A stretch of DNA of 53,433 bases, counting the filler, from Nitrospiraceae bacterium (GTDB lineage: Bacteria > Nitrospirota > Nitrospiria > Nitrospirales > UBA2166): assembly GCA_002726235.1 (NCBI GenBank). It is 3 parts of 3 records of this genome, joined end to end, with 100 filler letters (N's around TTAATTAATTAA, not from the genome) between each part and the next. Parts side by side here need not be neighbours in the genome. Positions count along the whole stretch, not along the records: positions 1 to 30,362 come from PBSN01000022.1; 2 more parts are not named here. One strand, written 5' to 3'. The translations under genes were made by a program, and so were the position numbers. Positions 1 through 53,433 of this stretch are shown here, piece after piece. Position 1 is the stretch's first letter; each line of letters opens with the position of its first letter. The notes beneath the pieces were generated by a model, which ran no database searches, was not told the DNA's origin, and saw only the letters and a program-made list of their open reading frames with translations.

Positions 1-304
1 TCAGCCAATGCGACAAATCGAAATACGCACTGGATCTGGTCAGATCATGCAGGGATAAATTCGATGCGTTCAGAGCTATCAGGGGCAGACCTCGGTTCTG
101 CTCGATCTGCCCTGCGAAATTTATCTACAACCGATTTCTCAAATCGGATCATGGGAAGGAATGCATCCAAACGTGTGGACTCCAACCAGGGACACATTTT
201 GGACCGATTGGGTCGGATTCAGAACAATCCGGATTTCTACAGAACCACGACTGGGTCAAACATTTTGCAGAGCCAGGAGATTGCGTATAACATATAAGGT
301 GTAC

Positions 305-349
305 TGTGTAAAAGCTCACATTCATTCACACATTTAGATATGATACACA
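305..349. promoter_or_regulatory. Cluster of DnaA-box-like 9-mers (candidate oriC element)
   Basis: TGTGTAAAA (305-313) fits the reverse of TTWTNCACA. TCATTCACA (322-330) and TGATACACA (341-349) each differ by one base. TTATCTACA at 121-129 is one base from TTATCCACA. The region is non-coding and lies just downstream of parB. Confidence 0.4.
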
Positions 350-355
350 TAAGTA

Positions 356-386
356 ATTCATTCATTCATTCATTCATTCATTCATT
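356..386. repeat. (ATTC)7 tetranucleotide tandem repeat
   Basis: Seven perfect ATTC units (356-383) plus ATT, abutting the parB stop codon. Confidence 0.95.
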
Positions 387-1231
387 TAGCGGAGGATAAT
401 CTCAAGAATTCGTTCCAGGTCTTCGAGGGAGTAATAGTCAATAGAAATTCGTCCGCCTTTTGGTCCAGTCGTTAGCTTCGCATTTGTTCCAAGGCGCCGT
501 TTAAGCTGCTCTTCGACATTTGTCGCGTTAGGATCTTTTAGTTTTGCGACCGGGCGAGGCCGTCTTGCTTTTGGCTGAAGAAGCCCCTCGAGGTCTCGTA
601 CAGACAACTTCTCGTGCACCGCCCGTTTTGCCCACGCCTGTTGCTCATCAATATTGGACAGCGAAAGCAGAACCTTGGCGTGCCCCATCGTAAGACTTCC
701 GGATTCCACAAGCTCCTGAACGCCATGTGGCAACGTTAAGAGCCGCAACATATTAGCCACTGATGACCGCGTTTTTCCAACACGCGTTGATAGCTGATCC
801 TGGGTAAGCGAGAACTCTTGAATCAGACGCTGATATGCCCGTGCGACCTCAATGGGAGTCAAGTCTGCACGTTGGATATTCTCAATTAGGGCTAATTCCA
901 TAACCTCATGATCGGAAACCTGCTTGACCATTGCCGGAATGGTGTGAAGGCCGGCGAGAGAGGCCGCTCTCCACCGTCGTTCCCCTGCAATGAGTTCAAA
1001 CTTCTCATCTGGCGTCTCTCGGACCAACACCGGTTGAAGAATTCCATTGTGTTTTATTGATTCCACCAACTCATCAATCTCTGGCTGGGAAAAACGACGT
1101 CGGGGCTGATTCCGATTGGGAATGACGCAATCGACACGAATCTCTTTCCGCTCATCAAGCGTCTCAATGGACAAGAGTGTGTCTTTTGAGAAAATGGCAT
1201 CTAAGCCTCTACCCAACGCTTTCTTTTCCAT
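386..1231 (-). CDS. parB: Chromosome partitioning protein ParB/Spo0J
   Basis: ALGRGLDA N-terminus, NRNQPRRRF, GILQPVLVR, CTP-binding IAGERRWRA, ALIENIQR, and an HTH ending RSSVANMLRLL. Follows parA. Confidence 0.97.
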   Translation of the reverse strand: MEKKALGRGLDAIFSKDTLLSIETLDERKEIRVDCVIPNRNQPRRRFSQPEIDELVESIKHNGILQPVLVRETPDEKFELIAGERRWRAASLAGLHTIPAMVKQVSDHEVMELALIENIQRADLTPIEVARAYQRLIQEFSLTQDQLSTRVGKTRSSVANMLRLLTLPHGVQELVESGSLTMGHAKVLLSLSNIDEQQAWAKRAVHEKLSVRDLEGLLQPKARRPRPVAKLKDPNATNVEEQLKRRLGTNAKLTTGPKGGRISIDYYSLEDLERILEIILR

Positions 1232-1338
1232 TCATAACTCCTCAGGTTGTTTTGATGTTGGCTCAGGGTAAAACGCGAGAAACGCAAAACCAGCACGTAT
1301 AGGGCATACGTGAGGATTCAAGCACCGCACCCGCGCCG

Positions 1339-2136
1339 TCATGAAGCAACAGGAGAGTGACCGGAGAAGTCATGCCCCTTTTCAAGAACCTCATGTGCAA
1401 GTTCGATATATGCCCGCGCGCCAGCGGAATGATTATTGTAGGTCAACACTGGCCGTCCATAGCTTGGAGCCTCAGCGAGAGCGACATTTCTTGGAATCAC
1501 GCTGGCAAAAACCCTGTCAGTAAAGGTCGTTCGTATCTCTTGCGCCACTTGGTTGCAGAGATTGTTCCTCGCATCCAACATCGTCAACAAAATACCTTCA
1601 ATGCTAAGATTTTTATTATAGATCCGGCGGACGCGATTAATATTTTCCATGAGCTGGCCAAGCCCGTGTATGGCGTAATACTCGCACTGAACCGGAATGA
1701 GGACCGACTCTGCAGCCACCAGCGCATTGATAGTGAGAAGCCCAAAAGAGGGAGGACAATCAATCAGAATGAAGTCATGCTGCGCAGCAAGACCAAGGCA
1801 GATATTTTTTAACCTGTTTTCGCGGTGAGGCACATCTACAAGTTCCAATTCAGCGCCAGCCAAGGCAGGGGTTGATGGAATCAGTTTCAGTCCTTCAAGT
1901 GCGGTATCTTGAACAACATCAGATGGCAATTTTGTTTGCCCAATGGCATCATAGATTCCGCCGGCTCCGTTAGATCCGTTCAATCCGATCCCATTGGTTG
2001 CATTGGCTTGCGGATCAAAATCGATCAACAGCACGCGTTTGCCAGCATCTGCAAGCGAGGCCGCGAGATTTACCGCAGTGGTCGTTTTCCCAACGCCTCC
2101 CTTTTGGTTTGCAACGGCAACTACACGTCCCACCAC
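1339..2136 (-). CDS. parA: ParA/Soj family ATPase
   Basis: Deviant Walker A NQKGGVGKTT, DFDPQANAT, IDCPPS, PVQCEYYA, IPRNVALAEAPSYG. Confidence 0.97.
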   Translation of the reverse strand: MVGRVVAVANQKGGVGKTTTAVNLAASLADAGKRVLLIDFDPQANATNGIGLNGSNGAGGIYDAIGQTKLPSDVVQDTALEGLKLIPSTPALAGAELELVDVPHRENRLKNICLGLAAQHDFILIDCPPSFGLLTINALVAAESVLIPVQCEYYAIHGLGQLMENINRVRRIYNKNLSIEGILLTMLDARNNLCNQVAQEIRTTFTDRVFASVIPRNVALAEAPSYGRPVLTYNNHSAGARAYIELAHEVLEKGHDFSGHSPVAS

Positions 2137-2267
2137 ATTTCCCTTCCCTCACCTAGATACGAGCTGTAGATTCCCGCAATGTTCACCGTATGGCATTGAG
2201 ACGAGAAGTCACACACAGCCAGACGAAATGCACAAAAACTCATAAAATCAAAACCCCCAATATATAG

Positions 2268-2302
2268 TATGCCATATACTGCGTGGCGCAATATATGGTA
2301 TA
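2268..2302. other. Imperfect inverted repeat between mnmG and parA (possible terminator or operator)
   Basis: TATGCCATATACTGCG-TGG-CGCAATATATGGTATA, 16-bp arms with 2 mismatches. Confidence 0.4.
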
Positions 2303-2358
2303 AATCGAGCATTTAGGCATCGCCATTCCGTCAAATGGCATCCTACCACAGGATGGGG

Positions 2359-4305
2359 TCAAACGGAACCAGATTGTTCCACGTGGAACAATTTTTCTCT
2401 TCCGCCTGCCTCCTTTAGGCGTTTATCCTTCTCGATCGAGATCATGAGGAGGGAAATTGCGGCAGGAGTCATGCCAGAAATGCGAGAGGCCTGCCCAATA
2501 GAATGCGGCCGAATAGACTTCAGTTTTTCCAGTGCTTCAGATGAAAATCCAAGCACGTCGTCATAATTGAAATCGCCCGGAATTACCTGCCGCTCAATCT
2601 TCTTGAATTTGGAGATCTGCGCCACCTGCCTCTGAATGTAGCCATCGTATTTTATGCGATTGTCAATTTCCGCAATAATCTCTGCCTCAGTAATGCGCCC
2701 TGGCTCCAAAGCAGCAAACAACCGCTCATAGCCAACATCAGGCCGCCTCAATATCTGTGCCAGCGAAAGGGGAGAGGTCGGGCCATTTATCCCTGCCTCG
2801 TGAAGTTTGGATTGACCTGCCGCGTAAAAGCCAACTCGAGTCGATTCTAACCACTGTATTTCGGCCTCAATGGCCGCAAGTTTCTGCTCGACCCGCCGGT
2901 ACGCATCTTCCGAGACCAAACCAAGGCGAAACCCATGCTCCATGAGCCGGTGGTCTGCATTGTCCTGCCTCAATAGCAATCGATACTCGGCACGCGAGGT
3001 AAACATGCGATACGGTTCTGAGACATCCTGTGTAATTAGGTCGTCGATGAGAACCCCGATATATGCCTGGGAACGATCGAGGATGACTGGTGGTTGTTCC
3101 TTAATCTTCATCGCTGCATTAATTCCAGCCATTAATCCCTGAGCTGCCGCCTCCTCATATCCAGAAGTCCCGTTGATTTGCCCCGCATGATACAAACCTT
3201 CAACAAGCTTGGTTTCCAATGTTGGGTGCAATTGCCTCGGAGGGAAATAATCGTATTCGATCGCATACCCTGGCCGAATAATATGCGCATGCTCTAACCC
3301 TGGAATACTTCGGACAAACGCGATCTGCACATCAATGGGAAGGCTAGTTGATATGCCATTGGGATAATACTGGTTTGTTACAAGTCCTTCTGGCTCAACA
3401 AATACCTGATGCCCCGATCGACCCGGAAACCGCACCACTTTATCTTCGATCGACGGACAATATCGCGGGCCAATCGCATCGATGGCACCGCTGTATATCG
3501 GCGACCTGTCCAAATTGTCTCCAATGATTCGATGCGTTTCCTCAGTGGTATAGGTGAGGTGACAGCATCGCTGTGGATTCATAATACGTTCCGTCCGGTA
3601 TGAAAACGGTTTTGGTGGATCATCACCAAACTGCGTGGTCATAACGTCAAAGTCTATGGAATCCTTATCGAGGCGTGGAGGTGTGCCAGTTTTGAGCCGC
3701 CCAACCGCAAAACCAAGATCACGCATACAATCAGACAGCAATTCCGCTGACGCCTCGCCAGCTCGCCCAGAGGGGAAATGATTCATCCCAATATGGGCTA
3801 ATCCCTTGAGAAATGTTCCGGATGTCATGACGACAGCTTTCGCGCCGAAATGTATTTTTCGCCCACCTCTATCTCTGCTTGTCAGCCCACAGACCCTCGC
3901 TCCTTTAACGAGCAACCGCTCAACCGTTCCCTCAGCAATTTCCAGCAGAGGTTGCTGGTCTAATGTGCGTTGCATCCCCTGCTTATACATATCCATGTCT
4001 GTCTGTACTCGCAACGCCCGAACTGCCGGCCCCTTGCTCATATTCAACATGCGAAACTGTATCCCGGCGTAGTCCGTGTTGTGCCCCATTTCACCACCTA
4101 ACGCATCTATCTCCTTTACTAAGTGGCCTTTGGCAATACCGCCAACTGCTGGATTGCAAGACATTTGAGCAATCCTGTCGATCGTCATAGTGAGAAGAAG
4201 CGCCCGGCACCCCATTTTTGCCGCAGCCAAGACCGCCTCGCATCCTGCGTGCCCCCCCCCAATCACAATGACATCATATGCCCGATCGAACGAAGAAATA
4301 CTCAT
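2359..4305 (-). CDS. mnmG: tRNA uridine-5-carboxymethylaminomethyl(34) synthesis enzyme MnmG (GidA)
   Basis: FAD motif [79 protein letters not shown]. Confidence 0.98.
2375..2390. promoter_or_regulatory. parS centromere-like site inside the 3' end of mnmG
   Basis: Perfect palindrome TGTTCCACGTGGAACA, extending to ATTGTTCCACGTGGAACAAT (2373-2392). Matches the widespread parS consensus and lies about 240 bp upstream of parA. Confidence 0.9.
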
Positions 4306-4310
4306 TCTTT

Positions 4311-4550
4311 TTACAAACCCTTGTGCGCCCCATCGCAGAACGGTATGTTTTTTGAATACTTACACATACATACCCAAACTTTTGTCTCTTCCTCAAGCAC
4401 GAATGCTTTCGGCGTAAACTCCGTCCCTTGGTGAGATCCATCGCAAAATGGTTGAGTCACAGATCGACCGCAATGGCACCAATAGTATGTTCCCGCTTCA
4501 AGCGTGAGAATTACCGGTTTCTTCGCTACAATATTTGGCTTCTCCATCAT
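4311..4550 (-). CDS. CDGSH iron-sulfur domain protein (two CDGSH motifs)
   Basis: [17 protein letters not shown] and [16 protein letters not shown]. Start placed at ATG 4550 (ORF track extends to 4589). Confidence 0.92.
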
Positions 4551-4722
4551 GCTAGCTTCTCCGGTTGACAGTTTCCGTATTAATATCAAACACTTACGCC
4601 CGCAACGGCTCGTTCAAAGCCCGGCGAGACCTCTCCCAGTTGCCCTTGCCAAAGCCCTTGGATCAGTCATGGGAACAAACCGCTCGAGCGTAAAAAATGG
4701 TCGATGGGGCAAGTTATAAAAA

Positions 4723-5136
4723 TTAATGCTGCTCCCTGACCAAATTCTTATTCCAGGCAGGAATTTCAACGACGAGGTTCTGAGTTCCGTTGGGTACACA
4801 TTGGCAACTCAACCGTGACTGCAAACTTACACCTGGCGCTTCGTCAAGTTGATCATACTCATCATCGGTGCCTTCGTTGCAAGAGTCGATGCCCTCTTTC
4901 ACAATCACATGGCAGGTCGCACACGCACAAACCCCGCCGCAGGCATGCTCAATGTCAACGCCAAAAGCCAGTGCAATATCCAAAATGCTCCCAGGCTGTC
5001 CCGTGTGCCCATAGGGAATTTTCGCGGGATCAACCTGCACCTCGACGCGCAAATCTGAACCAATAAAATTTATGGTATACGGTTGCGTTGCGGCGTCAAT
5101 ATCACTCTGTTCGATGTACGGATTGCTTCCAGCCAT
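4723..5136 (-). CDS. fdx: [2Fe-2S] ferredoxin, ISC/adrenodoxin type
   Basis: IEHACGGVCACATCHV and SRLSCQ ligand pattern. Confidence 0.9.
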   Translation of the reverse strand: MAGSNPYIEQSDIDAATQPYTINFIGSDLRVEVQVDPAKIPYGHTGQPGSILDIALAFGVDIEHACGGVCACATCHVIVKEGIDSCNEGTDDEYDQLDEAPGVSLQSRLSCQCVPNGTQNLVVEIPAWNKNLVREQH

Positions 5137-5209
5137 TCTGTCGTTGTCCTTGTTCGAATTGTTGTAAAAATAATTTACTGTAGTCAGCCGATATCGATAA
5201 GAGAGTTGA

Positions 5210-5242
5210 GCGGTATTATACCGCGCTTCGCACAGGCGTGAA
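5210..5242 (-). promoter_or_regulatory. Candidate sigma70 promoter for fdx with a palindrome over the -10 box
   Basis: Minus strand TTCACG-16 nt-TATAAT (5242-5237, 5220-5215). The palindrome GCGGTAT-T-ATACCGC spans 5210-5224. Confidence 0.4.
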
Positions 5243-5423
5243 TACGATTACAGCACGAGGTGCCAAGATATTATGCAGTAGCGACAAAATCGATCTATAG
5301 CCAGCGCACTGCTCCACATTTTTTTGCCCTCTATATATTTTTCTTACGTAAATTCCACAGCGAGTTCCTGCGCAAGACGATGTATCCTAAAACGAATGAA
5401 GACGCTCGAACTTTGAAGATTTT

Positions 5424-6338
5424 TTACCACGCCTCTGCTCGAAAACTTCGCGGTTGCAGGCCGGCTTGTGCGAGTCCTTCGGTTAACTGACGACATACTT
5501 CCTTACTCCCACATAGGCGAACATGCTCGTTCAAAATATTCGGCACAATTTCAAGCAGTGGTTCGAGACTGATCCTTTGCTTTCCATTTTGTTGCTCACC
5601 GATGTTCATAATTCGTCCTGTTCCATGGCTCCAATCATCCGGCCACTCGCGTGTCAATACAGGATGATAGGCAAAGTTTTGAGGCCATTCCGCTACCATC
5701 TCTTGCAACTCCTCGTGCGCCATCAATTGTCTGTGATTTTTCACGCTGACCACCACGCGGTAATACCCTCCAGCGCAAACACTATTACGTCCAAAATTCA
5801 ACGCCTTCATATGGCGAATATGCGCGAGAAATGGCGTAATTCCTGTCGAAAGAGCAATGCCGAGAAAGCGCATGGTTGGCCACTCATCATCTGGCTCAAG
5901 CCGAAGATTTGAATTTTCAATCGATGAACAGTGTTCGTATGGAGCAAGCGCAGTCCCGTCCGGCGTCAAATTCAGGAGAACAGGAATCGTCTCCCCAGCT
6001 GACTGGAAAGCTGTGACGTCAGCAGTCTGCCACCAGACAGAGGTGTCAGCCTTCTCCGCGTGGGTATCATTGATAATGGTTTGGAGAACCCCCTTGGCAT
6101 TAATCGACGGATTCGATCTGGTATACATACGTCGCCGCTGTCGCCCAGTCCTTGCCCCAAAGGGTTTTGCAAGAAATGCCGTTCCAGGACGCATCTCGTC
6201 AATGACCGGATAAACCTTTCCATCAATTTCATACTCTTGAGGCAAGGTGAGTTCGATGTTCCGAATTTCGCTTGGATCAATGACCGTTAGATCTGTGATG
6301 GTTGCAGGAACAAAGATCTCTCTCACGGTCACCCGCAA
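5424..6338 (-). CDS. Ferredoxin-NAD(P)+ reductase-like flavoprotein (divergent)
   Basis: RMYT (RxYS/T FAD motif), LSTGITPF, YHPVLTRE, LCGS and an aromatic C-terminus (FRAEAW), as in the FNR superfamily. Confidence 0.65.
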   Translation of the reverse strand: MRVTVREIFVPATITDLTVIDPSEIRNIELTLPQEYEIDGKVYPVIDEMRPGTAFLAKPFGARTGRQRRRMYTRSNPSINAKGVLQTIINDTHAEKADTSVWWQTADVTAFQSAGETIPVLLNLTPDGTALAPYEHCSSIENSNLRLEPDDEWPTMRFLGIALSTGITPFLAHIRHMKALNFGRNSVCAGGYYRVVVSVKNHRQLMAHEELQEMVAEWPQNFAYHPVLTREWPDDWSHGTGRIMNIGEQQNGKQRISLEPLLEIVPNILNEHVRLCGSKEVCRQLTEGLAQAGLQPRSFRAEAW

Positions 6339-6505
6339 ACTTTCCGTCGATGTCGTAAGGGCATATTCACCAGCACGCTAGAAAACTCTGTTGCAGCAAT
6401 GCAACCGTGCGTGTAGCATGCACCGAGTACTCGTCCCGAAGACCGCAGGGCCTGACAAACATCCAGACACCAGCAAAACCATCGCCGCTGTAATGCTAAA
6501 GAATC

Positions 6506-7081
6506 ATGATTGTCCCGACACACTTCTGTAGCCTGTGCGGCGCACCCACATCACTCAGGGTTCCTTTCGGCGATGATCTCCCTCGATTTGTATGCAATGC
6601 CTGCGAGCACATTCACTACCAAAATCCTAAAATTGTTGTCGGAACCATTCCTCAGTGGGAAGACCACATCCTGCTCTGCCGCCGAGCAATCGAACCCGGT
6701 TATGGTCAGTGGACACTCCCCGGTGGTTTCATGGAAAACGGGGAAACCGTTGAACAAGGTGCGATAAGAGAAACATTGGAGGAATGCGGAGCCGAGGTCG
6801 ACATCACTTCACTCTTTTCGATCTACAGTCTTCCCCGCATCAGTCAAGTCTATATGATGTTTTGTGCAAACATGCGCGATGCAACTTTTACCGGAGGAGG
6901 GGAAACCCTTGAAGCAAAGCTATTTCGCCACGATGCTATTCCGTGGGATGCACTCGCATTTCGCGTCATACACGCCATCATGAATCACTATATCGACGAC
7001 GCCGCACACAACAGTTTCTCCATTCACATCGGAACAATTCTCCCCTCATCCGATGAACCTCTTGCCTCTCACGCGCCATGA
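6506..7081 (+). CDS. NUDIX hydrolase with N-terminal zinc ribbon
   Basis: FCSLCG and CNAC zinc ribbon, YQNPKIVVG, Nudix box GGFMENGETVEQGAIRETLEECG. Confidence 0.93.
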   Translation: MIVPTHFCSLCGAPTSLRVPFGDDLPRFVCNACEHIHYQNPKIVVGTIPQWEDHILLCRRAIEPGYGQWTLPGGFMENGETVEQGAIRETLEECGAEVDITSLFSIYSLPRISQVYMMFCANMRDATFTGGGETLEAKLFRHDAIPWDALAFRVIHAIMNHYIDDAAHNSFSIHIGTILPSSDEPLASHAP

Positions 7082-7522
7082 AACTCCCTAGATTGTCAGG
7101 TGGTCTCTGTCCAGGAGTTGTCCAGAACACTCGATCCGATGAACACATTCTGGACGAATACACATTGAGAGCTTCACAATACAACGAAAAATTGACCCAC
7201 GGTTCCGCTGTACACAGAAAATCGAAATCCTAAACGTTGATATACGGGAGTAAAGAGAATCACGTTGCGGTAGAGCCAAGCTCAAGCCGCCTGATCATTC
7301 CACGTTATACATCGCGAATGGTCGATTGAAACTTTACTACGCCATCTGCGGAAATCTCATCCTCTGCATGGCCAGTTTTGCCATGTTCGTGAGATCCTCC
7401 TCGATTTCCCACAAGCCGCAAAATCACAATCCTCGCCTATATCTCGCACATCACACCATCGCCCCAATGATCATTTAGCGGTGAGGTGTCCGAATTTTCC
7501 CTGCTTTTTCAATGAAGTTGTA

Positions 7523-7864
7523 TCAATCATAATGCACCGCGAGCCAGATCGTTTCCTGAGTATCATCCGTCCATTCGACCCGGTGTTTTCTGTGCGCATT
7601 GATGGTGACATAATCGCCTGGTTTGAGAACAATCAGTTCGTCGATGTCTTCAAATAAGATTCCCGCCCTACCCTTGAGAAGTATCACCCACTCGTTTATA
7701 TCCTGGCACAACCACGTGTCCTTCGGTGTCGAATGTCCCTTGGATATGATGCGCTCAACGCGCCAGTGCCGCCCTGCAATAACATCCTCGAATACCTCCT
7801 CGGACAGATGAGGAGGGATGTTTGAAAATAGGTTACCCCCATCCACCTCCCTGACCTTCCTCAT
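7523..7864 (-). CDS. Cupin domain protein
   Basis: VERIISKGH, EWVILLKG, LKPGDYVTINAHRKHRVEWT, TIWLAVHY. Start placed at ATG 7864 to avoid overlap with the upstream gene. Confidence 0.8.
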   Translation of the reverse strand: MRKVREVDGGNLFSNIPPHLSEEVFEDVIAGRHWRVERIISKGHSTPKDTWLCQDINEWVILLKGRAGILFEDIDELIVLKPGDYVTINAHRKHRVEWTDDTQETIWLAVHYD

Positions 7865-7926
7865 ATTCTCTGTAATCCCTGAAAGCACACTTCCCGGAGG
7901 ACAGGTCGCACTTTTGGCTGGGTTAA

Positions 7927-8757
7927 TCAAAAAAATCCGAAAAAATCCTTCAAGGAAAAAATAACTCGCCAAGTGATCAGTGGCGTAAAATCCCCATCGG
8001 ATCTTCGCTCCACCCCGTGTCCAAGTTGGACAGTATACTGTTCTGCAAAATGAATATGCACTTGCGGCATGATCATCGCCTCCTGGATCCCGGAGCTCTG
8101 GAAGGAAAAATTGGTTTCAAGGCCAGAAACGAGCCAGGAGGTGGTGTTATGAAAGAGGCTGAAATTGTACAATCCCGACACTCCCTTAGCATCGCGATCT
8201 ATTCCCTTAGTATCGCCATCTACTCCCTCAATTTTACCACCTTCGCTCTTATCATTTTGCTGCACTCCCATCATGTGCATCATACTCCACTCCCTGTTTA
8301 ACCGGTGACCAACCAAGTAGAGGGCAGTACTTTTAAACGTCTTCTTGTGGGTGTCGAGTTTCCCAAAATATTGCCATCCATGAACCAAGTGTCCATCAAC
8401 GGGTGTGCCGAAGAGACCTTGGAAGGCAACCTTATGCGCATTTGTCGCGTCATCTTTTAAGATTCGCTCGTATTCGATGCCGAATCCGTCTAAAACGGCA
8501 AGCTCAAATTCTGGGGCGATATCCAGTTTCCCTCCTTCACTGCCCATTGACTGCTGGAACAGGGAGTTTATCTCGAAGTCGCCACCTACGGAGCCAAGAG
8601 GTCGGACTAAGTCAAACACCATGGGCTCTGGAATGCGAGGAAATTTATCCTCATGCACACCAACGGCAAAGGCTGGAGACCCACCAATCCACTGCATCAC
8701 CACAAGAAAAAGCACTGTACGCAAAACCCCAATCGCCACGGTTATAACTACAGTCAC
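7927..8757 (-). CDS. Hypothetical exported protein, probable outer-membrane beta-barrel
   Basis: Signal-like N-terminus ending AFA, IPEPMVFDLVRPLG segment, alternating beta-strand pattern, aromatic-rich C-terminus. Start uncertain. Confidence 0.55.
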   Translation of the reverse strand: MTVVITVAIGVLRTVLFLVVMQWIGGSPAFAVGVHEDKFPRIPEPMVFDLVRPLGSVGGDFEINSLFQQSMGSEGGKLDIAPEFELAVLDGFGIEYERILKDDATNAHKVAFQGLFGTPVDGHLVHGWQYFGKLDTHKKTFKSTALYLVGHRLNREWSMMHMMGVQQNDKSEGGKIEGVDGDTKGIDRDAKGVSGLYNFSLFHNTTSWLVSGLETNFSFQSSGIQEAMIMPQVHIHFAEQYTVQLGHGVERRSDGDFTPLITWRVIFSLKDFFGFF

Positions 8758-9013
8758 GCAAACAAAAATTGCTGTGGCAAAAGGAGCGTGCTCAGCGGCG
8801 ATTCATCTAGTGGACGGATTGACTCGTGAGAATGTGCCAACAGCGCCGTAGCAAGCGCGTCTCCACGACCCCCATCCCAGGAACAAACAAGAGTTTGTGG
8901 CCCACCTTCACAGCCAATCCCTTGCTCTCGGTAATCACGGCATAGGCAGAAAGACACCCATCGCTGATGCCAGTCACAGATCTCATTCTTTTGTTGCGTC
9001 TTGCTCCACGGCA

Positions 9014-9457
9014 TCACGGTCCCTGCAATTCATTCCGGAGTTCATCCAATTCTCTCTTGAGGTCCTCTTCGGTTTGGGGAGAGACCCCTGCAAAGTGGAC
9101 TGCTTTTTCACCGTTAAGATGAGCAGGCGTCAAAGCGTATGTTCCGCGTATTGATACAGTCCAGATGCGACAAGCAGCAATCCCGTCGGCACCAGTGAGG
9201 ACATAGGCGATGCTTCCGGCAACTCCACCAAGCATTGCGTATGTCATTTTTGCCGGTGTGTAAAACATATTGGCAAAAAAAGCGCCGAGCTCAGCGCCCT
9301 CCTCATAGACTTCAGACTCTGCGTGGACAAACGGAACCATGAAAAGCTGGCAGGCCAGCAGTAGCAAAACGACCACCGTGAGGACTCTCTTTGTCGGCAA
9401 TACCATTGGTTTGATCTCCCTGATCGTCACCGATTTGTACTCCTCATCATACCGCAC
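9014..9457 (-). CDS. Hypothetical exported/membrane protein
   Basis: Signal peptide ending VHA-E, then a Gly/Ala-rich hydrophobic segment (YTPAKMTYAMLGGVAG). Start uncertain. Confidence 0.6.
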   Translation of the reverse strand: MRYDEEYKSVTIREIKPMVLPTKRVLTVVVLLLLACQLFMVPFVHAESEVYEEGAELGAFFANMFYTPAKMTYAMLGGVAGSIAYVLTGADGIAACRIWTVSIRGTYALTPAHLNGEKAVHFAGVSPQTEEDLKRELDELRNELQGP

Positions 9458-9771
9458 AGCGATACTCCTACATTTTCATGAACTCATTGCCTGTTCCCCT
9501 CACTTAGATAGCAAGCACACTACGCCACCACAATAATGCTGGCTCACCCACAAACTTGTGCACACCATCAACAGCACAACAGGTTATTCTGCCTTAGCAG
9601 TGTACGCTAAAAATGTTATAAATCACACCGACGGTGGTGATGTCATTATCGTTATTCGTGGGAGCCTTTCCCGACACACCGAGATACACTCCAAATGCCA
9701 ATAAAGCTCTCCAAAGAGAAAACCGCAGGGAGAGAAATATTCATGCTCCCATATAACCTCATCGACAAAAA

Positions 9772-11130
9772 ATGATGCATCGGACCCTCGGCATCAGCAT
9801 TATCTCGCTTATCATGCTCATTTTTGCCGCCTCGCAAGCATTTGCCTCCCTAGAAGACATTTTGTACGAGAAAGGAGTGATTATTACAGCCAGTGAACAT
9901 GACGCGATCAAAGCGAAAGCGGAGCGAGCACAGGAAAAACAAGAATATCAGCTACCAGTATCACTAAAGCAACCTGCTTCACCAAAAACCAAAGAGCTAT
10001 TGGATCAAGTAGAATGGAGCCCTGGAAAAGGCATGTCCTTTGGGTCAAAAGATGGAAATTATCTGACAAACATAAGATTTAGACTCCAAAGTCGTTTTTC
10101 CACCCCATTCGACTCCGATCCCAGAAAGATTGAAGATTTTGATGCGCAAAATTCCACCTCGTTCGATCTCCGTCGGGCTAGAATTAAGGTAGGCGGTCAT
10201 GGCTACAAACCGTGGATTGGATACTACTTTGAGTATGATTGGCCGTCGTCATCACTATTGGACTGGCACATCTCACTCGGAAAATATGAATGGTTCAAAG
10301 TCCGCATTGGCCAATGGAAAATCAACTATAATCGCGAACGAGTCGATTCCTCCGGAAAACAGCAGTTTGTGGAACGCTCAATAGTAAATCGTGAATTTAC
10401 GGTTGACCGGCAAAAGGGTGTCATGGCATACGGGCGTCTATTCCCAGGAACATTAGCCGACCTGAATTACTACGCGGGCGCCTTTACAGGAACAGGTCAA
10501 GGCACGCAACTTAACGATGACACGAACTTGATGTACATGGGAAGGTTACAGTGGAATTTTCTCGGCCGGGAGCTCAAGTTTTCCCAGAGTGACGTGGAGT
10601 TTCATGAAAAACCTGCCGGCAGCCTTGCATTCGGCTATGCAACGGTCGACAGCAATTGCACTCGCTTTTCCAGTGGAGGATGTGGCAACCTGGATGAGTT
10701 TACCAATTCCAATGATGCAGAGGCCGGTCAGTTTCGAATCAACCAAATAGTGGAGGAATTTGCTTTCAAATGGCGCGGCTACTCAATCCAGCATGAATTT
10801 CATTGGAAACAAATTAAAGATTCAATTGAAGGCCTCCAAACAAATCTCAGGGGTAGTTATACCCAGGCGGGATTTTTTCCCCACTACCTGATCAATGAAA
10901 TTCCTAAACAACTCGAGTTCGCGGGACGCTATGCGTTTGTCGATCCCAACACATCGGTGAAACATGCGGGAATAGACAAACGCGAGGAAGTAAGCGCTGC
11001 CATCAACTGGTTTTTCTCCGGACACAACAACAAGGTCACCCTTGGGGTCAGCCACTTAACCATTGCAGAGTTAAACGCGATGAACCGCAGTGATGAACGC
11101 ATTCAACTCCAGTGGGATATCTCTTTCTAG
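9772..11130 (+). CDS. Porin, phosphate-selective OprO/OprP-like family
   Basis: Signal peptide (AFA-S), FDLRRARIKVGG, IGQWK, QQFVERSIVN, RLQW, C-terminal IQLQWDISF. Directly upstream of pstS. Confidence 0.8.
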   Translation: MMHRTLGISIISLIMLIFAASQAFASLEDILYEKGVIITASEHDAIKAKAERAQEKQEYQLPVSLKQPASPKTKELLDQVEWSPGKGMSFGSKDGNYLTNIRFRLQSRFSTPFDSDPRKIEDFDAQNSTSFDLRRARIKVGGHGYKPWIGYYFEYDWPSSSLLDWHISLGKYEWFKVRIGQWKINYNRERVDSSGKQQFVERSIVNREFTVDRQKGVMAYGRLFPGTLADLNYYAGAFTGTGQGTQLNDDTNLMYMGRLQWNFLGRELKFSQSDVEFHEKPAGSLAFGYATVDSNCTRFSSGGCGNLDEFTNSNDAEAGQFRINQIVEEFAFKWRGYSIQHEFHWKQIKDSIEGLQTNLRGSYTQAGFFPHYLINEIPKQLEFAGRYAFVDPNTSVKHAGIDKREEVSAAINWFFSGHNNKVTLGVSHLTIAELNAMNRSDERIQLQWDISF

Positions 11131-11177
11131 CGAACACACCACACAACCATACTGGCACCCTGCCAAAGGAGAAACGG

Positions 11178-12164
11178 ATGATCGTACGTCGTATCGCAAG
11201 CAGCCTGATAGGAATTGGGTTAATTGGATCGTTCATATGCAGCACCGCCTTTGCCCAAAGAGTCGTCCCAATTGATCCCTCACTCAAACCCTACACTAGA
11301 ATCAGCGGCATCTCAGGAAATCTCGGCAGCATTGGTTCTGACACTCTGAACAACCTCATGACGCTCTGGGCCGAAGGATTTCGAAAACAATATCCGGCCG
11401 TGAAAATACAGATCGAAGGGAAAGGGTCGAGCACGGCCCCTCCTGCCCTCATCAATGGAACAGCCCACCTTGGCCCAATGTCGCGAAAGATGAAAGGGAC
11501 AGAGCTTGATCGATTTGAGGATAGGTTCGGATATCCGCCCGCAGTATTCAGAGTTGCCGTGGATGCGCTCGTGGTGTACGTCAACAAGGACAATCCCATC
11601 CCCGGAATAACCTTAGCAGAACTTGACGCCGTCTTTTCCAAGCAGCGGCGACGGAAACATGCCACGCCAATCACGAAGTGGAAGGATGTGAAAATTAAGG
11701 GACCACTCGCACAATCTACCATAGGTCTCTACGGCCGAAATGCAGCCTCTGGCACCTATGGATTCTTCAAGAAGCTGGTCTTGAAAAACGGCGATTTCAA
11801 AGATGTCGTCAAGGAACAACCCGGATCGGCCTCTGTAGTGCAAGGAATCACCAAAGACATCACAGGAATCGGCTATAGTGGGATTGGCTACAAAACATCG
11901 GGCGTGCGAGGTGTTCCGCTCGCGGTTTCTGAGAGCAAACCATTTGTGAAGGCCAACTACGCCAACGTCATGAACGGATCCTATCCCATCTGGAGACATC
12001 TCTACATCTATGTCAACAAAGCGCCTAACACACCAGTATCGCCGCTCATCGCGCAATTTTTGACGTACCTCTACAGCAAAGATGGCCAGCAAATAGTGGT
12101 AAAAGATGGATACTTTCCACTCTCCGCGCCTGACGTGCAAGAGGAACTCAACAAATTGCACTGA
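11178..12164 (+). CDS. pstS: Phosphate ABC transporter substrate-binding protein PstS family
   Basis: IGSDTLNNL, EGKGSSTAPPAL, MSRKM, VAVDAL, GRNAASGTYGFFK, IGYSGIGY, YPIWRHLYIY. AAGGAG precedes ATG 11178. Confidence 0.92.
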   Translation: MIVRRIASSLIGIGLIGSFICSTAFAQRVVPIDPSLKPYTRISGISGNLGSIGSDTLNNLMTLWAEGFRKQYPAVKIQIEGKGSSTAPPALINGTAHLGPMSRKMKGTELDRFEDRFGYPPAVFRVAVDALVVYVNKDNPIPGITLAELDAVFSKQRRRKHATPITKWKDVKIKGPLAQSTIGLYGRNAASGTYGFFKKLVLKNGDFKDVVKEQPGSASVVQGITKDITGIGYSGIGYKTSGVRGVPLAVSESKPFVKANYANVMNGSYPIWRHLYIYVNKAPNTPVSPLIAQFLTYLYSKDGQQIVVKDGYFPLSAPDVQEELNKLH

Positions 12165-12258
12165 CGGGAAGAACGCGATATCGCGAATAAACATCCGTAA
12201 AAGACGGGCGGCATCCCACAAATGTCACTGCCGTGCGATCACAGTCAAATTGCAGAAA

Positions 12259-12305
12259 TGATAATTTAATAGCATAAACTGCGTAATTATATGCTAAAAT
12301 TATCA
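12259..12305. promoter_or_regulatory. AT-rich inverted repeat just upstream of the AlgE-like gene (operator-like)
   Basis: TGATAATTTAATAGCATA ... TATGCTAAAATTATCA; the arms pair apart from a 2-nt indel. Confidence 0.45.
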
Positions 12306-12309
12306 CACT

Positions 12310-13713
12310 ATGCAGACCGCCATGGGACTCGTTGTCGCCGCAATGTTTTTCGGTGCCCACATAGCCTTCCTCTCAATCGACTGTGCATTGGCATCAGGGC
12401 TCCAATCTGCCCCCTCCCCGGATCATGCTCTAATCCAAACCAAAGAAACCACATGGTCCCGGTATCTGCAATCCACGGCAGCACTTCCGGATTGGGTTGA
12501 TCTCGGAATTGAACAACGTACTCGCGTGGAAAGTTTCGATCATCCGTTTCGCCCCGGTGAGTTTGACACCAACGCCCAGATGCCCCTTCGCTCACGCGTG
12601 CGGTTCGGGCTGAACGGTCCATCTAGCCGCTTCCTGTTTGAAGGGCAAGACTCTCGGAGTCTCGGAACAGATCCAGGAGAGTTTACGGATAACAGGCTGG
12701 AAAATACTACCGATGTAGTGCAACTACTCGGTTCATTCACACTACACAACGTATTGGGAACGGGCCTTCGTACTGACATGCACATCGGCCGAATGACGAT
12801 GGATTTCGGGCGCCGCCGCTACGTCGCCCGAAACGATTTCCGCAATACCACGAACTCATTTAATGGCGTGCATTGGCAGGTGGCCCGAGAGAACGCTTGG
12901 CGGCTCCGAGCGTTTTTTACGCTTCCCACCATCCTCCGAGAACAACGTGCCGATACATTTGATACGGACTTTGCATTTTGGGGAACCTACTACGAGACCC
13001 AGCAGATGCCATGGATCCACACCAACCTCTATTACTTCGGCCTGAATGACCAACGCTCAACCAGCACCAAGCACCGACAGCTCCATACCTTTGGAGGGCG
13101 CGTGTATGCACCATCAAAAGCTGGGCAGATTGATTATGAAATCGAGGTAGCGGGACAAGGAGGGCATAGGGGCACAAAGGATCATTCCGCGTACAACCCT
13201 CACGTGGAACTGGGATACAGCTTCAATCTGCCATGGTCCCCACGTCTGCTCGCCCAATATGATTATGCCAGTGGCACGCGATCGCCAAACGGCAATCAGA
13301 GTCACACCTTTGACAACCTATTCGGAGCACGGCGATTTGAGCTGGCACCGACAGGAACGTTTGGTCCCTTTACTCGATCCAACATCAGCTCACCTGGTTG
13401 GCGTGCCATGGCGCAACCTGCCAGAGGATGGAAACTCCAGATCAAACATCGGATCTGGTATTTAGCCCAGGCTCGCGACCAGTTTGCGGGATCAGGACTC
13501 CACGATATGACTGGCAGATCGGGAAACTTCCTCGGACAGGATATCGAGCTGCAAGCGCGCTGGAAGATCAACGCCAATATGGAATTTGACGTGGGCTATG
13601 ATCATTGGTTCAAGGGTAGTTTTTTCAACCGGCTCCCCACATCAGCATCATTGCCCGCAGGCGGCGAGAAGGATACGCATTATTTCTACCTGTCAACAAA
13701 GATAAGATTCTGA
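12310..13713 (+). CDS. Alginate export (AlgE-like) outer-membrane beta-barrel
   Basis: GRMTMDFGRRRYVARNDFRNTTNSFNG, YDYASG, TFDNLFGARRF, LGQDIEL, C-terminal Phe. Confidence 0.8.
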   Translation: MQTAMGLVVAAMFFGAHIAFLSIDCALASGLQSAPSPDHALIQTKETTWSRYLQSTAALPDWVDLGIEQRTRVESFDHPFRPGEFDTNAQMPLRSRVRFGLNGPSSRFLFEGQDSRSLGTDPGEFTDNRLENTTDVVQLLGSFTLHNVLGTGLRTDMHIGRMTMDFGRRRYVARNDFRNTTNSFNGVHWQVARENAWRLRAFFTLPTILREQRADTFDTDFAFWGTYYETQQMPWIHTNLYYFGLNDQRSTSTKHRQLHTFGGRVYAPSKAGQIDYEIEVAGQGGHRGTKDHSAYNPHVELGYSFNLPWSPRLLAQYDYASGTRSPNGNQSHTFDNLFGARRFELAPTGTFGPFTRSNISSPGWRAMAQPARGWKLQIKHRIWYLAQARDQFAGSGLHDMTGRSGNFLGQDIELQARWKINANMEFDVGYDHWFKGSFFNRLPTSASLPAGGEKDTHYFYLSTKIRF

Positions 13714-13737
13714 GTGGCGTAATCGACCGCCGCACTT

Positions 13738-13772
13738 TCAGGAACTGAGGGCGTGAAACCCTCAGTTCCTGA
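13738..13772. terminator. Hairpin between convergent genes (likely bidirectional terminator)
   Basis: TCAGGAACTGAGGG and CCCTCAGTTCCTGA form a perfect 14-bp stem with a 7-nt loop, between stops at 13713 and 13780. Confidence 0.75.
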
Positions 13773-13779
13773 TCAAGTG

Positions 13780-14976
13780 TTAGAATGAGTAGATTAGCTG
13801 CGCTCCGATGGTGGTTTGATTATTGGAAAGTTCATCGGCCGCATCCGTCCCAAAGACGTTTTGATTGGATATGTCATACCGGTATTCAAGCCTCGTCATC
13901 AGGTCGGGCGTCAGTTGATAGGAGGACGTAAGCGTCAGCCCATACAACGTTTGATCAATCCCAGTTCGCGCACCTTCGTAGTCATCAAACCGCTCACCAC
14001 GAAGCGTGAACCCTAATTTCTCAGTGGGAGTATAATTTGCATACCCAACGAGCGCATTCCATTCACCGCCATTGCCCAGCAATGCCCGTGAGTTTTGGCC
14101 AAACGCGCTATCCGAAAAATCTGGATCGAAAATTCCCTCTGATCGATCAAACAAGGCAGAGCTTCTGGCTCCGTCCTGTTGCTCCTTCCCATAGTTAACC
14201 TGGGTAACGAACTTGAATCGAGAACTTGGCGTATAGGTCATCACGGTATCATAGAAAAACCGCTGGCTACTCGTGCGTTCATCTTGTTCAGATCCGTAAT
14301 AGATGGCGTGGTTCCAAGAAACCTTGTCAGTCAAATCGAGTGACACCCCAGCTTCAAGGGTCTTGGCATCATTGTTATCATCTAAATTATCCCACCCATT
14401 GAGGGCGCCTAATGTCAGACCAACCTTCGAACTGACATCATAACTGAGTCGCAGACCCGTATGAGTTTTTGGCCCGAATCCAAAAGCATATGAATTCGAA
14501 AAGTTCATGTTCTCGTTGCTGTTGATCTCCTCTGCTCCGGCAAGAGTTCTAAATTTCCCAGCCGTCACAGTCAGCCCCTTCCCAACAGGAAGAAGATAGT
14601 TCACATAGGCCTCCTGAAAATCAACCTGATCCGTGGCACTCGTGCCATCCTGAGCGGTGACATCAGCATTTTTCCCGAAATCAAGTGAGACAAAGAATCC
14701 AGCCCGGCTCTCAGCCGTCGCTTCTTTTCCCATAAACAGATGAGCGGTGTTCATCCGAAAAGAATCAGCTTCAGTATCGTAGACCCGGCCATTACTCTGC
14801 CTGTCTGCCGGTTCGTTCAAATTAGTCGAATATGAGGTGTCAACAAATCCTCCGACCGAGATCCCTGACTTTTCAAGCATGGACTTTCCATCGGCGCTAG
14901 CCCACGCCGCGCCAAAAAGAATAAATGCCCCTGCCATGAGCACGATCACAACATTCACAAAACTTTGCTTTGCCAT
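13780..14976 (-). CDS. Outer-membrane beta-barrel porin (BBP2/OmpL-like family)
   Basis: GGFVDTSYS, FQEAYVNY, GKFRTLAGAE, THTGLRLSY, NGWDNLDDNN, RLEYRYD, C-terminal QLIYSF. AAGGAGG precedes ATG 14976. Confidence 0.8.
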   Translation of the reverse strand: MAKQSFVNVVIVLMAGAFILFGAAWASADGKSMLEKSGISVGGFVDTSYSTNLNEPADRQSNGRVYDTEADSFRMNTAHLFMGKEATAESRAGFFVSLDFGKNADVTAQDGTSATDQVDFQEAYVNYLLPVGKGLTVTAGKFRTLAGAEEINSNENMNFSNSYAFGFGPKTHTGLRLSYDVSSKVGLTLGALNGWDNLDDNNDAKTLEAGVSLDLTDKVSWNHAIYYGSEQDERTSSQRFFYDTVMTYTPSSRFKFVTQVNYGKEQQDGARSSALFDRSEGIFDPDFSDSAFGQNSRALLGNGGEWNALVGYANYTPTEKLGFTLRGERFDDYEGARTGIDQTLYGLTLTSSYQLTPDLMTRLEYRYDISNQNVFGTDAADELSNNQTTIGAQLIYSF

Positions 14977-15275
14977 TCTTCCTCCTTGCATCTGCTGGTT
15001 GGTAAGTTAAGAGACACCGCGTACAGGAACACACTTCGCGGCCATGCCGACAAGCATCACATTGACAAGCACCTCACAACGGGGCACTCAAAAACGCCAC
15101 CCTAGCCCGTGCCTGACACGGAACCGGATTACGCTCGGCAAACGTAACCTAGCGCACATTGCCATTCTCATACTGTGATGCAGATTACGAGACAGACGGT
15201 CACCGTGCCGATACTTCCTGCTGGCTTGGCGACCGCCATTACGCTACGCGATCGAACGTTTCAACATTTCCGTGA

Positions 15276-16790
15276 TTAGAATTTAACCAACACGTTAATC
15301 CGCGATTTTATACGCATAGGATTATCCAAGTCCATTGATGAATTCCCTTGAAAGCTGGAAAGGTCCTCATTCTCTCGGTACTGCAGGTAGGTGTCCCAGA
15401 TCAAGGACACATTCTTTTGAACTTGGTACTCCAAAAAGATGGTTTGGGTCTGGGTATTGGTGAATTGAAGATCGTCACTGTTGTATTGTCCAATCGCAGC
15501 ATCGGCTTCGATATCGGCATACCCATAGCCTATGAGCCAGTCACCAGGCTTACGCAATTTACCCACAGTGGCATAGACCTGAAATGCATCGTTTTCCTTG
15601 CCGACTTCCTTCCCGGCAAAGGTCGTCCCGGCCTTGGCGCCAAAGTTATGGGCAACATCGAAGAAAAACCCAATTGGCAACCCCATGAACTCGGCATCAT
15701 ACTGTCCATTGATTTCGAGAATTTGATAATCCGACACGAAACTGCAGTCCCGCGTTTTCCCATCTCCGTTGCACTTTGCCATTCTCCCAGTACCGTCAGC
15801 ATTCATGGGCCCGTTGAGCTTGTTCGTCATGTTGCCGAGTGGCCCTTCCCTAGCCTGCAATTGGCCCCCAGCGATCGAATCGGGATTCTCATACGCATAG
15901 AAGGCCGCTCCGAACTTCGCTTTCCCCTTCGTTAATCCAAATTCCTCCAGTGCTGGGGTATCGAGAGACGCCAAAGCCTGTCCACCAAACATGAGATTGC
16001 CAGGATTCTTGTTGCCAATGTCCAGACGCCTCACGCCTTGATCATCAAAATCCTTAGCTTCATCAAACTGATCCACCACGAGCACACCACCGGTAAGTCC
16101 CAGTTCCGAGAATATCCCGACATCCTTACGATGAAACTGCTGCACGAGCCCCTCTGGCTGGACATCGTTATCCCACACGATTTCAGCCGTCATGTTCCCC
16201 GCTGACGGACGCCACCACGGTACACCAAACTTTCCGCCTGTCGTGGTAGACCATTCGTTTGGTTTATACCGTAAATACGCATTATCGAGATTTAAAAATG
16301 TCTTCCGGCTAAACCCTTCACTCAGATTGATTTCCGCCGTATTCACAAAATTCGGATTTCCTGACCCCATTCGGAACCCAGCAGTCAAGTCATCGGTGAC
16401 CTGCGCTGTCAGTCCAAAACGCAGTCTCATCCGTTGCCGATATCGGTCAGCGCCATCCGAAAAATTTCGATTTTTATTGTACTCAGTCCGCAACCGCAAG
16501 TCCCCCTGAAATCGCAACCGCTCAGCAATTTCAGCCCCTACTCGTCCGCCAAGTATAGGGACCTTATCCGGTGGAATTTTCTTTACCAGGTCCTCAACCT
16601 GAGCCTTGAGCTTAGCAAGGTCATCGTCATCAGTCTGCGTCCCAGACGCCCCCACTTCGGAGTCGAGGGAAATCATCTCCGGATACTCCGCCGCAACCGC
16701 CTGAGGCACCCCGCTACCGAGGAACCCAGTAGACAACAGAATTCCCATTCCTGCGATGGCGATTGTCATGAGTCTGTATTTCATCATCAT
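15276..16790 (-). CDS. Putative porin (outer-membrane beta-barrel)
   Basis: Signal peptide, short coiled coil, GDLRLRTE, RQRMRLRFG, LDNAYLRY, VWDNDVQPEG, IEADA, C-terminal VKF. Confidence 0.78.
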   Translation of the reverse strand: MMMKYRLMTIAIAGMGILLSTGFLGSGVPQAVAAEYPEMISLDSEVGASGTQTDDDDLAKLKAQVEDLVKKIPPDKVPILGGRVGAEIAERLRFQGDLRLRTEYNKNRNFSDGADRYRQRMRLRFGLTAQVTDDLTAGFRMGSGNPNFVNTAEINLSEGFSRKTFLNLDNAYLRYKPNEWSTTTGGKFGVPWWRPSAGNMTAEIVWDNDVQPEGLVQQFHRKDVGIFSELGLTGGVLVVDQFDEAKDFDDQGVRRLDIGNKNPGNLMFGGQALASLDTPALEEFGLTKGKAKFGAAFYAYENPDSIAGGQLQAREGPLGNMTNKLNGPMNADGTGRMAKCNGDGKTRDCSFVSDYQILEINGQYDAEFMGLPIGFFFDVAHNFGAKAGTTFAGKEVGKENDAFQVYATVGKLRKPGDWLIGYGYADIEADAAIGQYNSDDLQFTNTQTQTIFLEYQVQKNVSLIWDTYLQYRENEDLSSFQGNSSMDLDNPMRIKSRINVLVKF

Positions 16791-16846
16791 ATCCCCGCTC
16801 TCCTATTCATCTTCATCCTCGCAACGTACTGCAGAATCTCCCACCC

Positions 16847-17266
16847 CTAAGGCTGGGGAAACATCTCCTGCCGTAAATCCTCAAACTCTTCCTCCATGAG
16901 CTGCCGATGAAATCGGCTAAGTCGCGCACTCTCTTCAGCAGATTCTAACGCCTGCTTGGCAAGCTGACGATAATGCCCCACCAAGGCTGAATCCGCACCC
17001 TGAATTTCCGCGTGGGAAGTCGCCCTCTCAAGATATTGCTCGGCCTTACGCCGCTGCTTTTCTGCCGCTTTTGAGTAGAAGATGGAACGCGAAATATTAC
17101 TACCCTGAGGGCCCTCAAGCTCCGCGATGTTCTCGGAATACGAGGGCTTCCCACTCGTCGCGCATCCCCACGGCAACATGCTCAAAGTCGCGACGATCAG
17201 CAACCTCCACACGAAGCGGGCTCCCCTAGACCTTAAAAGCCCTGCACCAGCACTCTTGGGTTCCAA
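16847..17266 (-). CDS. Hypothetical lipoprotein, helical
   Basis: Hydrophobic stretch ending LPWGC (lipobox-like), followed by charged helices. Start uncertain. Confidence 0.5.
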   Translation of the reverse strand: MEPKSAGAGLLRSRGARFVWRLLIVATLSMLPWGCATSGKPSYSENIAELEGPQGSNISRSIFYSKAAEKQRRKAEQYLERATSHAEIQGADSALVGHYRQLAKQALESAEESARLSRFHRQLMEEEFEDLRQEMFPQP

Positions 17267-17405
17267 GGCTAACCTCCCGGAAAAGCGGTCGACTGTATCA
17301 TGCTGTCAAAAGCACTGTCAATTTCCGCGTCCCCCCAAACAGCGGTGATGGGACATGCCGATTCCCCGAAACCAACGGTTGGTGCCAGCATTGTTGTCCC
17401 ATTTC

Positions 17406-18854
17406 CTAATACCACCGCAACTGCAGCATCATTTGTGCTTGATCGTTATTGTAGGTATCCATCGCGGCGTCACGGCCACTGAGCCCGTCACGATTGCGAA
17501 TTTCGTAGTTCATCATGATTTTTGATTGGATGCCACCCGGTTGATTAATGAGGTAGTAATTCACTCCAAGGGTGAGCCGTGTGTATGTATTGTTAGCCAC
17601 GTTATTGGGATCCAGCCATTCATACCGGACGGTCGGCTCCCACTGATTTTCAAATTTATACTTGGCATACAGATAGCCAGTCGTCCGCTGGGCGCCCGCC
17701 GTCGAGGCAAATCCGGTTACATCTGTTGCCCCTCGACTCACCGCTCCGGGCGCATCGTGCCCGGTGATGTACTCGCCTTGTAACCACAAACCGTTGTGGT
17801 CGGCAATGGGGCTGGACGAGGTTTTCATATCGGTTCCGGGTGTCCAGCGAAAATCAAGTCCCATTCGGTCGTATTTGCCGTCCCCTCGGCCGAAGACGTT
17901 ATTATTTATAGCCGTTGAATGCCCGAACATGGTGGAGGCACTCACCCAGAAGCCTTTAAAAGGATGATATCGGATGCGCCCGATAAAGTCTTTTTGTGAA
18001 TTGTTATCAAATGAACCGCCAAATTTACCATTGACACTGTTCCCATTCATTATGAGCGCATTGTATTCAAGGTAGTTGTCTGGGCCAAACCGTACCGGAG
18101 TACCGATGAATTGCAAATACTGATCACGTTCTTGGATGAACTCGACAGCGTCTGCGCCACTTCCAACGCCGGCGAGATAGGGAAGCTCAATAAAGTCCAG
18201 CAACCCTGCAGAGGTATCAGCTGAAATCCCAAACGGAATACGCCATTGGCCAATGCGGACAGTGTGAACGTATGGAGCCATCCCTTTCAAAGACCCTGTC
18301 GGAGCAAGATCAATGAAGGCTTCACGCATGAGCTGCGTGTTGGTCGGGTCCGCTTTTTCACCCGTTGGTGAAGTTGGCCGCCGAAGACCTTGACTGGTGA
18401 AGTTGGCCAAGATGTGCCATTTTTTCACCTGAATCGGCCCAAAATCACCTAAGCTTCCCCGTAGCGTGAACTCTGCCCGCTGAATGTTAAAATCATTGGT
18501 GCCAACGCCTTCCGGAGTATCTCGCTGGCTATCGCGGTAGCGAATTTGGAGCGAATTCAATCCAAACGAGAGTTTGGGCAAATTCACCGGCGTGGACCGG
18601 TCGAACGTGGGAAGTTTGCTCACCTGGGTTTTCCAGGCTTTCAGTTCTTCAATCGCTTGTTCTTGCTCTTGCTCTTGCTCTTGCGCACTTGTCCCTTGCT
18701 GGTCTTTAAGTGTCTGCAGTTCGTTCTCCGTGATGAGTCCCTTTGCATGAAAGATGTCCTCGCCCTCCGCGATGACATAGCCGGGGCTCAGTATCAGTGC
18801 AAAAAATGGAACGATCAAAAACAGTTGGTGCATTACTTCATCCTTTCTCTTCAT
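17406..18854 (-). CDS. Porin, OprO/OprP-like family (second, divergent)
   Basis: Signal peptide, FNIQRAEFTLRG, RIGQWRIPFG, DNNSQKDFIGRI, LQGEYITG, TLGVNYY, C-terminal LQLRWY. Confidence 0.75.
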   Translation of the reverse strand: MKRKDEVMHQLFLIVPFFALILSPGYVIAEGEDIFHAKGLITENELQTLKDQQGTSAQEQEQEQEQAIEELKAWKTQVSKLPTFDRSTPVNLPKLSFGLNSLQIRYRDSQRDTPEGVGTNDFNIQRAEFTLRGSLGDFGPIQVKKWHILANFTSQGLRRPTSPTGEKADPTNTQLMREAFIDLAPTGSLKGMAPYVHTVRIGQWRIPFGISADTSAGLLDFIELPYLAGVGSGADAVEFIQERDQYLQFIGTPVRFGPDNYLEYNALIMNGNSVNGKFGGSFDNNSQKDFIGRIRYHPFKGFWVSASTMFGHSTAINNNVFGRGDGKYDRMGLDFRWTPGTDMKTSSSPIADHNGLWLQGEYITGHDAPGAVSRGATDVTGFASTAGAQRTTGYLYAKYKFENQWEPTVRYEWLDPNNVANNTYTRLTLGVNYYLINQPGGIQSKIMMNYEIRNRDGLSGRDAAMDTYNNDQAQMMLQLRWY

Positions 18855-19050
18855 CTTTCTCTCATCTCACATGTCAGACATCAATCCATAAATCGAACCA
18901 GCGCGTCTTCCGAACAAGAGGTTTCCGCGCCCATAGTACCGAATACATTGCTTCAAGTCACCCAGAGTCTTATTGATATGATCAACGCAATGCCTTGCTT
19001 CGTAAAAATCTTCCGCTCACAGCTTGTCCGCTTGAGCAGTGCCGAGCGAT

Positions 19051-19836
19051 TCAGGTGATAATGTGCAGCAGGATCATTCCCCCGACCAACACCATGAGCA
19101 CACCAGCATACATTTCGAGATGTGCTCGCTCGAGTTTTTGCGCCACGAGAGGACCAAGGTACCCGCCAAGTACAACCCCTGGAACCACAAAGAACATCGT
19201 GGAGATAAGAACAGCTTGATCTCGAACGAGCGCCTCAACCAATGCAGTATCCATGCGCGAGCACAACGCAAAAAAACTCACGATAAAAGTGATGGTCACC
19301 GTGGTTCCAACTGCTTCGGCATGATGGTGTATCTGCCGATGATTCATGAGACATGGCCGCAACAGTTTCCCCAAACCAGTTGTGATAAATCCGATTAAAA
19401 ACCCGCCAATTGCCCCCACACTCCAATACACGCGAGTATGGGGAATGGGCGGCGCACCTCGCAGTCCAACCTGTTGCAATATGCGATAGCACCCAAAAGC
19501 AGTGATGAACACACCAAACATACTAAGCACTAAGCTATGCGAAACGTGGCTGGACAAGATGCCTCCTCCCACACTCAGAGGAATGCAGATTTTGAGATAT
19601 TGGCGCACCAAAAACCAGTGAATCAGATTGGCGCGAAAATTTTTCCATACCCCAGAACCAAACCCAAACATCATCGTCACTAACCCAAGCCAAAAGGCAG
19701 TTTTTGCATCAAACCCAAGCCACACAACATACACGGGAATCCAAAAGTTGGACCCATTAATTCCCGAAGAAATGGCTAGAATGGCAATTCCAATCCCAAG
19801 CGGAAACAAAAACCAAACTTCAGGATCAATCATCAC
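19051..19836 (-). CDS. TSUP (TauE/SafE) family membrane transporter
   Basis: About eight hydrophobic segments, SSGINGSNFWIP, GGFLIGFITTGLG, AVGT, GVVLGGYLG. Confidence 0.8.
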   Translation of the reverse strand: MMIDPEVWFLFPLGIGIAILAISSGINGSNFWIPVYVVWLGFDAKTAFWLGLVTMMFGFGSGVWKNFRANLIHWFLVRQYLKICIPLSVGGGILSSHVSHSLVLSMFGVFITAFGCYRILQQVGLRGAPPIPHTRVYWSVGAIGGFLIGFITTGLGKLLRPCLMNHRQIHHHAEAVGTTVTITFIVSFFALCSRMDTALVEALVRDQAVLISTMFFVVPGVVLGGYLGPLVAQKLERAHLEMYAGVLMVLVGGMILLHIIT

Positions 19837-20261
19837 GGGCAGGGGAGCGAAGGAAGAAAATCGCGTGGTGACGATAGCAAATACTCGCTAGAGACCAGAG
19901 GTGGCCTCACAATCGCTTCCACTCTTCCCTTCTCAGTATCGATTAGACTCTTCGATTTCAGAACAAATCGCTTATACAGAAACGATCATAGCGATGTCCA
20001 ATCGACCGAGTCAAACACACAGAACAACGGCACCATCCATATCCACATTCACTCGTACAGCATGAATGCTTTGATAACGACGACTTGTACGCACTCTCCC
20101 GATTAATTGCGTATTAAACTTCCTTGTATTTTTTACTATAATGGTATATCGTTGCGCGGCGCTGAGGTTGCCGTTTTTTGATTTGAGCCGTTGACGGCCC
20201 TCCAAATCGATCTAAATCCGACGTAAACGCAGTATGTGTTAGCGATGGAAGGAGTGCGGAG

Positions 20262-21077
20262 ATGAGGAGTATGGTGTTAGCGCTAATGATGGTGTTCGTA
20301 GGTGTATCTGTTCATGCAGAGAAGTCTGCTGTCGCAGACTGGGGATACCAGGGAAAGAGTGGTCCCGAACACTGGGGAAGTCTTGGAGCATCGTTTTCCC
20401 TTTGCAACACAGGGATGGCTCAATCACCAATCGACATGGTAAGCACTCATTTGATTGAGTTGGATGACATCAAATTTTCCTATGTCGACGCCCCTTTCCA
20501 CGTGATTAACAATGGCCACACACTAGAAGAGATTGAGCCGATTTCCCCTATGGTGAACTCTCGATATCCTCAGCATGGTCAGACCGCAAACCATTTCTCC
20601 AATGATAGTACTATTACATTTGATGGTGACCTGTACCTGCTTGAGCAATTCCATTTTCATACCCCGAGTGAGCATACCCTGAATCATCAACATTTTGCGA
20701 TGGAAATGCACCTTGTCCATCACAATGCACGGCATGAATCGGCAGTCATCGCGGTATTCATGAAAGAGGGAAAACACAATCAGGTATTTCAAGAATTTTT
20801 AGACCATGCCCCCACCCAAGTAGGTGGCGTTATAGACGACCATGAGCATACACTAAACCCCAAACATCTCTTGCCGAAGAATCACTCCTATTATCGATAC
20901 TTTGGATCGTTTACCACTCCTCCCTGCTCTGAGGGCGTCATTTGGGCTATCATGCACGATCCCATTGAGATCTCGACCGAACAGATTCGTCAGTTCACAC
21001 GTCTTTTGGGCCACACCAATATACGCCCAACGCAACCTCTTCATAAGCGATTTGTCTTGGAATCGAAGCCTAACTAG
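20262..21077 (+). CDS. cah: Alpha-class carbonic anhydrase, exported
   Basis: Signal peptide (VHA-E), WGY, GPEHWG, QSPID, NNGHT, Zn ligands in QFHFHTPSEH and EMHLVH, GSFTTPPCSEGVIW, NIRPTQP. Confidence 0.95.
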   Translation: MRSMVLALMMVFVGVSVHAEKSAVADWGYQGKSGPEHWGSLGASFSLCNTGMAQSPIDMVSTHLIELDDIKFSYVDAPFHVINNGHTLEEIEPISPMVNSRYPQHGQTANHFSNDSTITFDGDLYLLEQFHFHTPSEHTLNHQHFAMEMHLVHHNARHESAVIAVFMKEGKHNQVFQEFLDHAPTQVGGVIDDHEHTLNPKHLLPKNHSYYRYFGSFTTPPCSEGVIWAIMHDPIEISTEQIRQFTRLLGHTNIRPTQPLHKRFVLESKPN

Positions 21078-21205
21078 CTCCAGAAGGAGGGAAGTGAATA
21101 GTCGACAGCACTTGCGAGTCAGCGAGTATTTGCTGCCGACAGTCAATCTTCTCCTTTCGTGATTGGTGGTGTGCCTCTTTACGTTTTAATTTGACGGAGG
21201 ACGAT

Positions 21206-22096
21206 ATGCGTATAGTTGTTGGAATAAGTAGCGACGATCAGACATTTTCTCTCCTGCGCGTAGCCGCTCAACTCTATCCCCAGGCGGCATTCACATTGGT
21301 ACACGCGATCGATCACGGGCTCACACGATATCCAACTCTCGGAACCAAGGCTCGGGATAAGGTGCACGAGGAAATGTCTCCTCTCCTAGACGCCGGGCAC
21401 ACACTCCTAGAGAAGGCGGCAAAGTCTATCCCGGCTGACCTAAACATCACGCCTGAGACCGCGTGCAGCCTTGGAAATCCATCACGTCTGATTATCAAGG
21501 CTGCGGAGAAGAAAGCAGCTGACTTGATTATCATTGGCTCACGTGAGCACCAGCACGAGGAGAGAGAGTTCACACTCGGCTCCACCTCCCACCAAACCGC
21601 AAGCCATGCTCCTTGCGCGACATTGACCATTAAAAACACCCAGATAACTCAGATCCGTCGCGCATTGATCGCCGTTAAATCGCCTGACGACAGCGCGCAA
21701 ATTTATCGCTGGCTTGCGTCTAACCCATTTCATAGCCCAGTCGAGGTGACTATACTGCATGTTGTGCCAGCACTTCACTCGTATCTCGCGAATCACGCAC
21801 TGGCTCAGTACGATCAATGGCATGACTTTTTACATAATGATTCGATGGGGTCGGGACAAGATTTCGTGGATAACGTCTCAGCAATGTTCACTAAACCACC
21901 AGCAAGCAACCATTACAAGGCGCACGGACAGATTGCCAATGGCGATCCTGCAGACATCATTATCAAGGAAGCAGCCCAGTATGACCTGGTGATTGTAGGA
22001 TCCTCTGGTGCCTTGAGCGCAATTCGGTTCCTCTACGGAAGCGTCGTACAGAAAGTCATCCATCGTATCTCCATTCCCATCATGATCACCGGATAG
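21206..22096 (+). CDS. Universal stress protein, two USP domains
   Basis: GNPSRLII...ADLIIIGSR...LGST and GDPADIII...DLVIVGS...YGSVVQKV. GGAGG precedes ATG 21206. Confidence 0.88.
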   Translation: MRIVVGISSDDQTFSLLRVAAQLYPQAAFTLVHAIDHGLTRYPTLGTKARDKVHEEMSPLLDAGHTLLEKAAKSIPADLNITPETACSLGNPSRLIIKAAEKKAADLIIIGSREHQHEEREFTLGSTSHQTASHAPCATLTIKNTQITQIRRALIAVKSPDDSAQIYRWLASNPFHSPVEVTILHVVPALHSYLANHALAQYDQWHDFLHNDSMGSGQDFVDNVSAMFTKPPASNHYKAHGQIANGDPADIIIKEAAQYDLVIVGSSGALSAIRFLYGSVVQKVIHRISIPIMITG

Positions 22097-22412
22097 GAGA
22101 AGCTTCTCTCGTTAACCCGTAACACTATACGAATGTTTCGCCGGAAACATTGCGTACACCCCGATTCAACATCTTCCGTGTTTACTACCCGCAAACAGTA
22201 TTGTTCGCACAAATAACATTTGTGAGACACCTGCTTGCATTTTTATTCCGAAGGGTATATTGACTGTTGGATTATGTATTTCCTGCACTCTGCGCTCTCA
22301 CTCAATCTCCCCTATAGGCGTGGGAAGGGAACATGAGTACATCATGAGTACATGTAGCGACACACTAAACGACGCCGTATTTAAAAGTAGCGAGGAACCT
22401 CGTCGTCGACTC

Positions 22413-23474
22413 ATGAGATCGAAATTTCAGCCACGGAGTACGGGAGCACTTGTCTCGACACTCTTGCTCGTCAGCGGGCTGTTTATAATCAGCACATCAA
22501 CCACCTATGCATCTCACCTTGGGCAGTCGCCATCGCGTGCTGCACTAGTCGACCCTGTTCCTTCAAATCCCGTGAGCGGACGGGCTGTTTCGATTGAAAC
22601 ACTTACTACTGCAGATGTCTTGGCTCGCGTCAACCTCGTTCGTGCTACGCTTGACCAGATCCGCATCGAAATGGGCCAACCGAAAGATCAGCGGGTAGAG
22701 ATTGTGGCAAGCAACGTCACGCCACGTGAAGCGGTGTTTAAAGCATTCACGTTGCTTCGCAAAGCGAACCATTTACGCTTCGAAGTCACAGGGACCATAA
22801 CCCCTGAAAAGCAGATCGCTATCCCACACGACATTCATCCACTTCACACATGGAGAATCGTGAATGCGGCTTACGGCCCTCTCCTCACCGTAAAACACAC
22901 CCTTGGGATTCACGAACAAATCAAAGAGCAGCAGCAAACAGCCGGTGTGACGCCGAGCACTCTGTTTCGCGCTATGGCAGCAGCCAACCGTCAGTTTGAT
23001 ACGTTGTTCATGCAAGGGGTTTCATCCAATAACACCGTGCAGCAAGTGGCATTGGCCAGCGGTCATACAATGCGCCTGTTAGAGCAGTTTCCACAACGTG
23101 TCCCGGTGTCGACGATGCCGGAATTCGAACGTGGCAAGCAACCGGGTGAGGTGCATGCCCTCCTTGTACGGGCGTACGAGAAAGTCCGCGCAATCGCCAC
23201 AGCATCAGGGGTGCCGACCATGAAACTTGAGGTTGTTCCCTCGAAACGATCCCACATAATCACCGCCAGCGATGTCTTTGACGTAGCCATTATCCTCGTA
23301 TCTCAATTGGCATATCTCCATGGACAGCTTCAGGATACCGACCCAACTGGCATAAGCTTTGACCCCGGCTACAAGGTTGCGTCACACGTTTATCAACAGG
23401 CCTCATTGCTGCTGGCCCAACTCACCACCTTAGAGTTGTATGTGAATGAAAATCCAGAATGGCTTGTTCGCTGA
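22413..23474 (+). CDS. Hypothetical exported protein with about eight helical repeats
   Basis: Signal peptide ending TYA-S and recurring TP/TA-x-D/E-V capped amphipathic helices. The ORF track allows upstream starts from 22260. Confidence 0.7.
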   Translation: MRSKFQPRSTGALVSTLLLVSGLFIISTSTTYASHLGQSPSRAALVDPVPSNPVSGRAVSIETLTTADVLARVNLVRATLDQIRIEMGQPKDQRVEIVASNVTPREAVFKAFTLLRKANHLRFEVTGTITPEKQIAIPHDIHPLHTWRIVNAAYGPLLTVKHTLGIHEQIKEQQQTAGVTPSTLFRAMAAANRQFDTLFMQGVSSNNTVQQVALASGHTMRLLEQFPQRVPVSTMPEFERGKQPGEVHALLVRAYEKVRAIATASGVPTMKLEVVPSKRSHIITASDVFDVAIILVSQLAYLHGQLQDTDPTGISFDPGYKVASHVYQQASLLLAQLTTLELYVNENPEWLVR

Positions 23475-23538
23475 TGCTTTTCCACGATGCATCACCATCC
23501 ACGCCCACGTGGAACCTAAAGGAAAGTAGGAAACCAAA

Positions 23539-26500
23539 GTGAGTACGGCGCAGACTTCCGAACATCGCACAGTAGGTGCAAACGCAGGAGCCGTCTCCTC
23601 TTCTATGCTAACCGAGGCAGAGTGCGAGAAGCTTCGAGTTCTAGTATCACAGGCGGCCGAGGTCATTTCCCCAAACTGGCCAATGCGAACGTTTGCTTAT
23701 CGCAATTCCTTGATGGGGTTTGAGCATCTGCACTTTCATGACGCGATCTCGCACGCGAAGGACCTGCTGGGAGGAGAAGGCTATCTTTCGATTGCAGAGT
23801 ATCGCGCGTGCTACGCCGCAGGCCGGATTTCCGAGAAAGAACTTCTGGACGCTCTGCGCTCGAGGGAACCAACGCTTGCAACGCAGGACAGCATTCGTGT
23901 TGGAAAGCAAAGTTTTCACCCTGAAACAATTCTTCTGCCTCACTTTGTATACGGTATCGATTCGCTCAATCCCAAATTGTTGCAGTGGCAATTAACGGAG
24001 GGAAATGCTTCTCGCCGTATCCGTCCTGATGTTCCCCAGACCATCAAGGATCAGCTGCTAGCATACGACGAGGAAGAGTTCTACATCCATTTGCTGTGGT
24101 CCAAGAGCTTGGAAGCACTTGCGATCTCTGAAGATGGATTGCCTGAATCCTACAAACATGCCGCCACTGAAGACACGGCGCACTCGACCCACCAGAGCAT
24201 CCGTACCGCAGCTGAGATCCTCGACGATCTTATCAACTCTGATCTGAACCGAGATATCAATGAACACATGGTCAAATGGTGCGCGGCATTTGCAGATGAA
24301 GGCATGGCAGATTGGTCAATGCCTTCACGTACAGACGGATTTTATGCCGCTTGGAAAAATATTGCTCGCCGCGAAGCATTCCGGTGGACCCTGGGAAGTT
24401 CTTCCTCAGCACAAGGAATGCGGACGCTCCCTGAACGCCCTGAAGACGCTATCGCGTTAAGCTTTGCCCTCCTGAGAATCCCCGAGCAACATCAGGAACA
24501 GTACCTACGTCGGCACCTCAGCCAGCTACCAGGCTGGACAGGCTATATTCGCTGGAGATCAAAGAATCCTGATTATCCTGAACAAGGCCGTCACCCAATT
24601 GATCCGCTGGAATACCTGGCCGTACGAATGTTTTACGAGGTTGAGCTGGCCAAAATAGTTTGTCAGCGCACATGGGGCATTAACCCAGAACTTCCCGATC
24701 TCATCGCACGTGCCCAATCCAAGAAGCTGGAGAACTCCGACGCTCATGCTCATGACTTGTACACAGAAGCGGTTTGCCAGGACGCTTGGCGTCTCTTCCA
24801 TCTGGCACAGTTCCTCGATATTCACCCGGAAGATCTTCAAACGTTGTCGCCAGAAGATGCTAGATCACTGCTATCCTGGCTCAACCGATTTCCGACTGAC
24901 GTACTCCGCCCTATCTGGCACGAAGCCTACGAAGCACAGTATCGAAATTCCCTGCTTACGCGACTGATTAGTCATCGTCAGAGACCTGGATACAACGAGA
25001 GCACCCAACATCCGAGACCGCGAGTGAACGCCGTATTCTGTATCGACGCTCGCTCCGAGTCTTTTCGTCGCCACTTGGAAGCCCAAGGTGGATATGCCAC
25101 GATCGGGTTCGCTGGATTCTTCGGGACGCCAATCTACTACCGGCTACTCGATCGAGAAGAAGAGTTGCTCCTTTGTCCTGTCCTGATCAAACCAAAATAC
25201 GAGGTGAGGGAGGGCCCGCGGTGGAATCAAGACCCCGAGGTACTCGAGTACATGCTTGGAGACCAGTGGAGTCGCTTTGGCCACCACCTCTTCCACCAAA
25301 TCAAATCAAACCCTACAAGTTCCTATCTCACATTCGACCTGTTTGGATTTGTGTTTGGGCTGGTAATGCTGGGAAAGACCTTGCTCCTAAAGCCCTATGA
25401 CCTTATTCGTGAATGGTTTCGTCGCTGGCTCGTTCCCCCGGTCGCAACCCAAATCCCAGTAGAGAAATTCCCTGAAGAAGAGCGTGAAGCCTTCATTGCT
25501 GGCAATCAACGAGCTCTTATCTCCGAGGCGTTCGAACACCGATTTAGCCACCGGCACGACGTGGTTGCACTCCCACAGAGCATCCTTGAAGCATTTCGCC
25601 TCGCTGCCCTTGGGGAGCCCGAAGATCGCAGTTATCGTACGACGCGACAAATTGCAGCCTCCGAACAACTAGGTCTTTCGGTAGACGAAGAGCAAGATTT
25701 TCTAGAGGAGCTCCGATCCGATCACGGGATTAACTCCCTTACCCACCAAGCACAGCTCAAATACTTTGCCGAACGCAGATTCTCCCCGGCAGAACAAGCA
25801 GCAGTAGTCGAAAACTCGCTCCGTGTTATGTGCCTAACCAAAGGATTCGCGCGATTGGTTCTTCTCTGCGCCCATGGAAGCACTACGGAGAACAATCCGT
25901 ATGCCTCCGCGTACCATTGTGGGGCATGTGGCGGAAACCCGGGGGGGCCGACTGCCAGAGTCCTGGCGTCCCTGGCCAACAGAGTGTCCGTCCGTCAAGA
26001 GCTATGGGATCTGGGGATCGAAATTCCCAACGACACGTGGTTCATTGCCGGTGAACACAATACAACTACGGATCGTGTCGCCTTGTTTGATTTAGAGGAA
26101 GTTCCCGAGGGACACCGACCGGATTTGCTCCAGTTGCAAAAGGATCTGGAAGCGGCTTGGCGCCGAAATACCCAAGAGCGCTGCAATCGTCTACCAAAAG
26201 CCCCCAGTCGATCACCATCAACGGCCACTGCCCGCCACACATGGAACTCGAGCCGTGACTGGGCTCAAGTCAGACCGGAGTGGGGACTCTCGAGCAACGC
26301 CGCTTTTGTGATTGGACGGCGCTCTCTCACGCAGGGCCTCACGCTTGACGGTCGATCCTTTCTTCACAATTACGACCAATCGCAAGACACAACAGGCAGG
26401 ACGCTGGAAACTATCATGACCGCTCCGTTGGTAGTTGTGCAAACAATCAACTCGCAATATTTTTTCTCTGCGACGGACACGTGGGCGTACGGATCCGGAA

Positions 26501-26820
26501 CCAAAGTCTTGCATAACGTCGTTAGTGGAGTCGGGGTGATGCTCGGAAGACACAGTGATCTACAAACAGGGTTTCCCCTACAATCCATGACAACGGGGGC
26601 CTCTCGATTTCATGAGCCACTTCGTATCCTTGCAATCATCGAGGCAGACACGGAAAGAATTTCCTCCATCATTTCCCGTCATGAGGTACTTCAGAGATTT
26701 TTCACCAATGAGTGGATGTACCTTGTCTCTTGCTGTCCTACAACAGGAACATTTTCTCAATATCACCCGGAAGGAACCTGGAAAATGATTGCATCGCCAA
26801 TTAGCCAGGACAAGAGCTAA
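23539..26820 (+). CDS. dabA: DUF2309 inorganic carbon transporter subunit DabA (beta-CA-like)
   Basis: ISPNWPMRTF, LPGWTGYIRWR, Zn-site motifs FCIDARSESFRRHLE, GFAGFFG, CAHGS, NNPYAS, CGACGG, HNTTTD, DWAQVRPEWGL, GRSFLHNYD, GSGTKVLHNV, HEPLR. Confidence 0.95.
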   Translation: MSTAQTSEHRTVGANAGAVSSSMLTEAECEKLRVLVSQAAEVISPNWPMRTFAYRNSLMGFEHLHFHDAISHAKDLLGGEGYLSIAEYRACYAAGRISEKELLDALRSREPTLATQDSIRVGKQSFHPETILLPHFVYGIDSLNPKLLQWQLTEGNASRRIRPDVPQTIKDQLLAYDEEEFYIHLLWSKSLEALAISEDGLPESYKHAATEDTAHSTHQSIRTAAEILDDLINSDLNRDINEHMVKWCAAFADEGMADWSMPSRTDGFYAAWKNIARREAFRWTLGSSSSAQGMRTLPERPEDAIALSFALLRIPEQHQEQYLRRHLSQLPGWTGYIRWRSKNPDYPEQGRHPIDPLEYLAVRMFYEVELAKIVCQRTWGINPELPDLIARAQSKKLENSDAHAHDLYTEAVCQDAWRLFHLAQFLDIHPEDLQTLSPEDARSLLSWLNRFPTDVLRPIWHEAYEAQYRNSLLTRLISHRQRPGYNESTQHPRPRVNAVFCIDARSESFRRHLEAQGGYATIGFAGFFGTPIYYRLLDREEELLLCPVLIKPKYEVREGPRWNQDPEVLEYMLGDQWSRFGHHLFHQIKSNPTSSYLTFDLFGFVFGLVMLGKTLLLKPYDLIREWFRRWLVPPVATQIPVEKFPEEEREAFIAGNQRALISEAFEHRFSHRHDVVALPQSILEAFRLAALGEPEDRSYRTTRQIAASEQLGLSVDEEQDFLEELRSDHGINSLTHQAQLKYFAERRFSPAEQAAVVENSLRVMCLTKGFARLVLLCAHGSTTENNPYASAYHCGACGGNPGGPTARVLASLANRVSVRQELWDLGIEIPNDTWFIAGEHNTTTDRVALFDLEEVPEGHRPDLLQLQKDLEAAWRRNTQERCNRLPKAPSRSPSTATARHTWNSSRDWAQVRPEWGLSSNAAFVIGRRSLTQGLTLDGRSFLHNYDQSQDTTGRTLETIMTAPLVVVQTINSQYFFSATDTWAYGSGTKVLHNVVSGVGVMLGRHSDLQTGFPLQSMTTGASRFHEPLRILAIIEADTERISSIISRHEVLQRFFTNEWMYLVSCCPTTGTFSQYHPEGTWKMIASPISQDKS

Positions 26821-26831
26821 CTAGACGCATC

Positions 26832-29045
26832 ATGGTAGACTTCGCGTACATTCTTATCCCGATTCTCCCCCTTGCGGCTTTCTTGATCATTGCGCTGGGT
26901 AGTCGATGGCTGGGCGAGGCAAGCCATCGGTTGGCTATCCCAGCAGTCTCCACTTCATTCATTCTTTCGATTCTTGCCTGTATTGACGTGTACCAAAACG
27001 GCCCTAGGTCGATCCCGCTATATTCCCTTATCAGCGAAGGCGCCTTGACCATCAACGTGAATCTCTATGTCGACGCGATCACAGCAATGCTGCTGCTGCT
27101 TATCACTGGAGTGAGCAGTCTCGTTCACGTCTTTTCCAGCCGGTACATGCAAGCGGATCCGCGTTACGCCCGTTTCTTTGCTGTAATCGCACTCTTTACT
27201 TCTGCCATGATCATGTTAGTCATGAGCGGAAATCTCCTGATTTTATTCATGTTCTGGGAGATCATGGGCCTGTGTTCTTACTTGCTAATTTCCCATTGGT
27301 CTCGCCGTCCGTCAGCCTGCAACGCCGCAACAAAAGCCTTTCTGGTGAATGCGGTGGCAGATATCGGCCTCGTGTTTGGAATATACCTGACGTGGGATAC
27401 TTTCGGCACTCTTGATATTCAGACGATCCTGTCCACTGTATCAAACTACACCGATCAGACAGTCAACCTCCTTGGATTTATTGGTCTCGAGTGGCAAGTC
27501 CCTATCCTCTCCATCATTGCATTACTGCTGCTCATGGGCCCTATTGGAAAGTCCGCGCAGATTCCGCTTCACGTCTGGCTTCCATTTGCAATGGAAGCTC
27601 CGACTCCGGTGTCTGCACTCATCCACGCGGCAACTATGGTCAACGCAGGTGTGTATCTCCTGATCCGGATGGGACCACTTTATCTTTTGACTCCGTCCAT
27701 CATGACTGTAGTGGCGATCGTCGGTGGTTTGACCGCCCTCTTTGCCGCTGTGGTGGCTCTCACCCAATTTGATATCAAGCGCATTCTGGCGTATTCAACA
27801 ATCAGCCAACTCGGGTTTATGGTTCTCGCGTGTGGGGTCGGCGCTTATGGCGCCGCTATTTTTCATCTCCTCACCCATGGAGCCATGAAGAGTTTTCTGT
27901 TTCTCTCCGCAGGCAACGCTCTTGAAAGTCTCGGGAAGTCTCACCATGGCACCCACGAAGGCACCCACAGCCCCCCCCGTACACAAAACACACGGCACCT
28001 CTTTCCTCTCTACGCCGGATCATTTATCCTGGCGTTGATCCCTCCCCTCATTATTTTCTCTGGTCCTTATGAACAGCTGTGGACCGTCTCGGGGCTTGTC
28101 CAAGCCCAAGTCCTTTTCTGGATCCTTGGGTTGGCAACCGTGTTTTTCGCGGGCTTCTATTTGTTTCAGGGAATACTAGAACTCTTCAAGCCGCCCGGTC
28201 GCATCGACTGGTACAAGGGATTTCGTCTAGGCATGCTGCGACCCCGCATTTTTTCGGCCTCGCTGCTTCTTGGACTCATTCCCATGACGGCCGGGCTAGC
28301 TGTTTTTCTCATCCTCGTCTGGAATGGTTTTCTCGAATTCATCTCTCCAGCTCTCCCAGTGGGAGATTTGGATCATGCACCAACCCCGACCGCACACATG
28401 TTCTCTCTCGACTACGGGTTGAGATTTCCTGGGACAACCCATGCTGAGCTAGTACCCTCGACCGCGACATCGCCACTCATGAGCATGAGCATCGGCTTTG
28501 GTGTCGCAATAGCCGGCTGGGCGACAGCGTTCTATGCCTATATGTTCCCACCACGCCTCTCACCCCGATGGAAAGAATACAAAAAAACGCTCTATGTATT
28601 CTTTCTGAACAAAGGCTACTTCGACGAAATGTATGAGGTCGTATTCATTCGCCCCAGCTTGCGGCTTACCTCATGGCTCTGGCGAGTTGTCGATAGAGGG
28701 ATTGACCAAACATACATGGCAGCAGCCGGCACCTCCGCCCAGACGGCCCGTTGGCTCTGGCAAGTTGTCGATAGAGGGATTGACCAAACATACATGGCAG
28801 CAGCCGGCACCTCCGCCCATATAGCCCGCTCACTATGGAAAGGGGTAGATGTAAATCTCATCGACCGACCTGCCAACAAGTTTGCAACCATATCATTTGA
28901 AATCGCAACGAAAATTTCGAAAGTCTTTTCCGTTAAGAAAGACGCTGAACCTAAGCTATCCCGAATTCTTTTGGTGTTTCTTGGTGTGCTTCTTGTTCTG
29001 GTCGTGGTCATTGAGTTCTTGTTCTCACAGATCATGAAAGGATGA
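26832..29045 (+). CDS. dabB: NuoL-like antiporter-family membrane subunit paired with DabA (DabB equivalent)
   Basis: FWEIMGLCSYLLI, GKSAQIPLHVWLP, MEAPTPVSALIHAATMV, DIKRILAYSTISQLG, FHLLTHGAMKS, NKGYFDEMY. Starts 11 nt after dabA. Confidence 0.85.
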   Translation: MVDFAYILIPILPLAAFLIIALGSRWLGEASHRLAIPAVSTSFILSILACIDVYQNGPRSIPLYSLISEGALTINVNLYVDAITAMLLLLITGVSSLVHVFSSRYMQADPRYARFFAVIALFTSAMIMLVMSGNLLILFMFWEIMGLCSYLLISHWSRRPSACNAATKAFLVNAVADIGLVFGIYLTWDTFGTLDIQTILSTVSNYTDQTVNLLGFIGLEWQVPILSIIALLLLMGPIGKSAQIPLHVWLPFAMEAPTPVSALIHAATMVNAGVYLLIRMGPLYLLTPSIMTVVAIVGGLTALFAAVVALTQFDIKRILAYSTISQLGFMVLACGVGAYGAAIFHLLTHGAMKSFLFLSAGNALESLGKSHHGTHEGTHSPPRTQNTRHLFPLYAGSFILALIPPLIIFSGPYEQLWTVSGLVQAQVLFWILGLATVFFAGFYLFQGILELFKPPGRIDWYKGFRLGMLRPRIFSASLLLGLIPMTAGLAVFLILVWNGFLEFISPALPVGDLDHAPTPTAHMFSLDYGLRFPGTTHAELVPSTATSPLMSMSIGFGVAIAGWATAFYAYMFPPRLSPRWKEYKKTLYVFFLNKGYFDEMYEVVFIRPSLRLTSWLWRVVDRGIDQTYMAAAGTSAQTARWLWQVVDRGIDQTYMAAAGTSAHIARSLWKGVDVNLIDRPANKFATISFEIATKISKVFSVKKDAEPKLSRILLVFLGVLLVLVVVIEFLFSQIMKG
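28674..28829 (+). repeat. In-frame 78-bp tandem duplication (2 x 26 codons) in the NuoL-like transverse helix
   Basis: Copies 28674-28751 and 28752-28829 match at 73 of 78 nt and encode WLWRVVDRGIDQTYMAAAGTSAQTAR and WLWQVVDRGIDQTYMAAAGTSAHIAR. Confidence 0.95.
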
Positions 29046-30362
29046 ACATGGATAGTTTGGTCTCCCATCTGGTGAGTTGGATTGTGTTGACCCCCTTCAT
29101 TGGGATGGTCATCATCGGATTCCTGCGCCATGCTGAAGTCATTCGCTGGGCGACTCTCGCTACCACCTTGCTCGTACTCGGCCTTACCCTGGGCTTGTGG
29201 GCTGGATTTGATCACACCGCTACAGGAATGCAGTTTGTCGACCGCGTAGCACTAGGAATTTTCTCCTTCCAATACGCAGTTGGCGTGGACGGCATCAGCT
29301 TACCACTGATTCTGCTCACCGCATTCCTTATCCCTTTGTGCGTCCTAGGATCCTGGACAGGTATCAAGGAGAACGTAAAGGCCTTCATGTTGCTCATCCT
29401 TCTGGTGGAAGGAGCCGTGGCTGGCGTATTCACTGCTCTGGACACGTTCCTTTTTTTCCTCTTCTGGGAAATCACGATGATTCCCATGTATTTCATGATC
29501 GCGCTATGGGGAGGCCCCAACCGAATTCAAGCAGCAGTCAAGTTCCTCCTGTTCAGCGTGGCGGGAAGTCTATTACTCAACCTTGGGATTGAGGCTCTAC
29601 ATCACGAAGGAGGAAATACATACGATGTTGTGGCTCTGACCCAGGTAGAATTTTCCCCCGAGGTTCAGTTTTGGATTTTCCTGGCACTGTTTGTGGGATT
29701 CGCGATTAAAGTACCCATGCTTCTCGTCCATGGTTGGATTGCCGATGCGCACGGTGAGGCACCAACGGCAGGCAGCGTTATCCTCTCTGGACTCTTGCTC
29801 AAGATGGGAGCTTACGGATTTCTTCGCTTCTGTCTCCCGATCTTTCCCGAGACCTCGGTAGCATTCGCCCCGTTCATCCAGTGGCTCTCCGTCCTAGCTA
29901 TTCTCTACGGCGGCGCCATGGCCCTTGCACAACATGATTTCAAACGCCTTATCGCCTATTCCTCCATCGCCCATATGGGATTCGTCACCTTGGGTATTTT
30001 TGGGTTCAACAATCAAAGCGTCCAAGGCGCCGTCCTTCAGATGGTCAATCACGGAATTACCACCGGTGCCCTGTTCCTCATAGCTGGCATGTTGTACGAC
30101 CGCACGCATGACCGGACGATCGACAATTATGGAGGGTTGCATCAGGTGATGCCGAGATTCGTGGTGGTTTTAGGCATTTTTGTCGTGGCAGCCTTTGGAT
30201 TGCCGGGAACCGGAAATTTCATCGGAGAGTTCCTCGTTTTGGCCGGAACTCTCTCGCATAGTTACCTCATGGTCCTGCTTGTCTTGGCAGGAATTGTGCT
30301 TGGCGCCGCCTACATGCTCGGGATGTTTCAACGGATGGCACTGGGCCCTGTCTCCCCTCAGA
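29042..30362 (+). CDS. nuoM: NuoM-like antiporter subunit (3'-truncated by contig end)
   Basis: GVDGISLPL, FWEITMIPMY, AIKVP, AHGEAPTAGSVILSGLLLKMGAYG, KRLIAYSSIAHMG, QMVNHG, GLPGTGNFIGEF. ATGA overlap with the upstream stop. Confidence 0.9.
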
Positions 30363-30462
30363 NNNNNNNNNNNNNNNNNNNNNNNNNNNNNNNNNNNNNN
30401 NNNNNNTTAATTAATTAANNNNNNNNNNNNNNNNNNNNNNNNNNNNNNNNNNNNNNNNNNNN
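30363..30462. other. Artificial contig spacer
   Basis: 44 N + TTAATTAATTAA (stops in all six frames) + 44 N. Base composition changes abruptly across it. Confidence 0.98.
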
Positions 30463-30463
30463 A

Positions 30464-31303
30464 GTTGCTGAAGAAGTTGTCCCAGTTGTTGAAGAAGTTG
30501 TTGAAGAAGTTGCTGAAGAAGTTGTCCCAGTTGTTGAAGAAGTTGCTGAAGAAGTTGTCCCATTTGTAGAAAAAACTGAAGAAAAAATAACTGAACTTAT
30601 TGAAAGATTTACAGATAATATAATTCAAAATGTTGTTGATAAAATGAATGATGATAAAGATGTGTCTGAAAAATATACACATCATTTTCATGAATTTCCA
30701 TCAATTATAGAACTTGATGAAACAGAAGAAAGTGATGATAATGATGATAATGAAATAATTTACAATGAAAATATATACAATTTAATCGCATCGCAATCAT
30801 TATATGGAGATAATTTATCTCCTCAAACAATTTCCCATGAACAAATTCCAGAAAATGATAATATGAATGAAGTAAATAATTTACTACATGAGGCAAATGA
30901 AACTAATGCTATAGAAAATTATGCCACAATACCATATAATCAAGATGATAATAGCGATAGTGTAATAGTTGATGAAGAAGACCAAGAAGAAATCCCAGAA
31001 GAAATCCCAGAAGAAATTCAAGAAGAAATCCCAGAAGAAATTCAAGAAGAAATTCAAGAAGAAATCCCAGAAGAAATACAAGAAAAAATCCCAGAAGAAA
31101 TCCCAGAAATTCCAGAGATGAATGAAATCGAACCAGAATATCCAGAAATGCAAAAAGTTGTTCAAGAAGAATCAGAATCAGAATCAGAATCGGAATCGGA
31201 AACAGAACCAGAACAACAGGTATATGATATATATGATTCTAGAAATTATAGAAATAAACAAAAAAAATGGGATATGAAAGGTTGGTTTGATAGTTTATGG
31301 TAA
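30464..31303 (+). CDS. Acidic low-complexity repeat protein (5'-truncated)
   Basis: The frame is open from the contig edge (VAEEVVPVVEEVVEE...) into the 30644 ORF. Contains EEIP/EEIQ and ES repeats and ends KKWDMKGWFDSLW. Confidence 0.7.
   Translation, partial: VAEEVVPVVEEVVEEVAEEVVPVVEEVAEEVVPFVEKTEEKITELIERFTDNIIQNVVDKMNDDKDVSEKYTHHFHEFPSIIELDETEESDDNDDNEIIYNENIYNLIASQSLYGDNLSPQTISHEQIPENDNMNEVNNLLHEANETNAIENYATIPYNQDDNSDSVIVDEEDQEEIPEEIPEEIQEEIPEEIQEEIQEEIPEEIQEKIPEEIPEIPEMNEIEPEYPEMQKVVQEESESESESESETEPEQQVYDIYDSRNYRNKQKKWDMKGWFDSLW
30986..31105 (+). repeat. 12-bp coding tandem repeat (EEIP/EEIQ), about 10 units
   Basis: GAAGAAATCCCA and GAAGAAATTCAA units. Confidence 0.9.
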
Positions 31304-31304
31304 A

Positions 31305-32099
31305 TTAAAGAAGAGATTCTATCCACCATCCAATAAAATACGCAGCAGATGTTGCTACCATACCATTTACCATTGTTAAAATACCATTTTTTAAAACATT
31401 CTGTTTTGTAATTTTTGCTCCGAACGCACCTACTAAAAATAATGTTATTGAACTTACAACACAAGTAATAATAAATATATTATTTTTGTTGTCATATTCT
31501 GATAGATACATTATCAAAAATATTAATAAGGGAATAGAACCAAAAATTGTAAATGATATAAATGTAAATAATGCTTTAATAAAAATATCTTTTGGCGTTT
31601 CTGCTTCTGGCAAATCTAATTCTAAAGTCATCATATGATTTATAAAAATTTTTGTATATTTTTCTTTTGATGCCAATATACTAACTAATCGTATTGCATC
31701 TGCTACTTCCATACCATTATATACATATAATTCAGCTAATTCTTTCATTTCATGATCACGATGTGTTTTATATTCATAGGTTTCTTTTTTTTTCTCTGCA
31801 TTGATATAATTTCTTTCAGCATTTGAACTTAAATAATCACCAAATCCCATACTTAACGCATCTGCTATTAAGTTCGAAAATCCCATAATTATTACAACTT
31901 TTGGATCTAAATTAGCTCCGACAGCAGCAGCCATTATTGCAAATGTTGTAATTACACCATCAACTCCTCCATACGTGAAACTTTTAATATTATGTGCTGC
32001 TTTGTTAGCATGCTCTTTCTCAATGTGTTCAATTATTTCATCCATATTCATATTAATTTCAATATTAGAATCAATATTAGAATCCATATTATCCATCAT
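31305..32099 (-). CDS. VIT1/CCC1 family Fe2+/Mn2+ transporter
   Basis: YGGVDGVITTFA, GFSNLIADALSMGFGDYLSS, Glu-rich cytoplasmic domain (HEMKELAELY, MMTLEL), TFISFTIFGSIPLL. Confidence 0.92.
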   Translation of the reverse strand: MMDNMDSNIDSNIEINMNMDEIIEHIEKEHANKAAHNIKSFTYGGVDGVITTFAIMAAAVGANLDPKVVIIMGFSNLIADALSMGFGDYLSSNAERNYINAEKKKETYEYKTHRDHEMKELAELYVYNGMEVADAIRLVSILASKEKYTKIFINHMMTLELDLPEAETPKDIFIKALFTFISFTIFGSIPLLIFLIMYLSEYDNKNNIFIITCVVSSITLFLVGAFGAKITKQNVLKNGILTMVNGMVATSAAYFIGWWIESLL

Positions 32100-32129
32100 T
32101 TAAAATGTTATTTTATAAATCATAAATTA

Positions 32130-32137
32130 AAAATTGA
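32130..32137 (+). promoter_or_regulatory. Mimiviridae-type early promoter motif AAAATTGA
   Basis: Exact octamer in the short intergenic gap upstream of the HD gene. Chance occurrence is possible in AT-rich DNA. Confidence 0.6.
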
Positions 32138-32164
32138 TTTTAATTTATGATTTATAAAATAATA

Positions 32165-33286
32165 ATGAAATCATTTAAATGTCCTGTTCATAAATTTATA
32201 CGTATTGAACCCTTGGCTCTTGAAATCATTGACACTGTTGAATTTCAAAGACTTAGGTTTATACGACAATTAGGAGTTTGCCATTATGTATACCCAAGTG
32301 CATCTCATACTCGTTTTGAACATTCCCTTGGAGTTTATAACTTAGTCGGTAAATTATTTACTTGTTTATTAGAAAATCAACCTAATTTACGAATCCCAAA
32401 AAGAGATATTCAGTTGATAAAAATTGCTGGTTTAATTCATGATATTGGTCATGTTTGTTTTTCTCATTCATTTGATAATCATATTAGACATAAATTAGAT
32501 ATTCGTGTTGATGAACATGAAGATAGAGGTGTTAAATTATTTAAGCATATGGTTGAAAAATATGAATTACCATTCCTTCAAAAAGAAGTAGATTTAATAT
32601 GTAATATAATTTTAGGCAAATTTGATTCAAATTATCCTAAATATTATTTTGAAATTGTAGCAAACTCATCTACATATTTAGACGTAGATAAATTAGATTA
32701 TTTACTCCGTGATAGTTATCACTTAGGTTTTCAATTAGGATTTCAATATGATTATTTATTTCATAAAATGAGAATTATTGATAATCAAATATGTTATAAT
32801 AAAAAAGCAGCATATACAATATATTCAATATTTAACGCAAGATATAAACTTCATAAAGAAGTTTATCAACATCGTGCTGTTTCTCAAATTGATGCTATGA
32901 TATGTGATGCTATCGTTCAGGAAAAGGAAACTTTAAAATTGAATCAGATGTTTGAAAATAATAGTTTTGATTGGGTCAAATTAACAGATGATTATATTTA
33001 TGTTTCATTAGCATTATCTAATAATAATATATTATCTCGAATTAACCAACGTAATTTATATCATACAGTTTCTAAAGATGATGTATCTAATGTCGATAAA
33101 AAAACATTCATAGTATCGGAAAAGACTCTTGGTTTTGTTAATAAAAATATTAACCCTTTATGTCAAATTTCTTTTTTTGACAAAAAGAATACTAATCAAT
33201 TATGTAAAATGAAGATGAATGAAATAACAAACTTAATGCCTTTAAATTTTACAGAAACGCAAATTCAATATATTAGTAAAAATTAA
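32165..33286 (+). CDS. SAMHD1-like HD-domain phosphohydrolase (dNTPase family)
   Basis: IIDTVEFQRLRFIRQLG, VYPSASHTRFEHSLGV, IHDIGH, FSHSFD, LDVDKLDYLLRD, EVYQH. Alternative start at 32147. Confidence 0.9.
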   Translation: MKSFKCPVHKFIRIEPLALEIIDTVEFQRLRFIRQLGVCHYVYPSASHTRFEHSLGVYNLVGKLFTCLLENQPNLRIPKRDIQLIKIAGLIHDIGHVCFSHSFDNHIRHKLDIRVDEHEDRGVKLFKHMVEKYELPFLQKEVDLICNIILGKFDSNYPKYYFEIVANSSTYLDVDKLDYLLRDSYHLGFQLGFQYDYLFHKMRIIDNQICYNKKAAYTIYSIFNARYKLHKEVYQHRAVSQIDAMICDAIVQEKETLKLNQMFENNSFDWVKLTDDYIYVSLALSNNNILSRINQRNLYHTVSKDDVSNVDKKTFIVSEKTLGFVNKNINPLCQISFFDKKNTNQLCKMKMNEITNLMPLNFTETQIQYISKN

Positions 33287-34143
33287 ATAAAAGTTATTAT
33301 TTCATCTATGGTATATTTTTCACTTTCAAGAGAATTTTTATGATTTTTATCCAAACTTTCGTGTAAATTTTCTCCTTGTCTTAATCCAATTTCTTTTATT
33401 TTTAAAGTACCACCCTTTTTAAGATATTTTTTACTCATTGCTTTTAATAAATCCTTAAGAATAATAGATTTCATTTCGGGAACATATGGTTTAGGAGAAT
33501 TTGCTAATTTAAGACAATCAAAAATAAGATATATTGCTTCGTCTACTGTCCAATAAAATCTAGTACAATTTAAGTCAGTTACTATAAGTTCTTTATCCAA
33601 TTGTAATAACCTTTTCCATTTGTATAATACAGAACCAGTTGAATATAAAACATTACCATAACGTACTATCCTATATTTAATATTCGGTTTTATATACTGA
33701 TATTCTTCGAATAATTTTTCCATAATTAATTTACTTGCTCCATATATCCCTGCTACTTTAGCTGCCTTATCAGTACTTGTTGCTATAACAAAATCAATAT
33801 CATCTCTATTTAAGGTTTCTTCTAAAATATTTAATGAACCAATTATATTTGATCTTGTACAATTTATTGGTTCTGTTTCGGCTAAATCAACATATTTAAA
33901 TGCCGCCAAATGAAATATTCCGTTAATATCCTTCATTGCTTTCATAATAGTATATTTATTACTGATATCCCCACTTATTATTTCGATATTTGGATATTCT
34001 TCTTTTAAATAAACTAATTTTGCTTCATCTCTACATAAAACACGGATTTGATAACCCTTTGGAACAAGATAGTTAACTAATTTTTTTCCTAGAAAACCAG
34101 TGCCTCCAGTTATTAAATATTTTTTATTTTTATCTAATATCAT
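33283..34143 (-). CDS. Nucleotide-sugar 4,6-dehydratase, PseB/CapD-like SDR
   Basis: ITGGTGFLG, RDEAK, FHLAAFKYV, STDKA, YGASK, VRYGNVLYSTGSV, TRFY, IGLRQGENLHE. Confidence 0.88.
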   Translation of the reverse strand: MILDKNKKYLITGGTGFLGKKLVNYLVPKGYQIRVLCRDEAKLVYLKEEYPNIEIISGDISNKYTIMKAMKDINGIFHLAAFKYVDLAETEPINCTRSNIIGSLNILEETLNRDDIDFVIATSTDKAAKVAGIYGASKLIMEKLFEEYQYIKPNIKYRIVRYGNVLYSTGSVLYKWKRLLQLDKELIVTDLNCTRFYWTVDEAIYLIFDCLKLANSPKPYVPEMKSIILKDLLKAMSKKYLKKGGTLKIKEIGLRQGENLHESLDKNHKNSLESEKYTIDEIITFI

Positions 34144-34241
34144 ACTTTTTATTTATATAGTATATAAGTTTTTTATATTTTATATAAATTTTCCTAAAAT
34201 AATATCTCCTATATTTAATAATCATTTTGTAAAAATATCAT

Positions 34242-34769
34242 TTATTGTCTATTTACAAAATCAGATAGAGATTTGGAATCTCTTTCCCCTTCATATTTTG
34301 CAATTGTTTTTCCACTTCCATCTAATAATAAAATTGTTGGGAAACCTTGAATATCATATTCTTTAATCAATTCTGGTTCAAGTTCACTATTTACTTTTTT
34401 GACCGCAACATTTGAGCGATTTGCTTCTGTAAATCTGTCCCAATCTGGTAACATGTCTTTACAATGTGGACACCAAGGAGCATAAAATAAAACTAATTGT
34501 TTTCCTGTTTGAGCTTTAACTTGAACTTGTTCGACTTTGAAGTCATCTTGTTGTGGTTCATTGGTATAAAATTCCTGCTGTTTAATTCCAACTCTTATTA
34601 AAATATTATCAAAAAAATTTTTGATATCTTCTCTAAATTTATAAATTACTATTATGACAATTATTAATGCAACTAGTAATAGAATTTTTTCTAATAAAGC
34701 TAATTTAGAAATATTTTTTACGATTTTGCTAAAAAAGTTTTGAATTGCTTTTAAATATTTTCCGAACAT
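34242..34769 (-). CDS. Membrane-anchored thioredoxin/PDI-like protein
   Basis: N-terminal TM helix, LFYAPWCPHCK active site, QGFPTI, YEGER. Start placed at ATG 34769. Confidence 0.9.
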   Translation of the reverse strand: MFGKYLKAIQNFFSKIVKNISKLALLEKILLLVALIIVIIVIYKFREDIKNFFDNILIRVGIKQQEFYTNEPQQDDFKVEQVQVKAQTGKQLVLFYAPWCPHCKDMLPDWDRFTEANRSNVAVKKVNSELEPELIKEYDIQGFPTILLLDGSGKTIAKYEGERDSKSLSDFVNRQ

Positions 34770-34870
34770 TATTTGATTTGTATTATATAATATAATGAAA
34801 TAAATTTTTTTTACATTGATAATTACCAAATGTAAATATATTAATATATAATATATATTAAAAGATTATA

Positions 34871-37800
34871 ATGAGTTTAATCAATCAATACAAAACAAAT
34901 ATGTTTAACAAAATCAAATTGATAAGAAGCAGAAATCAAAAATTTAAGGAAATATGTTCAGAATTATATAGTAAAAATACCCAATACGGTGGTGTAGGAT
35001 ATAGCGATGACGTCAAACCAATAGTTAATGTTATTGATTTTGATATTGAAATTGATAAGAATAATCAACTTATTGACGAATATTTGACAAAATTAAATTC
35101 CTTACACACAATAATTACAAAAGAAACACCAGATATTTCAAAAGAAGAATTTGATAAATTAGCAAAAGAATTAAAACTAAAAGAAGAATTTATTTTAGCA
35201 CAAAAAGAAAAAATTCAAACACAAATAGATGAACTAAAAAATCAAAATTTAGAAAATACACAACAATATAATACAACTTTACAAGCATTAGAACAACAAA
35301 ATGCTGAATTAAATTTAACCATTCAAAATATTCAAAAAGAAAATACAACTTTAGAACAACAATTAACTGAGTCAAGTAATTCAAATGTATTACAATTACA
35401 ACAATTACAGGAAGAAAATCAAGAATATCAGAAGGCAATAGCCAATATAACAATATTACAAGGACAACTTGAACAGTTACAAAATGAAAAGACACAGTTA
35501 CAACAAAAAAATACTGGATTATCAACACAACTTAACTCATCTAATAAGTCTCTTCAAGAACAGACTAATTTAAAAGATCAATTACAAGCAGAAAATGAAA
35601 CTTTGAGACAAGAAAATGCAAATCTTCCAGAAAAAATTAAATCTGGATTACGGGAATCATTACAATCTTACGATGATAAATTAATTAAACATGTTGTGAA
35701 AAAAGAAAATGTACAAATAGGTGGAAAAAGATTAAAAAAAATGCAAGAATCATGTGCAATTTTCGCCAATAGAAAAAAATATGAAAGAAATATCAGAAAA
35801 TTAATGAAATTATATAACAATGTCAATAATTTAAGAAATAAATTCATAAACGAACATATTAAAAAATATGTAAAAAAAAATAATATTAAAATGTCTGATA
35901 TTAAAAAAGAATTAAAATTTTTGTTTAAAAATAGAAGTAAATATCTCAATAATCAAACAATTTTTATGGGAGGGGAAATTTCTGACGACAAAGTATATAA
36001 TCAAGTAGTTTCACATCTAATTAATCAGACACAATTACCCGATGAACATTTTGATAATATATATAACAAATTAAAAACAATTATAAAAGGAGAAGTATCT
36101 GGAGATTCATCTGGTAAAGATATTTTAAATCAAGTATATAAAGCAGTTTTAGGAGACATTGAAATCGGGTTAAAAGAACAAAAATTTCTTGATAAAGCTA
36201 CAACCATTAAAGCACTAGGTGATGAAATTATTGCTTTATTATCTGATTGCGAACCCGCTGGTATGGATACTAAATTTAAATCATCATATTCTAAAATTGT
36301 AAAACAGACAAAAGTTTTAGATAAATTAGCAAAACTTTTAACTATTAATCCTGATGAAACTATTCTTCAAAAAGCCCAAGCATATTTACCAGTTGATGCT
36401 CCATCTGAGATTTCTTTAAATGGAAGTGTTACTGATATGATGTCTGCTATACAATCTTATTATAATAGTCAAATAGAACAATATACTAAAAATATACCAG
36501 GTATGCTCAAAGATTTAGAAACAAATATCAAAAAACCTTGGTATCTAGAAGATAATAAAGATATGAAAAAAAATTTATGTAAAGAAATATCTAATTTACA
36601 AAAAGTGTTAAAAAAAGCAAGTAGAGAATTAGATTTAAGTTATATAGTTAATAAATACGAAGATATTGCGGGGGCAGTTCGTGTCTATGTTCGTATAAAT
36701 GATTATGCTGTAAAAAAAAATGAAGTCAAGACACATAAGTGTAGCCCAGAATCTATTTGTTTAGGTAGATCTTATGTTATTGAAAAAGACAATGGAGAAG
36801 AAACTACATATATTCTTGCTAGAAATCCATGTGAACAAGATGCTTTTTATAATCCGCAACAAAAAATTGAATCAATTAATCAAAAAAAATCAACTTATGA
36901 TATTATTGATACAGATATATTAGATAAATATAATATGTTAGGTGTTCAAAGATATGGTAGTTTTTTTGGAACATATGAAAATGTAACTAATAAAGATATA
37001 TTTGAAGGTGTTGATACAAAATCAAATAATCCACCACTAAAAGATGCCTTATTACAAGCAACACAAGGATATAGTATCATATTATTTGGTTATGGATATT
37101 CCGGTTCTGGAAAATCATATACATTATTGAATGGAGATAATAGTATGCTTAGTAGTTTTATGGCAGCAGTAAAAAACAAGGCTGGAATAATTACTATTGA
37201 CAAAATAAGTGAATTATATGGTCGTTATAGAATAGAAGAAAATATAATGGAAGCCAATGAATATGACATTACTGAAGACAATTTAAAAGATATAAATAGA
37301 GAGATAGATTTTAACCACATTAACAATATTGATGCAGAAAAAAGAGAAAAACAAATCAATATTTTGTTAGAAACGATTGAAACTTTTAGAAAAACTCCTC
37401 GTACTAATGGTTTGGGAGAAAGAATACCCGCAACAATTAAAGGAACTCCTAACAATCCTGCTAGTTCTAGAAGTCATTTATTTATCAGAATTGGTGTACA
37501 ATTACCAGGAAAACCACAAGGATATTTGACATTAGTTGATATGGCTGGTATTGAAGATCCAGTTGAAATAGCAATCAATATTTTTCCATTTACTGATCTA
37601 AGAAGAAAAGTAAATCCATTTAAAGATGTTAATCCAAAATGGGCTAGTATTGACATACAAAAGTTAAAAAATAATGACATTGCCCAAAAAATGTTAAGCA
37701 AATATTTCGGTGAAGTTCTTGATGATTTAAAGAGAGTTGAGGAAGATGTATGTCCAAAAGCACGCGGATATGATCAAGACACAGCATGGAAATATTTATC

Positions 37801-38857
37801 GGATTGTAAAAAAGGGGAAAGTCGTAGAAAAACAAATAAAGGTAAAGGGCATGTAGACAAATGGGTTGATTTCAGTAAAAATTGGAATTTTTCAAGTTCA
37901 GTAACTCCAGAACTCAGATATAGAAAAATGAAGGAAATTCAAAAACAAATTTTATCACAAGCAGAGGCATTTACTCTTTTAAAAGATTTAAAAGAAACAT
38001 TTTTATATGGTGGATTAGAATGTCGGTTAGAAAGAGGGAAAAATAATGTTAGAGATACATTGTGTAATAGTAAAAAAATACTTGCTAATGTTAACAAATT
38101 ACTTGAAAGATGGATTGCAAATTTACCTAAGGATAGTTATCAACGATATCATCTTATATCATTATTTCATCTTAGAATTAATGAAGATAATATGGGGAAA
38201 AGTGGTCGTATGTTTGGTACTGAATGTGAAGAAAAATATGCTATATTAATGAATTATTGTTTTTGTTGTATGATTTTAAATGGTATTATACGAGATTTTG
38301 AGGATATTAAGGCTAATCGTATTACATACAAAAATGTCGATGGTAATATTGTAAAAGAATATAACGAAGGATTTTTAGAAGGTGTTCAAATTTCCGAATC
38401 AGATTATACAGAACTTATTGAAGAAGGCATATTTATTAATGAAACAATTAATCACTTAGCATTTTACTTTAAGAAAAAAAATAATCCTAGTACCAAATTA
38501 CAAAAAGAAGATCAATTAAAAGAAGTTGTGTCAAGTCTTTATTCAACAAAAGTTTATAGAAGGGACCAACGTAAACCAAATCCTAATGGTAGATATGAAT
38601 GGGACGATCGTATCAGAATGTCATTAAAAACTTATTTACCTAGTAAATTTTTATACGATCCCGAAGAAGAACAAGGATATAATGATAATGTTTTAATAAA
38701 AAAAATATTAACAGAACTTGATAGTAAATCTGGTAAAGGAAAACCATCCAAATTTATTATGATGTGTTTATTAAGACCTGAAATTGATGCTAAATATTGT
38801 ACTGGAGCAAGAGCTACCTTAGATTTTGCTGAATCTGTATGTTCCACTTGTACATAA
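34871..38857 (+). CDS. Kinesin-like protein with N-terminal coiled coil and C-terminal motor domain
   Basis: AGAVRVYVRI, P-loop GYSIILFGYGYSGSGKSYTL, switch I NNPASSRSH, switch II LVDMAGIE, helix 4 EGIFINETINHL, SKFIMMCLLRP, TLDFAESV, and a Gln/Glu-rich heptad region near the N-terminus. Confidence 0.9.
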   Translation: MSLINQYKTNMFNKIKLIRSRNQKFKEICSELYSKNTQYGGVGYSDDVKPIVNVIDFDIEIDKNNQLIDEYLTKLNSLHTIITKETPDISKEEFDKLAKELKLKEEFILAQKEKIQTQIDELKNQNLENTQQYNTTLQALEQQNAELNLTIQNIQKENTTLEQQLTESSNSNVLQLQQLQEENQEYQKAIANITILQGQLEQLQNEKTQLQQKNTGLSTQLNSSNKSLQEQTNLKDQLQAENETLRQENANLPEKIKSGLRESLQSYDDKLIKHVVKKENVQIGGKRLKKMQESCAIFANRKKYERNIRKLMKLYNNVNNLRNKFINEHIKKYVKKNNIKMSDIKKELKFLFKNRSKYLNNQTIFMGGEISDDKVYNQVVSHLINQTQLPDEHFDNIYNKLKTIIKGEVSGDSSGKDILNQVYKAVLGDIEIGLKEQKFLDKATTIKALGDEIIALLSDCEPAGMDTKFKSSYSKIVKQTKVLDKLAKLLTINPDETILQKAQAYLPVDAPSEISLNGSVTDMMSAIQSYYNSQIEQYTKNIPGMLKDLETNIKKPWYLEDNKDMKKNLCKEISNLQKVLKKASRELDLSYIVNKYEDIAGAVRVYVRINDYAVKKNEVKTHKCSPESICLGRSYVIEKDNGEETTYILARNPCEQDAFYNPQQKIESINQKKSTYDIIDTDILDKYNMLGVQRYGSFFGTYENVTNKDIFEGVDTKSNNPPLKDALLQATQGYSIILFGYGYSGSGKSYTLLNGDNSMLSSFMAAVKNKAGIITIDKISELYGRYRIEENIMEANEYDITEDNLKDINREIDFNHINNIDAEKREKQINILLETIETFRKTPRTNGLGERIPATIKGTPNNPASSRSHLFIRIGVQLPGKPQGYLTLVDMAGIEDPVEIAINIFPFTDLRRKVNPFKDVNPKWASIDIQKLKNNDIAQKMLSKYFGEVLDDLKRVEEDVCPKARGYDQDTAWKYLSDCKKGESRRKTNKGKGHVDKWVDFSKNWNFSSSVTPELRYRKMKEIQKQILSQAEAFTLLKDLKETFLYGGLECRLERGKNNVRDTLCNSKKILANVNKLLERWIANLPKDSYQRYHLISLFHLRINEDNMGKSGRMFGTECEEKYAILMNYCFCCMILNGIIRDFEDIKANRITYKNVDGNIVKEYNEGFLEGVQISESDYTELIEEGIFINETINHLAFYFKKKNNPSTKLQKEDQLKEVVSSLYSTKVYRRDQRKPNPNGRYEWDDRIRMSLKTYLPSKFLYDPEEEQGYNDNVLIKKILTELDSKSGKGKPSKFIMMCLLRPEIDAKYCTGARATLDFAESVCSTCT

Positions 38858-38860
38858 TTT

Positions 38861-39196
38861 TTATTCAAGATTTGGAACTTTTATTTTTATAACACCCCCT
38901 TTGGACTTAGAGCATATTTTAAATTTTATACCATTTAATTTAAAATATTCTACTAAAAATGGACCCAATACGGAACCATTACTACTATTTAGTCCACGAC
39001 CAACTATAACGTTCAGTATTTCATCCTCTTTCAAAATTTCTAATCTTTTTAATATTTCTATCTTAGAAGATAGTTTTGTTAATCCATGTAAATCTATTAT
39101 ATATCTATTTAATTCTCTATTCAAATTAAAATATTTTTTTGGTAATGGTTTCCAACCATTTTTTTTATAATCTAATATATCTTCTTTTATTGTCAT
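38861..39196 (-). CDS. Stand-alone Smr domain protein
   Basis: IIDLHGLT, NVIVGRGLNSS, VLGP and GGVIKI match the Smr/MutS2 C-terminal fold. Start placed at ATG 39196. Confidence 0.8.
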   Translation of the reverse strand: MTIKEDILDYKKNGWKPLPKKYFNLNRELNRYIIDLHGLTKLSSKIEILKRLEILKEDEILNVIVGRGLNSSNGSVLGPFLVEYFKLNGIKFKICSKSKGGVIKIKVPNLE

Positions 39197-39248
39197 TATT
39201 AATTGTATAAATAATATATTATTTATGTATACAATTAATATATGATAT

Positions 39249-40190
39249 ATGGAGAATAAGACTCTTACCATCTTAACTTATAATGTATTATTTGGGCCAG
39301 CTGATGGAGAATTACTTAGAGCAAATAGAATATCTATGGAAATACTTAAATCATTAATTAATTTAGATAAACAAAATTCTATTGATGTTATCTGTTTTCA
39401 AGAATTTTGGGATTCCATATGTGAAGATTATGGAGTTAAAACTTTAGGTAAATTTTTACGATTAAATGGATTAGGAAATTACTATAAAAAAAATTTTTTA
39501 AAATATTTACATAAAATTGGATTTAAATATACAGTTGATTTAGGAAGACAATGGGGAAAATTAAAAGGAAGTGGTTTGTTAATTGTATCTAAATATCCTA
39601 TTACTGAATCCAAACACTATTATTTTTCTACTATGAAAAAAGAAGTATCAAATATTGATTCCTTCGCAAGCAAAGGAATTTTATTAGCCAAAATAAAAAA
39701 AAATGATATGATATTTAATGTTATTACTACTCATTATCAAGCATGGGTAAAAAATTATAAACAACGAGTTCTTGCATCTCTCGCAATGAAAAATTTTATT
39801 AAAGAAAATGTTACAAATTTAAAAGAGCCTTTAATAATATGTGGAGATTTAAATGAAGATAGAATACATTTACCAAAAAGAGTTTCTTTATTATATAAAA
39901 TCATGGACGTTATAGAACCTAAACGATTACCTAATACTTCAAAATTTACATATAATAGAAAAAAAAATGAATTCGTTGGACTTGATGGATCTAAATACAC
40001 TTTTTCACAAGCTATTGATTATATTCTATATTCTAAATTACATAAACAACCAATTAATGCAAATTATAAAATTATACAATTACATAGTGATAAGAAATAT
40101 TTAGCAAATATTAAAAGACACGATAAACATATTCTATTTACTAAACAACTATCTGATCATTACCCAGTTCTAGGAACTTTTAAATTTTAA
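39249..40190 (+). CDS. EEP-superfamily phosphodiesterase, sphingomyelinase-like
   Basis: LTYNV, DVICFQE, GSGLLIVSKYPI, DSFASKGIL, TTHYQA, CGDLN, IDYI, LSDHYPV. Confidence 0.85.
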   Translation: MENKTLTILTYNVLFGPADGELLRANRISMEILKSLINLDKQNSIDVICFQEFWDSICEDYGVKTLGKFLRLNGLGNYYKKNFLKYLHKIGFKYTVDLGRQWGKLKGSGLLIVSKYPITESKHYYFSTMKKEVSNIDSFASKGILLAKIKKNDMIFNVITTHYQAWVKNYKQRVLASLAMKNFIKENVTNLKEPLIICGDLNEDRIHLPKRVSLLYKIMDVIEPKRLPNTSKFTYNRKKNEFVGLDGSKYTFSQAIDYILYSKLHKQPINANYKIIQLHSDKKYLANIKRHDKHILFTKQLSDHYPVLGTFKF

Positions 40191-40203
40191 TCTATTTTTT
40201 TGA

Positions 40204-40647
40204 TTACTTATACTTATTTATGAGAGCATTTATTTCATGAATTTCAACACCAGTACTTTTGCTATAATTTTTTTTTTCAGTGTCACTAAAATTTTTTATT
40301 TTACTAAAATCAGTTTCTATAAATTTTTTTTCAAAATTAGCAATATGGTTTAACATTGTTTCTAATTTTGATTTAGATATATCAACTAAATTAAAAGATA
40401 TCCTTAATGTTTCTTTTATCTGGTCTAGTTGGGTTTTAGTTAATTTATATCCATTATTATTCAAAATTTCTCTAAAACGCATTAATTTAATATGATTATT
40501 AGCACAATTTGTACCATAAGATGCTACTTCGACATTACCATCAAATCCTTTAAGTGTCCAGCAGAAGCCAAGCATTTTATATGGAAAATGAGTTATTGGA
40601 TACCAAGTCGGTTCAGATTTACAAGATTTACTAGTCGTTTCCTTCAT
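40204..40647 (-). CDS. Hypothetical protein
   Basis: 147-aa ORF filling the gap between neighbours in very AT-rich DNA. No motif recognised. Confidence 0.6.
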   Translation of the reverse strand: MKETTSKSCKSEPTWYPITHFPYKMLGFCWTLKGFDGNVEVASYGTNCANNHIKLMRFREILNNNGYKLTKTQLDQIKETLRISFNLVDISKSKLETMLNHIANFEKKFIETDFSKIKNFSDTEKKNYSKSTGVEIHEINALINKYK

Positions 40648-40738
40648 TGTTAGTATATTATATTATACTATACTATAATATATTTGAAATTTATAGTTAA
40701 TTAAACATAAGCTTATAATTTATATTAAAAATATAATA

Positions 40739-41647
40739 ATGATTAATAACAATTTAAATCCCAATGGAAAAAATATTCAGATGGTTTTATTTTATGATGA
40801 AAATAATGAGAAAACTGAACGCATTATAAAGGAATGGAATCTATTTGAAACTGATTGTACTGCTGATATTAATGTAGTGAAAATAAAATTATCAGAAAAT
40901 AAAAATGTATTTAGTAATTATGATGTTTGTATCGCAACAGATGAACATTATCCAAGTATTTTAGTTTTAGATAAAACTAATAGTGAAATAACAAGATACA
41001 TTGACCCAATCGATAAGGGTTCATTAATCGATTATACTAAAACTATAAAACTTTTAATCAAAGATTGTTGTTTTATGAATATTGTTTTAGTTAATCATGT
41101 TTCTAATATTACAGATGGTTTAGACAAAATGATGGACTATTATGGGAAAATATTAGAAATTACATCTTTTACAGCTGGATTTCAAGCAATTGTAGTTGGT
41201 GTATATGGGTCAGATGTTGATACTGAAGTAGAAAAATGGTCATTGTTTTTATTTGCTTTAGGATTTCTAATTAGTATGGGTGCGGTATTAATATCATTTT
41301 GTGCTAATAACTATTTTACAGGTATATATGGTGAATCATCTTTATTTATTGCACGAGGATGTATGAAATGGCAATTATTTTTTTATCTAGCAGATATGTT
41401 TACAATATCATCTTTATGTACGCTTATGGTTGCTATAAATTTAGGAATCTGGTCTCTTTTACCTGATTGGCAAGCATATTTATTTAGTATAATTGTTGGA
41501 ATAGGTTTTATCATGTTTTTCGTTTTCATGTATAATGTTATTAAAAAACAACAGAAATATGATCTAGGAGATGGTGACATAGTTCAACGAAATATATATA
41601 ATTTAAAACCATCTATGACAAATCCTCTAATACCACGTAATACTTAA
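40739..41647 (+). CDS. Thioredoxin-fold domain without CxxC fused to a multi-TM domain
   Basis: The N-terminal part aligns by eye with the 34242-34769 thioredoxin. The C-terminal part has about four hydrophobic helices. Confidence 0.65.
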   Translation: MINNNLNPNGKNIQMVLFYDENNEKTERIIKEWNLFETDCTADINVVKIKLSENKNVFSNYDVCIATDEHYPSILVLDKTNSEITRYIDPIDKGSLIDYTKTIKLLIKDCCFMNIVLVNHVSNITDGLDKMMDYYGKILEITSFTAGFQAIVVGVYGSDVDTEVEKWSLFLFALGFLISMGAVLISFCANNYFTGIYGESSLFIARGCMKWQLFFYLADMFTISSLCTLMVAINLGIWSLLPDWQAYLFSIIVGIGFIMFFVFMYNVIKKQQKYDLGDGDIVQRNIYNLKPSMTNPLIPRNT

Positions 41648-41708
41648 AAATAAAATTAATCTATTTTTTAAATAAATATATCTGTATAGTTTAGAACTAA
41701 AGTGTAAG

Positions 41709-42341
41709 ATGTATAAGGTTTGCTCGCAATGTAAAAAACATAAAGAATTAGACGATTTCCATAAACTTCAAAAAGGACTTTATGGTCGCCATTCTATGTG
41801 TAAATTATGTCGTAAAAATGCCAGAATTTTACAATCACAACAAAAAGTGATTAAAACTAATATATATCTTGTCTGTTCTGATTGTAATATACAAAAACAT
41901 TGTTCTGACTTTTATATTAATAGAAGTTCTAATTGTGGATATCAAAGCTATTGTAAAACATGTCAAACCTTGAAAATATCTAAATCCATGTCTAAACTTG
42001 AAAATTATGCTAAAATAATTTTAAAAAAATTTATAAAAAAGAATAAAAAAAAAATTGTTAATATTACAACTCAAAATATTATTGATGCATATCATAGACA
42101 ATTTGGATTATGTGCCATAACTAAACATAAAATGACTCACGATACTGATATCCATCAAAGAACAGATAATATATGGAATATGTCCATATATGTTGATACT
42201 AAATTAACTAAAATTACAGAAAAAGATTTTAAATTAGTTATTCATTTTATTTACACCGCTCAAAATTTATATAAACTTGACATTAAACAAACTTTAAATC
42301 TTTATAAAAATTTAGTAGAAGATACTAATTCAGAGGATTAG
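41709..42341 (+). CDS. Cys-rich zinc-ribbon protein, possibly related to HNH/endonuclease VII families
   Basis: Two units of CxxC...F...CKxC (CSQC/CKLC and CSDC/CKTC), then GLCAITKHKMTH. Confidence 0.6.
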   Translation: MYKVCSQCKKHKELDDFHKLQKGLYGRHSMCKLCRKNARILQSQQKVIKTNIYLVCSDCNIQKHCSDFYINRSSNCGYQSYCKTCQTLKISKSMSKLENYAKIILKKFIKKNKKKIVNITTQNIIDAYHRQFGLCAITKHKMTHDTDIHQRTDNIWNMSIYVDTKLTKITEKDFKLVIHFIYTAQNLYKLDIKQTLNLYKNLVEDTNSED

Positions 42342-42741
42342 CAGGAACAATTGTATTATGCATGGTTGTTCCAATCCCAATATTAGCCTCATCAATGACA
42401 ATATTCGCAATATTAGCCCCAGTAACTCCAGTAACTCCAGTAACTCCAATATCAGGCATACCAGTTCCTATACCAACATTTGTAGGAGTAGTAAAATTAA
42501 ATGAAAAATATATATCACCACTAGACCATTTCTCTAACTTTTTATTGTACATATCAAATTTTAAGATATCCTTTCCTAATTTTATTCTACATTTTGAATC
42601 CCGTCCATCTAAATAAAGAATGGAATTATCATGCCCTACATATCCAAATATTATATTTTTTATATTTTTTGATACAACTTTCTCTAATCCTTTTTCTAAC
42701 TCTAATAAATAATGAAATTTTTTATATTGATTATAATTCAT
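42325..42741 (-). CDS. Hypothetical protein with NVGIGT/NIGIGT motifs and (GVT)3
   Basis: 138-aa ORF. GIGT motifs resemble those of fibre-like repeat proteins. Confidence 0.5.
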   Translation of the reverse strand: MNYNQYKKFHYLLELEKGLEKVVSKNIKNIIFGYVGHDNSILYLDGRDSKCRIKLGKDILKFDMYNKKLEKWSSGDIYFSFNFTTPTNVGIGTGMPDIGVTGVTGVTGANIANIVIDEANIGIGTTMHNTIVPANPLN

Positions 42742-42851
42742 TTATTTGATAATAATCTCTTATTCATATGTCAAAAAGAATATGTTTGATTTAGCAAATA
42801 ATGAAAATTTATATTTGAATTTGTTTTCAAATATATATATATATAATATAA

Positions 42852-43100
<249 letters not shown>

Positions 43101-43117
43101 ATTTTATACTTAAAATA

Positions 43118-43156
43118 ATTTATTAAAAAATTAATTTAATTAAATTTTTAATAAAT
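43118..43156. terminator. AT-only palindrome after ubiquitin (Mimiviridae-type transcript-end hairpin candidate)
   Basis: ATTTATTAAAAAATTAATT-T-AATTAAATTTTTAATAAAT, 18 of 19 pairs, between convergent stop codons. Confidence 0.55.
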
Positions 43157-43169
43157 AAATTGAGAATGA

Positions 43170-43265
43170 TTATAAATTTATATCATATTTCTCCTTATTC
43201 TTTTTATAACAATCATAAAATTCACTTAAAGTTAAATCCTTTAATTTTTTCATTTCACCATCATC
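43170..43265 (-). CDS. 3' end of a gene truncated by the contig edge
   Basis: Open frame DDGEMKKLKDLTLSEFYDCYKKNKEKYDINL* running from the edge. Confidence 0.35.
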   Translation of the reverse strand, partial: DDGEMKKLKDLTLSEFYDCYKKNKEKYDINL

Positions 43266-43365
43266 NNNNNNNNNNNNNNNNNNNNNNNNNNNNNNNNNNN
43301 NNNNNNNNNTTAATTAATTAANNNNNNNNNNNNNNNNNNNNNNNNNNNNNNNNNNNNNNNNNNNN
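43266..43365. other. Artificial contig spacer
   Basis: 44 N + TTAATTAATTAA + 44 N. Confidence 0.98.
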
Positions 43366-44100
43366 GCTCACCGGGGTGGGCGCAACCATCGCTGCCGGCA
43401 ACCAACTGTGAAAGGGCATAATCGCAGCTTTGGCTAACCCCGCGATAAACAAAACGTAAATGATCGTAAGCAGGATGGGCGCATCGACACCTGCGAAAAC
43501 TCCACCTCGTTGGAACTCCAAGGTTCCTGTCAGGGTGTAGGTAAGAACGACTGCAGCGAGGAAGAAGCTTTTCGACGCTCCGACCAGGTAGATGAGATAC
43601 ATCTTCCCGCCTTTCCAGGCTTCCGCGGTCTGCTTGTGCATGACCAGAGGATAGGTGGAGAGGCTGAGAATTTCGTAGAACAAAAAGAGCGTAAAGAGAT
43701 TCGAGGCAAACGCAACTCCTATTGTCGAGGAAAGCGCAATAGCGAAACAGGCATAAAATCTCGTCTGTGCATGCTCATTGAGACCGCGCATGTAGCCGAT
43801 CGAATAGATAGTGGCAAGTATCCATAAAAATGACGCGGTGGTGGCAAAGAGTAGTCCCAACGCATCCGCACGAAAACTGATACTGATCCCGGGAAGCAGT
43901 GTTACCAGCGTAAATTCAATAACTCCGCCGGCCAACACCGCAGGTGCCATCGACAGAACAATTAGAAACTTAATGATGCCGGCACCGATAGAGAACGATT
44001 CTCGAAGATTAGGGCTATGCCGAGCGTATACAATAAGCAACGCTGCGATAGCAGAAACTGTGAGGGCAAGAACCGGTTTTATGGAGACAATAGATTCCAT
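43366..44100 (-). CDS. MrpD-like cation/H+ antiporter-family subunit (3'-truncated)
   Basis: PNLRES, ADALGLLFA, YSIGYMRG, NLFTLFLFYEILSLSTYPLVMH, KAAIMPFHSWLPAAMVAPTPVS. Resembles the MrpD-family type more than canonical NuoL. Confidence 0.8.
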
Positions 44101-44126
44101 GTCGAGTTACCTCTGACCTCTGATCC

Positions 44127-44429
44127 CTACCATTTCAACAAGTTCAATTGATCAACGTTCGTCGCGATCTTGCGGCGGAAGACGACGATAATGATGGCTA
44201 GTCCGATGGCCGCTTCTCCCGCAGCAATGGCAATGACGAAGATTGCCGCTATTTGTCCATCCAAGGCATCGAAGTAGGAGGCGAACGCGACGAGATTAAT
44301 ATTTGCGGCATTCAACATAATCTCGATGGACATGAAGATGATGATAAAGTTTCGTCGAATGAGAACACCGACGAGTCCAATTACAAACAGGATTGTGGCC
44401 ACTGCCACGTAGTAGGATAAAGGGATCAT
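44127..44429 (-). CDS. nuoK: NADH-quinone oxidoreductase subunit K
   Basis: RRNFIIIFMSIEIMLNAANIN, GQIAAIF, AAGEAAIGLA. Confidence 0.95.
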   Translation of the reverse strand: MIPLSYYVAVATILFVIGLVGVLIRRNFIIIFMSIEIMLNAANINLVAFASYFDALDGQIAAIFVIAIAAGEAAIGLAIIIVVFRRKIATNVDQLNLLKW

Positions 44430-44956
44430 GGTTTGTCAGAAGAATCGTATTGCCGGGCAATCGGAGTTTTGGCCAGGACGATAGCTCCGATAATCGCTCC
44501 AAGTAGAAATACCGCAATGATTTCAAATTGAAGCAGAAAATCGTTAAATATTGTAATTCCGACTGCTTTCGTGTGACCGACGAAACCAATCACTTCAGGG
44601 GTCGCGTTTCCGCTGAGGCTTGCAAAGGGACTGCTCAAGAGCATCAGTAAAAAGACTCCTCCAACTCCGGCTGTGACAAATGCGATCACCGCAGTGCGTT
44701 GATGAAATACCCGCTCTTCTGTTTTAAGATTGAGCAGCATGAGTACAAAGAGATAGAGCACAAGGATGGCTCCGGCATAGACAATGATCTGGACCATCGC
44801 AAGAAACTCTGAGTTCAACAGAATGAAGAATCCCGCAACGTGGAGAAGAAGGGTAAGTAGTGCTAGTCCGCAGTGCACTGGATTTCTGAGTGCAACGGTC
44901 AATATCCCCGAAGCGATACTTATCAAAGCAAGGTAGGCAAAGAAGAATGTGGTCAT
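44426..44956 (-). CDS. nuoJ: NADH-quinone oxidoreductase subunit J
   Basis: RNPVH, EFLAMVQIIVYAGAILVLYLFVLMLL, FEIIAVFLL. Confidence 0.95.
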   Translation of the reverse strand: MTTFFFAYLALISIASGILTVALRNPVHCGLALLTLLLHVAGFFILLNSEFLAMVQIIVYAGAILVLYLFVLMLLNLKTEERVFHQRTAVIAFVTAGVGGVFLLMLLSSPFASLSGNATPEVIGFVGHTKAVGITIFNDFLLQFEIIAVFLLGAIIGAIVLAKTPIARQYDSSDKP

Positions 44957-44969
44957 TTCAAAATCGTTG

Positions 44970-45752
44970 TTAGGCCTTCGGTTCTGGTGAAGTAGACTCT
45001 AAACTTGGTGCGGGCGTGACAACTGCAGTTTTTTCTGCCGCGCTGGGCGAGCCTGTGTCAGGCGTTTTGGCGATGGCTACTGGCGCTTCCGACTTGGGTA
45101 CAGTGTCTACGTCAATAGGCTCGTCTTCACTCGGAGGAGTTAAAGTTTGATATGGCGACTGCATCTCGACGGTGGGAGATGGGAAGCGATAGCGATATCG
45201 TTCCCACATTTCGTCGTCGACCTCTTGGTTGTGGACAAAGAGATACTTTTTGGAATCCTCAAGAAAACGCTCCCCGATCGCGTAGAGTTTCTTTTTGTCA
45301 AAGATGAGGGCGCGTTTGTCTGTCGTTGAATATTCGTATTCCTTTGTCATCGCAAGTGCATTGACAGGGCAGGCTTCAACGCAATAGCCGCAAAACACAC
45401 ACTTTGTAATATCAATATAGAATTCCTTCGCATGGCGAAGCAATGGGTTTGGTGCATCAGGCCCGGCGGGCTCACTCACGACTTTTATGCAGTGTGATGG
45501 ACAGGCCGCTTCACACAAATCACACCCGACGCACCGTTCTTCGCCTATTTTCCCTTCACCTTTATCGTATCGCAGTAAACCAAGGGCGCCACGATGGGCA
45601 TCAGGAATAATTCGTTTCTCACGCGGGTATTGAAAAGTCACCTCTCTCATAAACATGTGCTTGAAGGGTACTTTCATCGCAGTCCAGATTTCTCGAAACA
45701 AAACTGCGTCAAAAAACTTCTTTATGGGTCCTTCGCGTGCGGATTTTTGCAT
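44970..45752 (-). CDS. nuoI: NADH-quinone oxidoreductase subunit I with long C-terminal tail
   Basis: TFQYP, CVGCDLCEAACP, CVFCGYCVEACP. Confidence 0.93.
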   Translation of the reverse strand: MQKSAREGPIKKFFDAVLFREIWTAMKVPFKHMFMREVTFQYPREKRIIPDAHRGALGLLRYDKGEGKIGEERCVGCDLCEAACPSHCIKVVSEPAGPDAPNPLLRHAKEFYIDITKCVFCGYCVEACPVNALAMTKEYEYSTTDKRALIFDKKKLYAIGERFLEDSKKYLFVHNQEVDDEMWERYRYRFPSPTVEMQSPYQTLTPPSEDEPIDVDTVPKSEAPVAIAKTPDTGSPSAAEKTAVVTPAPSLESTSPEPKA

Positions 45753-45769
45753 CTTGTGTCTTTATGCGG

Positions 45770-48574
45770 TTATTTTTCGGGTATCTCAGGTTTCGTCGTG
45801 TCCCCTTTGGGAGCATGTGCGGTGCTTGGGAGCCCATGTTTTTCTAACGTGACTGGGCCGGATTTGAACGCGGGAACGCCAGTCACCGCATCTGTCGTGC
45901 AGGCGATTAAATCCTTGAGTGAAGGATTGGAAAAATGTTCTGGGAAGAAGGTTAGGCCTGTGGGCAATGAGTCATCGACTCGAAAGGACATTTCAACACA
46001 TCCAGTCGGCGAACTTATTTTTACGCTGTCGGCTTCACCTAATCCCAGCGATTCGATATCGTTCTGGCTGAGATGAAGACTGCCATGATTGGGATACATG
46101 GTCAGTAGAGCAGACGAGCGTGTTGAAAGTTTTCCTGAGTGGTAAATAATCTGACCCAGAGTGAGTATCGGTGATTTTCCTGTCGGTGTCCCTTGTGGAT
46201 TAGCATATCGTGCACTGACGTTTGCAGCATATCCATTGCGCAGATAAGACAAGAGGTTGGGTGCAGGTTTCTCTTTCCGCTCTTTTGAAAAATAGCTAGG
46301 AATAAGTCTTTCAATGTCGTGAAGAACATCCTGCGGTCCTTCATATTCCATTGTGTGTCCCAAGCCATGCGCAATTACGGCGAAAACTTCCCAGTCTGGC
46401 CGTGAGTCTTCCTTGGGTTGGAGCGCTTCGTTGAGCGGCCCGATTCGTCCCCAGAAGTTCGTCATCGACCCAACTTTCTCGGCATACGAGCATGCAGGAA
46501 AGACGACGTGCGCTAATTTCGCAGTCTCTGTCATGAACAGGTCTTGGCAAATCAGGAATTCAACGTTTTCCAAAGCTTCCCGTACTTTTGACGAAGCTGG
46601 CAATGTTGCAAGCGGGTTTTCCCCTACGATATACAACGCTTTAATCTGACCGTTGCGGCATCGATCAAGAATTTCCATCAGTGATGCGCCGGAATTTTCG
46701 GGTGGGAGCTCACAACCCCACGCCACGCCACATCGCGTGCGTGCTTCAGCATCACTGAATGCAACTTGCCCAGGAAGTAGTTCTGGTGCGACACCCATGT
46801 CGACCGCACCTTGCTCATTCGCTTCTTCCGGAAGACAGGTGATGCCAGAACCTGGTTTTAGTAGCGCGCCGGTTAGCCAGGCCAGATCGATAAGATTGAG
46901 CATGGCGGTATAACCACCTGCACGCATGCTAACGCCCTCTGCACACAAAATTACCGTTCGCGGTGATTGCGTGAGGATTGTTGCGACATCAACGATCGTA
47001 TCAACATCGATATTCGTTTTCACTGCTATCGCTTCCAAGGACATTGTCTCTAGTGCGGCTTTAATTGCCTTCAGCGCCTCGGGGTACGGAGCCGTGGCAT
47101 CTTTGTCAAAAAGGTCACGTTCGATTAGCGCCTTGATCAAGCCAGTGACAAACCAATTCTCTGTTTCAGGGTGCAGTCGAAGGTGATGGACATTATCAAA
47201 CTCCAACTTGGCAAGATGTGTTGTCCGTGGATTTGCAATAAAAACATTAGATTTGTAGACGCGGATTGCCTCTTTGACGCGTAGCCCCGTAATCGGGTGT
47301 GTTTCCGTAATGTCCGAGCCGATGAGTAAAATTGCCTTTGCTTTGGTGATTTCCTCGAATGAATTCATCGAGCAGCTTAACCCAGTTGCGTCGCGCATAG
47401 CACGAACGAAATTCATATGCCCGTAGCGGGCACTACTGTCGATGTTATTGGTGCCCAGCGCACCTCGCATGAGACGCTGAAACACATAGAGGTCTTCATT
47501 TGTGCAGCGTGCGGTGATCAGACCGGCAATTGCTTGTCCTCCGTGCTTGGACTTGATGTCCGCAAGTTTCCTGACGGTTTCATCGATTGCATTTATCCAT
47601 GGGGTTGGGGCATGGATGTCTGCTTTTTGTGAAGAATGGCGAACAAGCGGTTGCTTCAATCGCGCTGTGTGATCGACATAGTGAAACCCGAAGCGTCCAC
47701 GCACGCAAATTCCGCCATGCCCTTGCGCTGTCGTTTCGCGATCCCCCCACTTATTCTTCCACGAAAGCGCGGATCGCACACGAACTACTTTCTCGTCTTT
47801 GGTGTCAAGGAAAGTTTCACAGCCATCCGCACAATATGTACATGTTGTTGTGGTTGTTTTCAGTTGCCATGGCTTATAGATGTATTTTGCAAATTTGTTA
47901 GTGATTGCACCAACTGGGCATACCGCTAAGCAATCTCCGCAAAACTCGCAATGCAATGGCACGTCGCCTTTGGCAACGACCTGCTGAGCCCCGTTTTTCT
48001 TGAGAAACTGGAGGGCTCCGGTTTTGAATTTGCCTTTCTCGTTCTTTGCCGGATTGATCATCTGAACATCTTCACAGATGTTGATACACTCGCCACACAC
48101 AATGCAGCGCTCCATATTAAAATCGAGCACGAGACTTCGTGTATCTTCGGGAATTACCTTTCGTTTGACATCAATCAGGTTTGTGATCTCGTGGCCAAAT
48201 GCCATGTCTTGGAGTTCGCATCTTCCATCAGCATCGCATACGGGACAATCAAGGGGATGCGTCGAAAGGTGCTTAGAAACAGCTTTCTTGCGAGCCTCAA
48301 ATAGATCAGGAGTCTCAGTGGTCACAACCATGTCAGCCTGCACTTTGGCGGTACAGGAACGAACTGGCGCCTTTTTCCCTTCGACTGTGACAAGACAAAC
48401 CCCGCATGATCCAAACGGATCAAAGGTGTAGTGGTAACACATGGCTGCGATCCTTTTGCCCTGCTTTGAAATGACATCATAGAGCGAGATGCCTGGCTTG
48501 GCGTGTACGACCTCACCGTCGATCGTCAACTCGACAGGTTCGACTTCAACATCGGGGTTGGTTACAGGTTTCAT
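45770..48574 (-). CDS. nuoG: NADH-quinone oxidoreductase subunit G
   Basis: GSCGVCLV, HPLDCPVCDADGRCELQD, CIVCGECINIC, CEFCGDCLAVCPVGA, CTYCADGC, followed by molybdopterin-enzyme-like domains. Confidence 0.9.
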   Translation of the reverse strand: MKPVTNPDVEVEPVELTIDGEVVHAKPGISLYDVISKQGKRIAAMCYHYTFDPFGSCGVCLVTVEGKKAPVRSCTAKVQADMVVTTETPDLFEARKKAVSKHLSTHPLDCPVCDADGRCELQDMAFGHEITNLIDVKRKVIPEDTRSLVLDFNMERCIVCGECINICEDVQMINPAKNEKGKFKTGALQFLKKNGAQQVVAKGDVPLHCEFCGDCLAVCPVGAITNKFAKYIYKPWQLKTTTTTCTYCADGCETFLDTKDEKVVRVRSALSWKNKWGDRETTAQGHGGICVRGRFGFHYVDHTARLKQPLVRHSSQKADIHAPTPWINAIDETVRKLADIKSKHGGQAIAGLITARCTNEDLYVFQRLMRGALGTNNIDSSARYGHMNFVRAMRDATGLSCSMNSFEEITKAKAILLIGSDITETHPITGLRVKEAIRVYKSNVFIANPRTTHLAKLEFDNVHHLRLHPETENWFVTGLIKALIERDLFDKDATAPYPEALKAIKAALETMSLEAIAVKTNIDVDTIVDVATILTQSPRTVILCAEGVSMRAGGYTAMLNLIDLAWLTGALLKPGSGITCLPEEANEQGAVDMGVAPELLPGQVAFSDAEARTRCGVAWGCELPPENSGASLMEILDRCRNGQIKALYIVGENPLATLPASSKVREALENVEFLICQDLFMTETAKLAHVVFPACSYAEKVGSMTNFWGRIGPLNEALQPKEDSRPDWEVFAVIAHGLGHTMEYEGPQDVLHDIERLIPSYFSKERKEKPAPNLLSYLRNGYAANVSARYANPQGTPTGKSPILTLGQIIYHSGKLSTRSSALLTMYPNHGSLHLSQNDIESLGLGEADSVKISSPTGCVEMSFRVDDSLPTGLTFFPEHFSNPSLKDLIACTTDAVTGVPAFKSGPVTLEKHGLPSTAHAPKGDTTKPEIPEK

Positions 48575-48758
48575 CGCAGTGAGGGGAGTATTGACAAATT
48601 CAAAGGTTTCTCAAATTGGCAAGAGTTAGGAGACACTACAAAAATACCAAGAGAATATAAGGCTCTTCAAAAAATAACCGCGCGGTAAGGTGCAAGAGGC
48701 GTGGGTGAACACGACAAAGAACTGAGGACGCCGCTACTGGCGTTTTGCCCTAGGCCCA

Positions 48759-50039
48759 TTAACGGTCACACTCTCCCATCACGACATCATAGGTACCAAA
48801 GATCGTGACGGAATCTGAAATCATATATCCTTTACACATGTGGTCAAATGCTCCCATGTGGATGAACGAAGGCGCCCGAATCTTCATGCGATAAGGCCGC
48901 GAGTCTCCATCGCTCACGATGTAAAATCCGAGTTCGCCCTTGTGGGCTTCGGTGCCACAGTAGATTTCTCCTTTCGGCGCCTTGAAGCCTTCAGAAAAGA
49001 GTTTGAACTGCTGAATCATGTTCTCAAGGCTGGTAAGCACACGGTCTTTTGTCGGGAGAGTCACGCTCGGTCGTTTGGCCATGATCTGATTGCGAGGATC
49101 GTCGGCTGGAAGTTGGTCAAGCTCTTTGAGATGATCAAGGCACTGCCTGATGATTTTGACACTCTCTCTCATCTCTTCCATACGAATCCAGTATCGATCG
49201 TATGTGTCGCCATTTGTGCCGACAGGAACCTTCCACTCGACTTTGTCATAGGCCGCATAGGGTTCATACTTGCGCAGGTCATAATCGACCCCCGATCCTC
49301 GGAGTGGCGGACCACTCATCCCAAAGCTAATGGCGTCTTCAGCTGAAATCACTGCCACGCCTTTCGTCCTTGCAAGCCAGATCCGATTTTTTTCGAGAAA
49401 GATCATGTACTCATCGATTTTTGGAGGAAAGTAATCGAGATATTCGCGCATCGTCTCGACAAGAGATGGAGAGAGATCTCGCTCGACACCTCCGATGCGA
49501 TACCAACTCGTGGTTAGACGAGCACCACACAGTCGTTCAAACCAATCGAGCAGAATTTCGCGATCACGAAAAGTGTAGAAGAAAACCGTCATTGCACCAA
49601 GGTCCAAAGCCTGGGTTCCAAGCCAGAACTGGTGTCCGATGATTCTCTGGATTTCCGCGACGATGGTTCGAAGGTATTCCGCACGTTCTGGAACTTGCAG
49701 ATTAATCAGCTTTTCGACCGCTCGAACATACGCAAAGTTGTTGTACATGGCACAGACATAGTCTAGCCGGTCGGTATGTGGGATAAACTGATGATATGTG
49801 CCATGCTCGGCGAGCTTTTCAACCCCGCGATGCAAATATCCCATTACAGGAGTAGCCTTGATGATGCGCTCGCCTTCCAGATCCAAGACGACCTTGAGTA
49901 CCCCGTGAGTGGCAGGGTGTTGCGGTCCCATGTTGAGCATCAGTTCTTCAGTGCGAAGAACGGGAAGGGCAGGATCTTTAGGACGATTTGGGTCGACCCG
50001 ATATACAGTGTCTCGCTGGTCTTGAAGGCCTTGGGACAT
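48759..50039 (-). CDS. nuoD: NADH-quinone oxidoreductase subunit D
   Basis: LNMGPQHPATHGVL, GYLHRGVEK, DRLDYV, GARLT, KGELG, KIRAPSF, GECDR. Confidence 0.97.
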   Translation of the reverse strand: MSQGLQDQRDTVYRVDPNRPKDPALPVLRTEELMLNMGPQHPATHGVLKVVLDLEGERIIKATPVMGYLHRGVEKLAEHGTYHQFIPHTDRLDYVCAMYNNFAYVRAVEKLINLQVPERAEYLRTIVAEIQRIIGHQFWLGTQALDLGAMTVFFYTFRDREILLDWFERLCGARLTTSWYRIGGVERDLSPSLVETMREYLDYFPPKIDEYMIFLEKNRIWLARTKGVAVISAEDAISFGMSGPPLRGSGVDYDLRKYEPYAAYDKVEWKVPVGTNGDTYDRYWIRMEEMRESVKIIRQCLDHLKELDQLPADDPRNQIMAKRPSVTLPTKDRVLTSLENMIQQFKLFSEGFKAPKGEIYCGTEAHKGELGFYIVSDGDSRPYRMKIRAPSFIHMGAFDHMCKGYMISDSVTIFGTYDVVMGECDR

Positions 50040-50253
50040 AGATGAATTTGGGCTCCTTAATTGGCTCGCAAAACCCCCATGGTATACAGGGTTGTCTACT
50101 CTCGCAAGAGGGGAAAAGTCCTATTGTTGATAGTGGGCCAAAAGTGCTACATAGGTTACTGCTATAAACTGTTGCCACATCAGCATATTTCCCCTTTTCG
50201 AGTTGCATCCTCTCTGATAAGCTGTTCGGCACTGCTGATCATTGTGGAGCATT

Positions 50254-51894
50254 ATGCGTCGCCTAAAAATCACTATTCTTGATCTCCTGACCAAAGGTCC
50301 AACCACAAGTCTTTACGCACGGGTCATGAATCAGAATCTCGCCAGTATTATGCCTCAGGTGGTTGCAGTGTGGTGTGAGCAGATGGGTCACGATGTTCAA
50401 TTCATTTGTTACACTGGTTTAGAAGATCTCAACAGCGAGCTACAGCGTGATGCAGATCTCTTATTTATCGCGGCATTTACCCGTTCGGCCGAACTCTCCT
50501 ACGCCATTAGCAGTTCTTTCAGACAGCAAGGAGCTGTGACTGTGTTGGGCGGACCTCATGCACGGTGCTACCCGCAGGACGCGGCACGTTACTTCGACTA
50601 TGTTGTGGGTTTTACTGACAAAGCGTTGATTGGAGATATCATCCGAGATTGTGAACCACATCGACCCATCGGGCAACAGCTCAGTGTAGCTCAACAACCG
50701 CGTGAACTGCCTGGGGTCAAGGAACGGTGGAAATTTATTGAGCCTACCATCAGTAAAGCACCTACATCCTTCAAAATTATTCCCATGATCGGAAGTATGG
50801 GCTGTCCGTACACCTGCGGTTTTTGTATCGATGCGAACATCGATTTTCAGCAATTGGGCTTTGATCAAATTCGTGAGGATCTTCGGTTTCTGCTTACGAA
50901 AATAGATAGGCCCTGCGTTGCGTGGCATGATCCCAACTTCGGCGTAAGCTTCAACCAGTACATGGGAGTCATCGAGGACACTATTGCACCTGATTCGATT
51001 GATTTTATTGCTGAAAGCACCTTGTCAATCCTGAGCGAATCGCACCTCAGACGGATGCAGAGAAACGGATTCAAAGCCGTACTTCCGGGTATTGAATCCT
51101 GGTACGACCACGCGGACAAATCAAGCTCTGGCCGACGGACCGGCCTTGAAAAGGTCAGGCACATCGCTGACCATATCAATTTAGTCCACCAATATATCCC
51201 CTACACCCAGTCAAACTTTGTTCTGGGGTTGGACAGCGATGAGGGGCCAGAACCGTTTGAACTGACCAAAGAGTTTCTCAAGCGGGTGCCCGGAACTTTC
51301 CCAGCATTCTCCTTGCTGTCGGCATTTGGCCAAGCTTCGCCATTCAATCTCGATCTGCAACGAGAGGGCAGGGTCCTACCGTTCCCATTCTACTTTCTCG
51401 ACAACAACAAGGCTATGAATGTTCGTCCAAAGAACTATACGTGGCCGGAGTTCTACGATCATCTCGTTGATCTTACTCGTTACGCGTTCTCTTGGCCACG
51501 GATTTCTCGCAGGGTGGTTACAACCAAAGGTTGGGTTCCGAAGTGGTTGAATGTGGTTCGTAGTGTATCGTCCGAGGGATTTGGCCGTCTCAAGTATCAC
51601 ACAACCATTCGCAGGAAACTTGATTCGGATATTGCTTTTCGTCGTTACTTGGAGGGGGAAAGCACCGCACTTCCGGAGTTTTATAAAGAGAAGATTAAAA
51701 AGAAACTGGGCCTATATTGGGAAATGCTACCAGATGGGGCCTTGTCTCACGACCACTTGGCATATCTCAAGACACACGGTCGCATGGCAGATAATCTCGC
51801 TGAACATTCAACCCCAGCAGACACTGATGACGTAACTTCCCGGGGCAATAAAGTGTCAGTGAAACTGTGCGTCCCCCACACGCAGACCACCTAA
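50254..51894 (+). CDS. B12-binding-domain radical SAM protein
   Basis: TVLGGPHA cobalamin-domain motif, GCPYTCGFC CxxxCxxC, DPNF, PGIES, FVLGLDSD. Confidence 0.88.
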   Translation: MRRLKITILDLLTKGPTTSLYARVMNQNLASIMPQVVAVWCEQMGHDVQFICYTGLEDLNSELQRDADLLFIAAFTRSAELSYAISSSFRQQGAVTVLGGPHARCYPQDAARYFDYVVGFTDKALIGDIIRDCEPHRPIGQQLSVAQQPRELPGVKERWKFIEPTISKAPTSFKIIPMIGSMGCPYTCGFCIDANIDFQQLGFDQIREDLRFLLTKIDRPCVAWHDPNFGVSFNQYMGVIEDTIAPDSIDFIAESTLSILSESHLRRMQRNGFKAVLPGIESWYDHADKSSSGRRTGLEKVRHIADHINLVHQYIPYTQSNFVLGLDSDEGPEPFELTKEFLKRVPGTFPAFSLLSAFGQASPFNLDLQREGRVLPFPFYFLDNNKAMNVRPKNYTWPEFYDHLVDLTRYAFSWPRISRRVVTTKGWVPKWLNVVRSVSSEGFGRLKYHTTIRRKLDSDIAFRRYLEGESTALPEFYKEKIKKKLGLYWEMLPDGALSHDHLAYLKTHGRMADNLAEHSTPADTDDVTSRGNKVSVKLCVPHTQTT

Positions 51895-51955
51895 GTTTTG
51901 GTTGGTGCGTTGTGCGTTGGTTTGGGGAGAGGTTATGGCAAAACCCGGATTTTTT

Positions 51956-52444
51956 TTACGGCTTTTCACCGAGAAACTCGAACGTATCGCGCCAGCCTTT
52001 ACCTTGTAGCGGGAAGTCTTTGCGTAGAGGGTACCCTTCAGGGTAGTCGTCAGGAAGGAGGATTCGGCGGAGATCAGGGTGATTGTCGAAACGGATACCC
52101 ATCATGTCAAAGACTTCTCTCTCCATAAATTCGGCCCCTTTCCAGATATCCACCATGGAATCGAGACGCGGGTCGGATTCTGGAATTCGAGTTTTTACTC
52201 GTATGCGGTGACGCTTTGGAATGGAATAGACCTCGTAGACGACTTCAAATCTCTCAGGATCGTTTGGCCAGTCCACGGAACTTACGTGAACCATGTAATC
52301 GCAGGCCATCTCGGGATCGTCGCGGAGAAATTGGCACACCTTGTGGATCGATTCACGTTTGACGCTGGCGGTCACTTCTCCTAGGTATTCCATCATAACG
52401 GCTTCCGGAAATCGTTCTTTTATGCGGGCCGAAAGTGGATGCAT
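51956..52444 (-). CDS. nuoC: NADH-quinone oxidoreductase subunit C
   Basis: SSVDW, RFEVVY, EREVFDMMGIRFDNHPDLRRILLP, PLRKDFP. Confidence 0.96.
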   Translation of the reverse strand: MHPLSARIKERFPEAVMMEYLGEVTASVKRESIHKVCQFLRDDPEMACDYMVHVSSVDWPNDPERFEVVYEVYSIPKRHRIRVKTRIPESDPRLDSMVDIWKGAEFMEREVFDMMGIRFDNHPDLRRILLPDDYPEGYPLRKDFPLQGKGWRDTFEFLGEKP

Positions 52445-52965
52445 TACCCTTCCATGCTGACTTCTTTGGGTTGTTTAGTGAACACTCGGCGACGCATGAT
52501 TTCGTCCTGAAGTTTGAGTATGCCATCGAAGAGTGCTTCTGGCGTTGGTGGACATCCAGGCACATACATGTCAACCGGAACAATGCGATCGACACCTTGG
52601 ACCACAGGATAACTATCGTAAATATTTCCTGAGGTCGCGCACGAGCCCATCGAAATCACATACTTTGGTTCGGGCATCTGGTCGTATACCTTTCGAACCA
52701 CAGGGGCCATGCGACGACAGACAGTTCCGGCGACGATCATCAGGTCTGATTGACGAGGAGTCCCGCGAAAGATACCGGCGCCAAATCGATCCATGTCATA
52801 TCGGGACGATACCGCTGCCATCATCTCAATGGCACAACAGGCCAGCCCAAAGGTCATCGGCCATAGGGATCCTTTTCGAGCCCAATTTACTGCCCGTTCT
52901 AGGGTCAGAGTGATGACTCCAAGATCTCCAGATTTATCCTGTGGTCCGATATGAATTAATCCCAT
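52444..52965 (-). CDS. nuoB: NADH-quinone oxidoreductase subunit B
   Basis: [43 protein letters not shown]. Confidence 0.97.
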
Positions 52966-53339
52966 TCCAATGCCCCTTTCATCCAGGCATAGAAGTAGGC
53001 GACGAAAAACAGACCGATAAAAATCATCATTTCCATCATGCCAATCATCCCGATTTCATTGAATGCTACGGCCCACGGATATAAGAAAATCACTTCGACA
53101 TCGAAGATGACAAATAACATTGCGATGATGTAATACCGAACGGGAAATGGCATTCGAGCATCTGAAATTGGTTCGCTGCCACATTCATAGGTGGTAAGTT
53201 TTTCCGCTTCGGGGTACTTGGGCTGTGCGACGTGGCTGACCAGCAGGGTGCCAGCACCAAACACAAACGCCGCCCCCAAAAATAGGAGGATTGGCAAATA
53301 CTCGGTTAAGTAAGCGATAAGTGAAGGAGAAAGCTCCAT
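52956..53339 (-). CDS. nuoA: NADH-quinone oxidoreductase subunit A
   Basis: [31 protein letters not shown]. Start placed at ATG 53339. Confidence 0.96.
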
Positions 53340-53433
53340 GGCTAGACAGCATAGCATTGGCCTTTTTTCTGGTGCAAGCGGATAATGGGCCTATGCCGGT
53401 GCAACGTATGGGCATTATTCCCCCCCCCCCCCC

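Follow-up and report, generated by a model that had tools for sequence, protein, structure and literature searches.

The role of the NuoL lateral helix (HL) has long been debated, the helix being regarded either as a coupling rod or as a mere clamp. The locus described here raises the question of whether this helix can be lengthened by repeated units and, if so, whether the number of units follows the number of antiporter-like subunits encoded beside it. The window, i.e., the whole stretch of DNA analyzed, is 53,433 nucleotides long and originates from a Nitrospiraceae bacterium (assembly GCA_002726235.1); its positions 1 to 30,362 are contig C22 (PBSN01000022.1). According to a preliminary description, a NuoL-like partner of DabA in this window carries two near-identical 26-aa units in its lateral helix, which would have grown in whole-subunit steps, the latest one recently.

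Organization of the operon

The window operon is a DabA-NuoL-NuoM operon of adjacent or overlapping genes, which continues on an adjoining contig with a second NuoM-type gene (M') and a SulP gene. The following features were identified.

21191..22096, plus strand: universal stress protein (Usp) gene, 301 aa, upstream of the operon (PF00582, E 4.6e-31)
22260..23474, plus strand: 404-aa ORF of no recognized family (Pfam and NCBIfam searches gave no hits)
23539..26820, plus strand: DabA, 1093 aa, beta-carbonic-anhydrase-like subunit of DAB-type CO2 hydration pumps (PF10070, E 5.1e-247, whole profile)
26832..29045, plus strand: antiporter-like subunit of the NuoL type, 737 aa, its C-terminal part comprising TM15, the lateral helix, and TM16 (PF00361 and PF00662)
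28620..28673, plus strand: start of the lateral-helix region (FDEMYEVVFIRPSLRLTS), conserved in canonical NuoL (alignment to Paracoccus Nqo12; AlphaFold helix 597 to 647 starts here)
28674..28751, plus strand: unit 1, aa 615 to 640, WLWRVVDRGIDQTYMAAAGTSAQTAR (unit HMM, 34.2 bits)
28752..28829, plus strand: unit 2, aa 641 to 666, WLWQVVDRGIDQTYMAAAGTSAHIAR, recent copy (unit HMM, 34.6 bits; junction bridged)
28830..28907, plus strand: unit 3, aa 667 to 692, SLWKGVDVNLIDRPANKFATISFEIA, old terminal unit (unit HMM, 10.2 bits)
28953..29039, plus strand: C-terminal transmembrane anchor TM16, approximately aa 708 to 736 (AlphaFold helix 708 to 736; mean 19-residue hydropathy up to 3.3)
29042..30362, plus strand: NuoM-type subunit, truncated at aa 440 where contig C22 ends (TIGR01972, 504.5 bits versus a cut-off of 263.8)

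The NuoL-type gene starts 11 nt past the DabA stop codon on the same strand, and the start of the NuoM-type gene overlaps the NuoL stop codon by 4 nt. From base 30363, the window continues with an N spacer and then with another contig. Pfam searches identified no nuoA-K, nuoH, or nuoN genes around the operon, where the neighbors are Usp, the ORF, and DabA on the 5' side and SulP on the 3' side, and no Mrp small subunits within it; tblastn searches of the genome with the MnhE, MrpF, MbhD/E, MnhB, and NuoK-like proteins of a relative yielded nothing above 60 bits. Usp is located 3' of the last M gene in 16 of the 19 distinct loci of relatives. A search of BLAST labels did not find the 404-aa ORF adjoining DabA in any relative's locus, and it was seen in the window only.

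Family assignment of the encoded proteins

The NuoL-type protein has the domains of NuoL/ND5/NdhF proteins (PF00662, E 4.3e-17; PF00361, E 1.3e-62). It scored 486.7 bits against TIGR01974 (NDH_I_L), which is over the cut-off of 407.5, and 493.9 against the equivalog model NF005141, which is under the cut-off of 556. The best Foldseek matches in the PDB were NdhF and NuoL chains (6khj_F and 7z7s_L; E 1e-22), and the top 50 were all NuoL, ND5, or NdhF; the rmsd values of 15 to 18 Å reflect unreliable HL placement, and the search supports the NuoL fold only. Residues 585 to 623 of the protein align with residues 612 to 650 of the 703-residue Paracoccus Nqo12. The AlphaFold model has the C-terminal extension of NuoL, composed of TM15 (residues 548 to 571), the lateral helix (residues 597 to 647 onward), and TM16 (residues 708 to 736), with the geometry of the lateral helix being of low confidence. 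The profile matches, the Nqo12 alignment, and the AlphaFold elements thus agree with the preliminary description in placing the repeat in the HL region of a NuoL-like protein beside DabA.

DabA itself matches the solved DabA2 chain 9rd0_A (E 4.6e-99), and its gene adjoins that of a same-strand PF00361 subunit, as in DAB pumps. This partner is not of the DabB type (~15 TM helices and a short HL), as it measures 737 aa, has a long HL region, and ends in a TM anchor. The assignment of the DabA-NuoL pair to a CO2 pump is putative. The downstream subunits are of the NuoM type: the first scored above the NDH_I_M cut-off in TIGR01972 despite its cut gene, and M' matched PF00361 with an E value of 3.8e-73. 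The operon does not encode a 2M-type respiratory complex I: it does have an HL insertion and, probably, two M genes, but nuo genes are not around, and the genome's own nuo-like clusters are on contigs C3 and C17. Nor is it an Mrp/Mnh antiporter operon, the small subunits of which are present in a sister clade.

A recent tandem duplication in the NuoL-type gene

Tandem Repeats Finder reported a repeat at positions 28674 to 28819 (period, 78; copies, 1.9; score, 285), and by direct reading, units 1 (28674 to 28751) and 2 (28752 to 28829) are in-frame 78-bp tandem copies. They are identical at 73 of 78 nt (94%), and the 5 differing bases change 3 of 26 residues (R/Q, Q/H, and T/I). The translation reads ...TSWLWRVVDRGIDQTYMAAAGTSAQTAR WLWQVVDRGIDQTYMAAAGTSAHIAR SLWKGVDVNLIDRPANKF..., followed by the hydrophobic C-terminal helix, in agreement with the preliminary description. 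In the third stretch (SLWKGVDVNLID...), the 26-aa unit recurs in diverged form, scoring 10.2 bits with the unit HMM versus 34.2 and 34.6 for the new copies. This diverged copy is the only one retained in one-unit relatives and is also present in canonical NuoL.

The junction between units 1 and 2 (28751|28752), which called for confirmation by spanning sequence, is bridged by Logan contigs of other public runs from two different studies. Record 14 of run X4 spans positions 28698 to 28792, with 54 and 41 letters on either side of the junction, and record 3 of run X1 spans positions 28712 to 28781, with 40 and 30 letters; these runs belong to separate studies, one of which is possibly the source sample. 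A second 737-aa protein (P0002, a cluster of 6 member sequences in the protein collection) keeps both units and differs by two substitutions. Contig L177 is 100% identical to the window over 2346 nt, minus exactly one unit.

An assembler might have made a tandem copy out of two alleles of a single unit, since a 56-nt identical core common to both units is beyond the resolution of short k-mers and L177 is the same sequence with one unit fewer. Such an artifact is hardly credible, because a junction of the unit 1 end with the unit 2 start is impossible in a one-copy allele, yet it is found in contigs from two studies, and because the 737-aa form is seen again in P0002. The NuoL-type gene of the window has gained one copy of the 26-aa unit very recently via an in-frame 78-bp tandem duplication. 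That this last step was very recent, as had been claimed, follows from the 94% identity of the copies and from L177, which is otherwise identical without one unit. The claimed excess of ~52 residues also holds with respect to one-unit relatives, the tails of which are 92 to 109 aa versus 145 aa here.

Unless L177 reflects a collapsed assembly, the two- and three-unit forms may be present side by side in one population. The depth of the junction contigs was lower than that of the flanks (5.9 versus 17.3 in X1 and 6.19 versus 10.7 in X4), which is a weak hint, with one figure per contig. The new unit of the window is possibly neutral, with L177 lacking it and the junction depth being below that of the flanks.

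Distribution of the unit among relatives

The unit follows the pattern W-L-W-x-V-V-D-x-x-G-I-D-R...S...A-R. Canonical NuoL proteins encoded in L-M-N clusters gave one partial unit hit, ELWKRVDVEVIDGAVNG, in all nine relatives' loci examined, and the copied unit is the segment that canonical complex I NuoL carries once, at the start of HL. Tails measured from the N-K-G-Y-F-D anchor are 92 to 109 aa (one unit), 118 to 120 aa (two units), or 145 aa (window) in the DabA-adjacent clade. Among 127 distinct Mrp-linked proteins of the sister clade, the tails fall into six classes (79 to 81, 109, 134 to 138, 157 to 166, 190 to 192, and 218 aa), which are ~27 aa apart, have no intermediate sizes, and equal 0 to 5 extra units. 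Unit counts for this clade were taken from the tail-length classes, since HMM counts miss some degenerate units; the HMM counts were rejected as the final tally because several "two-unit" proteins have three-unit tail lengths.

On a tree of 142 proteins from which the repeat was left out, the tail class changes at least 28 times, a figure obtained from the tail-length classes and replacing one of at least 40. Depending on the lineage, the units repeat every 26 or 27 aa. Internal units (n = 198) conserve D7 (97%), D12 (91%), S22 (85%), and A26 (80%), while the W-L-W positions are fixed by the seed pattern used for unit collection. Protein P0004 has its own near-identical pair of 27-aa units, representing an independent recent duplication; at the end of its HL, there is an additional small tandem duplication, LSKVVDVK/LSKVVGGK. 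Protein P0003 was rejected as a close one-unit relative: it matches the window protein exactly over its first ~505 residues and has the tail of another lineage, which makes it a recombinant or a chimeric assembly. These comparisons show that the unit is a copy-number-variable module of the DabA-linked NuoL family, present in 0 to 5 extra copies, with many gains and losses.

The tail and the M gene travel as a cassette. In L101 and L180, the N-terminal core resembles that of the two-unit L100 group but the tail has one unit, and the M protein of L101 is ~85% identical to that of the one-unit group and 73% identical to that of L100.

The lateral helix could simply be a hot spot for in-frame tandem duplication in which strap slack is tolerated, with no stoichiometric or functional meaning and with the third unit being neutral or mildly harmful. 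Frequent gains and losses, the small duplication in P0004, the low depth of the junction contigs (a weak hint), and L177 as a possible same-population form without the unit are all in line with such tolerance, as are the low AlphaFold confidence in the repeat region and the lack of a link between unit number and gene content in the Mrp-linked clade. We nevertheless consider it unlikely, if worth keeping in mind, because the lengths are sharply quantized and because old diverged units keep their motif positions in proteins that are ~50% identical, whereas a slack linker should degenerate. The joint travel of tail and M gene also argues against it, as does the confinement of second M genes to loci with extra units.

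Relation of unit number to M-gene number

The preliminary description had called for extension of the contig past position 30362, and this was achieved: the end of C22 and the start of C15 share an exact 59-nt overlap, and the joined M ORF (502 aa) is followed by M' (502 aa) and then by SulP. M' is 83 to 84% identical to M, and the two genes share 550 identical nt. A 1611-nt contig of run X2 joins M to the start of M' across 237 nt. The depth of the shared 3' part of M and M' is ~2 times that of NuoL (30.3 versus 17.3 in X1 and 19 versus 10.7 in X4); as one figure per contig, this is only a hint, which fits two M copies and not three. A whole-genome tblastn search identified only M (C22), M' (C15), and distant complex I paralogues (C3 and C17), i.e., no third M gene in a genome that is 90.65% complete. 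Once the two contigs are joined, the window genome therefore has three units versus two M genes. A clamp on up to two extra NuoM-like subunits, one per unit, as originally suggested, does not agree with a row that ends with M, M', and SulP and with a depth that fits two copies.

The relatives were compared in two sets. In the DabA-adjacent set (19 distinct loci with complete downstream context), all 14 one-unit loci have one M gene, and 3 of the 5 two-unit loci have two (Fisher p = 0.010, which overstates the case because the loci are related). A second M gene was thus found only where a second unit exists (3/5 two-unit loci versus 0/14 one-unit loci), and two-M loci occur in three lineages: (i) L100 and L102, (ii) L098, and (iii) the window genome. 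L181 and L227 have two units and a single M gene. For L181, an assembly collapse could explain the single M gene, given that its relative L100 has an M and an M2 that are 97% identical to each other. The Mrp-linked sister clade ranges over 0 to 5 extra units, and each of its 127 distinct loci has one M gene, multi-piece M cases being frameshift fragments that sum to one gene, and one M orthologue was found genome-wide in each of five genomes checked (with 0, 2, 3, 4, and 4 extra units).

The strictest interpretation of these numbers is that each unit of 26 to 27 aa equals exactly one more antiporter-like subunit. There would then be NuoL and three M-type positions here and up to five more in Mrp-linked rows, filled by several copies of a single M product. 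The step is about that of the 26-aa insertion tied to the fourth pumping subunit in 2M complex I, as described in the available text of PMC9040806. The 14 of 14 one-unit, one-M loci and the restriction of two M genes to loci with two or more units agree with such a ruler; D7, D12, S22, and A26 are kept from unit to unit, as expected if each unit docks on a subunit; and the near identity of M and M2 in L100 and the 550 nt shared by M and M' suggest that positions could be filled by near-identical proteins. We regard it as improbable, however, since the window genome has three units and two M genes, L181 and L227 have two units and one M gene, and gene content is constant over 0 to 5 extra units in 127 Mrp-linked loci, with one M orthologue in each of the five genomes checked. 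In addition, each of at least 28 changes in unit number would need a new complex stoichiometry, and L177 is nucleotide identical without the extra unit, so that both lengths may coexist unless it is a collapse.

Absolute numbers are also off with respect to complex I, where the canonical one-unit HL spans M and N, whereas one unit here pairs with a single M gene. Of the proposed growth of the helix in whole-subunit steps, the part that stood is the occurrence of a second M gene only with a second unit; a strict match of one subunit per unit did not stand, and neither did the tracking of M-gene count by unit count across genomes, given L181, L227, and the 127 Mrp-linked loci. We infer that strap length and M-gene number are loosely coupled and that the unit is a labile, permissive extension module rather than a strict subunit counter, as extra units also occur without extra M genes (the third unit of the window, the two relatives, and the Mrp-linked clade).

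Structure of the lateral helix and proposed explanation

In the AlphaFold model of the window protein (73-row alignment), the first units are drawn as a long helix (residues 597 to 647) from the canonical HL start, and unit 2 is mostly coil. A clade B protein with three extra units (39-row alignment) was modeled with a long helix at residues 567 to 643, also from the HL start. The repeat-region pLDDT is 35 to 67 in both models, i.e., of low confidence. The computed direction of the hydrophobic W-L-W face is ~300 to 325 degrees in unit 1 and 25 to 45 degrees in unit 2. A period of 26 or 27 aa turns this face by 80 or 180 degrees per unit in an ideal, uninterrupted alpha-helix, so either the strap must be kinked or it is no simple straight helix.

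The extra units might instead bind elsewhere, on an enlarged cytosolic arm or elbow of DabA, on SulP, or on the second protomer of a dimer. The window DabA has ~190 residues (query 559 to 748) between the two best-aligned blocks versus ~83 in DabA2 (410 to 493), SulP is a conserved member of the neighborhood, as also in PMC5700660, and such docking would account for unit variation at a constant number of M genes. DabA length is not obviously tied to unit number, being 999 to 1048 aa in most Mrp-linked loci of all unit classes. HL contacts antiporter-like subunits in solved complex I and Mrp structures, and we regard docking elsewhere as very unlikely.

The explanation that we put forward, with about even confidence, is a recent unit duplication in a copy-variable strap that is loosely coupled to the M genes and acts as a permissive extension. 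Copies would appear and vanish through slippage or unequal recombination of neighboring units. Each copy would add 26 to 27 residues to the amphipathic strap that connects TM15 with the TM16 anchor, amounting, if helical, to ~39 to 40 Å, or about the width of one antiporter-like subunit. A longer strap could thereby reach further over the NuoM-type row flanking the DabA-bearing NuoL. It is doubtful that unit number sets the length of this row, which in the Mrp-linked clade would then hold as many as ~seven antiporter-like subunits, copies of a single M protein occupying the added positions. If it did, rapid gain and loss of units would retune ion-to-CO2 gearing within populations, and the window would represent a shift in progress, with a three-unit form beside a two-unit, two-M state.

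Comparison with known systems

A 26-aa HL insertion is known in NuoL of Nitrospira 2M complex I and in MrpD2 of "Ca. Manganitrophaceae" Complex_I_3 (Chadwick et al. 2018, as cited in PMC9040806 and PMC6606698), so the insertion of about 26 aa that the preliminary description mentioned for 2M complex I is in print. According to the available text of these reports, it resembles the present case in its site (the C-terminal HL of the distal antiporter-like subunit), in its 26-aa step, and in its tie to an additional NuoM. In the genome's own 2M-type NuoL tail, FDRLVIDRIINGVA recurs 26 residues on in the degenerate form IEKHVIYAGLNLTG (one sequence, compared by eye), suggesting that the 2M insertion also looks like an old copy of the 26-aa unit. 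The two cases differ in that the host here is a DabA operon and not a nuo operon. The 2M insertion is single, fixed, and old, whereas the units here are tandem, recent, and copy variable (0 to 5 extra), with no one-to-one match to M genes.

Structures have been solved for the vectorial carbonic anhydrases DAB2 (DabA2-DabB2) and DAB1 (DabA-DabB-DabC), the latter having a third subunit, DabC, at the NuoM-proximal position (PMC13144422; 10.64898/2026.05.01.722082). In the same sources, DabB2 is described with 15 TM helices and a short HL, and the noncatalytic DabC is half as large as NuoM. The window operon is similar in that its DabA gene adjoins that of a PF00361 NuoL-like subunit; in contrast, the partner here is of the full NuoL type, its HL being long and TM16 serving as an anchor, and it is accompanied by one or two full-length NuoM-type subunits above the NDH_I_M cut-off.

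The ybcC(DUF2309)-nuoL-nuoM-SulP neighborhood has been reported as "clade C" in COGNAT 2017 (PMC5700660), and the gene set and order are as in the window and C15 (DabA 5' of nuoL, NuoM, and a sulfate-permease-family gene). The available text of that report gives the neighborhood and does not mention the lateral helix, repeats, or M duplication. Nitrospira Mrp-type antiporter clusters with extra nuoL- and nuoM-like genes have also been described (PMC7784846 and PMC12342949). They are similar to the sister clade, which has genes for MnhE, MrpF, MbhD/E, MnhB, a NuoK-like protein, and a 489-aa antiporter-like protein followed by NuoL- and NuoM-type genes, whereas the window operon is without Mrp small subunits. 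In their available text, both reports treat the cluster as an Na+/H+ antiporter with DabA unmentioned, and DUF2309 occurs 0 times in PMC7784846. In almost all sister-clade loci with enough flanking sequence, a DabA gene is present a few kb upstream, before the Mrp genes. In Nitrospirales and some other lineages, DabA is thus linked to full NuoL/NuoM and Mrp-type modules and not to a minimal DabB, which bears on how CO2 pumps are energized in marine and soil nitrite oxidizers.

In the literature searched, as far as its text was available, we found no description of copy-number variation or tandem repeats in HL, and the sole natural length variant found in print is the single fixed 26-aa insertion. 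What appears to be new here is the copy-variable form of that insertion. In place of one fixed variant, straps of a range of natural lengths (0 to 5 extra units) are available in this family, some of them differing between near-identical sequences. The system is also simpler (DabA with two or three antiporter-like subunits) and can be assayed by the rescue of carbonic-anhydrase-free Escherichia coli, so that strap length can be tested directly against the number of antiporter-like subunits assembled.

A tandem 78-bp module in the NuoL-type gene

A period-78 array was located at positions 28674 to 28819 (Tandem Repeats Finder score, 285), in frame within an ORF of 737 aa (26832 to 29045) that encodes a NuoL-type protein. 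Direct reading of the sequence shows 5 mismatches over 78 bases between the first two copies. A profile of 198 units, i.e., 26- to 27-aa segments of the W-L-W-x-V-V-D type from the lateral amphipathic helix (HL) of NuoL, recognized both copies and a third, diverged one, after which a hydrophobic C-terminal helix closes the protein.

Unit copies in the window NuoL-type protein, with scores on the unit profile
28674-28751, +: unit 1, WLWRVVDRGIDQTYMAAAGTSAQTAR, 34.2 bits
28752-28829, +: unit 2, WLWQVVDRGIDQTYMAAAGTSAHIAR, 34.6 bits
Directly after unit 2, +: third, diverged copy, SLWKGVDVNLIDRPANKF..., 10.2 bits

The array, the translation, and the profile thus bear out the preliminary description of two near-identical, in-frame 78-bp copies in a NuoL-like gene, and the window carries one of the most recent unit additions in DabA-linked NuoL.

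Logan contigs of four marine runs, each from a different study, were placed on positions 27800 to 30362. The junction between units 1 and 2, a sequence impossible in a one-copy form, is spanned by record 14 of run X4 (28698 to 28792) and record 3 of run X1 (28712 to 28781), so the duplication is real; an assembly artefact is scarcely credible. On the contigs that cross the junction, depth falls below that of the flanks (6.19 versus 10.7 in X4; 5.9 versus 17.3 in X1). Over 2346 nt, metagenome contig L177 matches the window at 100% identity but is short of exactly 78 nt inside the repeat; it represents either a genuine two-unit variant from the same population or an assembly that collapsed via the 56 nt of identical core. 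Should it be genuine, the resident state would be two units with two NuoM-type genes, and the window form would be a new step without a matching third one. The stretch from 28400 to 30362 was present at least partly in 20 of the 24 listed public runs (12 studies; marine, seawater, plankton, and hydrothermal-vent metagenomes), indicating a widespread marine organism.

The operon and its continuation past the contig end

Window positions 1 to 30362 are contig C22 of a 1.87-Mb genome in 27 contigs (90.65% complete). Gene M starts with a 4-nt overlap of the NuoL stop and, because C22 ends there, is truncated at residue 440. A 59-nt sequence is shared without mismatch by the end of C22 and the start of contig C15, and across this overlap M is a 502-aa ORF. 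Extension past position 30362 thus completed M on C15, followed there by a second NuoM-type gene (M') and a sulfate-permease-family gene. The order of M and M' is backed by a 1611-nt contig of run X2 reaching from M through 237 nt into the start of M'.

Genes around the window NuoL-type gene and on C15
Ahead of DabA, +: Usp gene
22260-23474, between Usp and DabA, +: 404-aa ORF; no Pfam or NCBIfam match
Upstream of the NuoL-type gene, +: DabA, 1093 aa; PF10070, E 5.1e-247; solved DabA2 chain 9rd0_A, E 4.6e-99
26832-29045, +: NuoL-type gene; PF00662 and PF00361; TIGR01974, 486.7 bits versus a cut-off of 407.5
After NuoL, +: NuoM-type gene M; TIGR01972, 504.5 bits
C15, starting five bases past M: M', 502 aa; PF00361, E 3.8e-73; 83-84% identity to M
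C15, after M': sulfate-permease-family gene
C15, beyond the sulfate-permease-family gene, opposite strand: gyrA and gyrB

No counterpart of the 404-aa ORF was found beside DabA in any relative's locus. Behind the end of C22, positions 30363 to 30462 are an N spacer with a ttaattaattaa linker, the window being a concatenation; the VIT, HD, and epimerase genes past the spacer belong to another contig and give no context for the DabA operon.

M and M' have an identical 3' stretch of 550 nt (window 29813 to 30362; C15, locus L257, about 1091 to 1640), which accounts for the assembly break at the end of C22. Complete identity over 550 nt inside genes 83-84% identical overall points to recent gene conversion. 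The final NuoL codons (...PQIMKG stop) recur ahead of M' (L257, 297 to 320), so M' arose by tandem duplication of a segment starting inside the NuoL 3' end. Elsewhere in this genome (contig C3, locus L267, 1 to 5990), four antiporter-like ORFs lie in a row (335 [cut], 586, 536, and 490 aa), the 586-aa one with a single weak HL-unit match; the row resembles a nuo-like cluster of unusual make-up, having two subunits of the L or MrpD kind.

Relatives form two clades with quantized tails

A protein search (best 120 of 8000 matches) and three DNA scans yielded 220 loci with a full or partial homologue of the window NuoL, falling into two groups. In the DabA-adjacent clade, to which the window belongs (60-96% identity), DabA, NuoL, and NuoM are directly contiguous, usually with Usp and SulP coming after them. 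Members of the Mrp-linked clade are about 50% identical to the window protein and occur in Nitrospirales and in records labelled Nitrospina, Bryobacterales, Planctomycetia, and others. Their gene order is DabA, MnhE, MrpF, MbhD/E, MnhB, NuoK-like, a 489-aa antiporter-like protein, NuoL-type, and NuoM-type (labels by Pfam on locus L038 and by BLAST elsewhere). DabA with a whole Mrp-like module is seen at L038 (1968 to 12611) and at most loci among L038-L095, L112-L176, and L196-L256; two papers on Nitrospira (PMC7784846, PMC12342949) interpret this cluster as an Mrp antiporter carrying additional nuoL and nuoM genes. One such cluster (L077) lies in a genome of the window's genus, its NuoL sharing 47-54% identity with that of the window. 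In the window's genome, the DabA-adjacent type is present and no Mrp-linked one was found. One type may substitute for the other, or transfer may have brought in one of them.

Tail lengths, counted from the N-K-G-Y-F-D anchor, are quantized in both clades. DabA-adjacent tails measure 92-109 aa (one unit), 118-120 aa (two units), and 145 aa (window); among 127 distinct Mrp-linked proteins, the classes are 79-81, 109, 134-138, 157-166, 190-192, and 218 aa, with 0 to 5 extra units in 10, 3, 59, 46, 8, and 1 proteins, respectively. A tree of 142 distinct proteins, made without the repeat region, implies at least 28 changes of tail class. Diverged units conserve D7 (97%), D12 (91%), S22 (85%), and A26 (80%). 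Protein P0004 (74% identity) contains two near-identical 27-aa units of its own, indicating an independent recent duplication. The lateral helix of DabA-linked NuoL proteins is therefore built from a copy-variable 26- to 27-aa module, a finding that is real and broader than first described.

P0004 also has a second small tandem duplication (LSKVVDVK/LSKVVGGK; residues about 700 to 716) near the end of the HL region. In P0003 (660 aa), roughly the first 505 residues are those of the window NuoL and are followed by a one-unit tail of another lineage; the switch reflects either recombination or chimerism of the metagenome assembly.

Unit number and NuoM gene number

The preliminary description expected unit number to track the number of antiporter genes. 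Among 19 distinct DabA-adjacent loci with complete downstream context, one unit goes with one M gene at 14 of 14 loci, and two units go with two M genes at 3 of 5 (L098, L100, and L102, the last with frameshifted M genes) and with one at L181 and L227 (Fisher p = 0.010, which overstates the case since the loci are related). The second gene, M2, is 97% identical to M in L100 and only 65% in L098; given the former value, L181, a relative of L100, may be a collapsed assembly. A strict rule is at odds with the window genome, with three units but two M genes, and with the Mrp-linked clade, where M is single at each of the 127 distinct loci, at any unit number.

These exceptions speak against a strict ruler, in which several copies of one M protein would fill in where M genes are lacking. 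Besides them, the 3' part shared by M and M' reaches ~twice the NuoL gene's depth in two runs, as expected for two copies, and in five of five genomes (0, 2, 3, 4, and 4 extra units) a genome-wide count gave a single M orthologue; we consider the strict ruler improbable. We favor an adjustable strap, about evenly balanced between right and wrong, in which extra units would permit an additional NuoM, and often occur with one, without strictly counting subunits. That the extra length is simply tolerated slack is rather unlikely, and docking of the units on another partner is more doubtful than either slack or the ruler.

L101 and L180 combine the NuoL N-terminal core of the two-unit L100 lineage with the tail of the one-unit L104 lineage, including its 17-aa loop DDHDPLYRLGGAVPHHATDPRF, and the single M gene of L101 resembles that of the one-unit group. 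Judging from these sequences, tail and M seem to have been exchanged together as one cassette.

The unit as a segment of the lateral helix

The HL start of the window protein aligns with residues 612 to 650 (of 703) of Paracoccus Nqo12. In 9 of 9 nuoL-nuoM-nuoN loci from relatives, canonical NuoL gave one partial match to the unit profile (ELWKRVDVEVIDGAVNG...), so the unit is a segment present once in ordinary NuoL, where the lateral helix begins. By hydropathy, the units are amphipathic and not membrane spanning.

The AlphaFold model of the window protein (mean pLDDT, 72.3) has a confident antiporter core, with NdhF and NuoL chains as top Foldseek matches (6khj_F and 7z7s_L; E 1e-22). A helix at residues 597 to 647 comprises the canonical HL start, unit 1, and the opening residues of the second unit, followed by coil, two short helices, and the terminal membrane anchor TM16 (708 to 736); pLDDT in the HL region is 35-67. 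A clade-B protein with three extra units was modelled, at low confidence, with a 77-residue helix (567 to 643) over two units, then two more helices and TM16. The proposal that the repeat extends HL is thus weakly consistent with the models, which agree with units prolonging the helix and nothing more. In an ideal helix, the W-L-W face would rotate by 80 or 180 degrees from one unit to the next at periods of 26 and 27 residues, so the strap must be kinked or re-registered in each unit.

Comparison with known systems

The literature searches turned up no description of tandem or copy-variable HL units. The DUF2309-nuoL-nuoM-SulP neighbourhood was noted in 2017 (PMC5700660). A 26-aa HL insertion has been published for the 2M complex I of Nitrospira and for MrpD2 of 'Ca. 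Manganitrophaceae' (PMC9040806, PMC6606698). The genome's own 2M-type NuoL tail (contig C17, locus L268, 8464 to 8903, minus strand, cut by the contig end) has the motif FDRLVIDRIINGVA and, 26 residues on, a degenerate IEKHVIYAGLNLTG; going by this one sequence, the published insertion may itself be an old copy of the same HL unit. In the DAB2 and DAB1 structures, DabA sits on a DabB whose HL is short, while the NuoM position is taken by DabC (PMC13144422; 10.64898/2026.05.01.722082).
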